Shown here: piece by piece, positions 1-64,000 of the stretch
Layout of the letters: every line of letters begins with the position of its first letter
How positions within the stretch are numbered: position 1 is the stretch's first letter
IMG/VR virus record: IMGVR_UViG_3300033067_002106
Span: 18,836 to 82,835 of that record
From: a virus
Taxonomy: Duplodnaviria; Caudoviricetes
Length of the DNA: 64,000 bases
Direction: 5' to 3' (one strand)
Program-made: the position numbers and the translations under genes
The notes under the pieces: model-generated
Told to the model about the DNA's origin: nothing
Databases searched by the model: none
The model's input: only the letters and a program-made list of their open reading frames with translations

Positions 1-687
1 ACCGTTGAAATTCAAAAGTTAAATACCGAAATCGACAATTTAAACATAAAGAACTCAACATTACTTGATTCCTCAAATGTATACGCAAATAAAGCGATTG
101 AAGCCAAGGCCGGAAACGGAGCTTCAGCCGAATTAGGTCCATTAAAGTATTTATCTCAACTTACAGGACAACCGATGGATAAGGTTGTTAACTGGTTTAT
201 ATTGTTACTTATTTTTGTGTTTGACCCTCTTGCCGTTGCATTGGTAATAGCAACAAATAGGGTTCTAGAATTAGAGAGTAAACATGGTGATGAACCAGTT
301 AAAAAGAACCCAATATTAAAAACACTTGAAAGTCTAAGAAAAAAACGAGAAGAAATAACACAAGACCCGATTGAAGATTTCGAACCCGAACCTGACCCTG
401 AACCAGAACCCGAACCTGAGCCAGAACCTGAGCCAGAACCTGAGCCAGAACCAGAACCTGAACCAGAACCTGAACCTGAGCCAGCGCCACAAATACACAA
501 AAAAGAACCTGTCATACCAACTGGTAGTGTAAAGCTTGAAGATATAAAAGAAATAAAAGAAAACTCAAATAGGGGTTTCTCAATGCCCATACCAAAACCG
601 TCTAATAACACAATTGAAAGAATTGGAACCAATAAGTTTTTAAGGAAAGATGACCGTGAAAGTCTTATTTTTAAAAGAAAACAATAA
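1..687 (+). CDS. Membrane/coiled-coil protein with Glu-Pro repeat (5' partial)
   Basis: Frame 1 is open from base 1; hydrophobic segment [20 protein letters not shown]; (EP)n tract. Confidence 0.75.
382..483 (+). repeat. 17 x hexamer GARCCN-like microsatellite encoding (EP)n
   Basis: Read directly; one unit is GAC CCT. Confidence 0.95.
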
Positions 688-1298
688 TGTTAATAGATGA
701 GACAACATATATTTTACCAGATGCAAATTATGTAAAGGCAGAAACAATTAAAAAACAAATAGTTATCGCCCATACTGGTAGTATAGATATGAGACATATA
801 CCCAAGTGGAAACACAGATTAAATGGTAGATATAATAAAACAGCCGCATTTTCAATTGATGTGGCTGGTAATGTTTATAGACATTTCGACCCAATTTATT
901 TTTCAAAATTTATAGGTGACCTTGAACTTGATAAAAAAAGTATTATAATTTTACTTGAAAACGAGGGTTGGTTATCTAAAAATACCGAAAATGGTGAATT
1001 TATTAACTGGATTGGCCATATTTATAGTAAACCAGAAAGTGTGTATGAGAAACGTTGGAGGGGTCATGAACATTGGGCACCTTACGGAGTGGAACAATTT
1101 GAATCTACATTGGAATTGGTTAAAAAACTATGTGATGAGTTTTTCATCCCAAAGACATCAGTTCCACATAACACTAAGTTGGATAATATTAACAACCTAG
1201 AAGGTGTTTTATATAGAAGCAATCTAGAAAAATATTACACAGATTTAAGCCCAGCTTGGAACTGTGAGAAATTCAAATATAAACTTGAAAACGAATGA
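687..1298 (+). CDS. N-acetylmuramoyl-L-alanine amidase-like (Amidase_2-like) protein
   Basis: IVIAHTGS...AAFSIDVAGNVY...SIIILLENEGW pattern of phage amidases. Confidence 0.6.
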   Translation: MLIDETTYILPDANYVKAETIKKQIVIAHTGSIDMRHIPKWKHRLNGRYNKTAAFSIDVAGNVYRHFDPIYFSKFIGDLELDKKSIIILLENEGWLSKNTENGEFINWIGHIYSKPESVYEKRWRGHEHWAPYGVEQFESTLELVKKLCDEFFIPKTSVPHNTKLDNINNLEGVLYRSNLEKYYTDLSPAWNCEKFKYKLENE

Positions 1299-1726
1299 AA
1301 AATAGAGAAATGATAAACGAACATGACCTAACTAAAAAAATGATTGAAACCTTGAGAGGTGGAATGCTATTAGAAGGTGATGAAAATTCGGACGTAATAT
1401 CACCTACATCAACTGATGCGGTATATAGTGAAGAAGTTAAAAAAATTAGTGATACTGTTGACCCTAGGGTTCAAATTACAAAGTTCAAAATTTATCCTAG
1501 AGACAGGAATGTTGAATTCGAGGGTAGATTGGATTCCGGTATCAACTTCTTTATGTCAACCAAAGCGATGAAATTGAGTATTTCGATTACCGACGACCAA
1601 GGTCAGGCTACTAGGATTTATATGGATAAAGAATTGCTAGCAACAATTCAAAAACTAAACGGTTTTTATGAAAACTGGACCAGAGAATGGGCACAGAAAT
1701 TAAACACCGAATATAGAGCAAAATAA
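1295..1726 (+). CDS. Hypothetical protein
   Basis: 143-aa ORF, ATGA-coupled to amidase. Confidence 0.75.
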   Translation: MKNREMINEHDLTKKMIETLRGGMLLEGDENSDVISPTSTDAVYSEEVKKISDTVDPRVQITKFKIYPRDRNVEFEGRLDSGINFFMSTKAMKLSISITDDQGQATRIYMDKELLATIQKLNGFYENWTREWAQKLNTEYRAK

Positions 1727-1731
1727 TTTTT

Positions 1732-2181
1732 ATGAATAATAATGAACAAACCCCATCTACCAGTATTAAAGATTCTGGAATTTTGTGTTGGATTAAAAAA
1801 CAAATATCAAAAATAAAGGGTAGAACACTTATTGATATCATCATCATTGCGATTCCGGTGTTATTGATATATGTTTATTTCAATCTAGACCCAACAGAAA
1901 TCAAACAAACGCTTAAAGATAACAAAAAAATTGAGAGCAAGATTGATAGCCTAAAAACGGATAACCAATTTATTGTTGAACGAATGTATGAACTAGAAAA
2001 AAAACAAACGATGTTTTTTGAGCTTATCAATCAAAACAATGATTTGATTAAGGAAAATAATAAAGAATTGCAGAAATTAAAAAGAATATACAATGAAAAA
2101 ATTAATTCTATTAATGGGTATAATGTTAGTCAGCTTGATAGCTTCTTCGCAAACAGGTACAAAGAATACTACAACAAATAA
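1732..2181 (+). CDS. Single-TM coiled-coil protein, possible spanin component
   Basis: One TM helix then coiled coil; overlaps next gene; near amidase. Confidence 0.45.
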   Translation: MNNNEQTPSTSIKDSGILCWIKKQISKIKGRTLIDIIIIAIPVLLIYVYFNLDPTEIKQTLKDNKKIESKIDSLKTDNQFIVERMYELEKKQTMFFELINQNNDLIKENNKELQKLKRIYNEKINSINGYNVSQLDSFFANRYKEYYNK

Positions 2182-2542
2182 TATTGATAGTATTGTTCCG
2201 TTACCAAAAAATGTTGCAAAAGCCGTTGCTAAAGATTTGATTAAAGGTGATTCACTCTTGGCAGAGGTTAACGTATTAAAGAAAAATGAAAAATTATTGC
2301 AAGATAATTTAAAATTAAAGGATAATGTTATTGAAAATAAAGACAATATCATTACACTTTATAAGACTAAAGAGGATAACTACAATACAATGTTAACCCT
2401 TAAGGATATTGAGAAAAAGAATCTAGAGACCCTAGCCAATACACTTAAGAAAGACCTTAAAAAAACAAAACGAGAGTTAAAACTAACAAAAATCGGAGGC
2501 ACCGCTATTATTGGTGTGCTAGCATATTTAATTTTAAAATAA
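2093..2542 (+). CDS. Signal-peptide coiled-coil protein with C-terminal TM, possible spanin component
   Basis: MKKLILLMGIMLVSLIASSQ signal; C-terminal hydrophobic anchor. Confidence 0.45.
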   Translation: MKKLILLMGIMLVSLIASSQTGTKNTTTNNIDSIVPLPKNVAKAVAKDLIKGDSLLAEVNVLKKNEKLLQDNLKLKDNVIENKDNIITLYKTKEDNYNTMLTLKDIEKKNLETLANTLKKDLKKTKRELKLTKIGGTAIIGVLAYLILK

Positions 2543-3024
2543 TGATAGACTTAAATAATTTACAACCACCATATGAACCAAAGGTTAAAAACCGTTTTGT
2601 TGTTACGCTACCCGAAGAACTCGGATTACCAAGTTGGTTGATTCATTCGACAGAACGACCAAGATTCGGAACAAACGGATATCACCTCATACCAGAACCA
2701 TTGAAGTTTGTTTTACGTGACCCAATTACTCCATCTACAACGCAAGCTGTTTGGGAATTGTTATCAGGACTTACAGATATTGAAGCCGGAACAGAAATCA
2801 ACCCAGAATTAAAGATTGAACTTCAGAAGAAATATCAGAAATTCCAACAAGGATTTGATTATACATTGGAATTATTGGACCCACTAGGTGTTGTTGTTGA
2901 AAAATGGACAATAACAGGGTGTAAATTGATACGAATCGATTTTGGTAACCTTGATTATTCAAATTCGGAGATGGTTGACATTACGCTAATATTCCGGCCA
3001 GTGAGAGCTTATCTTGAATTTTAA
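2542..3024 (+). CDS. Tail tube-like protein (T4 gp19-like paralog)
   Basis: YEPKVKNRF...LDPLGVVVEKW...DFGNLDYS motifs. Confidence 0.7.
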   Translation: MIDLNNLQPPYEPKVKNRFVVTLPEELGLPSWLIHSTERPRFGTNGYHLIPEPLKFVLRDPITPSTTQAVWELLSGLTDIEAGTEINPELKIELQKKYQKFQQGFDYTLELLDPLGVVVEKWTITGCKLIRIDFGNLDYSNSEMVDITLIFRPVRAYLEF

Positions 3025-3026
3025 TA

Positions 3027-3058
3027 GAAGAGACTGAAAAGTCTCTTTTTTTGTTTGT
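3027..3058 (+). terminator. Intrinsic terminator
   Basis: agagact-gaaa-agtctct plus T run. Confidence 0.75.
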
Positions 3059-3098
3059 TTTTGTATATTTATATTATATTAAAAGACCCTTAATTCAT

Positions 3099-3335
3099 AT
3101 GAAAATCAATGAAGAATTGACAAAAGCCGATGTTAACAAAGGTGTAGAAACCTATATGGGAACAGCCGAATTTAAGGCAAAGATTGAAAAAATTGTCAAA
3201 GATAGGATAAAGAACGACAAAGAACTTGAAGACAAAGTGGTTGAAATAACCAAAAACGTCTTAACTCAGCTTTATAAAACGCTTTGGGTTAAGAGAAGCT
3301 TTTGGAAGAGTAGTTTATCAAATAGCGGTAACTAA
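3099..3335 (+). CDS. Hypothetical protein
   Basis: ATG at 3099 after ATATTTAT motif. Confidence 0.7.
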   Translation: MKINEELTKADVNKGVETYMGTAEFKAKIEKIVKDRIKNDKELEDKVVEITKNVLTQLYKTLWVKRSFWKSSLSNSGN

Positions 3336-3336
3336 C

Positions 3337-4863
3337 ATGAAAAAAATTAAACTTACCAAGGAACAATATGACAGGCTAGTCACCAAAAATATATTTGAAT
3401 CATCAGATGTTAAAGGTGGGGTTAATAGGGTTAATACTACATTTAAGAAAGCATTTAACAAAGCTGACGTTCAAAATCTTGGTGAAGATGAATTTAATAT
3501 TACCAGACCAATTGCTGGGCTTCCAAATACAAAAATGAACAAGACAAAGGAAATCCCAACACCTGAAGCGATTACTGAAGATATTTTTAGTCCCGATGTT
3601 CATAAAGCGGTACATGATGTTATTCAAAACATCTGGCTTAATCCATCACAACAGGGGTTGGATAAATTTTTTGTTGAAAACGGAATTACATGGGGTGATA
3701 TAATTAGTTATCTTACTAGTGTAGGAGTTGTTGCGGCTGTTGGAAACGGAATATATAAAGTAACAAATTACTTTAAAAGAAAATTTAGTGGTAATAAGCA
3801 AAAAGATATGCAGATGAAGATGGCCGATATTGAAAAGATGGCCAAGATGGTTGAAAAAGACCCAGAATCTCCATGGCAAAAAAAGGTTAGATTACAAAGC
3901 AAACCAGAAACAGGGTTTGAACCCAAGCCAAAATCATTTAATCCAAATGGTCGTAAGCCTATATCTAGTTATCCTAATCCAGCTTTACAAAACAAAGAAA
4001 TGGAAGAAGCTAGTAATTATCCACCCGGAACTGAAGATGACCAATCAGCACCTTGGAATCAGGATAGTTCAAACGTTGAGATTTCAAGTGCCAAAAGGAT
4101 TTACAAACCTATTGTCATGAATTATGATATAGCGGTTCTAAATGGGCCAGATGGTGTGTATATTTTTTACTATGATGATATCGATAGAAGTGAAATACCA
4201 AACGCTGATTATGAGTTAACGATTGACGATTTGGTTGATTACGTAAATGAACATTCTGAAACAATTAAAAAAGGTATAGGAATGGAGGGGTGGAATTCAG
4301 GTGCCGAACTAATTAAACTGGATGAACCACTCAGGGAAGAGCTTATTAAGCTTTATTCTAAGGATAAAGAGTTAATGAAGGCCTTACAAAGACTTGAAGA
4401 GATGACCAGCGCAGCAAGCTCTGGTTCGTTTACAGGGCCATTCGGCGGAACACCAGACAAAAACCGTACAATGGGGTATAGTCCAGCTGAACAAATAGAT
4501 GAAATGACAGCCGCAGGTGGTGGCGGAGCACCAGAAGTCGGTTCAAGTTCAACAGGCCAATATGTTCAACCAGCTATTTGGGCCAATGGTAAAAAAAATT
4601 GGAAAGCGGCTAAGAAAACACAATATCCGGGTGGAGAAATGGTAGATTTAGATTCTTGTACCAAATTAAACAATAATAAATCCGCCCAAAATGGTAAATG
4701 TAGTACTGGAGCCGCTGATGGTGTTGTAAAAACACATAAAACCAATCAATCTGTTATTTCTAAGTCTGTTTATGAAGAAGTGGCTAAAAGAACGGGAAAA
4801 ACAATAGAAGAAGTAGAGAAAATTATTAAAACAAAACAGGTTAAGGATAAATCTTTAAGATAA
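3337..4863 (+). CDS. Hypothetical, probable virion/head-associated protein
   Basis: 508-aa ORF with low-complexity EEMT..A segments. Confidence 0.6.
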   Translation: MKKIKLTKEQYDRLVTKNIFESSDVKGGVNRVNTTFKKAFNKADVQNLGEDEFNITRPIAGLPNTKMNKTKEIPTPEAITEDIFSPDVHKAVHDVIQNIWLNPSQQGLDKFFVENGITWGDIISYLTSVGVVAAVGNGIYKVTNYFKRKFSGNKQKDMQMKMADIEKMAKMVEKDPESPWQKKVRLQSKPETGFEPKPKSFNPNGRKPISSYPNPALQNKEMEEASNYPPGTEDDQSAPWNQDSSNVEISSAKRIYKPIVMNYDIAVLNGPDGVYIFYYDDIDRSEIPNADYELTIDDLVDYVNEHSETIKKGIGMEGWNSGAELIKLDEPLREELIKLYSKDKELMKALQRLEEMTSAASSGSFTGPFGGTPDKNRTMGYSPAEQIDEMTAAGGGGAPEVGSSSTGQYVQPAIWANGKKNWKAAKKTQYPGGEMVDLDSCTKLNNNKSAQNGKCSTGAADGVVKTHKTNQSVISKSVYEEVAKRTGKTIEEVEKIIKTKQVKDKSLR

Positions 4864-4893
4864 ACTGGGATATTTATATTAAAATACGACGAC

Positions 4894-6597
4894 ATGGATA
4901 AGAACATAATTAAAAAATACTTAAACGAGACCTTTGTATCTGAAGCATCAAAGTCAGAGGCCAACGGGACACCTGCTATTAAGCTTGCTGGGAAACTAGC
5001 CAAGGATAATAAGAAGGTAAACAAGGATGGTGTTGAAGAAATTGGAAAGGATATGACAAAATATGAAAAATCCTTAACAAAATCTGATGCTAACGCTAAA
5101 ACAATGGGTCAGAATAAATTTAATTATGCGGATGATGAGGAAAAGAAGTATCATGATGAAATGGAAATCATGAATGGGCAGGAGATGATTCAATACGACA
5201 GAACAGATGAAAAATTTAGAGAAAGAGCATTAGAAGCAATTGAAGGAAGCTCAAACATGGGAAACAATTCAGAGTGGGCGAATGTTGTTGCTAAAGGCCA
5301 AGGTGGAGACCCAAAGTTTGGTAAAAACCTAGCAAAAAAGATAAAATCTTCAATTAAGAAAAGAGCAGAACAAACACCAACAACAAAAATGTTTGGTGAT
5401 GACTGGGAAGTTACAAAAGGCGAGGGGCATAAAAAATATGCGCTTGAAAATGAAAATAAAAACAAACCGAAAATAAAAGAATCTATGAAAAGACTCAAAT
5501 TTAAAAAAGAATTTAAAGGTGTTGGAAACGCCCTTAAAATGATACCTGAATCATACAAGGTAGACAACAAGGTATTTGAAATGACTGACGGAAACGAATC
5601 ATACAAAGTACGTTGGGAAGGCAATCTTACCGAAGGTAAAGCAGTTATATTAATGGCAGCTGATAAAACAATGGTAAACGAAGACATTAAAAAAATGAAA
5701 CACCTTATGGGTTACAAGTCTGAAGATACTCTTGGAACCGTCAAAGGTAAATCAAGAATTGATGAAGACAAAGCATTTGCTGATGTTTGGGCTAAGACCA
5801 AAAAAATCATGGAAAGCGAAGATATCGAAGACCAAGATGCCGAAAAGGAAGCACCATTCGATGAAGCAGACATCAAACAAGCACCAGAAGCTAAGAAGCA
5901 CGTTCAAGGTTCTGTTTCAACAGAAAAAGGAACCAAAGCCCCTAAGCCAAAAGAAGGAGCATGGGAAGAAGCTGATGTAACTCAAGCACCAGAAGCTAAG
6001 AAGCACGTTCAAGGTTCTGTTTCAACAGAAAAAGGAACCAAAGCCCCTGCACCAAAAAATGGTGAATGGGAAAAAGCAAAGAAAGGTGCCGCACCTGAAG
6101 CTACAAAAGATGTTAAAAAAAAAAGTCTAAGTGAGTCTGAATTAGACGATGATGACATAGATTCTGATGTTCCGGTTAAAAAAAGAGCTGATGCGTATGA
6201 TGCAAGCCTAGATGTGGCAGACCCAGAAGACATGGCGCAATCAGTATCACCATCAGATATAGCTAAATCCACCAACGCACCAAAATTCGTAAATAAAGAT
6301 GTTGATGGTGATGACGATATAGATATTGTTGATGTTGATGAACCAGCACAGCCCAACACTGAAACAAAATTAGTTTCAAGTAAGACTAGACCGGGAGTGT
6401 TTGGTATCATGACAAAGGTCGGTGGTAAGGTTGTGGGTGTTGAAGATGTTCCCCCACAATATCTTGAATTAGCTAAAACATCACCAAACGCTGCCTTGGC
6501 TAAGATTAAGGCTGAAAAAAGAATGGCTAGTGTTACTGATGATGAAAGTTTAATGGAGGAAATTGATAAACATTTTGGAATAACAAGAAAAAAATAA
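4894..6597 (+). CDS. Hypothetical acidic, probable head/scaffold-type protein with internal repeat
   Basis: 567-aa ORF after ATATTTAT motif. Confidence 0.65.
   Translation: MDKNIIKKYLNETFVSEASKSEANGTPAIKLAGKLAKDNKKVNKDGVEEIGKDMTKYEKSLTKSDANAKTMGQNKFNYADDEEKKYHDEMEIMNGQEMIQYDRTDEKFRERALEAIEGSSNMGNNSEWANVVAKGQGGDPKFGKNLAKKIKSSIKKRAEQTPTTKMFGDDWEVTKGEGHKKYALENENKNKPKIKESMKRLKFKKEFKGVGNALKMIPESYKVDNKVFEMTDGNESYKVRWEGNLTEGKAVILMAADKTMVNEDIKKMKHLMGYKSEDTLGTVKGKSRIDEDKAFADVWAKTKKIMESEDIEDQDAEKEAPFDEADIKQAPEAKKHVQGSVSTEKGTKAPKPKEGAWEEADVTQAPEAKKHVQGSVSTEKGTKAPAPKNGEWEKAKKGAAPEATKDVKKKSLSESELDDDDIDSDVPVKKRADAYDASLDVADPEDMAQSVSPSDIAKSTNAPKFVNKDVDGDDDIDIVDVDEPAQPNTETKLVSSKTRPGVFGIMTKVGGKVVGVEDVPPQYLELAKTSPNAALAKIKAEKRMASVTDDESLMEEIDKHFGITRKK
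5878..6048 (+). repeat. 66-nt identical direct repeat (5878-5943, 5983-6048)
   Basis: QAPEAKKHVQGSVSTEKGTKAP encoded twice, 105 nt apart. Confidence 0.95.
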
Positions 6598-6604
6598 CAT
6601 TAAG

Positions 6605-6630
6605 AAAGCCCCACTTTGTGGGGTTTTTCA
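6605..6630 (+). terminator. Intrinsic terminator
   Basis: aaagccccac-ttt-gtggggtttt. Confidence 0.8.
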
Positions 6631-6676
6631 TTTATTAAAATATTTATTTTTAATGGATTAGCCTTATAATAATTGA

Positions 6677-7150
6677 ATGCTACAAAATAAAAAACATTTA
6701 GAGTTGTTAAGCTATATTAATACACCGATGAGTAGAGAAAGCATTCTATTACTGTTCACAAGTCATAATATCAAATATGAAAAATGTGAACTTTACAATG
6801 ATTTTATCCAATCACTTATTGTACTTATTTTCGATACATATATGGGTGATGATATAACCAATTCAGTGGAACAAAAAAATCACTTTAAATGGTGCTGGGA
6901 GAAGAATGTTAGCAATTTTAAAACAGAAGGTATCTATATTGATGGACAAAAGTTATACAAACATTTTCTAAGTTTTATGGTTGAACTCTATTACTCAGCC
7001 AGTAATAAGGTGGAAAATAGAATTATTCATGACAATATGTTTAGATATTGGGATTACATTTTTGATTACAACAATACCAAAAGTAAGTCAGATATGGATA
7101 AACTTATTGAAATCTACAAACTCTTCGAAGCCTCAAATATGTCAAAATAA
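6677..7150 (+). CDS. Hypothetical protein
   Basis: 157-aa ORF. Confidence 0.75.
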   Translation: MLQNKKHLELLSYINTPMSRESILLLFTSHNIKYEKCELYNDFIQSLIVLIFDTYMGDDITNSVEQKNHFKWCWEKNVSNFKTEGIYIDGQKLYKHFLSFMVELYYSASNKVENRIIHDNMFRYWDYIFDYNNTKSKSDMDKLIEIYKLFEASNMSK

Positions 7151-7205
7151 TGCCTTTTAGGCTTGATTTTTTCATTTCATTTATTATCTTACTGAAAATT
7201 CACTT

Positions 7206-7448
7206 ATGGATATTAACAGATTTATCAATGTGGTTATGTCAGACCTCTCACTTGAAAACCTAAAGCTTCAGGATAATCTTGAGGTTCAGATTAATAGTCA
7301 AGAACAGATTGAAACCAAAGTACTTAGGATTAAAACCCTACTAGAAAAAATAGTTATAAACGACCTTATGATATCAAAATTTAAATCATTGGTTGCGCCT
7401 ATTATAGATAACAAAAACGAAAATACAGAAGACAATGGAAAAATTTAA
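7206..7448 (+). CDS. Hypothetical protein
   Basis: 80-aa ORF in operon. Confidence 0.7.
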   Translation: MDINRFINVVMSDLSLENLKLQDNLEVQINSQEQIETKVLRIKTLLEKIVINDLMISKFKSLVAPIIDNKNENTEDNGKI

Positions 7449-7626
7449 TCAATTAAAAACCATCCTAACAGATATGACTGAGGACATGGAAAAATTCTAC
7501 TCAAAGGGAAACAAATCAGCTGGTGTTAGAATCAGACAACAACTGCAAGACGTTAAAGCACTCGCACAGGAAATCAGAAAGGAAATTTCTGAAAAGAAGA
7601 AAGAGAAAAAAGATAAAAACGACTAA
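7435..7626 (+). CDS. Histone H1-like (Hc1-family) DNA-binding protein
   Basis: KFYSKGNKSAGVRIRQQLQDVKALAQEIRKE resembles Bacteroidota Hc1. Confidence 0.75.
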   Translation: MEKFNQLKTILTDMTEDMEKFYSKGNKSAGVRIRQQLQDVKALAQEIRKEISEKKKEKKDKND

Positions 7627-7627
7627 T

Positions 7628-7840
7628 ATGTTAATTGACATACTTAATAAGTTTCTCATGGTTTTGTTTTTTGTATCATGTTTAAATACAATAAGACATA
7701 CCTATTACTTCATTCAAGCATGGTTTACATCAACAGATGATGAACCAGTTAAATATACCATTTCAAATAAATCATTATTTTTATTAGGAGTATCAATAGC
7801 GTATATTATAACCTCTATATTTACAGGAATAAAAATATAA
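7628..7840 (+). CDS. Small membrane protein
   Basis: Two hydrophobic segments. Confidence 0.65.
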   Translation: MLIDILNKFLMVLFFVSCLNTIRHTYYFIQAWFTSTDDEPVKYTISNKSLFLLGVSIAYIITSIFTGIKI

Positions 7841-7848
7841 ATTCAAAT

Positions 7849-8547
7849 ATGGCCAATTTACAACAAACACTAGATGCGTTACAACCTTATGTTGTTGGTA
7901 TAAGATATTTAGAAAAACGACCAATCATCGACGTTGTGTTTAAGGACGGTTGGACAGTACTTGAGTCAGACTTAATTACAAAAGAAAAGGGTAGCCAAGA
8001 ACTTAATTACTATATGGTATACAGTAACAAAGAAGGTATTGGACTCGATGAACTCTTATTATATATTGAGGCGACAATCAAATTAAATATTGAACGAGAA
8101 AAGAAGCACGAACTACTTAAAGATAAGGTAAATGAATTAAAAATTCTTTTTAAAAAGACACCATTGGCAACATTGAAAAGATTAAAGTTCACATTCAATG
8201 AAGAAGAGCTGTTACCAGAAATAAATGAGTTTGATTTGGAAGAAAACAAAGACGAACCCGTTGCTGAAACTCAAACACAGGTAATTGAAGAAGACCAACC
8301 AGTCAACGAACCAGTAATTGTGCAAGAATTGGATGCGGAAGAACGTGAACTATTAGAAGAAGAACAAAGGGCAGAAAACTTTAGATTATTGCAACAAAAA
8401 ACTAAAAGTAACGGACAAATCAAGAAAATAAGCTCAACAGTCGAACTTCCCCCAAAAAGAACGATAGAAGAAGTTGTATCACAACCAGATTGTGATTGTG
8501 CGCCAGATGAATTTTGTGATAAATGTATGGGGTATAAAGGCCTGTAA
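7849..8547 (+). CDS. Hypothetical protein with C-terminal Cys cluster
   Basis: 232 aa; CDC...CDKC tail. Confidence 0.75.
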   Translation: MANLQQTLDALQPYVVGIRYLEKRPIIDVVFKDGWTVLESDLITKEKGSQELNYYMVYSNKEGIGLDELLLYIEATIKLNIEREKKHELLKDKVNELKILFKKTPLATLKRLKFTFNEEELLPEINEFDLEENKDEPVAETQTQVIEEDQPVNEPVIVQELDAEERELLEEEQRAENFRLLQQKTKSNGQIKKISSTVELPPKRTIEEVVSQPDCDCAPDEFCDKCMGYKGL

Positions 8548-8871
8548 TTATTTATCAAATGCTCGTTCAAATGCTTCCTGAATAGTATGTGTTAACCAAA
8601 CACCACCACTAGCAAATAATCCATGTAAGAATACTGATAATACCTTATTATCAACAGTAAGTGGTGTTGGAACATTTGATAAAATAAGAATGGTTGTTAT
8701 GGCGAAGCCCATCCATGTACCAAGACACATGAAGCAAGTAAATAGTTTATGAAGGCTATACCCTCCCGTACCAAATTTAGCTAAATAATTTCTAAATCCC
8801 TCAAAGATTGACCCGAAAATAATGTTGTTACATGCTCCATAGCAAATCAGAATAAAAATAACTGGATTCAT
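8548..8871 (-). CDS. Membrane protein with CxxC (DUF1360-like)
   Basis: LFTCFMCLGTWMG within hydrophobic helices. Confidence 0.6.
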   Translation of the reverse strand: MNPVIFILICYGACNNIIFGSIFEGFRNYLAKFGTGGYSLHKLFTCFMCLGTWMGFAITTILILSNVPTPLTVDNKVLSVFLHGLFASGGVWLTHTIQEAFERAFDK

Positions 8872-8938
8872 ATGTTTTATTGTAATGATATTGATTTTTT
8901 TTAAAAAATCAATATCTTTAAACATATTTATTAATATT

Positions 8939-9166
8939 ATGGAAACACCAATACAAACCAATATTGAAAAAGAGCTGGAAAAAAATAAGCAATTGGAACA
9001 TATTGAGAAATATAAAACGGCACTTAAAAAGGCTCAGTTTATAAATGAAATCAAGAATGGGTTGGGTAATGAAATCAAGGTAAATCCAAGTAAAATAAGA
9101 TTTATAAAAAAACCTTGGCATAAAAGGCTTGGTCTGTTTCTTAAAAAAATATTTACAAAGTTTTAG
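8939..9166 (+). CDS. Hypothetical protein
   Basis: ATG after ATATTTAT motif. Confidence 0.65.
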   Translation: METPIQTNIEKELEKNKQLEHIEKYKTALKKAQFINEIKNGLGNEIKVNPSKIRFIKKPWHKRLGLFLKKIFTKF

Positions 9167-9167
9167 T

Positions 9168-9419
9168 ATGAGTTACGATGATTTAATAACAACAATTACA
9201 GAAATTGTTAATAACGATTTGATTAAAAAAGAGGGTCTAACGCTTCAATATGAAGTAGGTGAAAAGACATTCAAACGGTTGAATGAATACTTTTTTTATA
9301 AATCAAATCCTCCTGATGCTGAACCAATTAGCGGCGAAATCTTTGAAATAGAAATCGATGGTTTGATTGTCAGATTTGTCAAAAAATCGACTATTTTTAA
9401 AAAAATAGAAAAAAGTTAA
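9168..9419 (+). CDS. Hypothetical protein
   Basis: ATG directly after previous stop. Confidence 0.65.
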   Translation: MSYDDLITTITEIVNNDLIKKEGLTLQYEVGEKTFKRLNEYFFYKSNPPDAEPISGEIFEIEIDGLIVRFVKKSTIFKKIEKS

Positions 9420-9494
9420 GAAAAAATTTGCAAAATATCGTTTGGTGTCGTATATTTGTGGTCTCTATTCGTTTTTTCAACTAAAACATTTTCT

Positions 9495-10931
9495 ATGTCA
9501 ACATTATTATCTGCTTTGCAGACCAAAGACCGTTTAACTGAAAACGGAATGTCAACCAATTCTTCATCTCTGAACAATTGTGTTAATTTATTTTTCCAAA
9601 TTGGTGCTATGAGAGGTAAAGATAAGCAATTGCTTATCAATGCTTTCGTTAAAGCATATAATGAAGATGCCTTGACAGCTATAAAGTTGTTATTTTGGGC
9701 TCGTGATATCAGAGGTGGTGCCGGAGAAAGAGAAATCTTCAGGAACATAATTAGATATCTTGCAAATACACAGCCAGACTCTTTGGCTAAGAATCTATCA
9801 TTAATACCTGAATATGGTAGATGGGATGACCTATTACAATTAGCTGGTACAAGGCTTGAAAAACAAGCGTTTGAAATCATTAAGAAAGGTCTTAATGATA
9901 ACCATGGATTGTGTGCTAAATGGATGCCACGCCCTAACGTTGGTAACCGAGAAAGAAAAAGACTAGCAAACTCTTTAAGGAAATTCTTAGGTCTTACACC
10001 TAAAGAATACAGAAAACTATTGGTTGAAAAATCCAATACTGTTGAACAATTAATGTGTTCTAAGAATTGGGGCGCAATTGAGTATTCTAAATTGCCATCT
10101 AAGGCTATGTCTGATTATATGAAGGCGTTTAGCAAGAATGACTTGGCCAGATTCCAAGCGTATTTGACTTCACTTGAAAAGGGTGAAACTAAAATCAATG
10201 CCGGTGCAATATACCCATATGATGTAACCAAGAACCTTAAGCATGGTGAGGCAAGAGGTGCTGATGCACAGTGGAATGCGTTACCAAATTATATGGTTGG
10301 TAATACCGAAAGGTTATTACCAGTGGTTGACGTATCAGGTTCTATGAGTAGCAATTCAGCTGGTGGAAGCAAGTCAGTTACATGCATGGATGTATCAATA
10401 TCATTAGGCCTCTATATTTCCGAAAGAAACGAGGGTCCATTTAAGGATGCGTTTGTAACATTTTCAGATTTTCCAGAACTTCAGTATTTGAAGGGTAAGT
10501 TGAGCGAAAGATATGTGCAATTATCCTGTGCAAGCTGGTCCATGTCAACCAATCTTGAATCAGTGTTTAAACTTATTCTTAGTAAGGGTAAGAGTGAAAA
10601 TGTTCCACAGGAACAAATGCCAACAATGATTTTGATTCTATCAGATATGGAGTTTAATTCAGCCACTAGAAGTAATTGGAATCCAACAGCACAAGAAATG
10701 ATAGAAAGCATGTATTTAGAAGCTGGATACAAGATGCCTAAGATTGTTTATTGGAACCTTAATTCTAGAAACCAAAATGTTCCGGTTAAGTTTGATAAGC
10801 AAGATACCGCATTGGTATCAGGGTTTAGCCCATCATTGCTTAAGAGCCTGTTGAGTGGTAAAGACCTCACACCATTGAGCATGATGTATGAAGTTATAAA
10901 TAGTGAGCGATACGCTGCTATTACAGTATAA
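9495..10931 (+). CDS. TROVE-like/VWA protein (DUF2828 family, Ro60-related)
   Basis: LFWARDIRGGAGERE, YGRWDDL, AKWMPR; VWA MIDAS DVSGSM; SDMEF. Confidence 0.85.
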   Translation: MSTLLSALQTKDRLTENGMSTNSSSLNNCVNLFFQIGAMRGKDKQLLINAFVKAYNEDALTAIKLLFWARDIRGGAGEREIFRNIIRYLANTQPDSLAKNLSLIPEYGRWDDLLQLAGTRLEKQAFEIIKKGLNDNHGLCAKWMPRPNVGNRERKRLANSLRKFLGLTPKEYRKLLVEKSNTVEQLMCSKNWGAIEYSKLPSKAMSDYMKAFSKNDLARFQAYLTSLEKGETKINAGAIYPYDVTKNLKHGEARGADAQWNALPNYMVGNTERLLPVVDVSGSMSSNSAGGSKSVTCMDVSISLGLYISERNEGPFKDAFVTFSDFPELQYLKGKLSERYVQLSCASWSMSTNLESVFKLILSKGKSENVPQEQMPTMILILSDMEFNSATRSNWNPTAQEMIESMYLEAGYKMPKIVYWNLNSRNQNVPVKFDKQDTALVSGFSPSLLKSLLSGKDLTPLSMMYEVINSERYAAITV

Positions 10932-10933
10932 AG

Positions 10934-11176
10934 ATACTCTCCTTTGCTGAATTTGCTACTCAGCTGCCTTAAGGAGAATAATTTTGAGTAGCTTGTTTGT
11001 TAAAGATGTTTTCTGCAACCAAAAAAAAATCTAGATATCAATTGCAAACAACGTAGGTCTTTTAGTATTGTTTCTGCCTTTATCGCATTCTGGGGCCAGT
11101 TAATAGGATACCCAATTTGTACCTTACAGAAACAACCTTCATCACTGAGTTCGAAGTAAAAGCTCCCACATCTTGT
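10934..11176 (+). ncRNA. Candidate structured RNA(s) downstream of TROVE gene
   Basis: Helices 10938-44/10971-77, 10955-62/10985-92, 11003-09/11168-74, 11068-76/11127-35. Confidence 0.5.
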
Positions 11177-11195
11177 AAATAAGCGAAAGAATTAA

Positions 11196-11222
11196 GGTCC
11201 GTAGAAATACGGACCTTTTTAT
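11196..11222 (+). terminator. Intrinsic terminator
   Basis: aaggtccgta-gaaa-tacggacctt plus T run. Confidence 0.85.
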
Positions 11223-11278
11223 TTAAACTATTTACACTATCAAAAAAAACCAGTAGACTTACATACTAAATCGAATAT

Positions 11279-11482
11279 ATGTATATATCAGTTAAGACTA
11301 TTGACACACTTAAAAGCACAGTGCATAAGGGGCGACTAATTTCCGAATACATCATTTATGTGATGATTGGAGACGTTGCAATTAAAGCCTATACAGAATA
11401 TGGGTCAAAAGCCTGTGTTGATAGAATTGATGAATTAAAGAAAGAGTATAACATAAATGATGCCTTTTACGAAATAAACTAA
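11279..11482 (+). CDS. Hypothetical protein
   Basis: 67-aa ORF. Confidence 0.55.
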   Translation: MYISVKTIDTLKSTVHKGRLISEYIIYVMIGDVAIKAYTEYGSKACVDRIDELKKEYNINDAFYEIN

Positions 11483-11484
11483 TT

Positions 11485-11784
11485 ATGAACAACAAAACTG
11501 AACACCCACTTGTATTGGTCTTTTATTTGGACCGTTTACTCATGCAAAACACCGAAATAATCAAAACCTTTGGTGAATCAATTAATCATATGATTAATGT
11601 TAAACAATTAAATGCTTTAGCTCTATTTATGCCAACAGACGATGAAGAAAGGGTTGAATGTATTAACCCTGTTATTGCCACAGATGAACAAATGTCTGAA
11701 ATAACAAAACTTATAAGCGATATTAAAAAACAATTCAGTGTCGGAGACGATACATCAAACATTCAATCACCAACCCATGACTAA
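11485..11784 (+). CDS. Hypothetical protein
   Basis: 99-aa ORF. Confidence 0.7.
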   Translation: MNNKTEHPLVLVFYLDRLLMQNTEIIKTFGESINHMINVKQLNALALFMPTDDEERVECINPVIATDEQMSEITKLISDIKKQFSVGDDTSNIQSPTHD

Positions 11785-11965
11785 CGAACAAAAAGCAATT
11801 TATTACGATGAATTACTACGTGAAAGCGATAAGTTACAACGAATTAATTCTAAACTTAAGTCTGAATATGTAACAGATATTCCCCCACATGTTCAGAAAA
11901 TAATAGATGAAAACAATGGTAAGATTGCGTTATTGGTAACTAAATTAGAAAACCTATTACGTTAA
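11777..11965 (+). CDS. Hypothetical protein
   Basis: ATG at 11777 overlapping previous gene end. Confidence 0.65.
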   Translation: MTNEQKAIYYDELLRESDKLQRINSKLKSEYVTDIPPHVQKIIDENNGKIALLVTKLENLLR

Positions 11966-12621
11966 GGTCTGGTTGACCGTCTTCTTATTTTGGTCATCGG
12001 CCATTTGGTGTGTTCATGAATAATTTCATACATTCTACTAACCGTTGCTGGCGTAGCTGTGCCCATAAACATCAGACTTTTTATCTTCTGCTTTTTGGCA
12101 ATCTTATTCAACACATGGTGTAAACGTTGAGCGTCTTCTTTACATTTACACACGACCATATCAAATTGGTCTTCGTTATAAATGACGAGTTTATTATGTA
12201 CAACAATGACTTGTTTTACCATTTTAGCTTTATATGCCCCGGAAACAAGACGCTTAACAACCTCATTTATTGTTGGTCTATTGGCTTTTGAATTTAAACC
12301 AAATATCCAAAATGTCTCCTCTAATTGGTAATCACTTGAAGCCAAAATTGTCCAATCCCCAATAGGTTTTTCAACATATGTCTTCCCATAATCATCCCTT
12401 ATTGTTCTAAATGTATCGGTTGGTTCTGTTGGTTTTATCACACAAATTTTATATTTTACTGGTTTGATTTTCAATGTGTTAACAAATTTTTTTGGAAATT
12501 TGATTTGTTTATTTTTTTCAATAAGATTGTGGTAATTAATAAATGATGTTTCCTTTGTTTTACAGGTGTGTAAGGTTTTTTTATATTTCCCGTTATATGT
12601 TAAAATTACTCTATAAATCAT
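11962..12621 (-). CDS. Hypothetical protein
   Basis: 219-aa ORF. Confidence 0.75.
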   Translation of the reverse strand: MIYRVILTYNGKYKKTLHTCKTKETSFINYHNLIEKNKQIKFPKKFVNTLKIKPVKYKICVIKPTEPTDTFRTIRDDYGKTYVEKPIGDWTILASSDYQLEETFWIFGLNSKANRPTINEVVKRLVSGAYKAKMVKQVIVVHNKLVIYNEDQFDMVVCKCKEDAQRLHHVLNKIAKKQKIKSLMFMGTATPATVSRMYEIIHEHTKWPMTKIRRRSTRP

Positions 12622-12671
12622 TTTTGGTTTTGTTTAATAATTTACGTATATTTGTAGCAAAATAAAGTGAA

Positions 12672-13715
12672 ATGAGTAAAAGAGATTTCTATGATGTTCT
12701 CGGTGTAGCCAAAACCGCAACTCAAGCTGAAATAAAAAAAGCTTACAGGTCATTGGTTAAAACACATCATCCAGATAAGGGAGGTGATGAAACCGCTTTT
12801 AAAGAAATAGCCGAAGCATATGAGGTGTTGTCTGATGAAAAAAAACGCAAAGATTATGATACCTTTGGTCATACCAAACCTTCTCAATTTGGCGGTGGAT
12901 ATGACCCGATGGATGATTTTTTACGAAAAGCGGGTTTTGATACATTTAGAACAGCAAAGCAGCCAGAAATTAAAAAGGGACCAAACCTTCATATGACGGT
13001 TAAACTTACCCTTGAAGAAATATTCAATGGAACAACTAAAAAAATCAAATACAGAAGGAATGTTATGTGCGCAACGTGTTTAGGTAAGGGTGGAACCGGT
13101 GTCAAAGATTGTGGCACATGTTCAGGCCATGGATTTGTCACACAAGTAAGACAAACAAATTTTGGACAGTTCAGACATACAATTAATTGTCCTACTTGTA
13201 ACGGTGAAGGTTCATCATATGAAACAGAGTGTAATACATGTAAGGGCCATGGTGTTAATCTGGAAGAAGACATCAATGAAATTAGCATTCCACATGGTGT
13301 TCTTGATAATATGACAATGTTTTTAGAAGGAAAGGGCCATGCGATTAAAAACGGTATCTCTGGGGATATGCTTATTACAATAATGGAGCTTCCACATGAT
13401 TTATATGTAAGAAACGGTAATGACCTTCGATTTAATCTTAAGCTGACATACCCTCAATTAATTCTTGGTGATAAAGTCGAGATACCAACAATTGAAGGAA
13501 CAAAAATAAGAGTAAATATTGCTGAATATACAAAGGTTGGGGAGACATTAAGAGTTTTGGGAAAGGGAATGAAGGTAATGGAAACAGAAAGTAGGGGTGA
13601 CTTGTTATTGGTTACAGATTTAAAGGTCCCTGAGAAATTAACAGCCAATGAATTGAACCTTATCAAAGAATTAAAAAAACTTGAGACCAAAGTTGCAACT
13701 CAAGAAAGTAATTAG
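12672..13715 (+). CDS. dnaJ: Chaperone DnaJ
   Basis: J domain with HPD; four CxxCxGxG repeats; C-terminal domain. Confidence 0.95.
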
Positions 13716-13743
13716 TATATTTGCAGTATAAAAATCCGTAACC

Positions 13744-14169
13744 ATGGCAAAATTCGAAGAAGTTTTTGAGGACACACAGGCCTTATTCACAAATTTTATC
13801 TCAGACATAGACAATTTAAGAGAGGTAAATATTAAAATCCTTGCAAGTAAAAATCTTAAAGAAATAGGCAAGGTGGTCAAAGCAAATGATTTGCTTAAAT
13901 TTATGACCAAAGAAGATATCATCATCCTTTTAAATGAAACAATTTTTGAACAACTTGATGATGAACAAAAAATGATGGTTGTTGAAGAATTACTTGCTGC
14001 AATATACTTTGATGCTGAAAAAAGCAAGGTTAGTATCATTAAGCCAGACATCAATACATTCTCATTATTGCTTCGCAAATATGGGTATGAAAAGTATGAA
14101 ACCTTACACGAATCAGTTAAGGCACTTTTTGCACAAGCAGATGAAGAAGCAGCTGAAAACAATCTGTAA
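13744..14169 (+). CDS. Phage metallopeptidase-like protein (HE motif apparently degenerate)
   Basis: DIIILLNE...EELLAAI...IIKPDINTF pattern. Confidence 0.45.
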   Translation: MAKFEEVFEDTQALFTNFISDIDNLREVNIKILASKNLKEIGKVVKANDLLKFMTKEDIIILLNETIFEQLDDEQKMMVVEELLAAIYFDAEKSKVSIIKPDINTFSLLLRKYGYEKYETLHESVKALFAQADEEAAENNL

Positions 14170-14420
14170 TGACACCAAGTGAAGTAGCAGAGTTTAATCC
14201 AGAAGCGTATATATGCGATGGATTTGATGAAGCTTTGATAGGAATTGCCGAACGAATAAATCTCGGCCCAGTTGCGGCATATTCCGTTGAAAAAATTATT
14301 GATATTCTTGTTTTGAGAGATGGAATGTCATACGATGATGCAAGAGAATATTTTGAGTTTAATATTCTAGATGCTTGGGTTGGAGAAAACACACCAGTAT
14401 TTATTACAATGACAACATAG
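14169..14420 (+). CDS. Conserved phage hypothetical protein
   Basis: DGFDEALIG...EYFEFNI..AWVGENTP. Confidence 0.75.
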   Translation: MTPSEVAEFNPEAYICDGFDEALIGIAERINLGPVAAYSVEKIIDILVLRDGMSYDDAREYFEFNILDAWVGENTPVFITMTT

Positions 14421-14423
14421 TGT

Positions 14424-14636
14424 ATGTTAAGATTATTTAACTTCTTTAAGAAGAAGAAACAACCAAAAAATGAACCAATAATTCATGTTATTGGCGGAAA
14501 AGAATGTCCGATTTGCGGAGAATATGGACTTTTTAGTTATCACACAAAAGAAAAGGGCAAATATTATTTTTGTGAAGACTGTTTTAGAGAAATATCCAAC
14601 GCACAGTTTGAAAAATTAAAAAAAGAAAAGAAGTAA
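14424..14636 (+). CDS. Small zinc-finger protein
   Basis: CPIC...CEDC. Confidence 0.65.
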   Translation: MLRLFNFFKKKKQPKNEPIIHVIGGKECPICGEYGLFSYHTKEKGKYYFCEDCFREISNAQFEKLKKEKK

Positions 14637-14637
14637 T

Positions 14638-15348
14638 ATGGACCAGTACAACGAATTTAAAGATTATGCTGTAAAACACATGGGAATTTCATCATTAAAT
14701 TTTCATTATTGGGAACAAACTCAAAACAGACTTTATGGACCAAGTTCATCATTAACACCATATATTCTTGAAGAAAGAGAAATGCGTGTTACTCAAATGG
14801 ATATCTTTTCAAGAATGATGATGGACCGTATCATTTGGTTGGCTGGCCCAGTTAATGATATGATGAGTACTGTTGTTCAAGCTCAGCTTATGTTCTTGGA
14901 TAACTTAGAGGTTAAAGATATTACAATGCATGTTGATACACCGGGAGGTTCTGTTAAATCTGGTCTTTCAATGGTTGATGTAATGGATTATATTTCTTCA
15001 GATGTTATGACAATCAATACCGGTATGGCGGCTTCAATGGGTTCCATTCTTTTAGGTGCTGGTACAAAGGGAAAACGTTATAGCCTTCGCTTTAGTAAAG
15101 TGATGTTACATCAGGTTAGCAGTGGTGCAGAAGGCAATATTCAAGATATCAGAATTACACTTCAAGAAAGTGAAAAATATAACGAAATTCTTTTCGGGTT
15201 GTTGGGGAAATACACCAACAAAGACCCAAAACAAGTTCTAGACGATGCCAAACGTGATATGTGGTTAACAGCTGAAGAAGCAGTTAATTACGGAATTATT
15301 GATGGTATTGTACATAATAAAGTAAAAGTAAAACCAAAAATTCTATGA
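14638..15348 (+). CDS. clpP: ATP-dependent Clp protease proteolytic subunit
   Basis: DIFSRMMMDRII, TPGGSV, AASMGS, VMLHQ, RDMWLTAEEAVNYGIID. Confidence 0.95.
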   Translation: MDQYNEFKDYAVKHMGISSLNFHYWEQTQNRLYGPSSSLTPYILEEREMRVTQMDIFSRMMMDRIIWLAGPVNDMMSTVVQAQLMFLDNLEVKDITMHVDTPGGSVKSGLSMVDVMDYISSDVMTINTGMAASMGSILLGAGTKGKRYSLRFSKVMLHQVSSGAEGNIQDIRITLQESEKYNEILFGLLGKYTNKDPKQVLDDAKRDMWLTAEEAVNYGIIDGIVHNKVKVKPKIL

Positions 15349-15659
15349 ATTATTCAGAAAATGTAGGAAGACCTGTCTATTTGGGTGAAGAAAAAGCACC
15401 AAGTGGATTAGGAGTACCTAGAAACGATGAGGCCAGATTAGCAGACCAAACGCCAATTGCGACAGCAGAGATTAATTTACGACCAGTTAATATTGAACCA
15501 TTAAATTCTGGTTATGTGGTAAGGGTTGGGTGCCAAACAATAGCAGTTGAAACAACCGAAAAACTATTGGTATATCTCGGTGAGTACCTTAAAGACCCAG
15601 TCAAATTTCAAGCAAAATGGTTTTCTATCACGGATAGAAATAAATTGAATTTTATGTAA
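15345..15659 (+). CDS. Hypothetical protein
   Basis: 104-aa ORF, ATGA overlap. Confidence 0.7.
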   Translation: MNYSENVGRPVYLGEEKAPSGLGVPRNDEARLADQTPIATAEINLRPVNIEPLNSGYVVRVGCQTIAVETTEKLLVYLGEYLKDPVKFQAKWFSITDRNKLNFM

Positions 15660-15747
15660 TGTTTTTTATTAAAAATTGTATATTTATTCGAAATGTAGTA
15701 TATTTGTGCTACATTTCGGATACTTATATTAATAGTTCTTTTTTTAT

Positions 15748-16101
15748 GGGGGATTTACGGTATTGACTAGGTATAGTCGTAAATTGTAAGCATGTGGTGC
15801 TAAATGGATGCACCATAATCTGTCTATTAAAACACAAACGACAACGATTTTATCGTTTCAGAAAATTTCCTTGATGAAGCTGTTTACAGCTTCGCTGGAG
15901 AGCTTGCTGTAGCCTAATATAGCGATGGTGGTAAACCACCAAAAACATCTTTTTAGAGTGAGGATGTAAAAGAAACTCTGGGTTCATTTGGTTTCCAACA
16001 TTAAAACCAAAATATTTAGAAGGATTAGAAAATCCTGTTCTAAACATGTAGAAAGCTTTTGAAGAATACTTAACACAGCGGTTCGATTCCGCTATCCTCC
16101 A
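15748..16101 (+). ncRNA. ssrA: tmRNA; predicted tag (A)TNDNDFIVSENFLDEAVYSFAGELAVA at 15834-15917
   Basis: GGGGGAU...UUGAC 5' end; T arm gcgg-ttcgatt-ccgc; acceptor with G3-U; tag ORF ending LAVA-stop. Confidence 0.92.
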
Positions 16102-16148
16102 CGTTACTTTTTTGTACCTAGCACATATTTATATAGAAATGTATAGAT

Positions 16149-16763
16149 ATGCCTAGAAAACAAAAAACAATTCACTACCTTTATAAAACCACATGCTTGG
16201 TCACTGGTAGATATTATATCGGAATGCATAGTACATCTAACCTTGAAGATGGTTATTTAGGGAGTGGAAAAGTAATAAGACGTTCAATTCGGAAATATGG
16301 ACCGGAAAACCATAAAAAAGAGATATTAGAGTTCTTTGAGAGTAGAGAGTTATTAATTGAGGCTGAGAAGATGGTAATAACACCGGAGATGGTAGTTGAT
16401 AAAATGTGTATGAATTTGATACATGGAGGTATTGGTTGGATGTTATCCCATAACAAAGCCTTTAGCGAAAAACTTAAATTGGATGAAGAATTCAGATTAG
16501 ATTTTTCAAATAAAATATCAAATGCTCGGAAACGAGAATTAAAATTTAATCTTCGCCCAAACTTTAATTGTGATTGGACGGGTAAGAAACATTTAGAATC
16601 AACAATTATAAAGATGCGTGAAAAAAAACTTGGTACTGGAGTAAAAGAAGCAAATTCAAAATATGGAACTTGTTGGATTACGAATGGTGTTGAAAATAAA
16701 AAAATCAACTTAGTCGACCTTGATAACTATTCTAATTCAGAATGGTTTAGAGGTAGAACATAA
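16149..16763 (+). mobile_element. GIY-YIG homing endonuclease (MPRK family, copy 1)
   Basis: YLYKTT...YYIGMHST.NLEDGYLGSG; C-terminal basic DNA-binding motifs. Confidence 0.85.
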
Positions 16764-16823
16764 ACTCTCTTATCAAGATTCCAACCATTAACCACCTTAG
16801 GATTGGAACTAACGGCCCTCAGC

Positions 16824-16860
16824 AAATCGCTTTGTTGGGGGCTTAACTTTTTAAAAAAAA
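16824..16860 (+). terminator. Probable intrinsic terminator
   Basis: gccctcagcaa-atcgct-ttgttgggggc followed by T run. Confidence 0.6.
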
Positions 16861-16898
16861 ACGGAGCCGTGGCCCCGTTGATAATTTGTATAACTAAT

Positions 16899-17021
16899 TT
16901 ACTTACTTGGTCTTACTGTTGGTATAGTAACAGTTGTTTGAGTTGTTTGAGTAGTGTTAGTATTGGTAGTGGTAGTAGCGGGTGTTGCCGCTGTTGTACC
17001 CTTTTTGCATCCGCACCCCAT
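16899..17021 (-). CDS. 40-aa Thr-rich peptide MGCGCKKGTT...
   Basis: Not in ORF track; ATG at 17021, TAA at 16899; ATATTTAT motif upstream on minus strand. Confidence 0.6.
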   Translation of the reverse strand: MGCGCKKGTTAATPATTTTNTNTTQTTQTTVTIPTVRPSK

Positions 17022-17118
17022 AGGTTAAATTTTAATTTGATGTTATTATACTAATAAATATATCTGGAATCTTTATCTTTATCATAATTTTGATATATTG
17101 TAAGAAATTTACAATAAG

Positions 17119-17343
17119 ATGTTCAAAAGAAAATATTCAATAACAATTCTTGATGATAAATGGGAAAAATTAGTTCTTAATTATAATTTCACCCATATAC
17201 CAAGACGTGATGAGTTGATATTTTTGGATTCAATCGGGAAATATTATAAGGTTTTAAACGTTATTCATTATCTCACCAAAAAACAAGGTATTTTCATCAT
17301 TGTCAAGGAGTTCGAACATGAATTTCATCTAAACCCAAAATAA
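17119..17343 (+). CDS. Hypothetical protein
   Basis: 74-aa ORF. Confidence 0.65.
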   Translation: MFKRKYSITILDDKWEKLVLNYNFTHIPRRDELIFLDSIGKYYKVLNVIHYLTKKQGIFIIVKEFEHEFHLNPK

Positions 17344-17404
17344 TTTTGAAAAAAAAATCAAAAAAACTTGACACGAGCCAATTCTTTTCGTATCTTTGCA
17401 TATA

Positions 17405-17620
17405 TTTACTAAAAAGCTCTTAATTTACTGATACCCAAAAAAGTGGTTACGGCAACGTAAACAAAAACAATAAATGCTAAAGTAGGTATACCATCCTACT
17501 TGCTAGCCTTTTGCTAGTAAACAAAAAATGGTACTGTTATGGTGGCAGTATAAAATCAGCCCTTGTATCTGTTAGTCAAGTAAAATAAAGGCAAACCATC
17601 ACTTTGGGGTAACTTTTTAA
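17405..17620 (+). promoter_or_regulatory. Structured leader with amber-containing uORF (17474-17620; TAG at codons 4, 11, 34)
   Basis: Follows TTGACA/TAnnTTTG promoter; long-range helix about 17430-47/17594-611; internal hairpins. Confidence 0.45.
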
Positions 17621-17621
17621 A

Positions 17622-17680
17622 GGAATCATTACAGCAAATAAAATATTCTTGACTCAAAATTAAGACCAAAAAATGATTCC
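17622..17680 (+). ncRNA. CAGCAA-motif hairpin carrying an anticodon-arm mimic (CAA loop)
   Basis: ggaatcat/atgattcc stem; tacagcaa; tcttga-ctcaaaa-ttaaga. Confidence 0.45.
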
Positions 17681-17686
17681 GTATTT

Positions 17687-17752
17687 GCGTCCTTGGTGTA
17701 AGATAACACGGCTCCGCTGAGGAGTTAATCCAGTATCGAGTCTGGGGACGCA
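17687..17752 (+). pseudogene. Degenerate tRNA-like element
   Basis: gcgtcct/gggacgc acceptor; D arm present; 5-nt anticodon loop; 8-nt T loop. Confidence 0.55.
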
Positions 17753-17759
17753 CAAATAT

Positions 17760-17831
17760 TGCGAGGTAGAGCAGTAGTAGCTCGTGTGGCTCATAACCAT
17801 AAGGTCGGGGGTGCAAATCCCTCCCTCGCAA
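17760..17831 (+). tRNA. tRNA-Met(CAT), initiator-like
   Basis: Cloverleaf; ctCATaa loop; fMet-like D and T arms. Confidence 0.9.
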
Positions 17832-17886
17832 CATCATCAAAATAACGTCAGCGGAATTGGACTGCTGTTTATTATTGATAAAAAAT

Positions 17887-17970
17887 CGTGGGATGGTGTA
17901 ACGGCAACATGCTAGGCTCATAACCTAGAGACATCAAATGCAAGTGTAGGTTCGAGTCCTACTCCCGCAA
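17887..17970 (+). tRNA. tRNA-fMet(CAT) with long variable region
   Basis: C1:A72 mismatch; ctCATaa; 17-nt variable region. Confidence 0.85.
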
Positions 17971-18016
17971 CAAAGCAAAGGCCCTTAGGGGCCGTTTGCA
18001 TTTAAAAAAGAAATAT

Positions 18017-18697
18017 ATGAAAAAGAACATTACCCTAGAAATCAGAGATGCTGAAGGTGGCTCTGATGCAAAACTTCTGGTCTGTGATATGAGAGACATC
18101 TATATCAGAGCAGCAAAGAATAACGACTTCAACTGAAGGGTTCTCGAAGAACGAGATGGGTTTGTCAATATCTGACTCTCAGGCCCAAATGTCGAAAAAT
18201 TTTATCAAAACGAAATAGGTTCTCACAGGTGGCAAAGAGTTCCACCAACCGAAAAACGTGGTAGGGTTCATACCAGTACCATTACCGTTGCATTGCTTGA
18301 ACTTACCAATTATCAAAATATTGAGGTACCACAAAATGAACTTAAGGTTGAAACAACCAGAGGTACAGGTAATGGTGGACAACATAAAAATTCTACTGAT
18401 TCGTGTGTTGTAATGACCCATATACCAACAGGTATAAAGGTTGTGAGAGATGGTAGAAGTCAACTTACAAATAGGGAAGATGCATATAAAGAGATAAATC
18501 GTAGAGTAAATGAATATTATCGTACTGGTCAAATGTGTGAAGAATCTGAAATTCGAAAAGAACAAATCGGTGACGGTGCTAGAAGTGATAAACGAAGAAC
18601 CTATCGTGTTAGGGATGGAATAGTCGTAGACCACATTACAAATAAAATTGCAACAATAAAAGAAATTTTAAAGGGTAAGATTAATTTATTGTCATAA
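18017..18697 (+). CDS. RF1-like peptide chain release factor lacking domain 1, with two in-frame TGA (18134, 18173)
   Basis: One frame: LEIRDAEGG..., HRWQRVPPTEKRGRVHTSTITVA (PxT), GGQ, RRTY. Confidence 0.85.
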
Positions 18698-18732
18698 TCA
18701 AAAATTTTTCGTATCTTTGTTTAAAATATTTT

Positions 18733-19239
18733 ATGCAAAATGAGATTCGTCTTCTTATAATCGGACCAGCCAGACATGGTAAAGACACATTGGCGGAAAC
18801 AATGCGTGATAATTTTGGACTTAACTTTAAATCATCATCACAAGCTTGTTCAGATATCTTTATTTTTAATGAATTAAAAGATAAGTATGGTTATACAACA
18901 CCAGAAGAATGTTTTGAAGATAGATTGAATCATAGAGCTGAGTGGTATCAATTGATTTGTGGTTATAACGTAGATGATAAAGCCAGATTAGCCAAAGAAA
19001 TATTGAAAGATAACAACACATATGTTGGTATGAGAGATAAGGATGAAATCAAAGAATGTATGAATCAGAAATTATTTGATTTGATTATCTGGGTAGATGC
19101 CGAAGGAAGACTTCCAAACGAATCCTCGGAGTCATTTAATATCACCAAGGACCTTGCCGATATTATTATTGAAAATAATGGTACACCAGAAGAGTTTAAT
19201 AAAAAAATTATCAGATTGGGTAAATTTTTAAAAAAATAA
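18733..19239 (+). CDS. P-loop nucleotide kinase (dNMP kinase-like)
   Basis: GPARHGKDT P-loop. Confidence 0.65.
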   Translation: MQNEIRLLIIGPARHGKDTLAETMRDNFGLNFKSSSQACSDIFIFNELKDKYGYTTPEECFEDRLNHRAEWYQLICGYNVDDKARLAKEILKDNNTYVGMRDKDEIKECMNQKLFDLIIWVDAEGRLPNESSESFNITKDLADIIIENNGTPEEFNKKIIRLGKFLKK

Positions 19240-19274
19240 TTGACTTTTTTAGAAAATCTTAGTATATTTGTTCC

Positions 19275-19619
19275 ATGGAAAAATCGGTAATTGAAATATT
19301 AAAAAGAACCAATATCGTTGAAAATGACGAAATTGAAATTCAAAATCTGAAGAACATTGTGGTCAATTGGCCAACCGTTGAAATAAGGGACTCATTTGAT
19401 GATGAAGAAATTGAAGAAGAGGAAGTTGACCTTGAAAACTGGGAAATTATATCGATTTCGGATGAAAAACTAACAATGTGTGCTGGGGGTGATTGGCAGG
19501 AACCAACAATCTTTAGCTTGGTTCCTTATGACGAAAACTATTTGATGGCCACTAATATTCGTGATGGATATGAGGATGGAATGCATTATGATGACGTTTT
19601 GAAAATTTTAACAAATTAA
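19275..19619 (+). CDS. Hypothetical acidic protein
   Basis: 114-aa ORF after promoter. Confidence 0.7.
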   Translation: MEKSVIEILKRTNIVENDEIEIQNLKNIVVNWPTVEIRDSFDDEEIEEEEVDLENWEIISISDEKLTMCAGGDWQEPTIFSLVPYDENYLMATNIRDGYEDGMHYDDVLKILTN

Positions 19620-19662
19620 ATTTGGTTGTTCCAAAAATTCGCCATATCTTTGTTCTCTAATT

Positions 19663-19734
19663 GGCTCGGTGGTGTAACGACAACATTTAGGACTCTAAAT
19701 CCGAAAGATAAGGGTTTGAATCCCTTTCGAGTCT
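19663..19734 (+). tRNA. Amber suppressor tRNA (CTA), copy 1
   Basis: Cloverleaf; loop ctCTAaa; D-loop GG replaced by GA; one anticodon-stem mismatch. Confidence 0.8.
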
Positions 19735-19741
19735 CAAAACC

Positions 19742-19939
19742 TTGAAAATGAATATAAAAGAAGCGAAAAGTAAACTTTGGGAAGAATTAAAGGTGAGTGA
19801 TTTTGTTGTTGGAATATCCTGCGATGAGACAAAAATCGTGGTACATCTTTTAAACGGCAAATCAAAAAAATTGATACCCAAAGATTATGAGGGGCATAAG
19901 GTTACGACTAAAGTAACAGGTAGGATAACGCTTCAATAA
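19742..19939 (+). CDS. Hypothetical protein
   Basis: 65-aa ORF. Confidence 0.6.
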   Translation: MKMNIKEAKSKLWEELKVSDFVVGISCDETKIVVHLLNGKSKKLIPKDYEGHKVTTKVTGRITLQ

Positions 19940-19989
19940 ATTGATTTTTTTTAAACTTGTAATATATTTATTATTATAAAACAACACAG

Positions 19990-20106
19990 ATGACACACTA
20001 GATTTCTAACAACGAAAAGTTACGTATTGTAACAAGAAGGGATATCCCCCTACAGTATGCGGCAGTACAAGCTGGCCTTTTCGATTTCTCTCCATATTTA
20101 TATTAT
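19990..20106 (+). pseudogene. 5' remnant of Pth2-like gene (MTH*ISNNEKLRIVTRRD...), in frame with downstream endonuclease
   Basis: Paralogous to 20795 start; TAG at 19999-20001. Confidence 0.8.
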
Positions 20107-20790
20107 ATGAAAAGACCAAATGTTAGAAAAACAACCGAGAAGTTTATTCAAGAATGTCAAAAAATTCACAAAAAATACGACTATTCATTAGTTGAGTACG
20201 TTACAAATAAAACTCCTGTCAAAATTATTTGTAACATACATGGTGTATTTAGCCAAATTCCATCCCATCATTTAAAAGGTTCTGGGTGTCCAAAGTGTGC
20301 CAATGACGTTAAATCAATAGAGTTCTTCATTGAGAAATCAAAATTGATTCATGGTAATTATTACGATTATTCAAAAGTAGAATTTAAAAACACGAATAAT
20401 AAAGTAATTATTGTCTGCCCCAAACACGGTGATTTTAGTCAACAACCAAAACATCATTATAATGGTGCTGGGTGCCCATATTGTAAGCAATCTAAAGGTG
20501 AAAGGGACATAATAAAATATCTTAAGGAAAACAATATAAAATTTATTTCACAAAAGAGATTTAATGATTGTAGAGATAAAAAACCATTACCGTTTGATTT
20601 TTATCTACCAGAATTAAATATTTGTATTGAATTTGATGGTGAACAACATTTTAAAAGTAAATCAGTTTTTGGTGGTGACAAAGAATTTGAGAATAGGGTC
20701 AGACGTGATGTAATAAAAACCAATTATTGTGATAAAACTGGAATTAAATTAATAAGAATTAAAAATAACGAAACAATTAATCTAAAATAA
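20107..20790 (+). mobile_element. Mobile endonuclease (CxxH/CxxC repeats plus PD-(D/E)XK, DUF559/Vsr-like)
   Basis: Repeated YDYS.V.Y...IIC..HG.F.Q.P..H..G.GCP.C; PFDFYLPELNICIEFDGEQHF. Confidence 0.8.
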
Positions 20791-20794
20791 AACT

Positions 20795-21151
20795 ATGACA
20801 CATTAGGTATCAACAACAGAAAAACTAAGGGTGGTTACCAGACGTGACCTATCATTTGGTGCGCAATCAATTCAATGCGGTCATGCCGCCATCGATTTTC
20901 AACACCAGCATCCAGAATTAGCCAAACTTTGGCACTCCCATTCAAATTATTTAGCGTATTTAACCGTCAAGGACGAACAAGAGCTTATTGACTTAATCGT
21001 CAAAGCAACCTTGCGTGGTATCAAATACACAATCTTCAGGGAGCCTGATATCAATAATCAAATTACAGCGGTGGCCTTTGAGCCAACAAGTGCTAGTCGT
21101 AAGTTAACTAGTTCATTACCACTTCTGGGAAAGGAGGTAAGCTATGCTTAA
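20795..21151 (+). CDS. Peptidyl-tRNA hydrolase II-like protein with TAG at codon 4 (20804)
   Basis: KLRVVTRRDL...QCGHAA...FREPD...ITAVA (Pth2 fold pattern). Confidence 0.75.
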
Positions 21152-21404
21152 CATCAACGAAAGAACTGAGATAATCTTCCATTTCAATAAGAAGTATTTG
21201 GAAGATAATACCATCCCCATGTGGATTATCAAAGCCAAGGGTGAGACATACTATGTTCACCACGTGGATATGGAAAGCGGTGTTGGATTTTCAACCAAAG
21301 AAACACCAGATAATCCCCATACCAAGGGTTCAATCAAATTTAAGGGTAAATTAAGTATTCATCCAAATGAACATGGAGAATTGATAGCAACAATTTCACC
21401 TTAA
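21144..21404 (+). CDS. Hypothetical protein
   Basis: 86-aa ORF. Confidence 0.7.
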   Translation: MLNINERTEIIFHFNKKYLEDNTIPMWIIKAKGETYYVHHVDMESGVGFSTKETPDNPHTKGSIKFKGKLSIHPNEHGELIATISP

Positions 21405-21410
21405 TGAGAA

Positions 21411-21481
21411 GGTCAAGTGGCCGAGTGATAAGGCATGGTTCCGCAAGGACCAGTACGGTGGTTTGAATCCATCCTTGACCT
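21411..21481 (+). tRNA. tRNA-Cys(GCA)
   Basis: Cloverleaf; U73; atypical C33. Confidence 0.8.
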
Positions 21482-21486
21482 CACTA

Positions 21487-21511
21487 GATGCATTAGCTCA
21501 GCGGCAGAGCA
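21487..21511 (+). pseudogene. tRNA 5'-half remnant
   Basis: gatgcat-ta-gctc-agcggca-gagc-a, then the sequence breaks off. Confidence 0.65.
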
Positions 21512-21550
21512 ATAATTTGACGTTTTATCATTTTCATGATATTTATTAAT

Positions 21551-22135
21551 ATGGAAAAAGAATTATTAAAAAAATATATTGATGAGGGTCTCTCAATAAG
21601 AAAAATTGCTGAAAAATTAAGTTGTTCAGCAACAACAATTAGGTATTATTTAAACAAATTTGATTTGGTAAGCAAATGGCATCAGCCAAATAAATTTAAT
21701 GTTGAAGTAATTAGAAAATTATGTGAAGAAAAAATTAGTATTTCTGAAATTTTACGTGAATTAAATTTACATGTTAGCAACACTAATTTTTTATCTATAA
21801 AGAGATTTGCAAAAAAAAATAATATTATATTGCCTAAAAATGGAAATAAAAGCGGAAATAAACGATTTCCAAAAAGAACGAATAGTGAAATTTTTTGTGT
21901 AAATAGTCCCGTTAGTAGGGGGGTGGTAAGAAAACGATTATTAGAAGAAGGTCGAGGTGAAAAATGTGAATTATGTACACAAGGTATTGAATGGAACGGA
22001 AGAAAAATATCTATGATATTAGACCATATTAATGGGGTTCCAGACGATAATAGACGTGAAAATTTAAGATTTATATGCCCAAATTGCGACTCAACATTAG
22101 ACACATTTTGTGGGCGAAATAAAAGATATAAATAA
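21551..22135 (+). mobile_element. HNH homing endonuclease with N-terminal HTH
   Basis: CELC...LDHING...DNRRENLRFICPNC. Confidence 0.85.
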
Positions 22136-22136
22136 T

Positions 22137-22207
22137 GTGGGTGTAGCTTAAAGGTAAAGCGATGGTCTCTAAAACCATTGTTGACAGTTCGATTCTGTTC
22201 ATCCATA
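22137..22207 (+). tRNA. Amber suppressor tRNA (CTA), copy 2
   Basis: Full cloverleaf; atggt-ctCTAaa-accat. Confidence 0.88.
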
Positions 22208-22239
22208 CAGATACTGTGGGTTCGAATCCCGTATATCCA
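22208..22239 (+). pseudogene. tRNA 3'-half remnant
   Basis: gtggg-ttcgaat-cccgt T arm without a 5' half. Confidence 0.6.
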
Positions 22240-22400
22240 ACTAACAATAATGTTAATTAAAAATTTAAAGCTATGATGTAGATTATTAGGGGACCAACTT
22301 AAGTTTTAATCTGGACACTAACTTGGACAAAGTGTCCAGATAATCATCCAAGTCCAAAAAAAAAAAATAACACAATAAAAAACAAATTAAAACTTAAGTT

Positions 22401-22715
22401 ATGAAACAGAATCCCACAACCGCAATCAAATGTAAATTTTCAAATGCTGTACACAAAATGTTAGAACCTAATACGGATATCAAACAACGTGATAGGTGGC
22501 GACACAGAGATAAGTATAAGCTCACCGACAAACAAAAGCTTGAAATGTTTGAAGAAATCTTAAAGCTTCATGCTGAATGTTCAAAAGAGTTAACAACTTA
22601 TCAGTATGACAGACGAGAAAAGAAAAGAGTTCAAAAAGCACGTATTGCACGTGGTTATGTACCTAAGAAAAAGACCAAAAAAGATGATTATTTAAAGGCT
22701 GTTAAATCAGCATAA
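22401..22715 (+). CDS. Hypothetical basic protein
   Basis: 104-aa ORF followed by terminator at about 22718-22743. Confidence 0.7.
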   Translation: MKQNPTTAIKCKFSNAVHKMLEPNTDIKQRDRWRHRDKYKLTDKQKLEMFEEILKLHAECSKELTTYQYDRREKKRVQKARIARGYVPKKKTKKDDYLKAVKSA

Positions 22716-22797
22716 AAATGGGGGCATATGCCCCCATTTCTTTTAAGATATATTTGGTGTTTTCCGAAAAATTTCCTATGTTTGTAGTATAAAACAA

Positions 22798-24762
22798 ATG
22801 ATAATGAAAAAAATCATCACATTTCTAGCAATTCTGATTGGTTTTCAGGGACTTACACAAGATACCCTAAAGATTATAACCCTTGAAAGGGCCTTGGTAA
22901 CTAGTGTTAGGGCGGATAAAAAAACCCCTATAACACAGAAAACAATCGGGGATACATCCATACAGGAAACATATCAGGGTCAGGAGATTCCGATGCTTTT
23001 AGGCTCTCAGCCATCAATAAATTCAAATAGTGATGGTGGTCATCCATTCGGTTATAGTTATTTTAGTCTTAGAGGGGCTAGTCAAAGCAGAATCAATATG
23101 ACGCTTAATGGTGTACCACTTAATGAACCGGAAGACCATGGTGTATATACATCAAACTATCCAAGCTTTATTAATTCAATTCAATCGATTCAAATACAAA
23201 GAGGTGTTGGAACATCCTCTAACGGTGCTGCATCGTTTATTGGGTCTATTAATTTTCAAACAAAAAATGGTCTTAAAAAAGCGACAGATATTCAGTTGGG
23301 TGCCGGTGCTTTCAATACGCTACGGTTTAATGCTTCAACAGCATCTGGATTAAATAAAAACAACATTGCATATGTGGTAAATATTGGTGGAATCAGAACC
23401 GATGGTTTCCGTGAAAACTCTGGAAGTGTTGGTGGTTCAGTATTTACAAGTCTTGGTTATTTTGGAAATAAAAGAATCACCAAGGTAGTATTTTTTTCTG
23501 GTCAGAGTAAAAACAAAATGGCGTGGGATGGCTCAGATGAAAGTGTTTTGAAAACAAACTTTAGGGACAATCCAAGAGGTTTGGATAATACGGATTTGTT
23601 CACCCAATCCCATATTCAATTACACAATGTAAACATGTTCAGTAAGAAATTTAAACTTACAACAACTGTTTTTTATAATCATTTAAGGGGCCATTACGAT
23701 GTTTATAGCATGAAGGATATTTCAGCCATTGGTTATTATGCCGCCGAAAAACAATCATCTAATTGGTTTGGCTATATCAATCAATTCGATTATAAATCAC
23801 GTACAACCAATCTTAGCGTTGGTGTGTCATTAAACACATATAAACGGAACCACAATGGTGTTAAATATTATGATAGCACAACAAGCTTAGAATATAGCAA
23901 CCATGGAGTAAAGAATGAGGCTAGTGGGTTTGTTAAGGTAAACTTTGGTGATGATGTGGTCAGATTTTATGCTGACCTCCAAGGCCGTTACATTGATTTT
24001 AAATATCTGGGTGATGTTCCAATGAATAAACAATCATGGTTCTTTATAAATCCAAAGATTGGTCTAAAGATATTCTTCAACAAGGATATCGATGTTTATT
24101 CCAGTTTAGCAATATCCCACAGGGAACCAACAAGGTCAGTTTTATTTGGTGGTGGATTTTATTTAACAACATTAAATTTGATTAAACCTGAAGAGGTTAT
24201 CGATTTCGAACTTGGAACAAACTATAAAACGGACAGGCTCAGACTTCAATCCAATATTTTTTACATGGCGTTTAGGAATGAAATTATTCCAGCTGGTCCA
24301 ATAGGTTCAAATAGCCTACCAACAATGATTAATGTTGATAAAAGCAAAAGATATGGACTTGAAGTTGACGCTCAATATGCTTTATCAGACAGGGTTTCAT
24401 ATGATGGTAATCTTACTCTTTCACGGAGCCAATTCGGGGACCAAAAAAATGAACAACTGTTTTCACCAAGAGTAATGTTTAATCAATCTATAACGCTTGA
24501 ATATCGAGAACTATCACTTGGGGTAAACCAAACTGTTTTTTCTAAATCATACATTGATATTACAAACACAAACTCAATGGCTGGTTATTTTGTGTATGGG
24601 GTTAATGTGTCTTATGAAAAAAATAATTATAGGGTCAGCATACAAGCCAATAACATAACAGATAAAAAATATTATTCGAATGGTTATGTTGCAAATGGTG
24701 TGAGATATCTTTATCCAAATGCTCTAGCCAGCTATTATGTGACGGTTAAAATTAGGTTATGA
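22798..24762 (+). CDS. TonB-dependent outer-membrane receptor
   Basis: Signal peptide; plug RINMTLNGVPLNEPED, IQIQRGVGTS.NG; beta-barrel pattern. Confidence 0.88.
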   Translation: MIMKKIITFLAILIGFQGLTQDTLKIITLERALVTSVRADKKTPITQKTIGDTSIQETYQGQEIPMLLGSQPSINSNSDGGHPFGYSYFSLRGASQSRINMTLNGVPLNEPEDHGVYTSNYPSFINSIQSIQIQRGVGTSSNGAASFIGSINFQTKNGLKKATDIQLGAGAFNTLRFNASTASGLNKNNIAYVVNIGGIRTDGFRENSGSVGGSVFTSLGYFGNKRITKVVFFSGQSKNKMAWDGSDESVLKTNFRDNPRGLDNTDLFTQSHIQLHNVNMFSKKFKLTTTVFYNHLRGHYDVYSMKDISAIGYYAAEKQSSNWFGYINQFDYKSRTTNLSVGVSLNTYKRNHNGVKYYDSTTSLEYSNHGVKNEASGFVKVNFGDDVVRFYADLQGRYIDFKYLGDVPMNKQSWFFINPKIGLKIFFNKDIDVYSSLAISHREPTRSVLFGGGFYLTTLNLIKPEEVIDFELGTNYKTDRLRLQSNIFYMAFRNEIIPAGPIGSNSLPTMINVDKSKRYGLEVDAQYALSDRVSYDGNLTLSRSQFGDQKNEQLFSPRVMFNQSITLEYRELSLGVNQTVFSKSYIDITNTNSMAGYFVYGVNVSYEKNNYRVSIQANNITDKKYYSNGYVANGVRYLYPNALASYYVTVKIRL

Positions 24763-25301
24763 TAGAGATAATTGCAGTTGTGTTTTCTTTATTATCGGTT
24801 TATCTTACAATAAAGATGAAGGTCGTTAATTGGCCAATTGGGATAATCGGAATCATCGCATATCTTATATTATTTTGTCAACAACATCTTTATGGACAAG
24901 CTGTCCTTCAGTTAATCTTTATTATTCAATCAATTTATGGTTGGATTGTTTGGAAGAAATATAATGAGCGTGAACTTTGTTTTATTCCGATGAACACATT
25001 TCTGAGGCATTTAATGGCTACAATTGTTTTGATTTGTGTAATGACCTTTGTTCTCGGTAAATATACAGACAACCCACAACCAGCGTTTGATTCAATTACG
25101 ACATTATTCAGTTTATTGGCAACATGGTACATGGCAAAAAAGATTATTTACAATTGGTTGGTCTGGCTGATGGCTGACATATATTTTGTTTTGATGTTTC
25201 TTGAACAAAAAATGTATTGGTCTGTTGGACTATATTTTATACTTATATTTTTAGTAATTAAAGGTTTAATAGAATGGGGAAGAAATTCAACGACGGCTTA
25301 G
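24759..25301 (+). CDS. pnuC: PnuC-family nicotinamide riboside transporter
   Basis: NWPIGI; DSITTLFSLLATWYMAKK..NWLVWLMAD. Confidence 0.85.
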   Translation: MIEIIAVVFSLLSVYLTIKMKVVNWPIGIIGIIAYLILFCQQHLYGQAVLQLIFIIQSIYGWIVWKKYNERELCFIPMNTFLRHLMATIVLICVMTFVLGKYTDNPQPAFDSITTLFSLLATWYMAKKIIYNWLVWLMADIYFVLMFLEQKMYWSVGLYFILIFLVIKGLIEWGRNSTTA

Positions 25302-26284
25302 TTCTTGGTAAGTTCATGCCGCCACAAAATGGTCACCTGTATCTCATTGATACAGCTGCATCACAATGCAACACACTTCATGTAATGGTATGCTCAGACG
25401 AAACCCAACCAATTCCGGGTGAGTTACGTTATAAATGGTTTCGTGAGATATATAAAAATCAACCAAACATAAGAATCATTTGGTGTCAGGACCCAAATCC
25501 ACAATACCCGAATGAGTGTGAATCGGTTGATATCTTTTATAACAAATATTGGGTACCCAGCGTATACAAACACATCAAAAAATTGGATGTTGTATTTACA
25601 TCTGAAGAATATGGCGATGAGTTTGGTAGATATTTAGGTGTACCTCACGTACAAGTTGACCAACCAAGAAGTCACTATGCAGTTTCTGGAACAGCTGTCA
25701 GAACAGACCCATATACCAATTGGAAGTATATCCCAAGACCCGTAAGGCCTTATTACACAAAAAAAGTTGTTGTAATGGGACCAGAATCGGTTGGTAAGTC
25801 AACACTGATGAAAAAGTTAGCGGTACATTATGATACGTATTATGTTGAAGAGTATGGACGAACATATACTGAACTTAGCGGAACACATAGTATTTCTAAT
25901 CAGGACTTCATTAATATTGCCGAAGGTCAGGTTGAATTGATTGAAAAAACAATTAATAAGGGAGAAAAGGTTATATTTGTGGATACTGAGGCCATGACAA
26001 CAAAAATTTTTGGTGAGATGTATCTGGGGAATGAATTCGACCCAACAAATATTAATAAAATCATCAAAAACCAAAAATTTGACCTGTATTTACTCTTGGA
26101 TATTGATGTACCATGGGTTGATGATGGTACTCGTGAATTTCCACATGCAAGGGTTGAACATTTTGAGCGAATCAAGAAAGAATTGACCGATAATAACATA
26201 TCTTACGTTTTGATTAGTGGGGATTATAATGAAAGATTTGAAAAAGCCGTAAAAGAAGTGGATAAACTGGGATATTTATATTGA
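25274..26284 (+). CDS. nadR: NadR-like NMN adenylyltransferase / ribosylnicotinamide kinase
   Basis: GKFMPPQNGH; GPESVGKST; EYGR; PWVDDGTR. Confidence 0.88.
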   Translation: MGKKFNDGLVLGKFMPPQNGHLYLIDTAASQCNTLHVMVCSDETQPIPGELRYKWFREIYKNQPNIRIIWCQDPNPQYPNECESVDIFYNKYWVPSVYKHIKKLDVVFTSEEYGDEFGRYLGVPHVQVDQPRSHYAVSGTAVRTDPYTNWKYIPRPVRPYYTKKVVVMGPESVGKSTLMKKLAVHYDTYYVEEYGRTYTELSGTHSISNQDFINIAEGQVELIEKTINKGEKVIFVDTEAMTTKIFGEMYLGNEFDPTNINKIIKNQKFDLYLLLDIDVPWVDDGTREFPHARVEHFERIKKELTDNNISYVLISGDYNERFEKAVKEVDKLGYLY

Positions 26285-26297
26285 AACGCTAAAAGCG

Positions 26298-27461
26298 ATG
26301 AAAACGTTTATTAAAGAACAACTAAGAAGATTTATTTTAATGGAACAAAGGATTAAATATGATATGCATATTCCTGATGATATCTTAGCAATCAAAGACG
26401 TTTTTAAAAAGAACGGCTATAAGCTATATGTTGTTGGTGGAGCGGTTCGTGATGCTATCCTAGGCAAAACACCAAAAGACTTTGACCTAGCAACCGATGC
26501 TGTTCCAGACAAGGTTGAAGAAATAATGAAAAATGCTGGATTGAAAACCCTTCCAACCGGAAAAGCTTTTGGTGTAATAAATGTTTTTACAAATAAAGGT
26601 GAATATGAGATAGCTACCTTCCGTGAGGATAGCTCTACTGGTGATGGCCGTAGACCAGACTCAGTTAGCTTTACAAACATCGAGGGTGACGTTAAACGAC
26701 GAGATTTGACCATCAACGCCCTTTTCTATGATATAGATACACATGAGGTGGTTGACTTGGTTGGGGGCGTAAATGACCTTAAAAACGGTGTGGTGAGAAC
26801 CGTGGGAAGTCCAGAAGAAAGGTTCAACGAAGATAAGCTTAGGATTCTTAGGGCCATCAGATTTGCTGGTCGGTTTGGTTCTGGTTTGGACCCTGCTGTG
26901 GATGCCGCATTAATGAAAGATGCTAGCCTTCAAGGAATATCTGGTGAAAGAATCAGAGATGAATTCCTTAAGGGTATCAAATCATCCAAATCAGTTGTTC
27001 AATTTTTAAGACTTATCGATAAATACAACCTGTTTGACTGGATATTTAGGGGGTTAAAGGTTAATAAAGAATTTGTGGAAGACAAGGACCCAATCCTTGT
27101 AATAGCTAACCTATTGAAATTCAATGAATCTTCAGTACTCAACAAACAATTAAATGTTTATAAGTATACCATTGAAGAAATACGAGCTATTACATTCTTA
27201 ATCAATCTTTTAAAATTGAGTCCAGAAACAGCTGTTGCACTGAAGAGAGCCCAAAAGATTTCTGGTGTATCAGATGAACAAATTAGAAAGTTTGGCCATC
27301 AGGAAGGGTTGAATTCTAAGCTTTTAGAAGCTTTTTTGAAGTTTAGATTAACTGTAAATGGTGAACAACTCATGCAACAGCTTAATATGAAGCCGGGAAA
27401 GGAACTTGGTGATGCAATAAATAAGGCTGAATACGATAATTTTAAAAAATTGTTGGGGTAA
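26298..27461 (+). CDS. cca: tRNA nucleotidyltransferase (CCA-adding enzyme, class II)
   Basis: VGGAVRD...DFDLAT; RRDLTINAL; EDKLRILRAIRF. Confidence 0.85.
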   Translation: MKTFIKEQLRRFILMEQRIKYDMHIPDDILAIKDVFKKNGYKLYVVGGAVRDAILGKTPKDFDLATDAVPDKVEEIMKNAGLKTLPTGKAFGVINVFTNKGEYEIATFREDSSTGDGRRPDSVSFTNIEGDVKRRDLTINALFYDIDTHEVVDLVGGVNDLKNGVVRTVGSPEERFNEDKLRILRAIRFAGRFGSGLDPAVDAALMKDASLQGISGERIRDEFLKGIKSSKSVVQFLRLIDKYNLFDWIFRGLKVNKEFVEDKDPILVIANLLKFNESSVLNKQLNVYKYTIEEIRAITFLINLLKLSPETAVALKRAQKISGVSDEQIRKFGHQEGLNSKLLEAFLKFRLTVNGEQLMQQLNMKPGKELGDAINKAEYDNFKKLLG

Positions 27462-27535
27462 AATTTGCACGAACTGATTTTTTGTCGTATCTTTGTGTTC
27501 TTAATTGTATAATAAATTATTAAATCAAAGTACAC

Positions 27536-27778
27536 ATGTCTAAAACACAAACACAAAAAACCAGAACGCAAGTTTCCGTTGAAAACGGTATCAAAGTTTT
27601 AAAACTTGCAATCAGAGGAAAACTTTCCTTGTCTGAAGCCTCAAGAAGAAATTCTTTTGGAAGAAACTACGTTTCTGATGTAAAAGCAAGAATTGCTGAT
27701 AACTACAGAAACAAGAATGTTGATAAAGAAACTTATCAAACATTCAAAACACTTTTGAAAACCTACGCAACTCTTTAA
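27536..27778 (+). CDS. Hypothetical protein, possibly DNA-binding
   Basis: 80-aa basic ORF after promoter. Confidence 0.65.
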   Translation: MSKTQTQKTRTQVSVENGIKVLKLAIRGKLSLSEASRRNSFGRNYVSDVKARIADNYRNKNVDKETYQTFKTLLKTYATL

Positions 27779-27852
27779 GGTTACAAAGGACATCAATTCA
27801 AAGAAATAATTATGGCGCTATTCAAAGTAGCGCCATATTTATTTAAAAAAAT

Positions 27853-28197
27853 ATGGCAAGGTATATAGCAATCTTCACGGATAATCATAATGAAGAATTT
27901 GATGTTAACGGATTCAAAACAATGACAGAACGTGAAGTTGAGAATTTTGAGAATTTAGCAATGAGTATTACATGGGAATTTAGTTATCGTGCAAATGACG
28001 AAGCCCTAACCTATGTGAGTGGTGAGGATTTACTATCAAGAATAGAATTCAAAGAGATATCCAAGGCTGAATATGACTCGTTGGAGAAAGTGTTTGGTGG
28101 TGAATTTGGCACCTTTATCAGTGAAGAATATCTTGAAACAATCATTGATGATGAGGAAGGCCCAGATACTGAAGATTGGGATGAAGAGGACCAATAA
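27853..28197 (+). CDS. Hypothetical acidic protein
   Basis: 114-aa ORF. Confidence 0.7.
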   Translation: MARYIAIFTDNHNEEFDVNGFKTMTEREVENFENLAMSITWEFSYRANDEALTYVSGEDLLSRIEFKEISKAEYDSLEKVFGGEFGTFISEEYLETIIDDEEGPDTEDWDEEDQ

Positions 28198-28199
28198 AA

Positions 28200-28261
28200 A
28201 AATATTTAAAAAAAAGTCAGAAAAAACTTGTTTATTTGGAAAAGTTTTGTATATTTGCATT
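28200..28261 (+). promoter_or_regulatory. Conserved tRNA-operon promoter, copy 1
   Basis: aaaaaacttgtttatttg...gtatatttgca; near-identical at about 58045 and 63585. Confidence 0.8.
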
Positions 28262-28395
28262 CTAATTGATAACAATCCACGCAGTAACTGAGACCAATGG
28301 ATTGGGTGTTAAGCCTGAATAAGAAGCTGGTAAAACCGATAAATTTGTTTCTCAGCAAGTGCTTCTAAAAGAAACTGACACAAATATCAATTAGA
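28261..28395 (+). ncRNA. Candidate small RNA with paired ends and CAGCAA core (Y-RNA-like topology)
   Basis: Perfect 10-bp 28261-70/28386-95 followed by U run; inner helices 28273-79/28298-304 and 28347-51/28371-75. Confidence 0.55.
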
Positions 28396-28468
28396 TTTTT
28401 GATTTTTTTGCTTTTTTTAATTTTGTAACATATTTATTACTTAACGGGTAACCCATAAACATAAAACA

Positions 28469-28567
28469 ATGAGAACTATTAACATACATATGAATTCGAT
28501 TAATTGGAGACGCAATAGTCATTCAAATCGACAGGTCATGCTTAATAGTGACGATACTTGGGGATAA
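28469..28567 (+). CDS. Leader peptide MRTINIHMNSINWRRNSHSNRQVMLNSDDTWG
   Basis: A-rich initiation region; followed by terminator; composition matches downstream tRNAs. Confidence 0.8.
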   Translation: MRTINIHMNSINWRRNSHSNRQVMLNSDDTWG

Positions 28568-28587
28568 CCCAGCAATCAAAATACTTT

Positions 28588-28622
28588 AAAGCCTCTGACC
28601 CAGAAATCAGAGGCTTTTTTTT
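28588..28622 (+). terminator. Attenuator terminator
   Basis: aaagcctctga-8nt-tcagaggcttt plus T run. Confidence 0.85.
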
Positions 28623-28625
28623 ATT

Positions 28626-28796
28626 ATGTTAGATGAAAGATACAAGAAACTAGGTAGTGAAACACAAAAAAATCTAAATACTGATTTTGACAGAATATAT
28701 GAGAAGTACAAAGAGAAAGCATTGGAGCTGGGGTTTATGGGTGAATTGAAGTTTGTGAAGGAACGTGGAAGAGTGTTGATTTATGTAGTTATTTGA
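28626..28796 (+). CDS. Hypothetical 56-aa protein
   Basis: Not in ORF track; open frame ATG to TGA. Confidence 0.55.
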   Translation: MLDERYKKLGSETQKNLNTDFDRIYEKYKEKALELGFMGELKFVKERGRVLIYVVI

Positions 28797-28812
28797 AATA
28801 GATTTTATATAC

Positions 28813-28883
28813 ACAGGTATGGTGCAATGGTAGCATACGAGTCTCCAAAACTTTTGATGTGGGTTCGAATCCTACTACCTGTG
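28813..28883 (+). tRNA. tRNA-Trp(CCA)
   Basis: Cloverleaf; ctCCAaa; G73. Confidence 0.9.
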
Positions 28884-28980
28884 CATTGTGCATCGCCTAG
28901 CCTCTTATTGGCTCTCTAAACCAATTACGAAGCGATTCCCTAACGCAAGGGAGATACGTTAATAATAAGAATGTATCACA

Positions 28981-29064
28981 CACCTCGGCTCATTGGCGTG
29001 ACCAGTCGGTTCCAACCCGATAATGCGTAAGCGTGGTTAAGAGTTCGAATCTCTTCCTTGGTGC
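28981..29064 (+). tRNA. Atypical tRNA with CCA anticodon and Sec-like body
   Basis: Imperfect 8-bp acceptor; small D loop; long variable arm; ttCCAac. Confidence 0.5.
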
Positions 29065-29068
29065 AAAT

Positions 29069-29238
29069 TGATGAGTGTTGAAAATTAAGGGCCAGAAGGC
29101 CCAACGGCAGACATGCCCCTTTGTCTCAGGGGTGGTGATAACGAGATAGATAAACAGTAACGGGTTGACCACAAGCTTGCAAGCACACATGCTGTTTACC
29201 GAATCGCACCGTGGATGGTTCGAATCCTCCCTCATCAG
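29069..29238 (+). ncRNA. 170-nt tRNA-like RNA with very large variable domain
   Basis: tgatgag/ctcatca acceptor; T arm; GTC-containing 7-nt loop hairpin; long internal helices. Confidence 0.55.
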
Positions 29239-29380
29239 CAAAGTTTGAATGACGTAAACGTGGGAAAATTTCATTAACTGGGTTCGAATCCTAGGTCTGG
29301 GTCTAACCCAGACATTGATAACATATCAAACGATATTTAGTTTACTTGGACAACGTTCTATAAAAATCGGAGTCCGTTAT

Positions 29381-29469
29381 GGAGAGGTCGCATAATGGTA
29401 GTGCAGCAGTCTTGAAAACTGCCGTGTCGATGATGAGTCGGCTTTAGGGTTCGAGTCCCTATCTCTCCG
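29381..29469 (+). tRNA. tRNA-Ser(TGA)
   Basis: Class II cloverleaf; ctTGAaa. Confidence 0.9.
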
Positions 29470-29515
29470 CAAAGTAATCGAAAGAACAGTACTTAACGAT
29501 TAGATTACTAGACAG

Positions 29516-29602
29516 ACCCTATTGGTCGAGAGGCTTAAGACATCTTGCGAGAAGCAGGAGGCCCCGTGAAATGGTCCGTGGGTTCGAATCCCACATAGGG
29601 TT
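29516..29602 (+). pseudogene. Ser-like tRNA with aberrant anticodon loop (cgAGAag)
   Basis: Class II body; lacks U33; flanks extend the acceptor stem to 12 bp. Confidence 0.55.
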
Positions 29603-29611
29603 TGTCAACTT

Positions 29612-29697
29612 GGAGAGTTAAGGAAGGGAAGGTCCCTCGCTTGCTTGGAAAGCAAGAACCCATTAAGTTGGGCGGTTTTCGAATAGCCAGCTCTCCT
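29612..29697 (+). tRNA. tRNA-Ser(GGA) with 8/4 acceptor/T-stem fold
   Basis: ggagagtt/agctctcc 8 bp; ggtt/agcc 4 bp; ttGGAaa. Confidence 0.7.
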
Positions 29698-29709
29698 CCT
29701 TGACTTTAC

Positions 29710-29784
29710 GGTGGCGTTAGCTCAGTTGGTTAGAGCATCAGATTGTGATTCTGAGGGTCGTGGGTTCGAACCCCATACGCCACC
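29710..29784 (+). tRNA. tRNA-His(GTG)
   Basis: G-1:C73; ttGTGat. Confidence 0.92.
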
Positions 29785-29793
29785 CCCTGATAT

Positions 29794-29869
29794 TGTTAAG
29801 TGGTGTAATTGTAGATAGCATGACTCTAGCGCAGGGGTAGGAAGTTGGTGCAACTCCAATACTTAACAG
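29794..29869 (+). pseudogene. Degenerate tRNA-like element
   Basis: tgttaag/cttaaca acceptor; T arm; irregular anticodon loop. Confidence 0.5.
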
Positions 29870-29875
29870 CAACAT

Positions 29876-29966
29876 GGTGTGTGTGGTCCGAGTGGTCGAA
29901 GGAATCTGCCTGTGAAGCAGAATGAGATTATATCAAACGTCGTGGGTTCAAATCCCATCATGCACC
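29876..29966 (+). tRNA. tRNA-His(GTG) with 20-nt variable region
   Basis: G-1:C73; ctGTGaa. Confidence 0.75.
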
Positions 29967-30011
29967 CTTTAAGATGGTTGTGAGTATACTGTAATCAGAA
30001 ACTCTCAAATC

Positions 30012-30089
30012 GGTGTCGTAACCCCCCTGTCTGATACACAGGACAAAGGTAATTGGTGGGAGATATGGGTTCGAGCCCCATCGACACCA
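30012..30089 (+). tRNA. D-arm-less tRNA-Ile(GAT)-like
   Basis: Perfect acceptor, anticodon and T stems; no D stem; GTAATTGG in variable region. Confidence 0.65.
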
Positions 30090-30096
30090 CAGACAA

Positions 30097-30179
30097 CCTG
30101 ACGAGGCAGACTGGTTGATGCACCACCCTGATAAGGTGGGTTCGCAAGAACAAGGTGGGTTCGATTCTCACCGTCAGGA
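30097..30179 (+). tRNA. tRNA-Ile(GAT) with variable arm
   Basis: ctGATaa; gttc-gcaa-gaac arm. Confidence 0.8.
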
Positions 30180-30181
30180 CA

Positions 30182-30379
30182 ATGAAAATTGAAAAAGCAA
30201 TTGAGGTATTACATGATGTTGGTGTTGCTAAAAGTACAACATTAGAGATTATGTATGAATTATTAGAAAATGCAAATAAATATGCCAATAATTCAGAAGC
30301 AATCGAAAAGCTTTTAAAAGAAAAGCTTTCAATTGAAGAATTCATCTCGGTTAAAAATCAATTTATTTTGGACGCTTAG
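30182..30379 (+). CDS. Hypothetical protein
   Basis: 65-aa ORF; stop overlaps next tRNA. Confidence 0.55.
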   Translation: MKIEKAIEVLHDVGVAKSTTLEIMYELLENANKYANNSEAIEKLLKEKLSIEEFISVKNQFILDA

Positions 30380-30443
30380 CTCAGTTGGTTAGAGCAGCTG
30401 ACTCATAATCAGCGGGTCACTGGTTCGAACCCAGTAGTGTCCA
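30370..30443 (+). tRNA. tRNA-Ile2/Met(CAT)
   Basis: Cloverleaf; ctCATaa; Ile2-like context. Confidence 0.9.
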
Positions 30444-30444
30444 C

Positions 30445-30641
30445 GGGGATGGGGAGGTTAAATCTCGCTCGGACAAAACTGAGTAACCCTTAATCGGGGT
30501 TCGATTTTATCAAAGACCATCAAAGAGACCTGAAAAAAGAGTAACTAACACAACGGGATGTTGTTGTAGAAGAAAATTTTCTAACATTGGAGATGAAAAC
30601 TGGATAAATAGAATAAGCGGGTGAAATTCCCGTCGTCGCCA
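30445..30641 (+). ncRNA. Candidate 197-nt RNA with tRNA-like ends
   Basis: ggggatg/cgtcgcc (6 of 7 paired); gcggg-tgaaatt-cccgt T-like arm; flush between two tRNAs. Confidence 0.4.
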
Positions 30642-30646
30642 AACCT

Positions 30647-30737
30647 TGGGTAGTAGCAGCGGTGCCTTATACGCATCACACTTGTAACTGGCATCTTGAG
30701 ATAACTTCAAATGTGGGTTCGAACCCCATCTACCCAA
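30647..30737 (+). tRNA. D-arm-less tRNA-Ile(TAT)-like
   Basis: Acceptor, anticodon (ctTATac) and T stems; GTAACTGG in variable region. Confidence 0.65.
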
Positions 30738-30803
30738 CAATTGGAATCATATTCTTGTTGCCCCGTTTGGGATATGATATTGAAATTGAGTTACGGGGCC
30801 CTT

Positions 30804-30888
30804 GGATGGGTTGCTTTAGAGGCCGAAAAGTCTAGATTGTTAATCTAGTGTCGCAAGACCACCGTGGGTTCGACTCCCACCCCATCCT
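30804..30888 (+). tRNA. tRNA-Asn(GTT) with variable arm
   Basis: ttGTTaa; gtc-gcaa-gac arm; U73. Confidence 0.7.
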
Positions 30889-30895
30889 CAAATAT

Positions 30896-30969
30896 TCTGA
30901 TGTAGCTCAGTTGGTTAGAGCATCTGACTGTTAATCAGAGGGTCGTAGGTTCGAGTCCCACCATCAGAG
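30896..30969 (+). tRNA. tRNA-Asn(GTT)
   Basis: Canonical cloverleaf; G73. Confidence 0.92.
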
Positions 30970-30983
30970 CAAATAAATGTGTT

Positions 30984-31220
30984 ATGGAACTTAAAAGCAT
31001 TTCAAAAGAGGTTATCGATGAGTACAAAGAATTTATTCTTGAGCGATTAACTATCCGTCCAACTGATACTCCAACAGCTATTGCTAGCAGAGCATGGTAT
31101 CGTGGGTTTAAGGATTTCAGGTTTGATGATGCTAGGGCTTTGGCTGAGAAGGTTAAACAGATTTATTTGACACATATCAACAAGAAAACTATTTCTGAAG
31201 TTAGAGATATGATTTTTTAA
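30984..31220 (+). CDS. Hypothetical protein
   Basis: 78-aa ORF. Confidence 0.6.
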   Translation: MELKSISKEVIDEYKEFILERLTIRPTDTPTAIASRAWYRGFKDFRFDDARALAEKVKQIYLTHINKKTISEVRDMIF

Positions 31221-31221
31221 C

Positions 31222-31296
31222 GGACAATTAGCTATTAATTGGTAGAGCGAGTGGTTGTTAGCCACAGGGTTGTGGGTTCGAATCCTACATTGTCCG
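31222..31296 (+). tRNA. tRNA-Asn(GTT)
   Basis: Cloverleaf; ttGTTag. Confidence 0.8.
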
Positions 31297-31387
31297 CTTT
31301 TTTAGTTCTTTGAAATTATTTTTGTTTTAAAGTTTAAACTTTGGGTATAGTTTCGGTATTTATTAAATGATAACTTTCGTTTAATAA

Positions 31388-32461
31388 ATGCAACAAACAA
31401 TGCCACACAACACCAAGGTACTTTTTATCCTAAAAAGAAGACAAGATTATAATGGAGACAAACATTCACATGCTAATTTAAGCACTGGGTTATATAATTC
31501 AGCGGCTTTTATGAATGATATGTTAAATGAACAAGGTATTCGTTCTAAGATTGCTGTTGTTAGAGATAACAATGATATCGATAGACAAGTCACCAAGTTC
31601 AAACCAAAATATGTTATTATTGAAGCACTTTGGGTTGTTCCAAGTAAATTCAGTGTTTTATGTAAGCTACACCCTAATGTAAAATGGATTATTCGTTTAC
31701 ATAGTGAAATTCCATTCTTAGCAAATGAGGGAATAGCAATGGATTGGTTGGGTGATTATCCAGCTTTTCATAATCTTATTATAGCAGCAAACGCTCCGAG
31801 AGCATTAAAAGACCTTAGATTTTATTTAAAGACAAAGTATCATTGGAACGATGAAAAACTTGAGAAGAAAGTCATCTATCTTCCAAATTATTATCCAGAT
31901 ACTTACAAACGTAAGGAATTTGATGATACCAAATGTCACATTGACATTGGTTGTTTTGGTGCAATCAGACCAATGAAAAATCATTTAACTCAAGCAATTG
32001 CGGCAATAAAGTTTGCTGAATCTATTGGTAAAAAATTAAGATTTCATATCAATGCTGGAAGGATTGAACAAAAGGGTGATAGTGTATTGAATAATCTTAA
32101 AGCTTTATTTACACAATTAAAGTCTTCTGGTCATCAGTTGATTGACCATGGTTGGATGCCTAGGGAAGAATTCTTAAAGGTGTGTGGAAAAATGGATATT
32201 GGAATGCAAGTTTCAATGTCAGAAACCTTTAATATTGTTGGTGCTGATTTGATGGGCCAAGGTGTTCCTCTTGTCGGTTCAAATGAAATTCCTTGGATGT
32301 GTAAGTTTTTTACTGCTAAACCAACAGATACTGAAAGCATTTATAGAAAACTAAGATTAACTCATTGTTTTTCTAAAGTGAATGTTTTCTTAAATCAATT
32401 ATTCCTGAGAAAATATACAAATAAAACAAGGAAGATATGGGTTAAATACTTCGAAGATTAA
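31388..32461 (+). CDS. Probable GT-B glycosyltransferase
   Basis: IGCFGAIRPMKN; DIGMQVSMSETFNIVGAD..GQGVP. Confidence 0.6.
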   Translation: MQQTMPHNTKVLFILKRRQDYNGDKHSHANLSTGLYNSAAFMNDMLNEQGIRSKIAVVRDNNDIDRQVTKFKPKYVIIEALWVVPSKFSVLCKLHPNVKWIIRLHSEIPFLANEGIAMDWLGDYPAFHNLIIAANAPRALKDLRFYLKTKYHWNDEKLEKKVIYLPNYYPDTYKRKEFDDTKCHIDIGCFGAIRPMKNHLTQAIAAIKFAESIGKKLRFHINAGRIEQKGDSVLNNLKALFTQLKSSGHQLIDHGWMPREEFLKVCGKMDIGMQVSMSETFNIVGADLMGQGVPLVGSNEIPWMCKFFTAKPTDTESIYRKLRLTHCFSKVNVFLNQLFLRKYTNKTRKIWVKYFED

Positions 32462-32478
32462 ATTAAAACAAAGGTAAC

Positions 32479-32757
32479 ATGAAAAAAAGAAACAAATTAA
32501 CTATTAATATTACACAATGGAAAAATGGTGTGCTAGACGTATCTGATATTGAATGTGATTCACTAGATGAAGCAAAAGGATTTATCAGGGGTCTTAAGGG
32601 TAAAATGAAGGTTAAGGTTTATGATGGAAATAAAAGAGTTCAACATTCAGAGGACATAGATAATGAAGATAAACATGAACACCACGAACACCACGAACAT
32701 CATGGACATCATGAACACCATGGTCATCATGAGCATGATAACGATTCATATTGTTAA
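32479..32757 (+). CDS. Small protein with His-rich (HE/HG)n tail
   Basis: HEHHEHHEHHGHHEHHGHHEH. Confidence 0.7.
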   Translation: MKKRNKLTINITQWKNGVLDVSDIECDSLDEAKGFIRGLKGKMKVKVYDGNKRVQHSEDIDNEDKHEHHEHHEHHGHHEHHGHHEHDNDSYC

Positions 32758-32869
32758 TATTAGCTTTCTATTTTTCATTTAAATGCCGATGTATCCAAGT
32801 GGCCAAAGCTATATTTGGATAAAATTGGAGTGTATTTCCCTGTGACAATTAGCACAAACTAAAATACAT

Positions 32870-32939
32870 TGCATGAGTTATTGGAATACAGCCATCTCTC
32901 ATAAGGAAGGCCAAGGCGGTTCGACTCCGCTTCATGCAA
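32870..32939 (+). tRNA. Degenerate tRNA-Met(CAT)
   Basis: Good acceptor and T arm; weak D and anticodon stems. Confidence 0.55.
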
Positions 32940-32945
32940 CAACAA

Positions 32946-33024
32946 GCCGATGTAACCAGTTCTGTCTTCGAAACAGTTATCTGTAATGGAGTTGCAAATG
33001 TGGGTTCGAATCCCTCCATCGGTT
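32946..33024 (+). tRNA. D-arm-less tRNA-Arg(TCG)-like
   Basis: ctTCGaa; no D stem; GTAATGG in variable region. Confidence 0.65.
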
Positions 33025-33077
33025 CAACAACACTTATAGAGCCTCTCAATGATGCGCAACTTCTATAGGTTTTATTT

Positions 33078-33153
33078 GGCTTTATAGTTTAACTGGATAA
33101 AACACCTGATTGCGAATCAGGAGACGTGATGGGTTCGAATCCCTCTAAGGTCA
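33078..33153 (+). tRNA. tRNA-Arg(GCG)
   Basis: cctga-ttGCGaa-tcagg; bulged T stem. Confidence 0.8.
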
Positions 33154-33208
33154 CAAATTGTATTATGATTGTATTTTTAAAATATGAATGTGTTTATGTT
33201 GACCGACT

Positions 33209-33439
33209 ATGTGGGTCAACATCATACAACTTCGTGTAAACGAAAAGCAATCAAAAAAAATTGATAGAAGCAAGGTTGAGAAACATAGAAAACACCTTGA
33301 AATGGGCGGTGACATGTTTCCAATCGACGTTGTAAAAATCAATGAAGAAGAACACTGTATTTGCGGCAATGGCAGACACCGTTACTATGGTGCGTTGGAA
33401 GCCGGTGTTCAATTTATTGATGTCAATGTACTGAATTAA
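33209..33439 (+). CDS. ParB-like small protein
   Basis: PIDV...GNGRHRYYGA. Confidence 0.5.
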   Translation: MWVNIIQLRVNEKQSKKIDRSKVEKHRKHLEMGGDMFPIDVVKINEEEHCICGNGRHRYYGALEAGVQFIDVNVLN

Positions 33440-33440
33440 T

Positions 33441-33518
33441 GGTCTCGTAGTGTAACAGGATAACATAGACGTTTCCTAAACGGCCAGAGTAAGGGTTCGA
33501 ATCCCTTCGAGACTACCA
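33441..33518 (+). tRNA. tRNA-Arg(CCT)
   Basis: Cloverleaf with encoded CCA. Confidence 0.88.
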
Positions 33519-33523
33519 AATAT

Positions 33524-33612
33524 GCCCCAGTAACCGAGTCGGCCTTCTAAGCTGTTAATCGTAATTGGAGTTGAGATTGTATCAAACGCAGGTTCGAATC
33601 CTGTCTGGGGTT
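33524..33612 (+). tRNA. D-arm-less tRNA-Arg(TCT)-like
   Basis: ctTCTaa; GTAATTGG plus TGAGATTGTATCAAAC in variable region. Confidence 0.65.
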
Positions 33613-33618
33613 CAAGAT

Positions 33619-33694
33619 GGTTCCATAAGCTAACTGGATAAACTGGCCGCCTTCTAAGCGGCACTTATGGGTTCGAATCCCGTTGGAACTACCA
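33619..33694 (+). tRNA. tRNA-Arg(TCT)
   Basis: Cloverleaf with encoded CCA. Confidence 0.9.
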
Positions 33695-33762
33695 AATATT
33701 TCGTATGAATGTACCATACAGTATGGCATCCAGTACTAGGCAAAAACCCCTAGTCGGTAGCC

Positions 33763-34050
33763 ATGAACAAGAAAAGAAGACAAGAGCTTAAACAGCTTAA
33801 ATTTATTAATCGTATTAAACGATTTATTGCAAATGGTAAATATTATTTTACCAAGGATAGAGAACGGATTGATTCGCCAACCGTTCAAGATATAATCAAC
33901 GATGGTGGGTTTTTATGTTATAAAACAACATCAACACCATGTTCCTGTTATACGTGCTCTGGGGAATATAAATACCGTAGACATGAGCATAAAATAATAG
34001 AAAGAAAGTTGGTTCAAGAAGGATTGGAAGATTATTACAACCTAGATTAG
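33763..34050 (+). CDS. Hypothetical basic protein with Cys cluster
   Basis: TPCSCYTCS. Confidence 0.65.
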   Translation: MNKKRRQELKQLKFINRIKRFIANGKYYFTKDRERIDSPTVQDIINDGGFLCYKTTSTPCSCYTCSGEYKYRRHEHKIIERKLVQEGLEDYYNLD

Positions 34051-34062
34051 TCTAGGTATTTT

Positions 34063-34151
34063 GGAGGATAGGCAGATACGGTTTGCTGCGTTAGTTTGCT
34101 AAACTAATCTACCCCACAAGGGTAGTGAGGGTTCGAATCCCTTGTCCTCCG
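34063..34151 (+). tRNA. tRNA-Ser(GCT)
   Basis: Class II cloverleaf; ttGCTaa. Confidence 0.9.
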
Positions 34152-34209
34152 CTAAAGGCCACACATGTGTGGTCTTTTTTTGTTTTATACCATATTTATT
34201 ACTAAAAGT

Positions 34210-34599
34210 ATGGCATTCATTCCCAATCACTTACATTTGATAGTTAAGGGTAAAATCAACAACCCACCTAAAGAAGAAATCGACTTAAATAATTGGTTTA
34301 TAGAGCTGGTAAAGGGTGTCCGAATGGTAGTAGTGGCGGGTCCGACATCAGTTTACGTAAAAGATGAAGGGAATGAGGGGTTAACCGGAACGGTGACACT
34401 TGCCACATCTCATGCTTCAATTCATATTTGGGACAATACAATCCCATCTCTTTTTCAATTTGATATTTATTCGTGTTCATGTTTTACCGTTGAGGAGGTA
34501 TTACAACATTTAAACAAATTTGACCTAAGTGAATATGAGTACATATTTATTGATAGAAATAATGAAATAAAGATTATAGATACTGGGAAAAATCAGTGA
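34210..34599 (+). CDS. speD: S-adenosylmethionine decarboxylase proenzyme-like
   Basis: GLTGTVTLATSHASIHIW...FDIYSC. Confidence 0.75.
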   Translation: MAFIPNHLHLIVKGKINNPPKEEIDLNNWFIELVKGVRMVVVAGPTSVYVKDEGNEGLTGTVTLATSHASIHIWDNTIPSLFQFDIYSCSCFTVEEVLQHLNKFDLSEYEYIFIDRNNEIKIIDTGKNQ

Positions 34600-35165
34600 A
34601 AATTGGTGAAATATATAATGAGATTTTTGAAGAAAGCGGTGAAAGGGTTTTTTACCATGGTTCTCCATATCAGTTTGACAAATTTGATTTTGATAGAATA
34701 GGTAGTGGTGATGGGTTGGCTAAGTTTGGTTATGGGTTGTATTTTACTGATAATCCAGATTTAGCGATTTATTACGCAAAAGAGCTTTCAAAGGGTGAAC
34801 TAAAAAAAACAGGATTTAACTTATATACGGTTAAGCTTTACAATTTGGATGAATTTTATGTTTGGGAGGAAGAAACCCCGGAATTTGTTGCTCAGTGTGT
34901 TGTAAGAAAACTTTTAAAACTTGGTAAAACAAGTGATGCTGAATTGATAACTACAGAATATGAAGAGTATGGTAAATACTGGGAACTAAAAAACATGTAT
35001 TCAGTCTTAACTGATATTTTAGGAACTCAAAAAGAAACATCTGAATGGTTAACTATTTGTGGTGTTGGTGGGGTCATAAGTGATGCAATAACACATAGTG
35101 GTAAGATATATACCGTTTATGATGATTCATTAATAAAGATTGTCAACGTAGAAAATTTAAGATGA
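34596..35165 (+). CDS. ADP-ribosyltransferase-like (ART-PolyVal-type) protein
   Basis: FYHGSP..FDKF...GSGDG...FGYGLYFTD. Confidence 0.5.
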   Translation: MKIGEIYNEIFEESGERVFYHGSPYQFDKFDFDRIGSGDGLAKFGYGLYFTDNPDLAIYYAKELSKGELKKTGFNLYTVKLYNLDEFYVWEEETPEFVAQCVVRKLLKLGKTSDAELITTEYEEYGKYWELKNMYSVLTDILGTQKETSEWLTICGVGGVISDAITHSGKIYTVYDDSLIKIVNVENLR

Positions 35166-35797
35166 AAATAGGAAAACTATATGATGAGGTATTGGGTGAA
35201 GAGTATCCAAGTTCTTGGAACATAGAAGAATTTGCAAATTTAAAATCATTTAATCAAAGAAAAAACTATTGTGAACAAAATCTTCGACGTATTTCTTCTG
35301 GTAGTGGTCGAATTGTTTATCAAGTAGATAATGAAAAGGTATTAAAGTTAGCCAAGAATAAAAAAGGTGTTGCACAGAATGAAGTGGAAATTCAATATGG
35401 AAACGAGAGGTATTTTTCAAGCATTATTGGGCAAACTTATAACTCTGATGACAATGCTTTATGGGTTGAAATGGAATTGGCAAAAAGGGTAAGTCCAAAA
35501 CAATTTAAAAATATTGTTGGTGTTGATATCGACACATTTGGAGGATATATTCGAAATCAAGTGGCCGTCAATCGAGGAAGGCCAAGTTATTTTAGAATTG
35601 ACCCAGACATCAAGGAGCAATTAGATAATAATGAAATAGCCAATGATACAATTGATTTCGTTATGAATACCGATAGCGAAGCTGGTGATATAGGAAGATT
35701 AAGTACATGGGGATTGGTACATAGGGAAGGAAGTGATTCATTGGTAATTATTGATTATGGATTGACACAAGGTGTTTATACAACATATTATAGATAA
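35162..35797 (+). CDS. Atypical protein kinase-like protein
   Basis: SGSGRIVY...VLKLAK...QNEVE...IIDYGL. Confidence 0.55.
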   Translation: MKIGKLYDEVLGEEYPSSWNIEEFANLKSFNQRKNYCEQNLRRISSGSGRIVYQVDNEKVLKLAKNKKGVAQNEVEIQYGNERYFSSIIGQTYNSDDNALWVEMELAKRVSPKQFKNIVGVDIDTFGGYIRNQVAVNRGRPSYFRIDPDIKEQLDNNEIANDTIDFVMNTDSEAGDIGRLSTWGLVHREGSDSLVIIDYGLTQGVYTTYYR

Positions 35798-35843
35798 TAA
35801 ATAAACATGAAACATTCGTGTTTATAATAAAAAACAAAAAAAA

Positions 35844-36332
35844 ATGGACAACGTTACACAACAAAGAATTCAATTGTTACACCCAAGTCTAAGAGATGAA
35901 GTAACAAATTTAATTAATCAAGCTGATGCAAGCTTAACAAAGCATTCCCAAGTAAGAATTGTACAAGGGCTAAGAACAATCGCTGAGCAAGATGCGTTAT
36001 ACGCACAGGGAAGAACAGCACCCGGCCCTAAGGTCACCAAAGCCAAGGGTGGTCAATCATTCCATAATTATGGTGTTGCAATTGACTTTGCACTTCTTAT
36101 TGATGGTAAGGAAATATCTTGGGACACCAAAAAAGATTGGGATGGCGATAAGATAGCCGATTGGATGGAAGTAGTAAGCATTTTCCGTAAAGCTGGTTGG
36201 GCTTGGGGTGGTTCATTCACGTTCAAAGATAACCCACATTTTGAGAAACCATTTGGAAACACATGGCAACAACTTTTAGCCAAATATAAAGCGGGTAATT
36301 TTGTTCCCGGAACAAAATATGTGAATCTTTAA
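35844..36332 (+). CDS. M15-family L-Ala-D-Glu peptidase (endolysin)
   Basis: EQDALYAQGRT; SFHNYGVAID; D.PHFE. Confidence 0.88.
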   Translation: MDNVTQQRIQLLHPSLRDEVTNLINQADASLTKHSQVRIVQGLRTIAEQDALYAQGRTAPGPKVTKAKGGQSFHNYGVAIDFALLIDGKEISWDTKKDWDGDKIADWMEVVSIFRKAGWAWGGSFTFKDNPHFEKPFGNTWQQLLAKYKAGNFVPGTKYVNL

Positions 36333-36371
36333 AATAAATTTGGTTATATAAAGTTTTTAACTTACCTTTGC

Positions 36372-37304
36372 ATGAAGAACTATATTAGAAAACTATTAAA
36401 AGAGAATCTGATGGTAAATGCATTGGGTATTAAGGTTTCACGTCCAAACCAAGTATTGGTTATTATGAGGGGTATATCCGGTAGCGGTAAGTCCACAAAG
36501 GCTAAATCCATTGTGGGTGAAGGTGTTATACACTCAACAGATGCTTTGATTGAAGCAACTGGTGATTACAATGGTTTTTTTGCTGAGATGAACAAAACAA
36601 AAAACTTCATTGGGTTAAGCCGTATGCACTCAAAGAACTTAGCCAACGCAAAGAAATCAATGAATGAGGGTGTTTCACCTGTTGTTATTGATAACACAAA
36701 TTTGAAGGCAAATGAAGCTAAGGCTTATGTTAAATATGCTTTGGAATTGGGTTATGCTGATGACAATATCAAGATTATTGATGTTGGTACTGGTGGTTTA
36801 ACAGCTGAAGGGTTGGCTGCAAGAAACCAACATGGTGTTCCATTGGAAAAAATAGAACAAATGGTTAAGTCACATAAGAGTGTCGGACCACTCACACTTA
36901 AAAGGATATTGGAGTCCAAGGATATGTATCCAAACTCTGATATCCTTTATTCAGCGGTTGTTTTGGATGAAAAATCAAGAAGCAAACTACTTGCAGCGTA
37001 TGGTAAAAATATTCCTTCCGGTTGGGATGTAATTGCTCATCACATGACAATTGCTTTTGGCAAACCAGTAAAGAATGAAGAAGACTTGGGCAAAACCGTA
37101 TGTCTTAGAGTTACAAAGGTTGGCGCTAGCGATATGGCATATGCTGTTCAGGTTGAAGGATATCCATCAAACAACGCTATTCCACATATTACCTTGGCCA
37201 TCAATCCAGATGGTGGAAAAGCGATGATGTCTAACGACATAACTAATTGGATGTCAACGAAGGGTATTGAAGTTTGTGGTGTTGTGACAAATATCAAGAA
37301 ATAA
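36372..37304 (+). CDS. Polynucleotide kinase (AAA_33) plus 2H cyclic phosphodiesterase fusion
   Basis: GISGSGKST; DNTN; HMT and HIT 2H motifs. Confidence 0.75.
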   Translation: MKNYIRKLLKENLMVNALGIKVSRPNQVLVIMRGISGSGKSTKAKSIVGEGVIHSTDALIEATGDYNGFFAEMNKTKNFIGLSRMHSKNLANAKKSMNEGVSPVVIDNTNLKANEAKAYVKYALELGYADDNIKIIDVGTGGLTAEGLAARNQHGVPLEKIEQMVKSHKSVGPLTLKRILESKDMYPNSDILYSAVVLDEKSRSKLLAAYGKNIPSGWDVIAHHMTIAFGKPVKNEEDLGKTVCLRVTKVGASDMAYAVQVEGYPSNNAIPHITLAINPDGGKAMMSNDITNWMSTKGIEVCGVVTNIKK

Positions 37305-37350
37305 ATTTGTAAGGGGCGATTCTTTTACGTATATTTGCTAAAATTACTCT

Positions 37351-37719
37351 ATGAATAATGAAGCAAGAAGAATCGATTTAAGTACCAAACTTCGTCAGAT
37401 GGGGGACTCCCTAATGAACGAATCCAATGTTTCTGGTGATGAAAATCTCTTGATAACTGGAAATCTTATGGGCTTTATAAGTACTCTTATCCTTTTTGAT
37501 GAGGATATAAGAAGTTTTAGTTTATTAAGTGAAATGTTTTCAGCAAAAAGGGTTTTGGATTCAATGTTACATGGGATTCCTGATAATATATCTCCGGCAG
37601 TAGCTGCGCATATACAAGAATCTGCTGATAAACTTGAAGAAAAACTTGGTGTTAAAAAGAAAAGAGCCCCTAGGAAAAAAAAGAATGACAATTCTAAGGG
37701 TGAAGAACCAACACCTTAA
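37351..37719 (+). CDS. Hypothetical protein
   Basis: 122-aa ORF after promoter. Confidence 0.7.
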   Translation: MNNEARRIDLSTKLRQMGDSLMNESNVSGDENLLITGNLMGFISTLILFDEDIRSFSLLSEMFSAKRVLDSMLHGIPDNISPAVAAHIQESADKLEEKLGVKKKRAPRKKKNDNSKGEEPTP

Positions 37720-37745
37720 AATTTTTGTGGTTTAAAACCACAAAT

Positions 37746-37774
37746 GCATCAGTAGCTCAGTTGGATAGAGCACA
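37746..37774 (+). pseudogene. tRNA 5'-half remnant
   Basis: gcatcag-ta-gctc-agttggata-gagc; pairs with remnant at 38321-27. Confidence 0.75.
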
Positions 37775-37807
37775 TAATTAGTTCTTTGATATATTGGAAA
37801 GATTTAG

Positions 37808-37881
37808 GGTCTTGTAGCATAATTGGATAATTCAACTGCCTTCTAAGCAGTAGACTACAGGTTCGAATCCTGTCGGGACTA
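37808..37881 (+). tRNA. tRNA-Arg(TCT), cassette-borne
   Basis: actgc-ctTCTaa-gcagt; weak D stem. Confidence 0.8.
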
Positions 37882-38238
37882 CATTAAATGATGTCTAATT
37901 CTGTGGCAATTTGAGCACAGTAAAACACATTTATCTAACTCTTTTGTAATTTGATTCCACGGTCTTAAACGTAATCTATTCCAGTCAAAATCTTTCTCGG
38001 ATGGAGTAATATGATGAAAATCAAATATTACATAAGGCATTTCTGGGTAAGTTACCTGACAATCTACGCATGAACAACCCTTATATTCAATAGCTTTAAT
38101 TTTTTGGTTAATCCATCGTTGAATACAATATTTATTGTGACATTTCTTACATTTTGAAGCACCACTTTTTCTATCTTTTTGATGATAAAACTCAGATATT
38201 GATTTAGTTAAATTACAAACAGTACATATTTTCTCCAT
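37879..38238 (-). mobile_element. HNH homing endonuclease
   Basis: CTVC...CKKC; CVDC; FDFHH; KCVLLCSNCHR. Confidence 0.8.
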
Positions 38239-38287
38239 ATTAATAAATATATGGAAAGAAGCCAAAAATCTATCCAATATATTAAAA

Positions 38288-38331
38288 TTCTAAGTTTGGG
38301 GTCATAGGTTCGAATCCTATCTGGTGTACCA
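38288..38331 (+). pseudogene. tRNA-Arg(TCT) 3'-half remnant with CCA
   Basis: tTCTaa-gtttg-gggtc-atagg-ttcgaat-cctat-ctggtgt-acca. Confidence 0.75.
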
Positions 38332-38341
38332 AACCTATTTT

Positions 38342-38584
38342 ATGAAAACATTCATCGAATGGTTGGTAGATAAAACCAACGAAGATGACCTACCGTTTGA
38401 CATGTCAAAAGATGATGTTATAACTTGGGTTAAGAACATTCAAGAGATACTTATCTCTGATGAAAAGAAGCCTTATATGGGACGGCATTACGGTGATTGT
38501 ACGAAACAAAATATTCCTTGCCAACTTTGTTTATATTTGAATTGGTTGGTAGACTATAAAGAATATTGTATATCGATTATATAA
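38342..38584 (+). CDS. Hypothetical protein
   Basis: 80-aa ORF; HxGDC...CxxC. Confidence 0.65.
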   Translation: MKTFIEWLVDKTNEDDLPFDMSKDDVITWVKNIQEILISDEKKPYMGRHYGDCTKQNIPCQLCLYLNWLVDYKEYCISII

Positions 38585-38596
38585 ATAATTAAACAC

Positions 38597-38932
38597 ATGT
38601 TGGACCCACGAACATTTGGCGGCTCAAGAGCGGCTGAAGTTTTGGTTGAAAGATTGAAAGCTCACGACTCAAAAATGATTAATAAGGTTGGTCATATTTG
38701 GGTTTCTTATAGTCAAACTTTTAACGAAATAAAAAAGTTAGACAGCAGGATTTCAATCGGGTTAGCCAAATTGGTATATCATAATGCAATAGGAAAGGCT
38801 GATACCTTTCCTGATGATATTAAAACTTATTTTAAAAACATAATCAGTGCTCGTTATAGGGTTTTTCTAATTGAAAGGGACGCACACAAACCTTATAAAC
38901 ATAGGGCGGATTATCCGGCAAAACAAAAATAA
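38597..38932 (+). CDS. Hypothetical protein
   Basis: 111-aa ORF. Confidence 0.65.
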   Translation: MLDPRTFGGSRAAEVLVERLKAHDSKMINKVGHIWVSYSQTFNEIKKLDSRISIGLAKLVYHNAIGKADTFPDDIKTYFKNIISARYRVFLIERDAHKPYKHRADYPAKQK

Positions 38933-38933
38933 C

Positions 38934-40040
38934 ATGTTAGCAATAATCAGATACATAAAGACACATGGCCTAGCTAAGGCTATTGAAACTTTCAAACTCA
39001 AGACTAGAGTCTATGAGAAGAAAATTCTATTGAACTATGACCAAATAGAATCCAATATGTCCTTCGAGGAAGTTCAAGACTGTCGTGGTCTTATTCTTGA
39101 AAGAGATACATGGAAGGTTATGTCCATGTCATTCAGAAAGTTCTTCAACCATGGTGAAGGAAATGCTGCAACAATTGATTGGAATACCGCACGTGTACTT
39201 GAAAAGGTAGACGGAACGATGATTCAACTTTATTGGGATTGGCATAAGAACGAATGGTTTGCGGCAACAACTGGTATGGCTGAGGCAGAGGGAGAGGTCA
39301 ATAATATCGAGAAAACTACTTTTAGTTTATTGTTTTGGAACACAGTTAAACTAGACAAAAATAAGTTGGATAAAGATTTAACCTATGTCTTCGAGCTATG
39401 CACACCAGAAAATATTGTTGTAACACCACACACTGAATATAAGGCTATTTTATTAGCGGTTAGAAATAAAATTTCACTAAAGGAAATGTCATATTCAGAA
39501 CTTGAATCCGTTAGTCAAGTATTGTCAATTCCATTGGTCAAGTCAATCGAGATGACATTTACTTCTGTTGAGGATATAAAGAAGACATTTGAAAATATGC
39601 CATTTAGCGAAGAAGGTTATATCATTATTGATGCTAATTTTAATCGTATCAAGATTAAGAATCCAGCATATGTTGCCGCACATATATTAAAAGGAAAGTC
39701 TGGATTTCATCACATCATGGATATTATTAAAACAAATGAAGTTGAGGAATATGTCGCAACATTTCCAAACAGAAAGGATGAAATCTTGAAACTTAAAGTA
39801 AATTACGACAACTTAATAAATCGGTTAACCAATTTGTGGAGTATACTGATAAAAGAAACACCTAAGAATGATGGTAAAACACAAAAAGGTTACGCTGAAT
39901 CAGTATTTAAACTTACAAGTGAGCATGGGCTAAAATGTTTTTCGGGTTTGTTCTTTAATTTGGCAAACGATAAAGTATCAAACATTGATGAGTTTGTCTC
40001 TAACTTTGATAATAAGATTCTATATGAACTACTTCGGTAG
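38934..40040 (+). CDS. RNA ligase (T4 Rnl1-like)
   Basis: CRGLIL; KFFN; EKVDGT; FEL; EEGYII; KIKN. Confidence 0.8.
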   Translation: MLAIIRYIKTHGLAKAIETFKLKTRVYEKKILLNYDQIESNMSFEEVQDCRGLILERDTWKVMSMSFRKFFNHGEGNAATIDWNTARVLEKVDGTMIQLYWDWHKNEWFAATTGMAEAEGEVNNIEKTTFSLLFWNTVKLDKNKLDKDLTYVFELCTPENIVVTPHTEYKAILLAVRNKISLKEMSYSELESVSQVLSIPLVKSIEMTFTSVEDIKKTFENMPFSEEGYIIIDANFNRIKIKNPAYVAAHILKGKSGFHHIMDIIKTNEVEEYVATFPNRKDEILKLKVNYDNLINRLTNLWSILIKETPKNDGKTQKGYAESVFKLTSEHGLKCFSGLFFNLANDKVSNIDEFVSNFDNKILYELLR

Positions 40041-40463
40041 TTCATTTTTTTTGATAACCCTATTAATATAACTACATAGTGGTTGGAGATTAGTATAATG
40101 GTTTAATCGGATTATATCCTCTTCTGTTTTTGCAGAGGATAATGGTATTATATGGTCAAGGTCCCATCCATAGCCCTCAGTACCATTATATAGTCCATGG
40201 TTTCCCCAGTTCATCCAAGGCTCAAATTTGGATTCAATCCGTTTTTTAAGTTCTTCAAAAGAACATCCTATAATACTTAATGTTTTCGAAGTTTTTGATA
40301 AGGAATTTTGTTTAAAAGCTTTAATTATTGATAATCTAATTTTATTTTTTAATTTGAATAAGGCATCAGTTTTAATCTTTTTTCTGTAATGCTCTCGTCT
40401 TTTTTTATTTATTGCGTCTTTATTATTTTTATCATACGTTATATTCTGAGAGTCGAAAAACAT
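40029..40463 (-). mobile_element. HNH endonuclease, probably N-terminally truncated
   Basis: WDLDHIIPLS...NHYTNLQPLC. Confidence 0.7.
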
Positions 40464-40486
40464 GGCCTGAGATACCGTATCTTGAA

Positions 40487-40891
40487 ATGGCTAAGAAGTT
40501 AGAGAAAAGACCTGATTGGATTGTCGGTGACTTTGGTTGTGGTGAGAATCTGATGGCCAAAGAAATAAAGAATAAGGTTTATGCTTTTGACCACATTGCG
40601 ATTGATGATTCGGTTACCGCTTGTGATATCGCTAGGGTACCGCTTCAGGACGCATCCTTGGACGTTGCAGTATTTTCCTTATCGCTTATGGGTAGCAATT
40701 ATTTGGACTACTTAAAAGAGGCGTATAGGGTTCTGAGACCATATGGAAAAATATTTGTATGTGAACCAGCAAACAAGTGGGGTGAAAACGGTGAGGAATT
40801 GAAAGAAGTACTTGAAAGTGTTGGTTTTAAGTGTTTTGGTGCGGTTAAAAATACGGATAAGTTCGTATATGTTTACGGGGATAAAAATTAA
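40487..40891 (+). CDS. Rrp8-like SAM methyltransferase domain, probably 5'-truncated
   Basis: VGDFGCGE; CDIARVPL; DVAVFSLSLMGSN. Confidence 0.7.
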   Translation: MAKKLEKRPDWIVGDFGCGENLMAKEIKNKVYAFDHIAIDDSVTACDIARVPLQDASLDVAVFSLSLMGSNYLDYLKEAYRVLRPYGKIFVCEPANKWGENGEELKEVLESVGFKCFGAVKNTDKFVYVYGDKN

Positions 40892-40941
40892 TTTTGAATT
40901 GATTGATATTTTACGTATATTTGCATTTCTCAACATAAATA

Positions 40942-41205
40942 ATGGATAAAAATAATCTAAATTTTTTAAGGAATAGCCGACCACATAATTTGGTTTTGGG
41001 TGAAGATTACATTGTTTGGTATGGGCAAAAACCGGAACTCTGCAAGTTCATTCAACCAACCGAAAAGGGGTTTAATTTCCTTAATTTAGATACATCAAAA
41101 TGCATTCTTAAAAGACATCTCTATCCTTCAAAAAAAATCGGTACCGGAAGTACATTTTTTATTCATTCTTTCATTTCAATTCTCAAACATCAAAAAGTAG
41201 CATAA
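40942..41205 (+). CDS. Hypothetical protein
   Basis: 87-aa ORF after promoter. Confidence 0.65.
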   Translation: MDKNNLNFLRNSRPHNLVLGEDYIVWYGQKPELCKFIQPTEKGFNFLNLDTSKCILKRHLYPSKKIGTGSTFFIHSFISILKHQKVA

Positions 41206-41996
41206 TGAAGTTCAAAAACACATTATCTGAAAATAATCTTTATGGTAATATAGCCGTCTATTCGCCGGATATGGATTTTATGTTTTATTGTAATCAGAGG
41301 AAACTTAATTTTTATATCAAGAACAATTTAATCAAAGAGATTGGTGAAGATAAGTTTCAACTTACCTTCAAACCAAGTGGTTTAGGACATTCCGATACAG
41401 ATAGTCTTTGTGGATTTGGTATCAAAAGCAAACGTGAAAATATGTGTGTTGTAACGGGGAAAACAAATAACCTAACAAAGCACCATATTGTTCCCACTTT
41501 TTTCAGAAAACATCTTCCGACCAAATACAAATGTTCTTATTTATTGGTCGTTTTGATAGAAGCAAATGAGCATCGTCGGTATACAATTGAAGAACAAAAA
41601 TTCTATAACGTATTGGCCGAAAAATATGGTGTTGAAAAATGGGAAATTGAAAGGAACGCTCAAAATAGACGACCAAACAATATTGCATATGCTCTGCTTA
41701 GCTATGCTTCGGCAATACCTGAAGAAACACAAGCAAACTTAAGGGTTGAGTTCAAAGAATTAACAGGCTTAGAAGCGACTGAAGAAAACTTAACCGAATA
41801 TAACACAAAAAAAGCCAAGAAGGGTTCCAATGATTTATTTGGGGCTAAGCTTGTTGCCAAGATAACAGATTTTGAAGAATTTGAAAAGATTTGGTTGAAT
41901 CATTTTATTGAAACAACCAAACCAAACTTTTTACCTGAAGATATTATTCTAAAATATAAACCAAAACAATACAATGACTATCAAACAAATTTTTGA
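41205..41996 (+). CDS. HNH-like protein resembling the EXD2 C-terminal domain
   Basis: LYGN...SPD...RK..FY; L.FKPSG; ENMCVVTG; HHIVP..FRKHLP. Confidence 0.55.
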   Translation: MKFKNTLSENNLYGNIAVYSPDMDFMFYCNQRKLNFYIKNNLIKEIGEDKFQLTFKPSGLGHSDTDSLCGFGIKSKRENMCVVTGKTNNLTKHHIVPTFFRKHLPTKYKCSYLLVVLIEANEHRRYTIEEQKFYNVLAEKYGVEKWEIERNAQNRRPNNIAYALLSYASAIPEETQANLRVEFKELTGLEATEENLTEYNTKKAKKGSNDLFGAKLVAKITDFEEFEKIWLNHFIETTKPNFLPEDIILKYKPKQYNDYQTNF

Positions 41997-43356
41997 TGAA
42001 ATAGCAAATGAATCTTCAACCAATAAAAAGATGGAGATTCTTGGTAAGTATAAAGATAATGACCAGCTCAAACGGGTCTTATATCTGGCAAACTCAAAAC
42101 GGGTAAAGTTCTATATCAAACAAATACCAAGCTATACCAAAGCCATGCTTACACATGACTTAAGTGATGCGTTGGATGCCCTTTCACAGTTAAGTGAAAG
42201 AACGCTTACTGGTAATGCCGCTAACACACACTTAGCCGCTGTTCTATCCCTTTGTGAACCTGATGATGCTTATATCATTGAGCGTATCATCGAAAAGGAT
42301 TGTAAGATTGGTATGGGCACATCCAATATGAACAAGGTATTCCCTAAGCTCATTGAAGATACCCCTTATATGGGTGCAAAATCCTTCAGCGAAGACCTTG
42401 CAAAGAAAATTTTTAAGGATGGGCCCGCTTATAGCCAAATCAAAATGGATGGCCGTTATTGCAATGCAATTATCCGTTCTGGAGAGGTTGATTTGGAAAG
42501 CCGTCAAGGTGAGCCAACAATCCTTACAGGTGCCAAATTTTTGGAAGAACTATCAAGAGTAAATGATTGTGTGCTTAATGGTGAGTTAACGATGAACAAC
42601 ATTTCACGTTATGAAAGCAATGGTATTATCGCCTCATTAATTAGTATTGGTAAAAAACGAGCGGATGGCGAAGATGTAACTAAAGAAATCGCCAAGTTTG
42701 AAGAAAAACATATGGGTTATCAAAAAGCGCTTGATAAGATTGTCTTCACAATCTGGGATAGAATTACCGTCGACGAATATTTTGAAGTTAAATCAACAGT
42801 CCCATATAATGTTAGATTTGATGCAGTTGTTGAATTGGTAACATATGTTGCTGAGCCATTCACAAACCTAGCATTCGTTGAAACATATAGGGTTGATACA
42901 TATGAGGACGCAATTGCACATTTCCAAGATGCATTGGCGAGAGGTGAAGAAGGAACAATCTTAAAATCACGCAAGGGTATGTGGAAGGATGGTAAGCCCA
43001 ACTGGCAGGTTAAGATGAAACTCGAAATGGATGTGGACCTTAAGATTGTTGGGTTCAATTACGGTACAGGTAAAAACGCAAATGTAATTTCAAGTGTAAA
43101 TGCTGTATCATCCGATGGTAAAGTTTTTACCCGACCAACGGGTATTGATGAGGAAACAATGCAATACATTACCGACAATCAGGATAAATTGCGTGATACT
43201 ATTCTTGAGGTTAAATGTTGTGGATTATCTAGCGATTCTGATGGAAATTATTCACTCTTACATCCTGTATTTAAGAAGCTCAGGGATGATAAAAACACTT
43301 GCGATAGTCTTGAGTCAATCAAGGATATTGAAGCAATGGCCAAGGGGTTAAAATAG
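41974..43356 (+). CDS. ATP-dependent DNA ligase
   Basis: QIKMDGRYC; LNGEL; EEGTILK; KMK; OB fold LLHPVF...R.DK. Confidence 0.9.
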   Translation: MTIKQIFDEIANESSTNKKMEILGKYKDNDQLKRVLYLANSKRVKFYIKQIPSYTKAMLTHDLSDALDALSQLSERTLTGNAANTHLAAVLSLCEPDDAYIIERIIEKDCKIGMGTSNMNKVFPKLIEDTPYMGAKSFSEDLAKKIFKDGPAYSQIKMDGRYCNAIIRSGEVDLESRQGEPTILTGAKFLEELSRVNDCVLNGELTMNNISRYESNGIIASLISIGKKRADGEDVTKEIAKFEEKHMGYQKALDKIVFTIWDRITVDEYFEVKSTVPYNVRFDAVVELVTYVAEPFTNLAFVETYRVDTYEDAIAHFQDALARGEEGTILKSRKGMWKDGKPNWQVKMKLEMDVDLKIVGFNYGTGKNANVISSVNAVSSDGKVFTRPTGIDEETMQYITDNQDKLRDTILEVKCCGLSSDSDGNYSLLHPVFKKLRDDKNTCDSLESIKDIEAMAKGLK

Positions 43357-43445
43357 TCCTTTTTTTAGTTAAAAATAAATTTGGATAGAAATCAAATTCT
43401 TCGTATATTTGTCTTTCAATATTACATAATTAAACACAAAAAACA

Positions 43446-44009
43446 ATGAAAATCGGAAATTTCCAAGTACCAAATTTTTTAAAATGGTTAGTCCTTATTG
43501 GTCTGCCCCTTCTCTTCATTATTTCGACATATGCTTCGTTTAATAACCGTGAGGTTGATTTACGAACCACGTTTGAAATGCAAATGAAGAATCGTACCGC
43601 CCTGTTTGATAAGATGTGGAAAGTAATTTCCCAAAAGGCTCAGATTACCAAAGCGTATGACTCATCATTTCTTCGTATCGTACAGGCTGCGATGGACCCT
43701 CGTAAAGACGGTGCCGGAATCATGATGAAATGGGTTAAGGAAAGCAACCCAACCTTACAAGCCAACACAGTACAAGAGCTTTATAAAGACCTTGGACGTA
43801 CAATTGAGAGTGAGCGTAACGGCTTTTTCGAACGTGAAGAAACACTCGCATCTATTCAGCAACAACACTCTAAGTTTTTAAGAAGTTTTCCAAACAACCT
43901 GTATAATGTTTTTATGGGTCGGAAAGAATTGAATTACAATCCGATTTCATCCGATAAGACCGACGATGTTATGCGAACTGGTAAGGACAACGATACAAAA
44001 GTTTTTTAA
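43446..44009 (+). CDS. LemA-like membrane-anchored protein
   Basis: N-terminal TM; coiled coil; SFPNNLY. Confidence 0.5.
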   Translation: MKIGNFQVPNFLKWLVLIGLPLLFIISTYASFNNREVDLRTTFEMQMKNRTALFDKMWKVISQKAQITKAYDSSFLRIVQAAMDPRKDGAGIMMKWVKESNPTLQANTVQELYKDLGRTIESERNGFFEREETLASIQQQHSKFLRSFPNNLYNVFMGRKELNYNPISSDKTDDVMRTGKDNDTKVF

Positions 44010-44045
44010 TCAAAAGGGGCCTAGCCCCTTTTAAAATTTACCTTC

Positions 44046-45251
44046 ATGATAATTTGGTTTGCAATGTTACTCCCATTTATTGGGTGTGCAATAGCATATA
44101 AGCTTTGGAGAAACAAATTTGTTTGGTGGGAATTAACCTTACCTACGATTTTGTCATTTCTTTTTATATTGATTACAAAGTTCAGTGTTGAAAGTTCAAT
44201 GCTTTCCGATACTCAATATAAGGGTGGAATGATAGTTGAGGCCAGATATTACGAATACTGGTCAACATGGGTACATAAAATATGTTCAGAACAATATGCT
44301 TGTGGAACGTATACAACTGGTACTGGTAACAATAGAACAACACATACCAGATATTGCACAAGATATTATGATTGCTCATATTGTGATAGAAATGACCCAT
44401 ATTGGGTTGTTTTGGATGACCAAGGCCACACATGGAGAATAAGTGAAAACGAATACAATCGCCTTAGAATTCAGTGGAAAGCAGCACCACAATTTGTTGA
44501 ACTTAATCGAAATATCAATTACCATGGTACTTGTGGTCAAGATGGTAACATGTATTCTATTAAATGGGATGGGGGAATGTTAACATCAGAATCATCAACA
44601 TGGGAATCAACATATGAAAACCATGTTCAGGTTTCAAAATCAAATTTTGACCTCAGAGATGTTTCTAAATCGGAAGCTAAAAAATATGGACTATACGACT
44701 ATCCAAATGTCAACACATATTATCAAACAAGCATATTAGGTATTGATAGTCTTACGTTTTTACAACCTAGTTATAAACTTGGTGCTGTTAAAATGTTTGA
44801 TTATTTTAACGGTGTATATGGGCCTAAACGAAAAATAAGGGTATTTGTTCTTCTGTTTAATGATAAACCGTTCGATGTTGCCATCAAACAAAAAAATTAT
44901 TGGGATGGTGGAAATAAGAATGAGGTTGTTATTTGTATTGACGTTAATAAAACCACTGGTAAATTAAATTGGGTTTATCCATTTACGTGGGGGGAGAATA
45001 AACGTATATCGATTGATTTACGAGAAGATATAATGAATCTTAATACGTTGAATTTTACCCAGATGTATCACATTGTTGATTCGGCCACGGTTAATTTTAC
45101 ATACAGAGATTTTAAACAATTCAATTATCTCTCAGTGGACCCGCCAACATGGGAAGTGTGGTTGGTATATTTGATGACAGCGATTATAACGGTTGGAATG
45201 TTGTATTATGGTTATCAGAACGAATTTGAAACAGAATCTGAAACAAATTAG
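44046..45251 (+). CDS. Membrane protein with Cys-rich region and TPM-like domain
   Basis: N- and C-terminal TMs; YWDGGNKNEVVICI. Confidence 0.55.
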   Translation: MIIWFAMLLPFIGCAIAYKLWRNKFVWWELTLPTILSFLFILITKFSVESSMLSDTQYKGGMIVEARYYEYWSTWVHKICSEQYACGTYTTGTGNNRTTHTRYCTRYYDCSYCDRNDPYWVVLDDQGHTWRISENEYNRLRIQWKAAPQFVELNRNINYHGTCGQDGNMYSIKWDGGMLTSESSTWESTYENHVQVSKSNFDLRDVSKSEAKKYGLYDYPNVNTYYQTSILGIDSLTFLQPSYKLGAVKMFDYFNGVYGPKRKIRVFVLLFNDKPFDVAIKQKNYWDGGNKNEVVICIDVNKTTGKLNWVYPFTWGENKRISIDLREDIMNLNTLNFTQMYHIVDSATVNFTYRDFKQFNYLSVDPPTWEVWLVYLMTAIITVGMLYYGYQNEFETESETN

Positions 45252-45460
45252 AAAGACCAAATATATTGAAATGAAAAAAACATATTATTGGTTTTTTAAA
45301 AATGTTATACAGAGGATAACAGGGTATATTATAAATAAAACTAGCCTAACCCAAAAGGGGTTAAAAAAGACAATGAGAATTTATGAGAAATCAAAGTAAC
45401 CAAAGGGTAAAAACTTGATTTTTTGATAAAAAATCGTATATTAGTATAAATAAGATTAAC

Positions 45461-46528
45461 ATGAAAAAGCATATTTCATATCCTTCTATTGAACAATTCA
45501 GAAATATTATTGCAACCGTAAATCGAGAAGCCAACTTTGTTGGATTGGATGAAAACGGTGATGCAATTTATGATACTTCAAAACCGAAGCCTGTCCTTAC
45601 ATTTAAAGGAACAATCAAACTCCATGGTACAAACTTTGGGGTGAGCTATAACTCAATTGAGGGAATGTGGGCACAATCAAAAGAAAATATTATCACACCA
45701 CAAAATGATAATGCAGGTTCAGCCTTCTTTGTTGAAACGAATAAGGATGCATTCCAACAGCTATTTGCTGAAGTGGCTGAGAAATACAATATTGATACTA
45801 CAACCAATACCATCTCTATCTATGGAGAATGGGCTGGTAAGGGTATTCAAAAGGGTGTTGCTATTTCAAATATTGAAAAGTCAATGTTCATCTTTGGTGT
45901 AAAGATTACACCCTTCCCTAAGGGTGAAGACGACAAAACACCAGCATATTGGGTTGATTCTTCATTCTTGAGAAACCCAGAGAAAAGAATTTATAACATT
46001 GAGGACTTCAAGACATATTCAATTGATATTGATTTCAATCTACCACAACTGGCGCAAAATAGAATTATTGAAATGACAATTGAGGTTGAAGATGAATGCC
46101 CCGTTTCAAAAGAGTTGGGACATATCGGTATTGGTGAAGGAATTGTTTTTTCACACATGACATCAAAAGGTAAGGTTTATCGTTTCAAGTCAAAGGGTGA
46201 AAAACACAGCAAAGCATCAAAGGTAACCACTCTTAAACCAGTTGATGATGTTAAGCTTAACAAGATTATCGAAATTGTTAATAAGGTTACACCGGATTGG
46301 AGACTTGAACAAATGTTGGATAAAACATTCGACCTAATTAATGGTGGGAAAATTGATATCAAGCAGATGGGAATGTTTATCAAGAACGTAATGGGTGATA
46401 TCCTTAAGGAAGAATCCGATATTCTTGCTGAGGCTGGCCTTGAACCAAAGGATATTAGTGGTAAGGTTGCAGAAAGGTCCAAAAATTATTTTTTTGCAAA
46501 ACAAAATGAGGCTGTTGGCCTTAATTAA
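45461..46528 (+). CDS. RNA ligase (Rnl2-like)
   Basis: KLHGTN; GEWAG; GEGIV; FKSKGEKH. Confidence 0.75.
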   Translation: MKKHISYPSIEQFRNIIATVNREANFVGLDENGDAIYDTSKPKPVLTFKGTIKLHGTNFGVSYNSIEGMWAQSKENIITPQNDNAGSAFFVETNKDAFQQLFAEVAEKYNIDTTTNTISIYGEWAGKGIQKGVAISNIEKSMFIFGVKITPFPKGEDDKTPAYWVDSSFLRNPEKRIYNIEDFKTYSIDIDFNLPQLAQNRIIEMTIEVEDECPVSKELGHIGIGEGIVFSHMTSKGKVYRFKSKGEKHSKASKVTTLKPVDDVKLNKIIEIVNKVTPDWRLEQMLDKTFDLINGGKIDIKQMGMFIKNVMGDILKEESDILAEAGLEPKDISGKVAERSKNYFFAKQNEAVGLN

Positions 46529-46546
46529 TTATATAAAAAATCAACT

Positions 46547-47719
46547 ATGAACGACGGACAACTGTATATTCCGAAAAAAATAATGGTCGGATATAATAAA
46601 AGAGACGATACATACACCAAGAAGCTAGCTTATGTCATTTACTATGATGATAAGGGTGTATTAAGAAAAGAAGCGTCTTGGCAAAACTGGAGAGATAAAA
46701 AAATCAAAGCCGACGAATTCGATAATGTACCAACTGAAGGATTTGTTTTAAACAAAGGCGTTGGTGGTCAACGTGAGAGTTATGGTTGGAATGCACGTAA
46801 TGAATATATTCGTGTTTATGACCCAAGAGGTTTTGAATTTGAAATCAGTGTTGAGAATCTTCTTTACATTTTACAAGAAGCTACATCGACAAAGGGTAAG
46901 GGGCTTGAAGGTGAATTTATATATTCATGGGATAAGAAAGATTTGGTTTTGATTCCGGTTGATAGTGGAGCATATAAAGAGTCTCAGGTTTTTACTTCAT
47001 TACAAAGCAAAGCTGTATCAACAAAAGACCTCGTTCCCGGATGTGTTTATAGAACCAAGAAACAGCTGGACCTTATATATTTGGGCAGATTTCCATGGTA
47101 TACCATGGTTAATTGTGGGGAGGCTAAATATATTAATGGTTATTTGAGTAGGGATTATGACCATTACCATAAGAGATTGAAAGAATCTAAGATGCATATC
47201 TTTCTTAACGAGAAAGGTAAGAAGGATGATGATGAATACATTGTTGTAACAACACCTACGAATATTTCGGTATGTATCAATGATGTTCCCGTATCTAATT
47301 ATGCTGAATTGATTGAAGATTATAATAAAGAGAACATCAACGCATCAAAACCTATTGGTCTTGAGTTGGTACGTAAGACAATAAAAGTTAATGAATCGGC
47401 CCGGAATTGGTGGGACGCACTTGAAGAAACAGAATATGCTTTTGATTTAACAGATAACTGTTACGCTCTTGAAACGATGCAAGTAGATTATGATTACATG
47501 AATGGTAAATATAACATAAATGGCCTAAAGAAATTTCCAAGGGGTATTGTGGTTTCATTCAAAGATGGTAAACTGGAAACCAAAGGAAATAATAAAGGAG
47601 ACAGCCCATATAATACCAAGACACGTAGTGTTGAGGAGATAAACCAAAATGGTGTTCATGTTCTTTATGTTAAGCTTGAAAATGGTAAGAAAATAAAATT
47701 TAGTAAATACAGAATCTAA
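46547..47719 (+). CDS. Conserved phage hypothetical protein
   Basis: 390 aa; DPRGFEFEIS..NL; GE..Y.W. Confidence 0.75.
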   Translation: MNDGQLYIPKKIMVGYNKRDDTYTKKLAYVIYYDDKGVLRKEASWQNWRDKKIKADEFDNVPTEGFVLNKGVGGQRESYGWNARNEYIRVYDPRGFEFEISVENLLYILQEATSTKGKGLEGEFIYSWDKKDLVLIPVDSGAYKESQVFTSLQSKAVSTKDLVPGCVYRTKKQLDLIYLGRFPWYTMVNCGEAKYINGYLSRDYDHYHKRLKESKMHIFLNEKGKKDDDEYIVVTTPTNISVCINDVPVSNYAELIEDYNKENINASKPIGLELVRKTIKVNESARNWWDALEETEYAFDLTDNCYALETMQVDYDYMNGKYNINGLKKFPRGIVVSFKDGKLETKGNNKGDSPYNTKTRSVEEINQNGVHVLYVKLENGKKIKFSKYRI

Positions 47720-48171
47720 TGTCAAATACAACAGTTGACCAAGCGCAGGTCCAAGAACTATTAGGAATAGTTAAAGCGCAAAAAGCTGAAATCAGCAATG
47801 CTGAAAAACCAAATTGGGAGACCAATTGTACATTCGGCTATAATAAGGAGACAAGCAATAGAAGTAATATTAGAACAATCACCGATGTTAATGAATTGAC
47901 CAACATGCTGGCCTTTCTCCTTGGAAAGGAAAAGGATTTTACTGAGGCCAATAACAGATTGGGTGGCGGTGCGACCTTCGATTGGCTTGGCTATTCAGTA
48001 AAAAAATGGGAATCCGATTTAAAGACTAGGGTTTCACAAATTCAATTGGCCAAGAGAAAACAAACTCTTGAACAAACAGAAGCACGTCTTGATAAGATGG
48101 TTAGTCAGACAGTTAAAGATGAACAGGATTTGGCTATCATTGCAAAATTATTAAAAGGCGACAATGATTGA
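47719..48171 (+). CDS. Hypothetical protein
   Basis: 150-aa ORF. Confidence 0.75.
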   Translation: MSNTTVDQAQVQELLGIVKAQKAEISNAEKPNWETNCTFGYNKETSNRSNIRTITDVNELTNMLAFLLGKEKDFTEANNRLGGGATFDWLGYSVKKWESDLKTRVSQIQLAKRKQTLEQTEARLDKMVSQTVKDEQDLAIIAKLLKGDND

Positions 48172-48367
48172 AAATAAAGTATTCAAATTGACACAAACAG
48201 CTCGTTTGCAGAACGGAATCGAGTTTAAATCAGGTCAGGAAATTGAAGTTGTAATGGATGTGGTATATGTTGGTGGTTTCCCGTTACCACCAAACGTGCA
48301 AGCAACGACACTTAACTGGATTAAAGATAATCCATCCTTGTTTAAGGATGATACAAGAAATTGGTAA
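48164..48367 (+). CDS. Hypothetical protein
   Basis: 67-aa ORF. Confidence 0.65.
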   Translation: MIENKVFKLTQTARLQNGIEFKSGQEIEVVMDVVYVGGFPLPPNVQATTLNWIKDNPSLFKDDTRNW

Positions 48368-48369
48368 AT

Positions 48370-49041
48370 ATGGAAGAACTTAAAAGTGGATATGAGTGGT
48401 GTGTATTAAATAAAATACGCCCACGCAAAGTTTCTCAATGGCCAACAGAAATGGCATTTTATATGGAATCTTTTTATGAAGAGAAGATTCCATATTCTGA
48501 TTTTTTTGATAGAATAAAATCTTGTGAATATTATGAGGGTGAAATACCTGTTCCATCTCCGCTGTATTTAAGATATAGGATGTATGGGTTGGTACCTTAT
48601 AATCTTTCACCAATTCAACAGGGTATTCAATTTGGACATGCGGTTGTTGAATATGGGCAACAAGCAAAGGAGGTACCAACATTTGAGGGTATATATGATA
48701 AATTTGCTCGTAAAGACAAAACATTTATCATATTAAATGGTGGGACAACCAATGAAAAACCAGAAAGACTCGGAAGTTTACAAGAACACACAGCGCTTCT
48801 TAAATTAAACAACATATTTGTTGGTGAGTTTAGAGAGCCGGACCTTAATGATACGTTAACAGCAACTGTATTTTTGGTTGATGAAAGGGTATTTGATAAA
48901 GACCTTTATCCAGATTTTGTTGATAATCCGTTGTTATCTGAAGATGAAAACCTAAGAAATTGGAGAGACTGGGTAGAGACTATTGGCGGACAACAAAACC
49001 TATTTCTCAGAAGATTTTTACCAAATTTTAGATTGGCATAA
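48370..49041 (+). CDS. Second Pth2-like fold protein with N-terminal extension
   Basis: QQGIQFGHAVVEY...FREPDLN..LTA. Confidence 0.55.
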   Translation: MEELKSGYEWCVLNKIRPRKVSQWPTEMAFYMESFYEEKIPYSDFFDRIKSCEYYEGEIPVPSPLYLRYRMYGLVPYNLSPIQQGIQFGHAVVEYGQQAKEVPTFEGIYDKFARKDKTFIILNGGTTNEKPERLGSLQEHTALLKLNNIFVGEFREPDLNDTLTATVFLVDERVFDKDLYPDFVDNPLLSEDENLRNWRDWVETIGGQQNLFLRRFLPNFRLA

Positions 49042-49045
49042 TTTT

Positions 49046-49567
49046 ATGGAAAATAAATTAACACTTATGGGCAAGATTGTTTTCGAACCTGAAAACAAAA
49101 CCAAGAAGCATAATGCACAGGCTTCATGGAAACATATTGCTATGGTGTTTTTTAATGGTGATGTTACCGAATATTATGCTTGGTTTATTCAAAAGAGATT
49201 TAACCTTATATTGAATAAACCATTAAGAGGTGCCCATATTTCATTTATCAACGATAGCTTTAGAGATATGAGTCTAAATGGTAAAAGAAACATGGAAGAG
49301 GTTAAGCAAATCTGGAATTCGGTAAAGAATAAATGGAATGGAAAACAAATTCCGGTAATGTTGAATTTGGAACCACGAACAGATGATAAGCATTGGTGGC
49401 TTAATGTTGACCATGAATATCGTGACAAGATTCATGGTATCAGAGCTGAACTTGGATTGCCAAAACCATTTTTTGGACTTCATATGAGCATTGGATATGC
49501 CAATGAGAAAAACATTGACCACTCAAAATATATTCATGAATTAATCAAAACAGGTCTTATAAAATGA
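49046..49567 (+). CDS. 2H phosphoesterase-like protein
   Basis: HIS and HMS motifs. Confidence 0.6.
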   Translation: MENKLTLMGKIVFEPENKTKKHNAQASWKHIAMVFFNGDVTEYYAWFIQKRFNLILNKPLRGAHISFINDSFRDMSLNGKRNMEEVKQIWNSVKNKWNGKQIPVMLNLEPRTDDKHWWLNVDHEYRDKIHGIRAELGLPKPFFGLHMSIGYANEKNIDHSKYIHELIKTGLIK

Positions 49568-49878
49568 AAATAACTCCAATAACACCCATAGAGGTGTCAT
49601 CAAATATTGAAAAATCGTTTCCAGAATTTGTAATTGAAGCGGTGAATAATTGTATTCAAAAAAATTCCTTTGGTAAAAAATCGTTTTCAATAAAAAGAGG
49701 GGTAATCATTGACGAAATCTTAAAGTGTGCTCCACCAGAAACCACCGTTGATATGATTTTTGATAATCATTGGTTGGACTTTGAGAAACTATATGCGAAA
49801 TATGGTTGGGAGGTTAAGTATTGTTCACCGGGATGGGACGAAACATATGAAGAATATTTTTCATTCAATGTAAAATAA
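49564..49878 (+). CDS. Hypothetical protein
   Basis: 104-aa ORF. Confidence 0.7.
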   Translation: MKITPITPIEVSSNIEKSFPEFVIEAVNNCIQKNSFGKKSFSIKRGVIIDEILKCAPPETTVDMIFDNHWLDFEKLYAKYGWEVKYCSPGWDETYEEYFSFNVK

Positions 49879-49879
49879 A

Positions 49880-50461
49880 ATGATTGACTATAAATTATTA
49901 AATGATTCGTTGATATTTTATGAGAATAATGGGTATAAACGAATTGAATCTCCTTGGACTGTATCACAGTATGTTGATGATTTAACTAGGCCAAAAGATA
50001 GAGTTCCATTTGAACTCAAACATAATAATAAACGTTTGGTGGCATCTGGAGAACAATCATTTTTGTATCTATACTTGAAAGAGTTTTTACCATTAGGACA
50101 ATTTCAAACAATAACACCATGTTACAGATTTGAATCGTTTGATTATCTTCACACCAAATATTTCATAAAGAATGAGTTAATCAAAACAGATGTTGTTAAT
50201 AAATCTGAATTGGATAAAATTGTGATTACAGCATTAGAATTTTTCAACAAATTTTTTCCAAGATTAGATTTAGACACCATTAAAACTGAAGATGGTTATG
50301 ACATAACAGTTAATGGTCTTGAACTTGGGTCATATGGAATAAGAGAATGTGAATTTTTAAAATGGATTTATGGAACAGGATGTGCTGAACCACGAACATC
50401 AAAATTAATTAAATTATATGGTAACGAGAAAATCGTACACACAAGAACAAATAATGGTTAA
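49880..50461 (+). CDS. Minimal class II aminoacyl-tRNA synthetase-like catalytic domain
   Basis: Motif 1-like GYKRIESP; motif 2 PCYRFE; ELGSYG; motif 3 GTGCAEPR. Confidence 0.6.
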   Translation: MIDYKLLNDSLIFYENNGYKRIESPWTVSQYVDDLTRPKDRVPFELKHNNKRLVASGEQSFLYLYLKEFLPLGQFQTITPCYRFESFDYLHTKYFIKNELIKTDVVNKSELDKIVITALEFFNKFFPRLDLDTIKTEDGYDITVNGLELGSYGIRECEFLKWIYGTGCAEPRTSKLIKLYGNEKIVHTRTNNG

Positions 50462-50609
50462 ATTTAAAAAATTACCATTAGAAAAACGTTATGAAATATT
50501 AGATAAGGCATTAACGCTAGTTTTAAGTCATAGGGCTGGAACCAGAGAATACGCCATTGCATTTACAATGGGTTATTGCTATCAAGACGATGGGAGTTAT
50601 TCAAAATAA
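50454..50609 (+). CDS. Hypothetical protein
   Basis: 51-aa ORF. Confidence 0.5.
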   Translation: MVKFKKLPLEKRYEILDKALTLVLSHRAGTREYAIAFTMGYCYQDDGSYSK

Positions 50610-50613
50610 TCAT

Positions 50614-50859
50614 ATGGGTTATCACGTTAATAAAATCGACAAAGGAGTATTAGGTAAGTACTCAAAAATTATTGAGGAATTTCAAGAGTTACAGGATGCC
50701 AATGAACAACGTAACCCAATATTGGAGCTATGTGAACTTGCAGACCTGATTGGAGCAATTGAAGCTTACACCACCACTCAATATAATATCACACTTGAAA
50801 ATTTGATTGAGATGAAAGAAAGAACCAAAGAGGCTTTCGAAGAAGGGAAAAGAAAATAA
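50614..50859 (+). CDS. MazG-like NTP pyrophosphatase-fold protein
   Basis: KIIEEFQEL...ELADLIGA. Confidence 0.5.
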   Translation: MGYHVNKIDKGVLGKYSKIIEEFQELQDANEQRNPILELCELADLIGAIEAYTTTQYNITLENLIEMKERTKEAFEEGKRK

Positions 50860-50992
50860 TTTGGTAATTTCATAATTTTTTTGTATATTTGTATAACTTA
50901 TTGAAAATTAACTGAAAAGGTGTAATTTTTAATAAGAATGGTAGAAGAGATGGGGGTGATTTTATGCATAGTTTTGTATAAAATCACCAAAA

Positions 50993-51190
50993 ATGAAAAT
51001 TCTATTCCTTCTAATCATGAGTTTAGCCATCATGGCCTGTTTATCACAAACAACAATAACCTTTAAACCATTTTTTATTACGGTTGAAGGTAATTGGGAA
51101 TTGATGGATTATGAAAAAGTCTTTTTTATAGGCGAACCAAGACACATAGTGGTGAAAAGCATAATAAGAAAAAGAACTATATTAGAGTAG
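50993..51190 (+). CDS. Hypothetical secreted/membrane protein
   Basis: Hydrophobic N-terminus. Confidence 0.45.
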   Translation: MKILFLLIMSLAIMACLSQTTITFKPFFITVEGNWELMDYEKVFFIGEPRHIVVKSIIRKRTILE

Positions 51191-51197
51191 TTAATTA

Positions 51198-51413
51198 ATG
51201 TTGAATGATATGAGTAAAAAAATAACCGAAAAAAATTTTGAAACCGTATTGGACAATTTTAAAAATCAATTGATTTCATTACGTGATTCAAAAGAGAAGA
51301 ACACATTAAAAAGCCTTTGCAAAGACATCAATAATTTTTTTGATGAATTGTTGTCACAAGATGCATTTGGCACTGAAGGACAGTTGGACCCTAGAGGCGA
51401 CCAACGCAATTAA
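51198..51413 (+). CDS. Hypothetical protein
   Basis: 71-aa ORF. Confidence 0.6.
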   Translation: MLNDMSKKITEKNFETVLDNFKNQLISLRDSKEKNTLKSLCKDINNFFDELLSQDAFGTEGQLDPRGDQRN

Positions 51414-51564
51414 ATAATTAAAACCTAAAGAAATATTTTTTGACTTCGAGTGGGATAAATCCGAATAAAATTGTATCTTCGCATTAAATTTTAAATTTTA
51501 AATTTAGGATTAGCATTAAAACAGACGTTTCGAATATTGTCGAATATTTATATATAAACATCAC

Positions 51565-52230
51565 ATGGTTATATATAAAACGACAAATTTAATAGATGGT
51601 AAATTTTACGTTGGAAAGGACGAAAAAAATAATCCACAATACTTAGGTTCTGGTTTAAGACTAAATAGGGCAATCAAAAAGTATGGTATTCAAAACTTTA
51701 AAAAGGAAATACTAGAATTTTGCTTAGATAAAAAAATGTTATCCGAAAGAGAAAAGTTTTGGATTAAAAATTTGGATGCGATTAAAAAAGGTTATAATAT
51801 TGCATTAGGTGGAGCTGGGGGTGATACATATTCTGAAAACCCTAATTTAGTTAGTATTAAAGAAAAGTTTAAGGGGGGTAATAACCCATTTTATGGTAAA
51901 ACGCATTCTGCGGATAGTAGGATAAAAATCAGTGAAGGTAATTTAGGTCGAGAAGCGTGGAATAAGGGTAAAAAGAATATTTATACGGAAAAACACTTAG
52001 AAAATTTAAGTAATATCCGAAAAGAAAAATATTCTGGTTCAAACCATCCTAGATATATTGATATACCAGAAGATGAGTTAGTTGATTTGTTGAAATCAAT
52101 GTCACCGATTCAGATTAGTAAACATTATGGTGTTAGTAAACATTGTATTTATAGTAAGTTAAAATATTATCAAATTAATTACAAACAATTAAACAAGGAG
52201 GGTGACCCCAAAAGGGCATTACGGTCATAG
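51565..52230 (+). mobile_element. GIY-YIG/NUMOD3 homing endonuclease
   Basis: VIYKTTNL..GKFYVGK; GYNIA; NPFYGKTHS. Confidence 0.85.
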
Positions 52231-53276
52231 GCGGAAGAGCACTAAAAAATACATTCACACGTAGATACGAAAGAACTGAATTTGAAGCAATCAGCAAAGA
52301 ACTGGTAGAGATTCTTAGCAATAGATTTGCTAGGGTTGCAATTCCTTTGTTCTATAAAAATAAGGTAACATTTGGTGATGCTGATGTTCTAGTTTCTACC
52401 GAGTTAAAGGCAGCATCTGGTGATTCATACCAAACGGAAGAAGCGTTCAATATCAGAAATTATATTGAAGAAACTTGCAAACCAAATGAAATCTTCCACA
52501 ATGGAAATTGTTGGTCATTTGACTATAAGGAATTGCAAGTTGATATTATCACAACTGCACCGGAACATTTCGATTCAAACCTGATGTATCTGTCATATAA
52601 TGACCTTGGAAACTTCATTGGAAGATTGGCCCACGGCTTTGGTCTGAGATATGGTCAAGAAGGCCTGTGGTTGGAACATCAATTTAAGGGAAAGAATATT
52701 GGTAGCGTGTCAATTTCTAAAGATTACCCAACAATCTTTAAATTCTTGGGACTCTCATATGAAAGATGGGAACAAGGTTTCGATGAACTAGAGGACATCT
52801 TTAAGTTTATTGCTGCATCCCCATATTTCAACTGGAAACGTTTTCAATTGGAAGAATTAAATAAAATCAATCGTGACCGAAACAAGAAAAGGTTATCATA
52901 TATGACCTTTTTGGATTGGATGGATAAGAATGTTGCTGATGAAAATCACGAATATCAGTTTGCTGAAAACAAGGATGAATATTTTAATCTTATTGATAAA
53001 ACATTCCCTGAGGCCGACCTTGTTGTTGGTGTAAGAAGACTTGAATATCTTGAATGCCGAAAGCTTTACGTTCAAGCTAAATTCAGCGGTGGTGGTATTA
53101 TGAAAAAATATGGTTTTGAGGGTAAAAAACTTGGCGATGTGCTTACTGGGTTTAAGGAATATATCACCAAGGAATATCAATCTTATAATGACTACATCAT
53201 TTATACCGATAAGAAGGAAATTTTTGATGAGTTTGAAACGTATTTGAATGAACAGGAAATTAGAAAAGCTGAATAA
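52227..53276 (+). CDS. Nucleotidyltransferase (Pol-beta superfamily-like), probable ATA start
   Basis: Frame open from ATA-GGRALKN; FGDADVLV; QVDII. Confidence 0.65.
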   Translation: MGGRALKNTFTRRYERTEFEAISKELVEILSNRFARVAIPLFYKNKVTFGDADVLVSTELKAASGDSYQTEEAFNIRNYIEETCKPNEIFHNGNCWSFDYKELQVDIITTAPEHFDSNLMYLSYNDLGNFIGRLAHGFGLRYGQEGLWLEHQFKGKNIGSVSISKDYPTIFKFLGLSYERWEQGFDELEDIFKFIAASPYFNWKRFQLEELNKINRDRNKKRLSYMTFLDWMDKNVADENHEYQFAENKDEYFNLIDKTFPEADLVVGVRRLEYLECRKLYVQAKFSGGGIMKKYGFEGKKLGDVLTGFKEYITKEYQSYNDYIIYTDKKEIFDEFETYLNEQEIRKAE

Positions 53277-53535
53277 CGGAGAAACCTTCGTTACGAGTGA
53301 AAAGGGCAACTCTATGGTCCCCTTGATTAAATCAGGACAAGAACATAGGCTTGCCCCTGCCACTTGGGAGGGTGTTGAGGTTGGTGATATCGTTTATTGC
53401 AAGGTTAGAGGTCGTTTCTATACTCATTTGGTTAAAGCCAAGAATGGCCAGAAGGGTTGCCAGATAGGAAATAATCGTGGTAACATCAATGGGTGGACAA
53501 AACAAGTTTTTGGAAAAGTAATTGAAGTTTTATGA
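53248..53535 (+). CDS. S24/S26 peptidase-like protein
   Basis: GNSMVPLI; GDIVYCK; HLVK. Confidence 0.6.
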   Translation: MNRKLEKLNNGETFVTSEKGNSMVPLIKSGQEHRLAPATWEGVEVGDIVYCKVRGRFYTHLVKAKNGQKGCQIGNNRGNINGWTKQVFGKVIEVL

Positions 53536-53735
53536 CACATTATGTATACCTAGACACTAACATTAATCGTTTACTTATTACAACGACGCAGCTTGACCCC
53601 CAAAAATTTAGTTTATTGCTTTCAAGTAGTGGGAATTTTAGTCTTGGGCTTACGCAATGTAAGTTATATTGTATTGGATATATTGCCGGAAGCTTAAATA
53701 AACCACCAATAAACGACATTAATGAATTCAATTAA
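53532..53735 (+). CDS. Hypothetical protein
   Basis: 67-aa ORF, ATGA overlap. Confidence 0.55.
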   Translation: MTHYVYLDTNINRLLITTTQLDPQKFSLLLSSSGNFSLGLTQCKLYCIGYIAGSLNKPPINDINEFN

Positions 53736-53737
53736 TT

Positions 53738-54430
53738 ATGAAAATAAACAAATTAGCAATCGCAGGGGCAGATGATAAAGTTGACCAATCTAAATTGGTT
53801 GCACTCTCACATGAATTTCCATTTATTGAATGGTCAATTCTATTAAGTAAAAATAAAGAAGGTTCACAAAGATATCCCTCACCAGAATGGGTTGCTGAAT
53901 TTGCAAAGAATGACCTTCCATTATCGGCACACTTCTGTGGTTGGTTGGCAAGACAGGTTCTTGAAGAAAAGAATTATGACCTCATTAAAGAATTGCCGGA
54001 GTCATTTAAGCGTGTACAATTAAACTATAATTTTAAGAATTCTTCCGGATATAAACTCTCCCCCCTTGTTGAATTCATGGCATCATATCCAGAAAGGAGT
54101 GTTATTCTCCAATTGAATAAAAGCAACAGTCCTGTGCTTAGACAGCTAGTTCAAGACGAGAAACTAACACCAAATATTCACTTCTTATATGACGCAAGTG
54201 GTGGTTATGGTAAGGTTATTGAAAGGATTGAAGGTACAATCGATAACCAATATACTGGTTATGCTGGTGGCCTTAACACTGAGAATATTGAACATATTTG
54301 TCAAATGATAACTGACGATTCCGAACAAGTTGAAACATATGTTGATTTGGAAAGTGGGGTTAGGACAGACAATGAATTTGATTTGGCAAAGGTTCGTGAT
54401 ATTGCACAGAAGGTGGCCAAATTTATTTAA
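53738..54430 (+). CDS. TIM-barrel protein (PRAI-like)
   Basis: LYDASGG; GYAGGLN..N; VDLESGVR. Confidence 0.6.
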   Translation: MKINKLAIAGADDKVDQSKLVALSHEFPFIEWSILLSKNKEGSQRYPSPEWVAEFAKNDLPLSAHFCGWLARQVLEEKNYDLIKELPESFKRVQLNYNFKNSSGYKLSPLVEFMASYPERSVILQLNKSNSPVLRQLVQDEKLTPNIHFLYDASGGYGKVIERIEGTIDNQYTGYAGGLNTENIEHICQMITDDSEQVETYVDLESGVRTDNEFDLAKVRDIAQKVAKFI

Positions 54431-54770
54431 AGAACGGATTATCTCTTAAGAGGTCGAAGGCAGCTTCGGCCTTTTTGCATTCATCCAAGAACCCTAAAAC
54501 ATCCTCACTAGTGAGATTAAACCACTCATTTTGTGCTAGTGTTTTTTTGGACAAATAACGTCCATGGAGCCATTTTTCAACTTTTTTATAATTCTTGGAC
54601 TCGTAATGATTAATGACGGAAATTTTATTAGAATTCCCTGTTTGCAATTCACGAATTCTTTTTTCAATATTTCTTTTGGTGACCCCAATTTTATATTTTT
54701 CATTACCATTTTCATCGGTTTCTAATAGTAAGTATACAAAACCGTTATTGTTTTTCCCATTTATATCCAT
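54423..54770 (-). CDS. T5orf172/MUG113-type GIY-YIG protein
   Basis: VYLL...YKIGVT..R...LQTGN; EWF. Confidence 0.75.
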   Translation of the reverse strand: MDINGKNNNGFVYLLLETDENGNEKYKIGVTKRNIEKRIRELQTGNSNKISVINHYESKNYKKVEKWLHGRYLSKKTLAQNEWFNLTSEDVLGFLDECKKAEAAFDLLRDNPFFK

Positions 54771-55803
54771 AACTAGTTTTTCTTTTTTTATTAATACATT
54801 CGCTTATTTTAGCATAAGGATATTCTTTAATCGCATCGGAAATACTATTCCAACGTTTAACAATATTATTATCTAATTCTAATTGATTTATCTTAATTCT
54901 TATTTTATTTTTATACTCTTCTGTGTGTATTTTTTTACCCATTCTTTTTTCACTCATCTTTTTTTTTGCCTCTTCAGAATGTTTAGTACCTAACTTTCTA
55001 TTTCTAGCATTAATTATAAAGTCTTCACTTCTTTTCTTTCCCTTATTAGCAATACTTATATTATTTTTATGCTCGTCGGAAAAAATATATTTAGTATTTT
55101 GTTTTGTTTTAACCTCTATAACCTTTAGTGGGTCTAGTCGTTCAAAAAAATAAAAACTCCACCTAAAATTAGCAGTGGATTTTCGTTTCCCATTACAAAC
55201 GTCAAGTATTTTACTTGTTTTAAAAAATTTACTAGCCTCATTAACACAACCCCATTCTTTTATATATGTTCCATCCAAATTGTATTGATAGCAAATTTTC
55301 GCCCCATCCTTTAAGTGTGATTTACTTAATTTATTTTTAGTTTCTTCAGATATACGATATTCTCTTTTGCGTTTAGTTTCTTTAATTTTATCTAAATGTT
55401 CCTTTGTTAATTTAACACCTAACCTATGATGATTTTTCCCTTTAAAATACTCTTTTTTAATCACACTCAATTTTTCTCTTGTCTTATCATTATGACGTTT
55501 TAATTTTGGTGGGTTCTCACCACCATCGGTACTATTCACCAAATTAAACCCCCAGAGTTTAAACTGGGATATCCAGTAAATTTCAGCCGATTGCCAATCA
55601 CAACCAATTTCAATTTCTTCAAGTACCTCAATTATTGGTTTAACACCAAGTTTTAATAACCTTTGAATCCAAAAATCTTTGTGTGTTTTCTTATTTTTTG
55701 AACAAATTATATGTGTTTTCAATCTACTCTTAATATTATTCGTTTTACCAATATATCTAACAGCATTAGTTATCGGGTCTATTAATGTATAAATATAATT
55801 CAT
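54745..55803 (-). mobile_element. GIY-YIG homing endonuclease with NUMOD repeats
   Basis: YIYTL.DP...RYIGKT; N.TDGGE; NUMOD1/3-like repeats. Confidence 0.85.
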
Positions 55804-55916
55804 AGTCTTTATTATAAATATCATATTAACACCGCAAAGTCATTTTATTTATAGATTAATTAATCCCATTTCATAAAATATAGGAAATTTAGTCTTATTT
55901 GTCAATATTTATTGGT

Positions 55917-56408
55917 ATGAAAGATTTCATAAGAATGAGATTACATGAATGGGGTTTTGACGACATTGACCCAGAACTTATTATTAAAGCATATACAAGC
56001 AAAATTAATGGGTTATATGATAATCTTTTGGCGAAGGGTGCTAGAAATCCAAACTTTAGATTTGAGCTTAAGAGAGATGTTTTAAAAATCTCCTACGGCC
56101 AGCCAAATCGTTGTGAAACCAATGCATATAATTTTGTAAAGGAAAAGCTTCAAAATGGTGAAACTTCTTTTTATCCAGTTGGTGGATTTACTTTTCAGGG
56201 GCCTAATTTTTGGCCGTTGGAACATTGGTGGGTTTATGATAAACAAGCAAATAAGTTTTTAGAGGTTACACCACTAGAACCTGATGTCTTTCGTGCTTAT
56301 GCTGGAATAATAAACACCGATATCCAAGAAGAGATATTAAAGTCACAAAATGTGTTTGATATTGATTTTTTTAAAGGTGGAAATGTACAGAGAATATATT
56401 TTAAGTAA
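55917..56408 (+). CDS. Hypothetical protein
   Basis: C..NA...HWWVYD; follows ATATTTAT motif. Confidence 0.65.
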   Translation: MKDFIRMRLHEWGFDDIDPELIIKAYTSKINGLYDNLLAKGARNPNFRFELKRDVLKISYGQPNRCETNAYNFVKEKLQNGETSFYPVGGFTFQGPNFWPLEHWWVYDKQANKFLEVTPLEPDVFRAYAGIINTDIQEEILKSQNVFDIDFFKGGNVQRIYFK

Positions 56409-57007
56409 TGAAGAATTGGATTAAACAAATATTAAGAGAATCATTGAATGAAATGACCCCAATCAATAAGCCGGAGTTTGGTAGTGGAATGGACCACACC
56501 GTTTTTAAATCAAAACAACATCCAGATAGACTTTATAAAATAGGTCGAGAAAACAACATTAAAGTATGGGTACCAATATTTAAAGCATATCCGAAGATAT
56601 TTCCAAGAGTTTATCGTGTGTTCCCATTAACCAAAGACCCTTACTTTTGGGTGGCTGAAATTGAAAAATTGAATACGGATACAGCAAAAAAAGATTTCAA
56701 ATTGGCATCGGATTATCTAGAAGATTATACTGAACAAATTTTTAAATTTCCTATAAGATTAGCTAGAATTGATATTTTTGATAACGAATCAAATATTCCA
56801 TTTAGTGTTTTTATCATAAAATTTAAAAATTGGTTGCTAGATATACATAAAGACGAAAGAATAATTAAAAATATACTTATGTGGGTTAAAACGGTATATC
56901 AAATATATAAACTTTTAGACAAAAAATATCAATACGAAATTTATGATATACATTCAGGTAATGTTGCATATGATAATAATGGAAATATAAAGATAATTGA
57001 TATTTAA
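56408..57007 (+). CDS. Atypical kinase-like protein (paralog A)
   Basis: FGSG.DH; LYK; DIHSGNV; IIDI. Confidence 0.65.
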   Translation: MKNWIKQILRESLNEMTPINKPEFGSGMDHTVFKSKQHPDRLYKIGRENNIKVWVPIFKAYPKIFPRVYRVFPLTKDPYFWVAEIEKLNTDTAKKDFKLASDYLEDYTEQIFKFPIRLARIDIFDNESNIPFSVFIIKFKNWLLDIHKDERIIKNILMWVKTVYQIYKLLDKKYQYEIYDIHSGNVAYDNNGNIKIIDI

Positions 57008-57008
57008 G

Positions 57009-57575
57009 ATGAAGACATGGATTAAACAAATATTAAGAGAGAATTTAGAAGAAATAGCACCAAAACCAAAACCAGTATTTGGTAAGGGCAGCTTTCATAA
57101 GGTTTTCCCATCAAAACAACACCCTGACCGACTTTATAAGGTTGGAGAAAAAGATACAGTTGAAGAATGGCTATCAATATTCAAAGCGTACCCAAAATAT
57201 TTTCCAAAAATTTATAGAGAATTTCCGTATGCTAAGAACCCAACACTTATGGTTGTTGAAATTGAGAAAATAGATACAGTAAGAGCAGCAAATGAGTTAA
57301 ATAAAATCGATAATTTTTTATTTGATGTTCCAGACACAATAAATTGCGAATATCTTTCACTACACAAATTTTTTGATACTGAATGTATTGATAATGTAAT
57401 AGAAGCAGCTAAAAATGACGATGACCCTTATTTATTACCCATGATATATAAATGGGCTAAATTTCTTAGGACTGTATCTAAAATTGTTTATGATTATATG
57501 GGCCGTGATATAGATATTCATGTGGGAAACGTTGCCTATGATAATAAAGGGAATCTAAAAATGATTGATATTTAA
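57009..57575 (+). CDS. Atypical kinase-like protein (paralog B)
   Basis: FGKGSFH; LYK; DIHVGNV; MIDI. Confidence 0.65.
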   Translation: MKTWIKQILRENLEEIAPKPKPVFGKGSFHKVFPSKQHPDRLYKVGEKDTVEEWLSIFKAYPKYFPKIYREFPYAKNPTLMVVEIEKIDTVRAANELNKIDNFLFDVPDTINCEYLSLHKFFDTECIDNVIEAAKNDDDPYLLPMIYKWAKFLRTVSKIVYDYMGRDIDIHVGNVAYDNKGNLKMIDI

Positions 57576-57576
57576 G

Positions 57577-58044
57577 ATGAAGACTTGGATTAAAAAAATA
57601 TTAAGAGAAACACTAGGTGAAGCTATTTTTAGCCCTGAGAATGAATTATTCTCAGCATATAATGGTCGATACCTGTTTGATGTTGATAAAGCATATTCTC
57701 TTATTAAAAGCGGAGGAGTTAAATCACAAATCAAAACATACTCTCCAACGTTTTTAAAGCAATTCTCACACCCAGAATTTTCAGCTGTAGACAACACCAA
57801 GCTTGATAGACTTAAGGGCTCCTTGGACCTTAAAAACCCTCTTGGGATACTTGTAAATTTTATGAACCCAGATGATGGAAAAACTGAATGGATTTTGATT
57901 GATGGGAATCACAGAGTCCGGGTTGCAGCTGAGAATAATGTGAATGGTTCGCTTTATGTTATTCAAGACCCAAATGATGTTGGTAAATTCATGAAAACAA
58001 ATACCCAAAAGCCCCACCAACTTTTCCCTGATGAAGATTTTTAA
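57577..58044 (+). CDS. ParB/Srx-like domain protein
   Basis: LIDGNHRV. Confidence 0.6.
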   Translation: MKTWIKKILRETLGEAIFSPENELFSAYNGRYLFDVDKAYSLIKSGGVKSQIKTYSPTFLKQFSHPEFSAVDNTKLDRLKGSLDLKNPLGILVNFMNPDDGKTEWILIDGNHRVRVAAENNVNGSLYVIQDPNDVGKFMKTNTQKPHQLFPDEDF

Positions 58045-58095
58045 AAAAAAGTAAGAAAAAACTTGTTTATTTGAGAAAGTTTCGTATATTTGCAT
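58045..58095 (+). promoter_or_regulatory. Conserved tRNA-operon promoter, copy 2
   Basis: aaaaaacttgtttatttg...gtatatttgca. Confidence 0.8.
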
Positions 58096-58110
58096 ATATT
58101 TATTAAAACA

Positions 58111-58191
58111 ATGAAAAAGATGAGTAACATATTGGTCCTTTGTTTATGTGTGCTAGTGCTTACTAGTACGGCTGGGATATTTATGTTATAA
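58111..58191 (+). CDS. Leader peptide MKKMSNILVLCLCVLVLTSTAGIFML
   Basis: LVLCLCVLVL core; antiterminator ggctggg 58170-76. Confidence 0.85.
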   Translation: MKKMSNILVLCLCVLVLTSTAGIFML

Positions 58192-58212
58192 CATCACTGA
58201 AATATAGCATTC

Positions 58213-58241
58213 AAACCCAGCCATTTAGGTTGGGTTTTTTT
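58213..58241 (+). terminator. Attenuator terminator
   Basis: aaacccagcc-attta-ggttgggttt plus T run, directly before tRNA-Cys. Confidence 0.85.
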
Positions 58242-58243
58242 AT

Positions 58244-58327
58244 GTCTACGTGGTCGAGTGGTCGATGGCAGCGGTCTGCAAAACCGCAAGGGAAACCTCA
58301 TCGTTGGTTCAAATCCAACCGTAGATT
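58244..58327 (+). tRNA. tRNA-Cys(GCA) with long variable region
   Basis: ctGCAaa; U73. Confidence 0.8.
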
Positions 58328-58333
58328 CAAGAC

Positions 58334-58404
58334 GCATCTGTGGCCGAGTGGTTAGGCTCAGGTCTGCAAAACCTGCTACAACAGTTCGAACCTGTTCGGA
58401 TGCT
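58334..58404 (+). tRNA. tRNA-Cys(GCA)
   Basis: Canonical; U73. Confidence 0.92.
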
Positions 58405-58453
58405 CCGAGTAGTCGTTTTTGTACTTTCAGCATATTTATTATAAAAGATAGAT

Positions 58454-59092
58454 ATGCCAAGAAAAGAAAAGGAGTATCACTTCATTTACAAAACGACCAA
58501 CTTACTTAGTGGTAAGTATTATATCGGAATGCATAGCACAGATAACCTTGAAGATGGTTATATGGGTAGCGGAAAACGACTTAGATATTCGTTGAATAAG
58601 TACGGTAAAGAAAACCATAAGGTGGAAATATTAGAGTTCTTTGATTCAAGAGAAGCCTTAGTTGAAAGAGAGAAATGGATTGTTTCTTTAAACGAGATTG
58701 CGAAAGAAGAGTGTATGAATTTAGTTGTTGGTGGTCAAGGTGGTTTTATTAGTTTAGAAGGTGCAAAGAAGGGTGGTAGAATTGTTGGGTATAAAAATGG
58801 TAAAAAACATGCCTTACGATTAGAAACGGATTTGATTTATCGAAATAATTTTTTAAATAGAATGAAAGCCGCACATCAAAGCGGGAGAGTTAAATACAAA
58901 AGTTTCAAGGGTAAAACACATACTGATGAAGCGAAAGAAAAAATGAGGAATAAGAAGCTAGGAAAAGGACTAGGGAAGACTAATTCTCAGTATGGTACCT
59001 GTTGGATTAACAACGGTACGCAAGAGATAAAAATTAAAAAAGAAGACTTAGAGAATTGGTTAGAGAATTCATGGGTTAAGGGTAGAATATAA
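58454..59092 (+). mobile_element. GIY-YIG homing endonuclease (MPRK family, copy 2)
   Basis: Clear paralog of 16149. Confidence 0.85.
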
Positions 59093-59120
59093 TAATTTAA
59101 TTATTTAAAGTTCTAATTTT

Positions 59121-59378
59121 ATGGACAAAAATGAAGTGAAAAAAGATTTGTACAAGTCAAAGGTGAATGCTAAATTTGCATATTATTGCCATGGTAGTTT
59201 GTACTATAATGTTGAAGTGCTTGGTAGTATTTATCAATTTCCAATTGAAACATTGGAAGATGGTACCTTATCAAATGATTTGGGGACAACACCTTTCAAT
59301 GCTGAAATCAAAGCATCTGATTTAAACAGATGGATTGCAGAAGCGATTGATAAGGATGCATTTATCAAGATTGGTTAA
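59121..59378 (+). CDS. Hypothetical protein
   Basis: 85-aa ORF. Confidence 0.7.
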   Translation: MDKNEVKKDLYKSKVNAKFAYYCHGSLYYNVEVLGSIYQFPIETLEDGTLSNDLGTTPFNAEIKASDLNRWIAEAIDKDAFIKIG

Positions 59379-59380
59379 AC

Positions 59381-59465
59381 GGGAACATAGCTCAGTGGTC
59401 AAGAGCACTGCCCTTACAAGGCAGCGGCGAATAGTATAACGGGTGTTCGATTCACCCTGTTCCCA
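59381..59465 (+). tRNA. tRNA-Val(TAC) with long variable region
   Basis: ctgcc-ctTACaa-ggcag. Confidence 0.82.
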
Positions 59466-59473
59466 CAATAAGT

Positions 59474-59608
59474 TCTATAATGGTGAAAGTGGTAGACACA
59501 GCGGTCACGGGGTAAAGGAGTACGTATAGTTGTAAACGGAAACGCTCGACATAAAATCAGTCCCAACCCGCCTCAACTCTTGTATAGGTTCGAGTCCTAT
59601 TTATAGTT
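59474..59608 (+). ncRNA. Leu-like tRNA body with about 65-nt insert replacing the anticodon loop
   Basis: ctataa/ttatag acceptor; gtg..cac D stem; gcgg/ccgc stem; atagg-ttcgagt-cctat T arm. Confidence 0.6.
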
Positions 59609-59618
59609 CTTATTTCAA

Positions 59619-59690
59619 TGTCTCTTAGCTAAGTGGTATAGCGTCTCTTTGACATGGAGAAGGCCGACAGTTCGATTCTGTCAGAGACAA
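59619..59690 (+). tRNA. tRNA-Val(GAC)
   Basis: Cloverleaf; ttGACat. Confidence 0.88.
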
Positions 59691-59733
59691 CAATGAAAAA
59701 ACAACTAGATGCATATTAGGTAAAAAACCTAAT

Positions 59734-59955
59734 ATGTCAAAAAACAGAAACAGAGCCAAATTAAACAAGGCTCAAACAGGTAGAGAATACCACATTATGT
59801 TGTTAAACGATTTGTATCCCCCATACTGGGATGAAGGGGTTAACTTTCATCCGAAATACAGAAGAGGATACAAGGAATCGAAGAAACAAATAATACACTA
59901 TCAAGTACGAATGTATCATACTTGGAAGCATAACCGAAAAACTAAATGGAAATGA
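59734..59955 (+). CDS. Hypothetical basic protein
   Basis: 73-aa ORF. Confidence 0.6.
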   Translation: MSKNRNRAKLNKAQTGREYHIMLLNDLYPPYWDEGVNFHPKYRRGYKESKKQIIHYQVRMYHTWKHNRKTKWK

Positions 59956-60005
59956 AAAAAGAAACTGATGGTCTTTAAGGTTGCTCAAATGTAACCCCAA
60001 AAGAC

Positions 60006-60302
60006 ATGAGAGAATTTCAAGAACTCAGAAAAACAACAAACAGGTCAGTTTATAATAAACTGTACAAAAAAGAACTTGACAAACGTGGTAAAATCAAATG
60101 CTCACTTGATGGTTACCACAGAGGTGAAAATGATGACAGCAAATATTATGGCGTATCTTGGATGGAAGCGTCTCAAGACCCAAAACCAAGATACCCTTCA
60201 TGGAAGCTGACATCAAAGAACCGGAAACAATGGATGAAAAAACGTTTGAAGATTAGAAAGAGAAGCTTCAAATGTTGGCACCAAGTGAAGATAACTTGGT
60301 AA
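60006..60302 (+). CDS. Hypothetical basic protein
   Basis: 98-aa ORF. Confidence 0.6.
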   Translation: MREFQELRKTTNRSVYNKLYKKELDKRGKIKCSLDGYHRGENDDSKYYGVSWMEASQDPKPRYPSWKLTSKNRKQWMKKRLKIRKRSFKCWHQVKITW

Positions 60303-60304
60303 AT

Positions 60305-60390
60305 GGCCGAGTGGTGGAATTGGTAGACACGCAGGTCTTAAAAACCTGTGGTCCGTAAGGGCCGTGTGGGTTCGAGTCCCATCTTGGCTA
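60305..60390 (+). tRNA. tRNA-Leu(TAA)
   Basis: Class II cloverleaf. Confidence 0.92.
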
Positions 60391-60462
60391 CAGAAATCTG
60401 TCGGAATGATATATGCCGTAAGCCTTGAGGCAAAGTTGACAGCTTGGAACAGACAAGCAAAT

Positions 60463-60550
60463 GGCCTTGTGATGGAACTGGCAGACAACTCAGACTCAGA
60501 ATCTGGGGCGAAATAACAGTAGCGTGAGGGTTCGAATCCCTCCAAGGTCA
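60463..60550 (+). tRNA. tRNA-Leu(CAG)
   Basis: Class II cloverleaf. Confidence 0.88.
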
Positions 60551-60554
60551 CAAT

Positions 60555-60731
60555 ATGAGAAAGAAAATTTTAAGTACGGAAGAGCGAATTAAACACTCTG
60601 AAGATTATATTGAATTTCTTAGAAAGAGATTAGCTTCTGAAAACTATAAGACTTCCGTATCAAAGGAAGAGTATGAAAAAACAAAAGCGAAGCTTGATAA
60701 AGAAAAAATAATCCTAAGGATGTTAAGGTAA
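60555..60731 (+). CDS. Hypothetical 58-aa protein
   Basis: Not in ORF track; open frame ATG to TAA. Confidence 0.55.
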   Translation: MRKKILSTEERIKHSEDYIEFLRKRLASENYKTSVSKEEYEKTKAKLDKEKIILRMLR

Positions 60732-60761
60732 TTTCAATTCTTTTTCGTATCTTTGTAGTAT

Positions 60762-60843
60762 GGCCCTATGGTGGAATTGGTAGACACGCTTGCCTTAGGA
60801 GCAAGTGCCGAGAGGCGTGGGGGTTCGAATCCCTCTAGGGTCA
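60762..60843 (+). tRNA. tRNA-Leu(TAG)
   Basis: Class II cloverleaf. Confidence 0.92.
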
Positions 60844-60984
60844 CAAGACAATATTTCTGGTAAGAGTTTATTGTGAAGCTTCAATGTCTAAAGATATTCT
60901 TATCTATATAGACACTAACTTTTACTCGTTTGCGGATAATGCTCATGACATAGGCCGCTCACCCAGTACGAGAATCTGGAATTT

Positions 60985-61010
60985 GGCCGTGTGGTGGAAT
61001 TGGTAGACAG
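60985..61010 (+). pseudogene. tRNA-Leu 5'-half remnant
   Basis: ggccgtg-tg-gtggaattggtagaca, then the sequence breaks off. Confidence 0.75.
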
Positions 61011-61082
61011 GGGTATTTTATATAAAATTTAAAGTTCTTTAAAATATGGTGTTTTTTGCGAACCTATCACATATTTATTGAT

Positions 61083-61793
61083 ATGAAAACTAAAGATGAG
61101 TATCAAAAAGTATGCGAATTGTTTGGGCAAGGTATTAAAAAATCTAAAATCGCCGAAATAATGGGTTTAGATAGGGGAACCGTTAGACGCTGGATAACAA
61201 CAGGGTTTACTGGTAAATCATCTAATGATATTATAGAATCATTAATCCTAAAAAAAGAAGATTATTCGTACATTTTAGGATTATATTTAGGTGATGGTTA
61301 TATTAACAAAACAGATAGAGCATATAGATTGAGAATATGTTTAGATTTAAAATATAATTTGTTGAATGATTATGCGTTTGAAAGATTAAAAAATCTGTTT
61401 CCAAATAACAGTGTTGGGAGTGTACACAGTTCTGGTTGTATCTATTTATATGTTTATAATAAACATTTACCAATAATGTTTCCACAACATGGTAGTGGAA
61501 GAAAACATTTAAGAAATATTATATTAGAAAATTGGCAGGTTAATATGATTGATTGGGTTGAATTGTTAAGAGGATTATTTCATTCGGACGGTTCATACTA
61601 TTTTGATAGGGGAAAAGATTATTTTAATTTTACTAATCTTTCGGATAATATTTTGAACTTATTTAAAATGTGTTGCCATAATCTTGGAATTCATTATACG
61701 CAAACTAATGATAAAACAATAAGAATTGGTAAACGACAAGACGTTAAAACAGTAAAAGAATTAATAGGTACAAAAATAAATATGGTCCTGTAG
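61083..61793 (+). mobile_element. LAGLIDADG-like homing endonuclease with N-terminal HTH
   Basis: SYILGLYLGDG; LRGLFHSDG. Confidence 0.8.
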
Positions 61794-61857
61794 CCCAACT
61801 GGGAGAGGCAATAGACTCAAAATCTATACAGTGTCGGTTCGAATCCGACTAGGACTA
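61784..61857 (+). tRNA. tRNA-Leu(CAA), short variable loop
   Basis: ataga-ctCAAaa-tctat; overlaps endonuclease stop codon. Confidence 0.85.
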
Positions 61858-61867
61858 CAAAACCCAA

Positions 61868-61941
61868 GAGAGGTAAATCCAAGGATGAGAATGTTATGGG
61901 GTATGGGTCCCTATTTCGATGGTGTAATCCTTGGGTCTCTC
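61868..61941 (+). ncRNA. Candidate 74-nt hairpin RNA
   Basis: gagag/ctctc and ccaaggat/atccttgg helices between tRNAs. Confidence 0.35.
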
Positions 61942-61945
61942 AAAT

Positions 61946-62027
61946 GGCTGAATGGTGGAATTGGTAGACACGCAGGTCTAAGAAGCCTGTGCCGCAAGGC
62001 GTGAGAGTTCGAGTCTCTCTTTGGTCA
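61946..62027 (+). tRNA. tRNA-Leu(AAG)
   Basis: caggt-ctAAGaa-gcctg; class II body. Confidence 0.88.
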
Positions 62028-62039
62028 CAAATATCTCTG

Positions 62040-62444
62040 ATGACTAATATAAAAAAGGGAACAACACGTGTTGTTTTTATTTTTGGTAGCTATGTTATTA
62101 AGTTACCGAGAATTTACAAATGGAAATGTTTTCTTAGGGGAATATTGGCAAACTTAGATGAAAATCTATGGTATCGTCATTCACCAAATGAATGGAAAAC
62201 AAAAATGTGCCCAGTTATAGGCATATATCTAAAGGGATTGTTATTGATAGCGAAAAGAGCAACACCAATTTCAGAAGAAGAGTTCAATAATATCAAACCA
62301 TCTGACTTCTATCCAATTCCAATGGATTATAAACAAACCAATTTTGGCTGGTATAACAACCAAATTGTTTTGATTGATTATGCCGATAGTAAATATTTTT
62401 GTTCGGATTGTGAAAACATTCTAAAACGATTATCAAATGTCTAA
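62040..62444 (+). CDS. Kinase-like protein
   Basis: GTTRVVF...VIKLP; NFG...VLIDY. Confidence 0.5.
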   Translation: MTNIKKGTTRVVFIFGSYVIKLPRIYKWKCFLRGILANLDENLWYRHSPNEWKTKMCPVIGIYLKGLLLIAKRATPISEEEFNNIKPSDFYPIPMDYKQTNFGWYNNQIVLIDYADSKYFCSDCENILKRLSNV

Positions 62445-62781
62445 GGTTGTTCATGTTAATAAAGAACCTTACGATGTCTATATCGGAAGACCCTCAAAAT
62501 GGGGTAATCCTTATACACATATCGTTGATAAGGAAACTCTGGCTGAATTTATTGTTGATTCAAGAGAGGAAGCGATAAGTAAATACAGAGAGTATTTGAC
62601 CAACAATGATGAGCTAATGGGTTCCATAATGGAACTGGATGGCAAAACGCTAGGTTGCTGGTGTATACAAGATTCAAACAATCCACCCTATCCTTATGTT
62701 TGCCATGGACAAGTGATTCAAGAAATAATCACAAGCTTAAAATTTAAACATGTTTTACGTAATACAAGAAAACCTCTTTAA
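62437..62781 (+). CDS. DUF4326-family protein
   Basis: VYIGRPSKWGNP; LDGKTLGCWC; CHG. Confidence 0.8.
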   Translation: MSKVVHVNKEPYDVYIGRPSKWGNPYTHIVDKETLAEFIVDSREEAISKYREYLTNNDELMGSIMELDGKTLGCWCIQDSNNPPYPYVCHGQVIQEIITSLKFKHVLRNTRKPL

Positions 62782-63571
62782 AGAGCATCACTATCAAACA
62801 TTGCTTAACACAATGGAGCGTTTCAAATTTGAATACGACATTGTAAAGTTTCTCCCATTCGTTGATGGTATCTATGAATGGTATGACCGTGAAGTTGTTG
62901 GTGATGCCTTTGAGCCAATACCCTACAAAACAGACCGTGAAAAAGTCTTTTGTTTTGGGGCTGTTGCTATGGCGGCTGCTGCTAAGAGGTATGGTTGGAC
63001 TCCCGGCTCAATGCTCAATGATAACCATGATTTTGACATATATGCTGAAAAATTTGGTGTTGAAAATATGTTAAACGGTGATGGTAAGGTGATTAATTTT
63101 ACTGACCCAATACCTTTCGAAGACGAATATTTTTTTGTAAGACCAACAAAAGATACAAAGGTTTTTAGTGGCCAAGTATTTAGCCGAGCAGCTTGGGCGG
63201 ATTATGCGAAGGTTTGTCGAGATACAGATACGGTAAACAGCATAACTGAAGAAACCAAAATCTTGGTCTCTCCAACCAAAAACATTCAACAAGAAGTAAG
63301 ATGTTGGGTTGTTGGTGGGAAGGTTGTAACAGCCAGTCGTTATAAGATTGGAAATAGGGTTATATATACCAACTATGACCATGAAACTGAATTTATTGAT
63401 TTTGCTCAAAGCATGGTTGATAAGTTTCAAGTTGCCGAAGCATTTGTTATTGACGTTTGTCTGGTGGATGACGAACTTAAGGTTGTTGAAGTCAACAATA
63501 TCAATTCCGCTGGGTTTTATGACTGTAATATGGTCAAGTTAATTGAGGCGCTGGAAAACCATTTTAACTAG
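62750..63571 (+). CDS. ATP-grasp protein (DUF4343/R2K-like)
   Basis: FFVRP.KD.K.FSG; EVRCWVV; FVID; VEVN..NSAGFY. Confidence 0.75.
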   Translation: MFYVIQENLFKEHHYQTLLNTMERFKFEYDIVKFLPFVDGIYEWYDREVVGDAFEPIPYKTDREKVFCFGAVAMAAAAKRYGWTPGSMLNDNHDFDIYAEKFGVENMLNGDGKVINFTDPIPFEDEYFFVRPTKDTKVFSGQVFSRAAWADYAKVCRDTDTVNSITEETKILVSPTKNIQQEVRCWVVGGKVVTASRYKIGNRVIYTNYDHETEFIDFAQSMVDKFQVAEAFVIDVCLVDDELKVVEVNNINSAGFYDCNMVKLIEALENHFN

Positions 63572-63579
63572 GTAAAAAA

Positions 63580-63641
63580 AATATTTAAAAAAAAAACCAG
63601 AAAAAACTTGTTTATTTGGAAAACTTTTGTATATTTGCATT
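63580..63641 (+). promoter_or_regulatory. Conserved tRNA-operon promoter, copy 3
   Basis: Near-identical to 28197-28261. Confidence 0.8.
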
Positions 63642-63682
63642 ATATTTATAAACAAGGGGAAATACCCCACAAAGAAAAAGAA

Positions 63683-63772
63683 ATGAGAAGCGTTAATTTT
63701 ATATTTGATTTTGCGATTGAAGCAGCCGAGGCCGATTTTAGCCACGGAAGGTCGAGTATTGCCCAAAATTAA
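63683..63772 (+). CDS. Leader peptide MRSVNFIFDFAIEAAEADFSHGRSSIAQN
   Basis: F/D/A/E-rich core; antiterminator aggtcgag 63749-56. Confidence 0.8.
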   Translation: MRSVNFIFDFAIEAAEADFSHGRSSIAQN

Positions 63773-63795
63773 CGTTTGAAAGATAACAAGTTTTG

Positions 63796-63825
63796 AAGCC
63801 CTCGACCTAAAATCGAGGGTTTTTT
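63796..63825 (+). terminator. Attenuator terminator
   Basis: aagccctcga-cctaaaa-tcgagggttt plus T run, directly before tRNA-Asp. Confidence 0.85.
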
Positions 63826-63829
63826 GTTT

Positions 63830-63917
63830 GGATATGGCGCATAGCGGTTGTTGCACCACCCTGTCACGGTGGTAAGTAGGTAAAACGAAAAAGCGGGTTC
63901 GATTCCCGTCATATCCG
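63830..63917 (+). tRNA. tRNA-Asp(GTC) with 20-nt variable region
   Basis: ccacc-ctGTCac-ggtgg; G73. Confidence 0.78.
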
Positions 63918-63966
63918 CCCTTGACTTTTTTGTACCTAGCACATATTTATATAGAAATGTATAGAT

Positions 63967-64000
63967 ATGCCTAGAAAACAAAAAACAATTCACTACCTTT
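63967..64000 (+). mobile_element. GIY-YIG endonuclease (MPRK family, copy 3), 3' partial
   Basis: 63924-64000 is identical to 16106-16182. Confidence 0.8.

What the first reader, a model, noticed from the sequence alone, without database searches (positions are those of the whole stretch)
19990..21151. Pth2-like gene gated by an amber codon at position 4, conserved in two diverged copies
Seen: ATG ACA CAT TAG GTA... (20795) is in frame with the Pth2-like domain. The orphan 5' copy ATG ACA CAC TAG ATT... (19990) keeps the same TAG despite divergence elsewhere (KLRIVTRRD vs KLRVVTRRD), which argues against sequencing error or decay. Two CUA suppressor tRNAs flank the locus. Established: very short ORFs (lambda bar minigenes) promote peptidyl-tRNA drop-off, the substrate of Pth. 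Inference: full Pth is made only on UAG readthrough, so its synthesis reports RF1 shortage or suppressor abundance.
Basis: partly seen in the sequence, partly recalled or inferred. Interest (0 to 1): 0.88.

Follow-up and report, generated by a model that had tools for sequence, protein, structure and literature searches.

The report
Amber-gated phage Pth2-like gene, duplicated by homing endonuclease
A large phage that otherwise uses the normal genetic code keeps a UAG stop as the fourth codon of a small tRNA-hydrolase-like gene, flanked by two phage tRNAs that read UAG. About 80 related phages keep the same early stop, so the enzyme is probably made only when such a tRNA overrides it, and the second "orphan" copy is the leader of an inserted homing-endonuclease gene.

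Summary
ATG ACA CAT TAG (20795) is in frame with a PTH2-family domain. ATG ACA CAC TAG (19990) heads a diverged partial copy. tRNA-CUA genes lie at 19663-19735 and 22137-22208.

Family evidence:
- Of 82 IMG/VR relatives (42-79% identity), 80 have TAG and one has TAA, 2-6 codons after an ATG. None has a sense codon there.
- Most relatives have no other start before the domain, so GTG 20831 is not conserved.
- 67 of 81 relatives have a tRNA-CUA within 3 kb.
- The base after the gate is always a purine (59/59).

Code usage: this contig, a complete 353-kb relative and cultured Tenacibaculum phage pT24 all use TAG as an ordinary terminator and show no general recoding.

Best reading (0.72): a gene-specific translational gate opened by the phage suppressor tRNA. 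The purpose of the gate is inferred, not shown.

New here: the "orphan" is the resident 5' end, fused in frame to a homing endonuclease whose cassette carries a replacement 5' end. The same in-frame layout recurs at five other junctions. Neighbouring HD-like, ORF86-like and one unknown gene carry early ambers in some relatives.

The scan reported the Pth2 gate before on other genomes. I found no published description.

The parts
20795..21151 (+). Pth2-like gene, 118 codons with TAG as codon 4 (20804-20806) and stop TAA 21149-21151
   Evidence: PF01981 at 37.6 bits. AF2 model pLDDT 91.5, with TM 0.72-0.77 to solved Pth2 structures. The gate is conserved in 81 relatives.
20831..20833 (+). GTG, the only canonical start after the TAG. 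It lies inside strand beta-1 of the domain.
   Evidence: It is not conserved: in relatives the first canonical start after the gate is mostly at codon 15-111 or absent.
19990..20077 (+). Resident ('orphan') 5' end of the Pth2-like gene: ATG, ACA, CAC, TAG (19999-20001) and 25 more codons
   Evidence: 87% nucleotide identity to the endonuclease-free allele L017 over codons 1-29, and the upstream region is also alike.
19990..20790 (+). 266-codon frame that joins the amber-gated leader in frame to the homing endonuclease
   Evidence: The same in-frame fusion is seen in L008, L050, L057, L061 and L062.
20107..20790 (+). Homing endonuclease ORF with its own ATG (treble-clef Zn / DUF723 repeats plus a PvuRts1I/DUF559-like nuclease)
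   Evidence: PHROG 559 'HNH endonuclease' at 2.5e-63 and PHROG 9084 'homing endonuclease' at 1.5e-29. Pfam hits.
20078..20878 (+). Inferred mobile cassette: the endonuclease gene plus a replacement 5' end (codons 1-28) of the Pth2-like gene
   Evidence: Against L017, the intact gene is 56% identical over codons 1-29 but 80% over codons 30-112. Alignment A3.
19663..19735 (+). tRNA with anticodon CUA (amber suppressor type), odd D arm, discriminator U
   Evidence: ARAGORN; Rfam RF00005 at 46.9 bits.
22137..22208 (+). Second tRNA with anticodon CUA, canonical cloverleaf, discriminator A
   Evidence: ARAGORN; Rfam 66.7 bits; fold z-score -2.6.
21144..21404 (+). ORF86, a small all-beta protein of unknown function whose start overlaps the Pth2-like stop (translational coupling likely)
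   Evidence: Conserved in 24 loci in the same position. AF2 pLDDT 84 with no fold match. The homologue in L090 carries its own early TAG.
21411..21482 (+). tRNA-Cys (GCA), a conserved neighbour of the module
21536..22135 (+). HNH homing endonuclease wedged between tRNA-Cys and the second tRNA-CUA
   Evidence: Pfam HTH plus HNH_3.
18293..18697 (+). GGQ-only RF-1-domain protein (a peptidyl-tRNA hydrolysis domain without the codon-reading domains)
   Evidence: PF00472 at 83 bits. Present within 3 kb upstream in 13 relatives.
15748..16102 (+). Phage tmRNA gene, part of the same translation-rescue neighbourhood
   Evidence: ARAGORN; Rfam RF00023 at 66.4 bits.

Best explanation
The Pth2-like gene is translated from ATG 20795. 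After three sense codons the ribosome meets UAG. RF1 then releases a tripeptide, unless a phage tRNA with anticodon CUA (two genes flank the locus) inserts an amino acid, after which the 118-residue protein is made.

The UAG is therefore a gene-specific translational gate. It ties production of this enzyme, and of the coupled ORF86, to the presence and activity of the phage suppressor tRNA relative to RF1. The phage otherwise uses the standard code.

The gate sits in the unstructured N-terminal tail, where any residue is tolerated, and in a purine-after-stop context that favours suppression.

What is shown: the conservation of the gate, the linkage to the tRNA, and the lack of other starts.

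What is inferred: that readthrough by the phage tRNA actually occurs. Its purpose is also inferred. My preferred reading is a timer or feed-forward link that supplies a peptidyl-tRNA recycling or tRNA-care activity only once suppression, with its side effects, is under way.

The second copy at 19990 is the resident 5' end of the gene. A homing endonuclease cassette entered at codon 29/30, just before the invariant His. It brought a diverged replacement 5' end with its own ATG-ACA-CAT-TAG and left the old gated leader fused in frame to the endonuclease.
For: 1. Conservation of the gate. In 82 IMG/VR loci (42-79% identity), 80 have TAG and one has TAA, 2-6 codons after an ATG; one locus lacks upstream sequence. 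None has a sense codon there. Among 59 non-identical gates the stop is at codon 3 (30 cases), 4 (18) or 5 (7).

2. No alternative start. The first ATG/GTG/TTG after the gate lies deep in the domain or is absent in about 66 of 81 loci.

3. Coding signature across the stop. The two window copies are 53% identical in nucleotides yet share 16 of 29 residues, with 10 synonymous changes, one of them before the TAG. The residue after the stop is Ile or Val in 54 of 59 gates.

4. Linkage to a suppressor tRNA. A tRNA-CUA lies within 3 kb on the same strand in 67 of 81 loci. The one TAA gate (L015) has a tRNA-UUA beside it.

5. Context. The base after the gate is A in 48 and G in 11 cases, and never a pyrimidine. 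Ordinary TAG terminators show 18 purines and 17 pyrimidines (Fisher p = 2e-9).

6. No general recoding.
- TAG ends 10 of 74 large ORFs here, 25 of 326 in the complete relative G003, and 25 of 209 in pT24.
- The major capsid genes of relatives have no in-frame stops.
- No other gene in this contig shows the gate.

7. Frame maintenance behind the TAG. In six loci with five or six different junctions and two endonuclease types, the orphan leader is always in frame with the endonuclease ORF. Chance is about 0.004 if the junctions are independent.

8. Protein family. The protein has a Pth2 fold.

9. Cultured example. In phage pT24, one of only three tRNA genes is tRNA-CUA, 2.6 kb upstream of a gene that starts ATG AAA TAG.
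Against: - Nothing is experimental. Expression, charging and identity of either tRNA-CUA are unknown, and the first one has an odd D arm.
- This particular gene does have GTG 20831. A 106-residue product missing two residues of strand beta-1 cannot be excluded.
- In cluster C mycobacteriophages the codon right after the TAG is GTG, which is the annotated start, so the gate there is ambiguous.
- 40 of 59 gates are followed by ATT, a weak start codon in some bacteria.
- The complete relative G003 has a TAG gate but no tRNA-CUA by ARAGORN, only a tRNA-UUA 37 kb away.
- A strong suppressor should also extend the roughly 8-13% of phage proteins that end in TAG.
- The contig is only about 23% of a genome.
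- The L015 gene with the TAA gate is frameshifted.
- The active-site lysine loop of archaeal Pth2 is deleted, so the enzymatic activity is uncertain.
Confidence: 0.72

Rival explanations
1. The ATG-x-x-TAG is a real three-codon upstream mini-ORF. The enzyme is started afresh just behind it: at GTG 20831 in this phage, at ATT, ATC or GTG in others. Reinitiation or ribosome stalling at the minigene sets the level, and the suppressor tRNA plays no part.
For: - GTG 20831 exists.
- 44 of 59 gates are followed by ATT, ATC or ATA, and one by ATG.
- Mycobacteriophages have ATG-TAG-GTG with GTG annotated as the start.
- ATT is over-represented among Ile codons at that position (p = 2e-6).
Against: - Ten gates are followed by GTA or GTT, and others by ACG, GGC, AAT or AGA, none of which initiate.
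- Ile/Val alternation looks like an encoded residue.
- This reading explains neither the near-universal linkage to a suppressor tRNA nor the TAA/UUA pairing.
- It does not explain the in-frame endonuclease fusions.
- It does not explain why the stop is TAG in 80 of 81 loci in AT-rich genomes where TAA is about ten times more common as a stop.
Confidence: 0.12
2. The phage reads TAG as a sense codon generally (code 15) in the three quarters of the genome not on this contig. The codon-4 TAG would then be just one recoded codon among many.
For: The contig is about 23% complete. Recoded phages with CUA tRNAs are well known. Gene callers chose code 15 for many short contigs of this family.
Against: - TAG terminates 10 of 74 large ORFs on this contig.
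- The complete relatives G003 (353 kb, terminal repeats) and pT24 use TAG as a stop. They have essentially no TAG-joined ORFs, and their capsid genes carry no in-frame stops.
- In a recoded genome TAG would drift among synonymous positions rather than stay fixed at codon 3-5 across 42-79% identity.
Confidence: 0.05
3. UAG is read through by host near-cognate tRNAs because termination so close to the start is inefficient. The neighbouring CUA tRNAs would serve some other purpose.
For: Early stop codons are known to terminate poorly and to favour drop-off (general knowledge, not tested here). G003 has no detected tRNA-CUA.
Against: A suppressor tRNA is linked in 67 of 81 loci, and the TAA gate sits with a tRNA-UUA. 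An ungated homologue (L115) also keeps a tRNA-CUA nearby, which argues for a functional tie between the tRNA and this gene.
Confidence: 0.06
4. The gene is a decaying pseudogene, or the TAG is a sequencing error.
For: A stop at codon 4 is what a nonsense mutation looks like. One relative (L015) also carries a frameshift.
Against: The stop is at the same place in 81 relatives with otherwise intact, conserved domains. Two diverged copies in this window both keep it. The sequence is seen on 6 contigs.
Confidence: 0.01

Closest known systems
Stop-codon-recoded phages with phage-encoded suppressor tRNAs (TAG read as Gln, 'code 15'; crAss-like and Lak phages; Borges et al. preprint 10.1101/2021.08.26.457843; Peters et al. 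PMC9523058)
   Same: A phage-encoded tRNA-CUA is proposed to override UAG in a host that uses the standard code, and readthrough is proposed to regulate when certain genes are made.
   Different: In those phages 26-71% of genes carry in-frame stops at drifting positions and TAG is avoided as a terminator. Here one small gene family, plus a few neighbours in some lineages, carries a single stop fixed at codon 3-5. The rest of the genome uses TAG as a normal stop.
prfB (RF2) autoregulation through an in-frame UGA at codon 26
   Same: A conserved in-frame stop early in a translation-factor gene makes its output depend on how well that stop is recognised.
   Different: prfB needs a +1 frameshift and its product is the factor that reads the stop. 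Here the frame does not change, the override comes from a separate tRNA gene, and no feedback from the Pth2-like product onto UAG decoding is known.
Lambda bar minigenes (two- to three-codon ORFs that sequester tRNA as peptidyl-tRNA when Pth is limiting)
   Same: ATG ACA CAT TAG is formally a three-codon minigene, and it heads a gene of the enzyme class that clears such products.
   Different: bar minigenes are stand-alone. Here the frame behind the stop encodes a conserved protein. No drop-off or toxicity was tested.
Archaeal and eukaryotic Pth2 (M. jannaschii 2zv3, human PTRH2/Bit1 1q7s, S. solfataricus 1xty)
   Same: Same fold (TM 0.72-0.77) and a recognisable sequence relationship (E 3.6e-8). 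The 'Q..HAA' helix and the 'T-A-V-A..P' strand are conserved.
   Different: The Gly-Lys-Gly-Lys loop is shortened by two residues and has no lysine. 'D-A-G..T' is replaced by an invariant 'E-P-D' with a loop four residues shorter.
Free-standing homing endonucleases of T4-like phages (Seg and Mob proteins; the mobE-split nrdA of phage Aeh1)
   Same: An endonuclease gene is inserted at a highly conserved site of a phage gene, with diverged flanking sequence on the donor side.
   Different: The target gene is neither split nor interrupted. The cassette carries a recoded duplicate of the first 28 codons that rebuilds the gene. The old 5' end becomes an in-frame leader of the endonuclease.

Membership tests
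PTH2 peptidyl-tRNA hydrolase family (PF01981) | Sequence match to the family profile above its curated cut-off | tested here: met
   37.6 bits against a cut-off of 23; residues 6-106 match profile positions 2-114 of 115. The profile of A1 matches 2zv3 at E 3.6e-8.
PTH2 peptidyl-tRNA hydrolase family (PF01981) | Pth2 alpha/beta fold | tested here: met
   AF2 model pLDDT 91.5, pTM 0.85. The top 13 Foldseek hits are all Pth2 structures, with TM 0.72-0.77 for the best.
PTH2 peptidyl-tRNA hydrolase family (PF01981) | Active-site residues of archaeal Pth2: Lys of the GKGK loop, and Asp and Thr of the D-A-G-x-T motif (identities recalled from the S. solfataricus work, not re-read here) | tested here: inconclusive
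   In the HMM alignment the GKGK loop is two residues shorter and lacks Lys. The Asp position is taken by the invariant Glu79 of 'E-P-D', and the Thr-bearing loop is four residues shorter.
PTH2 peptidyl-tRNA hydrolase family (PF01981) | Hydrolysis of N-blocked aminoacyl-tRNA | not testable with these tools
   Needs an enzyme assay or complementation of a pth(ts) strain.
Code-15 (TAG-recoded) phages | In-frame TAG in a large share of genes, especially late genes | tested here: not met
   Only the two Pth2 leaders in this 83-kb contig carry it. The capsid genes of relatives have no stops. G003 has 5 TAG-joined ORF pairs in 353 kb, four of them on the minus strand.
Code-15 (TAG-recoded) phages | TAG avoided as a terminator | tested here: not met
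   TAG ends 10 of 74 large ORFs here, 25 of 326 in G003 and 25 of 209 in pT24.
Code-15 (TAG-recoded) phages | Phage-encoded tRNA with anticodon CUA | tested here: met
   Two in the window; present in 67 of 81 related loci.
prfB-type autoregulatory recoding site | Conserved early in-frame stop whose bypass is needed for the full product | tested here: met
prfB-type autoregulatory recoding site | Bypass by a +1 frameshift on a slippery site with an upstream Shine-Dalgarno-like element | tested here: not met
   The domain is in the same frame as the ATG. There is no conserved slippery motif, and no significant local structure (z -0.6 and -1.0).
prfB-type autoregulatory recoding site | The gene product itself acts on the stop codon (a feedback loop) | not testable with these tools
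   No evidence either way. The product is a Pth2-like protein, not a release factor.
Lambda bar-type minigene | Stand-alone ORF of 2-4 codons whose expression is toxic when Pth is limiting | tested here: inconclusive
   The form is present (ATG + 2 codons + TAG), but the frame behind it is coding. Toxicity and drop-off are not testable here.
Free-standing phage homing endonuclease | Nuclease and DNA-binding modules of known homing endonuclease families; sporadic presence at the same site among related genomes | tested here: met
   PHROG 559 at 2.5e-63 and PHROG 9084 at 1.5e-29. Present at this site in 8 of 83 loci and absent from the close allele L017.

The most novel reading that the evidence does not exclude
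Standard-code jumbo phages carry a self-contained 'amber regulon'. Their suppressor tRNA would act as a trans-acting translational activator for a handful of neighbouring genes that each begin with ATG, 1-5 codons, then UAG. These are the Pth2-like gene in all cases; an HD-like partner, ORF86 and an unknown gene in some lineages; and homing endonucleases that capture the gated leader. If so, this is a natural orthogonal expression switch and the long-sought target of suppressor tRNAs in non-recoded phages. The endonuclease cassettes would represent a new homing design that rebuilds the target gene with a recoded 5' duplicate.
Probability: 0.4. Interest if true: 0.85.

Novelty: new variant of a known kind. 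Interest (0 to 1): 0.74.

Why it matters
- Suppressor tRNA genes are common in phages that do not use an alternative code, and their targets have been an open question. The authors of the XacN1 genome paper looked for targets of its two CUA tRNAs and found none (PMC5852040).
- A stop codon fixed at codon 3-5 of one gene family, always beside such a tRNA, gives a concrete conserved target and a simple model: one tRNA, one gate.
- The model can be tested in cultured systems: Tenacibaculum phage pT24, and cluster C mycobacteriophages in M. smegmatis.
- It is a natural counterpart of the amber-suppression switches used in synthetic biology.
- It exposes an annotation problem. Gene callers either truncate these genes or print a spurious Gln at the gate.
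- The endonuclease cassette that restores its target with a recoded 5' duplicate adds a further way for mobile nucleases to invade essential-looking sites without breaking them.

Tried and rejected
- **Sense-codon homologues.** I looked for homologues with a sense codon at the gate to learn the inserted amino acid. The 'MTHQ...' proteins in the database translate only with TAG=Q, so they carry no information. No IMG/VR locus has a sense codon there.
- **RNA structure at the gate.** None beyond chance (z -0.6 and -1.0).
- **Promoter and terminator scans.** Counts match the shuffled expectation.
- **tRNA identity.** The 69 distinct suppressor tRNAs have mixed discriminators (A 41, G 11, U 9, C 8, some in a poor register) and unrelated acceptor stems. 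No isotype could be assigned.
- **ORF86.** No Pfam or PHROG family. Foldseek found no PDB match at E <= 0.001, and the best VIA-align score was Z 3.5, which is uninformative.
- **XacN1.** Its Pth2-like domain is the C-terminal part of ORF364, behind an HD-like domain, and it has no gate. This phage therefore does not show the switch.
- **L015 as covariation evidence.** The TAA gate with a neighbouring tRNA-UUA is weakened because that gene is frameshifted.
- **HD-like domain.** Only a weak Pfam HD hit (E 0.0037, below the cut-off) for L012, and none for L077.
- **Literature.** Six full-text searches and four papers searched for key terms turned up no description of an amber-gated Pth gene.
Full report
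**Setting.** The window is the last 64 kb of a single 82.8-kb viral contig, estimated at about 23% of a genome. It has 34% G+C and nearly all genes lie on the + strand. It carries 31 tRNA genes, a tmRNA gene and several homing endonucleases. Relatives carry a T4-type gp23 capsid gene and reach 350-480 kb, so this is a fragment of a T4-like jumbo phage. Its relatives include a phage of the flavobacterium Tenacibaculum.

**The observation.** It holds exactly as described.
- ATG ACA CAT TAG begins at 20795. The frame behind it is open to 21151 and matches Pfam PTH2 at 37.6 bits against a cut-off of 23. The match begins three residues upstream of the only later start codon, GTG 20831.
- ATG ACA CAC TAG begins at 19990 and is followed by ISNNEKLRIVTRRD...
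- The 12-mer occurs exactly twice in the window, where 0.04 occurrences are expected.
- tRNA genes with anticodon CUA lie at 19663-19735 and 22137-22208. Both pass the Rfam tRNA model, at 46.9 and 66.7 bits.
- The two leaders are only 53% identical in nucleotides over 29 codons. Six codons are identical and 10 differ synonymously, including the His codon before the TAG. That is the pattern of a translated sequence.

**Is the stop real and conserved?**
- Database homologues of 114-118 residues read 'MTHQISN...'. Their DNA translates to those proteins only if TAG is read as Gln, so the Q comes from code-15 gene calling.
- I examined the DNA of 82 IMG/VR loci found with the protein and with a family alignment. 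Eighty have TAG and one has TAA in frame, 2-6 codons after an ATG. One locus lacks upstream sequence. None has a sense codon at that position.
- Among 59 non-identical gates the stop is at codon 3 (30 cases), 4 (18) or 5 (7).
- The first canonical start after the gate is usually far inside the domain or absent, for example none in L002 and codon 111 in L007.
- The base after the stop is A in 48 and G in 11 cases, and never a pyrimidine. TAG codons that end ordinary genes in this contig and in a complete relative are followed by a pyrimidine in 17 of 35 cases (Fisher p = 2e-9). A purine after UAG is the classical context for efficient amber suppression (general knowledge).

**Linkage to the tRNA.**
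- A tRNA-CUA lies within 3 kb on the same strand in 67 of 81 loci, often 50-150 bases upstream of the ATG.
- The single TAA gate (L015) sits beside a tRNA with anticodon UUA, although that gene is also frameshifted.
- The complete relative G003 has a TAG gate and no tRNA-CUA by ARAGORN. It does have a tRNA-UUA, a type that can also read UAG.
- An ungated homologue (L115) still has a tRNA-CUA 1.2 kb away. This suggests the tie between this protein and suppressor tRNAs is older than the gate. It rests on one case.
- The 69 distinct suppressor tRNAs have unrelated acceptor stems and mixed discriminator bases. They probably do not all carry the same amino acid. That fits a gate in the flexible N-terminal tail ahead of strand beta-1.

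**Not a recoded genome.**
- TAG ends 10 of 74 large ORFs on this contig, including the DnaJ-like gene and the ligases.
- It ends 25 of 326 in the complete, terminally repeated 353-kb relative G003.
- It ends 25 of 209 in cultured phage pT24.
- Capsid genes of four relatives have no in-frame stops.
- A scan for the pattern 'ATG, up to 6 codons, stop, long open frame with no early start' finds only the two Pth2 leaders plus chance-level hits.

**The protein.** The AlphaFold model (pLDDT 91.5) matches solved Pth2 structures with TM 0.72-0.77, and the family profile matches them in sequence. The lysine-bearing loop of archaeal Pth2 is shortened, and the acidic motif reads E-P-D instead of D-A-G. 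I therefore file it as Pth2-like in fold, with activity untested.

**The neighbourhood.**
- ORF86 overlaps the stop of the Pth2-like gene and accompanies it in 24 loci. It has no recognisable family or fold.
- Upstream lie a tmRNA gene and a GGQ-only RF-1-domain protein. The neighbourhood is a translation-rescue island.

**The second copy.**
- Alignment with the endonuclease-free allele L017 shows that the copy at 19990 is the resident 5' end. It is 87% identical over codons 1-29, and the upstream region is also alike.
- The intact gene is only 56% identical to L017 over codons 1-29 but 80% over codons 30-112.
- It follows that a cassette of about 0.8 kb (about 20078-20878) entered at codon 29/30, just before the invariant His. 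The cassette holds the endonuclease gene (PHROG 559 at 2.5e-63) and a diverged replacement 5' end with its own ATG-ACA-CAT-TAG.
- The old leader now runs in frame into the endonuclease ORF (19990-20790).
- The same layout recurs in L008, L050, L057/58, L061 and L062/63. These have different junctions within a stretch of about ten codons, use two endonuclease types, and are always in frame. If the junctions are independent the chance of this is about 0.004.
- Frame maintenance behind a stop codon is itself an argument that ribosomes pass the stop.
- The two copies are thus alleles from different phage lineages, which is why both keep the TAG.

**Other gated genes.**
- In eight more distant loci an HD-like gene directly upstream of the Pth2-like gene also starts with ATG, 1-5 codons, then TAG. 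The same domain is fused to Pth2 in L012 and pT24. In XacN1 it is fused in the reverse order, without a gate.
- The ORF86 homologue of L090 is gated.
- An unknown gene in L010 carries the very same MTH-stop-I leader.
- The gate therefore looks like a small regulon around the suppressor tRNA.

**Mechanism and odds.**
- I put 0.72 on the reading that the full-length protein needs UAG readthrough by the phage suppressor tRNA, so that output follows suppressor activity relative to RF1.
- Why the phage wants this is inference. My preferred reading is a timer or feed-forward link that supplies tRNA-recycling activity once suppression is active.
- The main rival (0.12) is reinitiation just behind a regulatory mini-ORF. 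It is favoured by the frequent ATT and by the mycobacteriophage ATG-TAG-GTG arrangement. It is disfavoured by the gates followed by GTA or GTT, by the tRNA linkage, and by the in-frame endonuclease fusions.

**Novelty.**
- Six full-text searches and four papers searched for key terms gave no description of this gate.
- The XacN1 paper states that targets of its CUA tRNAs could not be found.
- This scan has reported the Pth2 gate before on other genomes. My results agree with those notes. They add the endonuclease cassette, the terminator-context contrast and the whole-genome tRNA and TAG-terminator check of pT24.
- Relative to the literature it is a new variant of suppressor-tRNA recoding: gene-specific, position-fixed, and found in standard-code phages.

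Noticed in passing
window 19990-20878; L008:1930-2720, L050:1709-2460, L057:1766-3000, L061:1971-3000, L062:1978-3000: Homing endonuclease cassettes of two nuclease types sit inside the 5' part of the Pth2-like gene. They carry a diverged duplicate of the first 20-29 codons that rebuilds the gene. The old gated leader is always left in frame with the endonuclease.
   Followed up: partly
L067, L070, L072, L074, L076, L077, L085, L092 (about 2410-2990 in each): An HD-like gene directly upstream of the Pth2-like gene also has an early in-frame TAG (codon 3-7). The same domain is fused to Pth2 in L012 and phage pT24. In XacN1 ORF364 it is fused in reverse order without a gate.
   Followed up: partly
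L010:4513-4950: A second, unrelated 142-codon gene begins with the identical leader ATG ACA CAY TAG ATT (MTH-stop-I), downstream of the tRNA-CUA. It has no Pfam family.
   Followed up: partly
L090:2600-2851: The ORF86 homologue lies upstream of the Pth2-like gene here and carries its own TAG at codon 3.
   Followed up: no
window 15748-16102 and 18293-18697: A phage tmRNA gene and a 134-residue GGQ-only RF-1-domain protein (no codon-reading domains) lie just upstream. The latter is conserved within 3 kb of the Pth2-like gene in 13 relatives.
   Followed up: partly
window 22798-24762: A 654-residue ORF that reads like a TonB-dependent outer-membrane receptor (read by eye from the translation, no family search run). 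It is conserved at 46-58% identity next to the module in L001, L002, L004, L005, L026 and L043.
   Followed up: no
L015:2986-3320 and 4794-4868; L071: L015 has the only TAA gate, beside a tRNA with anticodon UUA, but its Pth2-like gene has a frameshift. L071 has a TAG gate with a 95-nt tRNA-UUA nearby.
   Followed up: partly
G003 (L096-L113), 188241-188313: This complete 353-kb relative has 60 tRNAs, a TAG-gated Pth2-like gene and no tRNA-CUA by ARAGORN. It has one tRNA-UUA, 37 kb from the gene.
   Followed up: no
L002:3678-3750; L114:3345-3419: ARAGORN calls tRNAs with four-base anticodons (ggaa, ttca) right beside Pth2-like genes. The L114 gene is ungated.
   Followed up: no
window 21536-22135: An HNH endonuclease gene fills the gap between tRNA-Cys and the second tRNA-CUA, ending one base before the tRNA. 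In L001 the two tRNAs are adjacent.
   Followed up: no
P0002-P0120: Public protein sets hold this family either truncated (106 aa, starting inside strand beta-1) or with a spurious Gln at the gate from code-15 gene calls on short contigs. The deposited pT24 annotation starts the gene 32 codons inside the domain.
   Followed up: yes
L093 (Myrna), L095 (Catera): Cluster C mycobacteriophages have a start codon, then TAG, then GTG (ATG-TAG-GTG or GTG-TAG-GTG) before their annotated peptidyl-tRNA hydrolase. A tRNA-CUA lies 130-250 bases downstream, deposited as tRNA-Ser or tRNA-Arg.
   Followed up: partly

Follow-up and report, generated by a model that had tools for sequence, protein, structure and literature searches.

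Amino-acid-sorted tRNA operons of a caudoviricete virus lie behind putative leader-peptide transcription attenuators

The window analyzed here (64,000 nt, positions 18,836–82,835 of the IMG/VR record IMGVR_UViG_3300033067_002106) belongs to a giant uncultured phage (Duplodnaviria; Caudoviricetes) and holds three cassettes of common anatomy, in which a promoter, a short leader ORF and an intrinsic terminator precede tRNA genes (Table 1). The promoters follow the consensus TTG ... TATATTTG, which we take from established knowledge to be of the Bacteroidota type. In cassette 1, a preliminary description of this DNA had placed a 32-aa upstream ORF in front of a strong terminator, and both are present: the terminator stem (28588–28598/28607–17) has 11 pairs, an 8-nt loop and a T-run at 28615–28622, with a hairpin energy of -15.2 kcal/mol. 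An equivalent of the 56-aa ORF that follows (56–67 aa) occurs in most relatives with a leader of the same type (type 1), and the window's copy had no match in Pfam or PHROG.

Table 1. Positions of the features of cassette 1 and of the two sister cassettes in the window
Feature	Position	Strand	Basis and remarks
Bacteroidota-type promoter (TTG ... TATATTTG at 28250–57)	28228–28257	+	near letter-for-letter copy in all three window cassettes
Structured insertion, 135 nt, 11-bp closing stem, then T-rich tract	28261–28395	+	MFE -32.7 kcal/mol, z -2.8
Conserved 5' UTR: ATATTTATTA box, small GGGTAACCC hairpin (28446–54), A-rich run preceding ATG	28430–28468	+	alignment with relatives
Leader ORF, 32 codons (32 aa), ATG start	28469–28567	+	sensor codons 2–21 = 28472–28531
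Region 1, within sensor codons	28475–28487	+	partner of 28534–28549 in the terminating fold
Region 2	28533–28549	+	5' part (28534–43) forms antiterminator with 28589–28600; as a whole, partner of region 1 in the alternative fold
Intrinsic terminator (regions 3 and 4 plus U-tract)	28588–28622	+	hairpin call, folding energy
56-aa ORF, function unknown, first gene past the attenuator	28626–28796	+	conserved; between terminator and first tRNA
tRNA operon (Trp, Ser, His, Ile, Met, Asn, Arg, Ser)	28813–34152	+	ARAGORN, Rfam; small protein ORFs and uncalled tRNA-like genes interspersed
Operon-closing terminator	34154–34184	+	terminator prediction
Sister cassette 2: same promoter, 26-codon leader (58111–58191, core LVLCLCVLVL), antiterminator 58170–76/58216–22, terminator	58063–58243	+	
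Sister cassette 3: same promoter, 29-codon leader (63683–63772, core FIFDFAIEAAEADF), antiterminator 63749–56/63801–08, terminator	63608–63826	+	

The tRNA genes called by ARAGORN in the array of cassette 1 are Trp, Ser (×3), His (×2), Ile, Met, Asn (×3), Arg (GCG, CCU, UCU) and Ser (GCU), while an Ala(AGC) call is doubtful, as it scored just 18.5 bits with Rfam. Three unusual anticodons had been reported for this array; GCG was confirmed by ARAGORN, UCG is contained in an Rfam-only match at 32946–33024, with the anticodon loop read by eye, and UAU rests solely on a tRNA-like stretch at ~30643–30738 recognized by eye and called by neither program. Besides the 56-aa ORF, six protein ORFs lie within the array. 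A scan for TTG-N17-23-TAnnTTTG found no canonical internal promoter within 28813–34152; internal promoters for the array cannot be excluded, and in one relative a promoter-like site is located directly after a type-3 terminator, ahead of its first tRNA.

In this genome only, a spacer of ~180 nt separates the promoter of cassette 1 from the conserved 5' UTR, whereas the promoter lies ~50 nt from the ATG in relatives. No second copy of the insertion (28255–28440 searched) was found in the 82.8-kb record or in any fetched locus, and it is thus unique to this genome. Its role is unknown, and it could terminate part of the transcripts upstream of the leader. The spacer includes a hairpin followed by a U-run; premature transcript ends or a different start site are conceivable consequences.

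The leaders fall into four types, found in front of {W,S,H,I,M,N,R}, {C,V,L}, {F,E,D,A} and {P,Q,Y,T,G,K} tRNA operons, which jointly cover all 20 amino acids. In cassette 2 the tRNA genes (Cys ×2, Val ×2, Leu ×5) start from 58244, and as the tRNA-Cys gene begins ~2 nt past the terminator T-run, the regulated genes would be the tRNAs themselves. Cassette 3 has a tRNA-Asp at 63830 before the sequence stops at 64000; its predicted set was confirmed in type-3 relatives, which have tRNA genes for Phe, Glu, Asp and Ala behind the leader. We collected 39 distinct leaders of 24–36 codons, representing all four types; a pattern scan for type 2 gave 96 matches, mostly by chance, and only those accompanied by an ORF, a terminator and tRNAs were kept. 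The correspondence between leader and operon is observed in each type: the fractions of residues 2–20 belonging to the set of the leader's own operon were 0.91, 0.54, 0.60 and 0.91, vs. 0.00–0.23 for foreign sets. An arrest peptide comparable to SpeFL or TnaC, to which a W-R-R-x-x-H motif had pointed, was dropped, given that four unrelated leader types each track the amino acids of their own operon.

For leader 1, the claim that 20 of its first 21 residues are among M, R, I, N, H, S and W, the set of the downstream tRNAs, was verified (Thr3 is the sole outsider), and the statistics gave binomial P values of 8e-8 under small-ORF composition and 6e-10 under proteome composition; the runner-up among 427 ATG ORFs of 21–60 aa in the 82.8-kb record had 15 in-set residues. 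These numbers bear on the possibility that the small ORFs are functional micro-proteins, or chance ORFs beside an ordinary terminator, and that they match the tRNA sets by coincidence. The AT-rich DNA here is indeed rich in spurious small ORFs and type-2 leaders resemble hydrophobic signal or membrane peptides; however, coincidence would have to account for P ~1e-7 in leader 1 alone and for a correspondence recurring across 39 leaders of four independent types; moreover, a segment within the ORF and the terminator arm covary, and the C-terminal halves of the leaders are poorly conserved. We regard this explanation as extremely unlikely.

Conservation of the leader in relatives, which had been suggested as a check, is observed: IMG/VR yielded 16 distinct type-1 leaders, each with a terminator behind it, and their N-terminal halves share 85–90% nucleotide identity, although the CCA enzymes of the same loci are just 54–75% identical. 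The array behind the type-1 leader has the same amino-acid set in every relative scanned, with the exception of one (L009) in which the leader is present and the tRNAs behind it are absent. No match was obtained in searches of GenBank phages with the leader DNA and peptide, 7.9 kb of the region gave only generic tRNA matches against GenBank phages, and the CCA enzyme is ≤38% identical to those of uncultured megaphages; therefore, no cultured relative is at hand.

At the nucleotide level the first 55 nt of the leader are very highly conserved, which would also be expected if the leader were not translated and a conserved RNA element, for instance one bound by a protein or, as in T-boxes, by a tRNA, governed the terminator. 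Part of this conservation is explained by the pairing of regions 1 and 2 (1:2) and by an inner hairpin, and the pattern of change in the leaders is that of a coding sequence: all indels among type-1 leaders are multiples of 3, the ATG and the stop are retained in 39/39 leaders, and in core alignment columns 5–19 all alternative residue types (16/16) remain within the seven-residue set, which is held even while the codon family switches, as in the exchange between the unrelated Ser codons TCG and AGT/AGC. The four types are also unlike in sequence, yet in each the encoded residues are those served by the operon behind it, and Rfam searches of the whole window (gathering score) and of 28150–34300 (permissive, E up to 5) returned only tRNA/tmRNA matches, with no leader family and no T-box. 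An untranslated element is thus very improbable, and translation of the leader is what we infer.

The preference is for amino acids, with no significant match at the level of tRNA species. Anticodons of the array in the window can read 18 of the 19 leader codons 2–20, but the match to individual tRNA species showed no excess over synonymous recoding by phage codon usage (11/13 species, P = 0.50; 7/8, P = 0.29), so that the codon-to-anticodon match contributes nothing once the amino acids are accounted for (P = 0.5). Because the conserved rare TCG codon sits in the inner hairpin, it cannot serve as evidence of codon sensing.

A hairpin of -11 to -17 kcal/mol followed by a T-run stands behind 39/39 leaders. 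The antiterminator proposed for leader 1 (ggtca 28534–38 with tgacc 28596–600) was located as claimed, and RNAduplex extends it by GCUU (28540–43) with AAGC (28589–92) to a total of -10.5 kcal/mol, vs. -15.2 kcal/mol for the terminator. It had been called weak, and it does rank among the weaker ones of the set; taken alone, it performs no better than chance in partner swaps, as 13/34 foreign arms equal it. Across leaders, the position of the antiterminator is constant (codons ~20–25 in all 39) and its sequence changes in step with that of the terminator arm: ORF nt 50–82 pair with their own arm at -12.8 kcal/mol, compared with -8.5 ± 0.39 for permuted arms (0/5000 permutations as low) and with -2.6 and -5.2 kcal/mol for control ORF segments. 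Covariation was measured by these partner-swap energies and not by formal pair counts, because the MAFFT alignment of type-1 cassettes leaves the terminators out of register.

A fold competing with the terminator, without which the proposed switch would be refuted, was found as well. The full-length MFE structure combines the 1:2 hairpin with the terminator (3:4) at -41 kcal/mol, while the alternative 2:3 fold reaches -29 kcal/mol and leaves region 1 single-stranded; in computed folds without the terminator, region 2 folds back on the sensor codons in 37/39 leaders. Folding with a simulated stalled ribosome leaves ~8 2:3 pairs when the ribosome is placed at codons 4–16, and 1.4 when it is at codon 19. 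The type-1 stop codon lies ~27 nt past region 2, and a ribosome waiting there leaves region 2 uncovered (7.6 pairs persist), hence termination would hinge on the kinetics of 1:2 formation. The 2:3 fold prevails at equilibrium in transcripts ending after region 3 even without a ribosome, thus termination in the unstalled state would have to be kinetic or achieved via ribosome occlusion.

We interpret the element as a transcription attenuator of the ribosome-mediated, leader-peptide kind, set as a gate before the phage tRNA operon, with a probability of about three in four, and without any expression data. The preliminary description had inferred an OR-gate in which a shortage of any of seven tRNAs switches the array on; the structural features expected of a multi-tRNA attenuator were all borne out in relatives (leader, array set, covariation, 1:2 pairing and four types), which supports this reading, and the function remains an inference. 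Transcripts would start from the Bacteroidota-type promoter, with translation of the 32-codon leader to follow. If all aminoacyl-tRNAs for codons 2 to ~17 were plentiful, the ribosome would not stall, region 2 would be covered by it or paired to region 1, and with region 2 sequestered the terminator is predicted to form, stopping most transcripts short of the tRNA genes. Slow reading of any one Ile, Asn, His, Met, Ser, Trp or Arg codon would instead leave a stalled ribosome that hides region 1 and frees region 2, which may then pair with the terminator's 5' arm, so that the RNA polymerase could go on to transcribe the 56-aa ORF and the array behind it. What the sequences show is the anatomy, its conservation, the covariation and the match between leaders and operons; leader translation, the stalling and the read-through in response to limiting charged tRNA are inferred. 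The sister attenuators would play the same role for the Cys/Val/Leu, Phe/Glu/Asp/Ala and Pro/Gln/Tyr/Thr/Gly/Lys operons.

Because the operon itself encodes the tRNAs that are sensed, such an attenuator would constitute a negative feedback that fits tRNA supply to decoding demand. With regard to this feedback, extra tRNA would be useless where the stall stems from amino-acid starvation. The physiological signal is likewise only inferred, and the same hardware could sense general translation speed instead of its own tRNA supply, as a timing or stress switch for tRNA operons responding to a lack of amino acids or of ribosomes, or to host defences or phage shut-off directed at translation. A stalled ribosome cannot distinguish a missing from an uncharged tRNA, the promoter class common to the three cassettes suggests common timing, and the match to individual tRNA species is not significant, all of which would suit a general sensor; such a sensor, however, would have no need for four leaders that each keep to the residues served by their own operon, nor would it require substitutions to stay in the set (16/16), and we consider it unlikely. 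More tentatively, leader-peptide attenuation could be part of a complete demand-driven tRNA supply in which four gated operons for all 20 amino acids are each switched on only when their own codons are read slowly, serving as sensor and counter-measure against host tRNA loss in infection (caused by host anticodon nucleases or by the phage's own shut-off). This extension is possible but doubtful; if true, ribosome stalling would be a trigger of phage counter-defence.

Phage tRNA arrays are usually regarded as passively expressed supplements. If the attenuator reading is true, this virus would gauge decoding speed for each codon set and produce only the scarce tRNAs, leader-peptide attenuation, a textbook mechanism, would reach the very genes that encode what it senses, and the sorting of jumbo-phage tRNA genes by amino acid into fixed groups would be accounted for. 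It would also offer a direct way to learn at what point and for what reason phages rely on tRNAs of their own, as well as compact and modular single-tRNA availability sensors for synthetic biology.

The mechanism is that of classical three-hairpin attenuation, its function here being inferred, and the tRNA gene target is new. Like the enterobacterial leaders ilvL (ilvGMEDA; Ile/Val/Leu), thrL (Thr/Ile), trpL, hisL, leuL and pheL, the phage cassettes combine a short leader, inferred to be translated, whose codons would be regulatory, with 1:2, 2:3 and 3:4 hairpins and an intrinsic terminator ahead of the regulated genes, and as in the multivalent ilvL and thrL one leader would sense more than one amino acid. 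The enterobacterial targets are biosynthetic enzymes, whereas the phage targets are tRNA genes, so that each operon would make the very molecules that are sensed; moreover, the phage leaders address up to seven amino acids through one to a few scattered codons each and not through runs, are phage-borne behind a promoter of the Bacteroidota host type and have no similarity to Rfam leader families. All described leader-peptide attenuators known to us target amino-acid biosynthesis, transport or synthetase operons, a criterion that the phage cassettes fail. The pheM-pheST attenuator of E. coli also subjects a component of the translation apparatus to leader-peptide attenuation by charged tRNA supply, but for one amino acid and a synthetase protein, as opposed to whole tRNA operons, four cassettes and 20 amino acids. 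T-box riboswitches read tRNA status through a terminator/antiterminator choice before translation-related genes too; they bind uncharged tRNA directly via a specifier codon without the need for translation, whereas the phage evidence points to a translated ORF and the window has no T-box motif detectable by Rfam.

A full-text literature search retrieved no array sorted by amino acid into operons behind cognate leader-peptide attenuators, and we know of no described case of amino-acid-sorted phage tRNA operons each placed behind its cognate attenuator. The tRNA arrays of large phages are thought to supplement or replace host tRNAs in infection, and those of T4, of Vibrio and Pseudomonas jumbo phages and of mycobacteriophages resemble the present one in that their tRNA genes are clustered, with homing-endonuclease genes between them.

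The preliminary description had proposed an attenuator by which shortage of any of seven tRNAs would turn a tRNA array on, and this interpretation is supported by comparative evidence, with no transcript evidence and the physiological role not shown. The 32-codon leader ORF and its terminator exist as described there, and a re-count confirmed that M, R, I, N, H, S and W make up 20 of the first 21 leader residues; the runner-up among the 427 ATG ORFs of 21–60 codons in the whole record had a set count of 15, and the binomial probability under small-ORF composition was 8e-8. The leader codons do not sample the tRNA species of the operon beyond what phage codon usage alone would give. In the downstream array, Trp, Ser, His, Ile, Met, Asn and Arg tRNAs were detected with ARAGORN and Rfam, along with a single doubtful Ala call under the Rfam threshold. 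Of the previously noted UCG and UAU anticodons, the former lies in a tRNA matched by Rfam only, the latter in a tRNA-like stretch called by neither ARAGORN nor Rfam, and both loops were judged by eye only. Several stretches among the called tRNAs have a GGTTCGAATCC-type T-arm at their end, along with anticodon-like loops (GAU, UAU, UCG); these were missed by ARAGORN, received a low Rfam score or none, and resemble unusually built tRNA genes.

Coordinates of the features in the window and, where indicated, in related loci
Feature	Position	Remark
Met/Met/amber-suppressor/Cys array	17336–17760
Type-1 promoter	28228–28257
Insertion hot spot	28259–28438	L001 1734–1861; L032 1395–1530
Type-1 leader ORF	28469–28567
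Region 1	28475–28487	pairs with 28534–28549 in the MFE fold
Region 2	28533–28549
Additional antiterminator pairs	28540–28543 : 28589–28592	four pairs
Type-1 terminator	28588–28622	regions 3 and 4
Small conserved ORF	28626–28796
Type-1 tRNA array	28813–34152
Stretches with GGTTCGAATCC-type T-arms	28990–29300, 30012–30090, 30643–30738, 32946–33024, 33524–33612
ORF of 74 aa	30155–30379	inside the array
AdoMet_dc gene	34165–34599
Cassette 2	58063–58243	leader core L, V, C; directly 5' of Cys, Val, Leu tRNAs
SegE-like genes	58454–59092, 63969–64000
Cassette 3	63608–63826	leader core F, D, A, E; 5' of tRNA-Asp, at the record's end
Type-3 promoter-like site	L038 4686–4728	record G003

Loci of relatives were found through the neighbouring CCA-adding enzyme (23 IMG/VR loci, 54–75% identity); the leader was present in most of them, always with a terminator 3' of it. 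The initial ~55 nt of the ORF show 85–90% identity, distant loci included, the C-terminal half is variable, and every length difference is a multiple of three. In the core (alignment columns 5–19), 16 of 16 alternative residue types were I, N, H, M, S, W or R, and the substitutions included serine codon swaps between the unrelated TCG and AGT/AGC. Since the alternative residues are all in-set, we infer that selection acts on set membership, which speaks, at the sequence level, for a translated ORF that senses through its decoding. Behind the leader, a small conserved ORF and, after it, an array covering the identical set of amino acids were present in nearly every relative; one relative (L009) has the leader without tRNAs. 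This ORF of 56–67 aa (with equivalents in L001–L017) always lies between the type-1 terminator and the first tRNA, had no match in Pfam and PHROG searches, and is without counterpart in the other leader types.

The window, whose promoters follow TTG ... TAnnTTTG (the established Bacteroidota-type consensus), contains 31 tRNA genes, one tmRNA gene and two further units of the same build with almost identical promoters. The parent IMG/VR record (82.8 kb) has an estimated completeness of only 23% and is therefore a jumbo phage fragment. Judged by its leader, cassette 3 should be followed by Phe, Glu, Asp and Ala tRNAs, and exactly these were found in relatives with the same leader type; in related records, a fourth type, whose leader core consists of K, T, Y, Q, P and G, lies 5' of Pro, Gln, Tyr, Thr, Gly and Lys tRNAs, and the four sets together make up the full complement of 20 amino acids. 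All four types occur in one related record (G002), and a complete relative of 288 kb (G001) has types 1 and 4 only. Across 39 distinct leaders, the own-set share of residues 2–20 was 0.91, 0.54, 0.60 and 0.91 for types 1–4, and foreign-set shares were 0.00–0.23; types 1–3 have their initial five or six residues in common (roughly M-R/K-T-I-N), which explains Thr3 of the window leader as well as most of the signal off the diagonal.

Downstream of each of the 39 leaders are a hairpin (−11 to −17 kcal/mol) and a T-run. The best pairing between the ORF and its own terminator 5' arm falls at codons ~20–25 in all four types, with a mean of −12.8 kcal/mol vs. −8.5 ± 0.39 for permuted partners (0/5000 permutations) and −2.6 and −5.2 for other ORF parts; the antiterminator sequences vary by lineage (e.g., GGUCAAGG, GAGUCGGG, UGUCAGG, GGCUGGG), and each fits its own terminator arm. 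The 5-bp ggtca/tgacc pairing was located where it had been placed, and its reported weakness holds: even with four extra pairs the window antiterminator reaches −10.5 kcal/mol vs. −15.2 for the terminator, is among the weaker ones and, taken alone, is not better than swapped partners. With the terminator removed, region 2 folds back on the sensor codons in 37 of the 39 leaders. The full-length MFE of the window leader (−41 kcal/mol) combines 1:2 with the terminator, and the alternative 2:3 fold (−29 kcal/mol) leaves region 1 single-stranded. When a stalled-ribosome footprint was masked at codons 4–16, ~8 pairs between regions 2 and 3 were kept, and at codon 19 only 1.4 were left; stalling at any sensor codon would free the antiterminator, as in the three-hairpin scheme of trp-type attenuators. 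A ribosome at the stop codon leaves region 2 uncovered in type 1, and at equilibrium 2:3 wins over 1:2 before region 4 is synthesized; without a stall, termination therefore has to be a kinetic effect.

Among bacterial elements, ilvL and thrL are multivalent leader-peptide attenuators, and pheM-pheST is an attenuator too. The phage element would share their mechanism; unlike them, it targets tRNA genes, samples up to seven amino acids through scattered codons, and belongs to a set of cassettes spanning the whole code. The element is not a T-box, and no Rfam leader family matched it. A full-text literature search turned up no account of tRNA operons under attenuation, phage or bacterial, and what appears new here is a known leader-peptide mechanism applied to tRNA genes.

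Transcription independent of the leader has to be weighed as well. No canonical promoter was found within 28622–34152; in G003, a related record, a complete promoter-like site (TTTG ... TACCTTTG) is located directly past the type-3 terminator, before tRNA-Phe, so transcription of that operon may also bypass the attenuator. At the Met/Met/amber-suppressor/Cys array no clear leader ORF was found, the sole frame being broken by TAG codons; this array has the same promoter class and a different 5' region, partly conserved in two related loci (L026 and L036).

The type-1 cassette has an insertion hot spot in the gap from the promoter −7 box to the conserved 5' UTR. In the window this gap contains ~180 nt found in this genome only, including a closed 135-nt structure and then a U-rich tract; in L001 it contains an unrelated ~130-nt insert, and in G002 a small ORF for a very basic 36-aa peptide. 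SegE-like GIY-YIG endonuclease genes are dispersed within the tRNA operons (also many ORFs in L002, L005, L011 and L020); the copy 3' of cassette 2 matched Pfam SegE_GIY-YIG (25.7 bits), the others being identified solely from a common N-terminus. The 74-aa ORF inside the type-1 array matched ribosomal protein L22 in Pfam only below threshold (21.4 bits, cut-off 28), and an S-adenosylmethionine decarboxylase-like gene (Pfam AdoMet_dc, 36.7 bits) lies directly past the terminator that ends the operon.

What the first reader, a model, noticed from the sequence alone, without database searches (positions are those of the whole stretch)
30012..33612. Family of four D-arm-less tRNA-like genes with a D-loop-like motif relocated 3' of the anticodon arm
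Seen: Ile(GAU) 30012, Ile(UAU) 30647, Arg(UCG) 32946 and Arg(UCU) 33524 have normal acceptor, anticodon and T arms but only a short linker (about 7-8 nt) in place of the D arm. All carry GUAA(U/C)0-1UGG in an enlarged variable region. The three bases before UAA can pair with the linker with apparent covariation (CGA/UCG, CAG/CUG, CAG/UUG, CCC/AGG partial). Inference: a rearranged L-shape in which the D-loop GG is supplied from the 3' side. The leader's ATA and CGA codons suggest they decode. They could instead be nuclease decoys.
Basis: partly seen in the sequence, partly recalled or inferred. Interest (0 to 1): 0.85.

Follow-up and report, generated by a model that had tools for sequence, protein, structure and literature searches.

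The report
Rewired phage tRNAs for Arg, Ile
Four genes in this huge phage's tRNA cluster belong to a widespread, unannotated family of phage arginine and isoleucine tRNAs that lack the usual D hairpin, which suggests that bacterial translation can use a tRNA that is not a cloverleaf.

Summary
All four genes (30012 Ile-GAU, 30647 Ile-UAU, 32946 Arg-UCG, 33524 Arg-UCU) have a 7-bp acceptor stem, a 5-bp/7-nt anticodon arm and a canonical T arm. In place of a D hairpin they have a 7-8-nt linker, and a UAAYUGG motif follows the anticodon arm.

They are not oddities of this phage. One DNA pattern found 72 true members among 89 matches in the viral collection. It found only 10 among 90 in 596 Gb of cellular genomes.

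In 92 distinct members every anticodon is Arg, Ile or CAU. All stems covary. The linker pairs with the bases just before UAAYUGG: pair 1 is C-G in 90/92 and pair 2 forms in 91/92 with four Watson-Crick types. Genes 3 and 4 also have a second covarying helix (UAAC with GUUG).

The base after GG is A in 80/80 Arg members, matching the ArgRS determinant A20. It is U or C in all Ile/CAU members, which all have A73.

The genes sit inside tRNA arrays and rarely duplicate a canonical anticodon. Cultured phages (XacN1, RHph_I1_18) carry unannotated copies.

They are most likely working tRNAs charged by host enzymes. Charging and 3D shape are untested. This scan met the family before in other phages. 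I found no paper on it.

The parts
30012..30089 (+). Rewired tRNA-Ile(GAU), 7-nt-linker class. Acceptor 30012-18/30082-88; linker 30019-25; anticodon arm 30026-42; spacer plus pairing bases 30043-49; UAAUUGG-U 30050-57; T arm 30065-81; discriminator A 30089.
   Evidence: Rfam tRNA 35.4 bits with the D arm deleted; R3 78.4 bits; 76% identical to the orthologue L203, with compensatory acceptor changes.
30647..30737 (+). Rewired tRNA-Ile(UAU). Linker UAGCAGC 30654-60; anticodon arm 30661-77; pairing bases UUG 30682-84; UAACUGG-C 30685-92; inserted hairpin 30696-30710; T arm 30713-29; discriminator A 30737.
   Evidence: searches (R1 38.6 bits; R3 42.8 bits), and 61/71/75. Orthologues L057:4368-4457 and L209 keep the hairpin and change the CAG/UUG helix to CGU/ACG and CGA/UCG.
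32946..33024 (+). Rewired tRNA-Arg(UCG), 8-nt-linker class. Helix J is UAAC 32953-56 with GUUG 32991-94. Helix H is CAG 32957-59 with CUG 32981-83. Anticodon arm 32961-77; UAAUGG-A 32984-90; AAAU connector; T arm 33000-16.
   Evidence: Rfam 30.7 bits; A4 pair counts; R2 83.2 bits; helix J.
33524..33612 (+). Rewired tRNA-Arg(UCU), 8-nt-linker class. Helix J is UAAC 33531-34 with GUUG 33570-73. Helix H is CGA 33535-37 with UCG 33559-61. Anticodon arm 33539-55; UAAUUGG-A 33562-69; inserted mini-hairpin GAU-UGU-AUC 33575-83; T arm 33588-33604.
   Evidence: Rfam 28.5 bits; R2 77.8 bits. The orthologue L061:679-767 has the same mini-hairpin and changes J to UAGC/GCUG.
26298..27461 (+). Phage-encoded CCA-adding enzyme (context). 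The four window genes do not encode CCA.
   Evidence: PF01743 at E 6e-40, PF12627. One search gives the bases after each discriminator.

Best explanation
The four genes are working elongator tRNAs of a phage-borne family in which the chain order of the tRNA core is rewired.

Layout. The 5' linker (U8 A9 A10 ...) runs straight into a short helix (H, 2-3 bp). The partner strand of H lies 3' of the anticodon arm. H therefore encloses and extends the anticodon stem. A D-loop-like segment, U-A-A-Y-U-G-G-(A or U), follows it, and then a short connector leads to a normal T arm. In the 8-nt-linker class (genes 3 and 4), U8-A9-A10-C11 also pairs with G-U-U-G just after the GG-A (helix J). The anticodon arm is then nested inside a D-stem-like helix, which is followed by a 5-nt connector of variable-loop length.

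Shown here:
- The family exists and is essentially viral.
- All of its helices covary.
- Anticodons are restricted to Arg, Ile and CAU.
- The synthetase identity nucleotides split by anticodon class.

Inferred:
- The transcripts are processed from the array, and CCA is added where it is not encoded.
- Host ArgRS and IleRS charge them through the retained determinants: the A20-like base plus C35 and U/G36 for Arg, and A73 plus the U20-like base and the anticodon for Ile.
- They decode AGA, CGA, AUA and AUY, which this phage uses heavily.
- The GG may still dock on the T loop to give a tRNA-like shape.

Why phages keep this design is unknown. Escape from host factors that attack or recognise the canonical D arm is my guess, held at low confidence.
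For: 1. Family and selection. One DNA pattern gave 89 viral stretches, of which 72 have the full layout. CM searches raised this to 92 distinct members.

2. Stems. Acceptor, anticodon and T stems are 93-99% paired, with many double changes. No shuffle out of 500 reached the observed covariation.

3. Helix H. Pair 1 is C-G in 90/92, with one U-A and one G-C. Pair 2 is paired in 91/92 (GC 42, CG 40, AU 6, UA 2, GU 1). It has the top mutual information of all column pairs tested.

4. Helix J. 144 of 156 cells are paired, against 37/156 and 65/153 in shifted registers. A10-U changes to G10-C in 5 members.

5. Identity.
- All 92 anticodons are Arg (80), Ile (9) or CAU (3).
- The base after GG is A in 80/80 Arg members and U or C in 12/12 Ile/CAU members.
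- The discriminator is A in 12/12 Ile/CAU members.
- The last base before the T stem is U in 88/92.
- These match the bacterial identity sets A20/C35/U,G36 for Arg and A73/U20 for Ile (PMC9976931).

6. Gene-like context.
- 44 of the 64 pattern-derived members encode CCA after the discriminator.
- In 60 loci the genes lie inside tRNA arrays, often 3-15 nt from a neighbouring tRNA.
- Only 3 of those 60 loci hold a canonical tRNA with the same anticodon.
- In XacN1 the hidden Arg-ACG complements the single annotated Arg-UCU.

7. No dedicated synthetase. ArgRS (PF00750) is absent from 5 complete phage genomes that carry members, while all 14 control genomes match.

8. This window.
- The genes sit in blocks sorted by amino acid.
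- Their orthologues differ by compensatory changes.
- AGA, AUA and CGA occur at 21.3, 19.1 and 4.1 per 1000 codons.
Against: - There is no expression, processing, modification or charging data.
- Two of the four window genes duplicate a canonical anticodon in the same array: Ile-GAU at 30097, and Arg-UCU at 33619 and 37808. They are not strictly needed there.
- H pair 3 is mismatched in 55/92 members, so the helix is very short.
- If all four J pairs form, the GG may be too far from the T loop. This is my geometric reasoning, not a computed model, so the L-shape is uncertain.
- Bacterial EF-Tu, ribosome and RNase P tolerance of such a core has not been shown. One paper states that all known bacterial tRNAs are canonical cloverleaves (PMC11551756 abstract).
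Confidence: 0.78

Rival explanations
1. The RNAs are decoys or sponges. They would present Arg and Ile anticodon loops to host anticodon nucleases or tRNA-modifying toxins and are not used in translation.
For: - Phage tRNAs are known to counter host tRNA-cleaving defences (my own knowledge of the T5/PARIS and retron-Eco7 work; not checked here).
- Two window genes sit next to canonical tRNAs with the same anticodon.
- The restriction to Arg and Ile would fit a narrow nuclease specificity.
Against: - A decoy needs only the anticodon stem-loop. Yet the A20-like base, the A73 discriminator, a 7-bp acceptor, encoded CCA (44/64) and a canonical T loop are all kept, and they split by amino-acid class.
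- In 57 of 60 loci no canonical tRNA of that anticodon is nearby to be protected.
Confidence: 0.1
2. The four genes are decaying tRNA pseudogenes that have lost the D arm.
For: Rfam scores are low (28-35 bits) and ARAGORN does not call them.
Against: - 92 distinct members from unrelated phages keep every helix through compensatory changes.
- The window copies differ from their orthologues by 22-35%, yet all stems stay intact.
- The linker and the UAAYUGG motif are conserved far beyond neutral expectation.
Confidence: 0.02
3. The RNAs are tRNA-like with a role outside translation, for example regulators, primers, or ligands for a phage protein. They would reuse tRNA processing signals.
For: - The core is non-canonical.
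- A shared mini-hairpin (GAU-UNU-AUC) is inserted in gene 4, in its orthologue, and in the variable arm of the window's tRNA-His at 29877. It could be a protein-binding module.
Against: - The anticodon loops keep U33 and a purine at 37.
- 31 of 37 ACG members have the loop CUACGAA. From my own knowledge this is the same loop as E. coli tRNA-Arg(ACG); I did not check that here.
- Anticodon class tracks the synthetase determinants.
- The family occurs in phages as different as a 77-kb Maribacter phage and 385-kb XacN1. This argues against dependence on a special phage partner.
Confidence: 0.07

Closest known systems
Canonical class I bacterial and phage tRNA-Arg and tRNA-Ile (Rfam RF00005)
   Same: - 7-bp acceptor stem.
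- 5-bp T stem with a UUCRANY loop.
- 5-bp anticodon stem with a 7-nt loop carrying U33 and R37.
- U8 and A9 after the acceptor stem.
- An A-A-Y-U-G-G-A/U string like D-loop positions 14-20.
- A Y48-like U before the T stem.
- Discriminator and CCA.
- Arg and Ile identity nucleotides.
   Different: - There is no local D hairpin.
- The D-loop-like string lies 3' of the anticodon arm.
- The strand that pairs with the 5' linker lies after the anticodon arm.
- Rfam scores are 28-35 bits, against 45-71 for the window's canonical tRNAs.
Metazoan mitochondrial D-armless tRNA-Ser(AGY) (PMC4013460, PMC9427863)
   Same: The D hairpin is absent and the anticodon helix is effectively extended.
   Different: - The mitochondrial forms are eroded, lack the G18G19/T-loop elements, and rely on co-evolved mitochondrial EF-Tu and SerRS.
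- The phage family keeps a GG motif and a canonical T loop, has covarying replacement helices, and apparently relies on ordinary bacterial enzymes.
- No ArgRS is found in 5 complete phage genomes that carry members.
allo-tRNAs with 8/4 or 9/3 acceptor/T branches (PMC5389517)
   Same: They are non-canonical tRNAs found in bacteria and phages by metagenome mining.
   Different: allo-tRNAs change the acceptor/T stem lengths and keep a D arm. This family keeps the 7/5 arrangement and rewires the D region.
Earlier notes of this scan on 'rewired D-arm' phage tRNAs in other genomes (e1-5643835, e1-5709938, e1-5710222, e1-5710208)
   Same: The layout and the Arg/Ile restriction are the same, and those agents also found no paper.
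   Different: - Those notes concern other phages.
- Here I add the viral-versus-cellular contrast, the split of identity nucleotides by class, helix J in the 8-nt-linker class, the CAU members, and the unreported copies in XacN1 and RHph_I1_18.

Membership tests
tRNA (Rfam RF00005, canonical cloverleaf) | 7-bp acceptor stem with a discriminator, and CCA either encoded or added. | tested here: met
   All four have 7/7 pairs. Acceptor pairs are 97-99% paired across the family with double changes. CCA is encoded in 44/64 relatives. It is not encoded in the window, which carries a CCA-adding enzyme gene.
tRNA (Rfam RF00005, canonical cloverleaf) | Anticodon arm of 5 bp with a 7-nt loop carrying U33 and a purine at 37. 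| tested here: met
   Genes 3 and 4 have a U.U at the outermost stem position.
tRNA (Rfam RF00005, canonical cloverleaf) | T arm of 5 bp with a T-Psi-C-R-A loop. | tested here: met
   The loop reads UUCGANN in 90 of 92 members. The T stem is 98-99% paired.
tRNA (Rfam RF00005, canonical cloverleaf) | A local D stem-loop between position 9 and the anticodon arm. | tested here: not met
   Only 7-8 nt lie there. Infernal deletes the D arm in its alignment. ARAGORN of 4 in the window and 4 of 60 elsewhere.
tRNA (Rfam RF00005, canonical cloverleaf) | Score at or above the Rfam gathering threshold of 29 bits. | tested here: inconclusive
   Scores are 35.4, 30.7 and 28.5 bits for genes 1, 3 and 4. Gene 2 has no hit.
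Rewired-core phage tRNA family (this scan; no published name) | The linker bases just 5' of the anticodon arm pair with the bases just before UAAYUGG. | tested here: met
   All four window genes fit. Family-wide, pair 1 forms in 92/92, pair 2 in 91/92 and pair 3 in 37/92.
Rewired-core phage tRNA family (this scan; no published name) | UAAYUGG (or UAAUGG) followed by A in Arg members and by U or C in Ile members. | tested here: met
   Genes 3 and 4 have GG-A, gene 1 has GG-U and gene 2 has GG-C. Family-wide the split is 80/80 and 12/12.
Rewired-core phage tRNA family (this scan; no published name) | Match to family covariance models that were built without the sequence in question. | tested here: met
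   R1 was built from genes 3 and 4 only and finds genes 2 and 1. R3 was built from the 7-nt-linker alignment A5, which of the window's genes holds only gene 1. It finds genes 3, 2 and 4 at 54.0, 42.8 and 42.7 bits.
Mitochondrial-type D-armless tRNA | The D-loop/T-loop interaction elements are lost, and the gene is organellar with co-evolved factors. | tested here: not met
   The GG motif and a canonical T loop are kept. The context is a phage genome. No dedicated ArgRS is present.
Functional aminoacylated tRNA | Processed, charged and used on the ribosome. | not testable with these tools
Only indirect evidence is available.

The most novel reading that the evidence does not exclude
Ordinary bacterial RNase P, CCA-adding enzyme, ArgRS/IleRS, EF-Tu and ribosomes may accept a tRNA whose core is wired in a different chain order. 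In that order the anticodon arm is nested within the D-stem pairing and the D loop follows it. Phages may maintain this design across bacterial phyla because it makes their Arg and Ile tRNAs invisible to host factors, such as nucleases or toxins, that recognise the canonical D-arm/anticodon-arm geometry.
Probability: 0.3. Interest if true: 0.9.

Novelty: new variant of a known kind. Interest (0 to 1): 0.8.

Why it matters
The cloverleaf is treated as universal outside animal mitochondria. A 2024 paper states that all known bacterial tRNAs are canonical (PMC11551756).

If this family is functional, several things would follow:
- Bacterial translation would be shown to tolerate a natural tRNA with a different chain order.
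- Phage annotations would be undercounting tRNAs. XacN1, the published record holder for viral tRNA genes, carries an unreported Arg-ACG gene in each terminal repeat, and ARAGORN finds about 1 member in 15.
- Synthetic biologists would gain a natural scaffold that may be orthogonal to some tRNA-binding factors.
- There would be a testable lead on why phages carry their own Arg and Ile tRNAs.

Cultured phage-host pairs are available (Xanthomonas XacN1, Rhizobium RHph_I1_18, Maribacter Panino), so direct tests are possible.

Tried and rejected
1. Relatives found through the neighbouring ORF 31388-32461 (L001-L016, 49-71% aa identity) carry almost only canonical tRNAs and no family member. The family was reached by a DNA pattern instead.

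2. MAFFT on all 64 members put the 7-nt and 8-nt linker classes out of register (A1 and A3). I analysed the two classes separately (A4, A5) and by anchored parsing.

3. Single-sequence MFE folds do not recover the tRNA-like fold and are not better than shuffles (z -0.9 to -1.9). Thermodynamic folding alone is uninformative here.

4. One search used a structure string that was off by one column. One search corrects it.

5. For the 7-nt-linker class:
- Pairing 14 with 32 is rejected (3/39).
- Pairing 13 with 34 is rejected (12/39).
- Pairing 14 with 33 is kept (CG 24, GC 6, other 9).

6. I first read the insert of genes 2 and 4 as a UUGA/UCAA hairpin. In gene 4 that reading competes with helix J, and the orthologue supports a GAU-UGU-AUC mini-hairpin instead.

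7. A reading in which the insert holds the real anticodon arm is rejected. Its loops lack U33.

8. An intron reading is rejected. Removing the nested hairpin leaves no anticodon arm.

9. The 'pseudogene' in the XacN1 paper is not this gene. It has anticodon TTC.

10. Supplements of PMC10690425 are not held. I could not check whether its candidate DNAVirus_2961 is this family.

12. BLAST of gene 4 against cultured phages gave only one metagenomic huge phage. Other class representatives found the cultured-phage copies.

13. Nine literature searches found no description of phage tRNAs without a D hairpin.

Full report
**Setting**

The window is bases 18836-82835 of an 82.8-kb IMG/VR virus record, estimated at 23% complete, so it comes from a huge phage. 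It holds a tmRNA, 31 ARAGORN tRNAs including two CUA suppressors, and a CCA-adding enzyme gene at 26298-27461.

**Observation**

The four flagged genes are exactly as described.
- Each has a perfect 7-bp acceptor stem, a 5-bp anticodon stem with a 7-nt loop (U33, A37), and a 5-bp T stem with a UUCGANN loop.
- Only 7 nt (genes 1 and 2) or 8 nt (genes 3 and 4) separate the acceptor from the anticodon arm.
- A 22-35-nt segment follows the anticodon arm and contains UAAUUGG, UAACUGG or UAAUGG.
- ARAGORN misses all four.
- The Rfam tRNA model gives 35.4, 30.7 and 28.5 bits for genes 1, 3 and 4 and nothing for gene 2. Its alignment of gene 1 deletes the D arm and inserts 19 nt in the variable region.
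- A covariance model made from genes 3 and 4 alone recovers genes 2 and 1, and nothing else of this layout in the window.

**A large family, essentially viral**

Phages related through the neighbouring ORF have ordinary tRNAs. I therefore scanned the viral collection with GTAAC-N24-28-GTAAYTGG-N6-30-GGTTCGA.
- It returned 89 stretches. 72 of them have the complete layout, giving 64 distinct sequences.
- The same pattern over 596 Gb of bacterial and archaeal genomes returned 90 stretches. Only 10 have the layout. Six of the ten lie in loci with 13 to 22 tRNAs, some on MAG contigs and two on Bradyrhizobium scaffolds.
- Covariance models of the two linker classes (R2, R3) then found more divergent members outside the pattern, for 92 distinct sequences in all.
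- They gave no hit at E 1e-7 in four control loci, three of which (L003, L012, L014) hold 23-28 canonical tRNAs each.

Cultured phages carry members with no tRNA annotation at the site:
- Xanthomonas XacN1, Xoo-sp13, BUDD and X1
- Stenotrophomonas DLP_6, CM1 and RAS14
- Rhizobium RHph_I1_18
- Mesorhizobium Cp1R7A-A1
- Microbacterium Zooman
- Maribacter Panino

The XacN1 paper lists only Arg-TCT, and its single 'pseudogene' is TTC (PMC5852040). The Arg-ACG gene at 47790-47866, and its copy in the other terminal repeat, is therefore unreported.

**Structure from covariation**

On the class alignments A4 (24 sequences) and A5 (39 sequences), the acceptor, anticodon and T stems are 93-99% paired. 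They show 159 and 217 double-change cells. No shuffle out of 500 reached the observed covariation, and slid controls drop to 34-50% paired.

*Helix H.* The linker bases just 5' of the anticodon arm pair with the bases just before UAAYUGG. Counts over the 92 members:

| H pair | Paired | Types |
|---|---|---|
| 1 | 92/92 | C-G 90, U-A 1, G-C 1 |
| 2 | 91/92 | G-C 42, C-G 40, A-U 6, U-A 2, G.U 1 |
| 3 | 37/92 | mismatches mostly C.A, A.C and A.A |

- Pair 2 has the highest mutual information of all 496 column pairs I tested (1.19 bits).
- One further pair extends the anticodon stem. In the 8-nt class it is the last linker base with the first base after the stem (G.U 12, A-U 4, C-G 1, U.G 1, unpaired 6). 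In the 7-nt class it is column 14 with column 33 (C-G 24, G-C 6, unpaired 9).

*Helix J.* In the 8-nt class, which includes genes 3 and 4, U8-A9-A10-C11 pairs with G-U-U-G directly after GG-A.
- 144 of 156 cells are paired, against 37/156 and 65/153 in shifted registers.
- A10-U changes to G10-C in five members. C11-G changes to U11-A in one or two.
- J is weak or absent in the 7-nt class (genes 1 and 2).
- In the 8-nt class the secondary structure therefore reads: acceptor, then J enclosing [H plus anticodon arm, then UAAYUGGA], then a connector (AAAAU in most members), then the T arm. The anticodon arm sits inside a D-stem-like helix.
- Inserts such as the mini-hairpin of gene 4 fall in that connector, where class II tRNAs carry their long arm.

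**Evidence that they are tRNAs for Arg and Ile**

- All 92 anticodons are Arg (ACG 37, UCU 28, UCG 12, CCU 2, GCG 1), Ile (GAU 7, UAU 2) or CAU (3).
- The base after GG is A in 80/80 Arg members, U or C in 9/9 Ile members, and U in 3/3 CAU members.
- The discriminator is A in 12/12 Ile/CAU members.
- The last base before the T stem is U in 88/92, a possible partner for the A15-like base.
- Bacterial arginine identity rests mainly on A20 with C35 and U/G36. Isoleucine identity includes A73 and U20 (PMC9976931).
- 44 of the 64 pattern-derived members encode CCA.
- In 60 loci the genes lie within tRNA arrays, often 3-15 nt from a neighbour. Only 3 loci hold a canonical tRNA with the same anticodon.
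- No ArgRS gene is present in five complete phage genomes that carry members, so host enzymes would have to charge them.
- In the window, the genes sit in blocks sorted by amino acid.
- Their orthologues in a complete 360-kb phage and in L057 are 65-78% identical, with compensatory changes in the acceptor stem, H and J.
- The phage uses AGA, AUA and CGA at 21.3, 19.1 and 4.1 per 1000 codons.

**What is not shown**

- There is no expression or charging evidence.
- The 3D shape is inferred. One reading treats H as a D stem whose two strands are swapped in chain order, which would let U8, the A14/A15-like bases, GG and a U48-like base keep their canonical partners.
- Helix J complicates this. If all four J pairs form and stack on H, my rough geometry puts the GG too far from the T loop. 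Either only the two covarying J pairs form, or this class has a different overall shape.
- The reason phages keep the design, and why only Arg, Ile and CAU, is unknown. Those three synthetases are all class Ia, and Arg and Ile identity both use D-loop bases. These are leads, not results.

**Literature and earlier notes**

- Nine full-text searches found no description of such phage tRNAs.
- A review of non-canonical tRNAs does not mention phages (PMC7609411).
- A 2024 paper states that all known bacterial tRNAs are canonical (PMC11551756).
- A 2023 screen lists a viral candidate RNA that sometimes overlaps ARAGORN tRNA-Arg calls (PMC10690425). It may be this family. I could not check.
- Earlier agents of this scan reported the same family in at least six other phage genomes, and also found no paper. 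I reached my results before reading those notes, and they agree.

**Verdict**

The four genes are members of a real, conserved, essentially phage-specific family of rewired Arg and Ile tRNAs. They are most likely functional. This is a new structural variant of a known kind of molecule, apparently unpublished, though already met by this scan elsewhere.

Noticed in passing
window 32870-32938 (+): A 69-nt tRNA-like gene with anticodon CAU, 6 nt upstream of gene 3, is not called by ARAGORN or Rfam. It has a 7-bp acceptor stem, a 14-nt unpaired D-replacement segment containing UUAUUGGAAUA, a 7-bp anticodon stem with one A.A mismatch, a 4-nt variable loop and a normal T arm. This is a different kind of reduced D region from the four flagged genes.
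   Followed up: no
window 29612-29696 (+): An 85-nt tRNA-like element is not called by ARAGORN or Rfam. It has a perfect 7-bp acceptor stem, a GGA (Ser) anticodon loop, a long variable hairpin, a very small D arm and an unusual T loop (UUUCGAAUA region).
   Followed up: no
window 17887-17971, 29877-29967, 30097-30180, 30804-30889, 58244-58328, 59381-59466, 63830-63919: Seven tRNAs that are normally class I (Met, His, Ile, Asn, Cys, Val, Asp) are 84-91 nt long and carry long variable arms. They often sit beside a normal-length tRNA for the same amino acid. The His variable arm shares the mini-hairpin GAU-UAU-AUC with the insert of gene 4. XacN1 also has 86-91-nt Lys, Thr, Cys, Asn and Gly tRNAs.
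   Followed up: partly
L016 12400-19900 (IMGVR_UViG_3300045125_000071, 251 kb): About 20 tandem tRNA-like units share nearly the same acceptor, D-side and T-arm sequence (GUCAGGUGGCGGAAUUGGUAGACGC ... CAGGUUCGAAUCCUGUCCUGAC). Their interiors are highly variable and 75-130 nt long. ARAGORN of them, and the Rfam tRNA model gives 22-44 bits.
   Followed up: no
AP018399.1:47790-47866 and 366585-366661; MN988519.1:15122-15199 and 87047-87125: Cultured phages carry unannotated rewired tRNA genes. XacN1 has Arg-ACG with encoded CCA in each terminal repeat. RHph_I1_18 has Arg-ACG and Arg-UCU. At the first RHph site the locus tags jump from EVB91_036 to EVB91_034.
   Followed up: partly
L057 3900-5170 (IMGVR_UViG_3300046009_010115): One 1.3-kb stretch holds seven rewired tRNA genes (GAU, CAU twice, UAU, UCG, ACG and one more). 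It is the densest cluster of the family that I saw. It includes the closest relative of window gene 2.
   Followed up: partly
window 22207-22239 (+): Directly after the CUA tRNA at 22137-22208 lies an orphan T arm plus a 3' acceptor-like segment (GUGGGUUCGAAUCCCGUAUAUCCA). No 5' half is evident. It may be a tRNA remnant.
   Followed up: no
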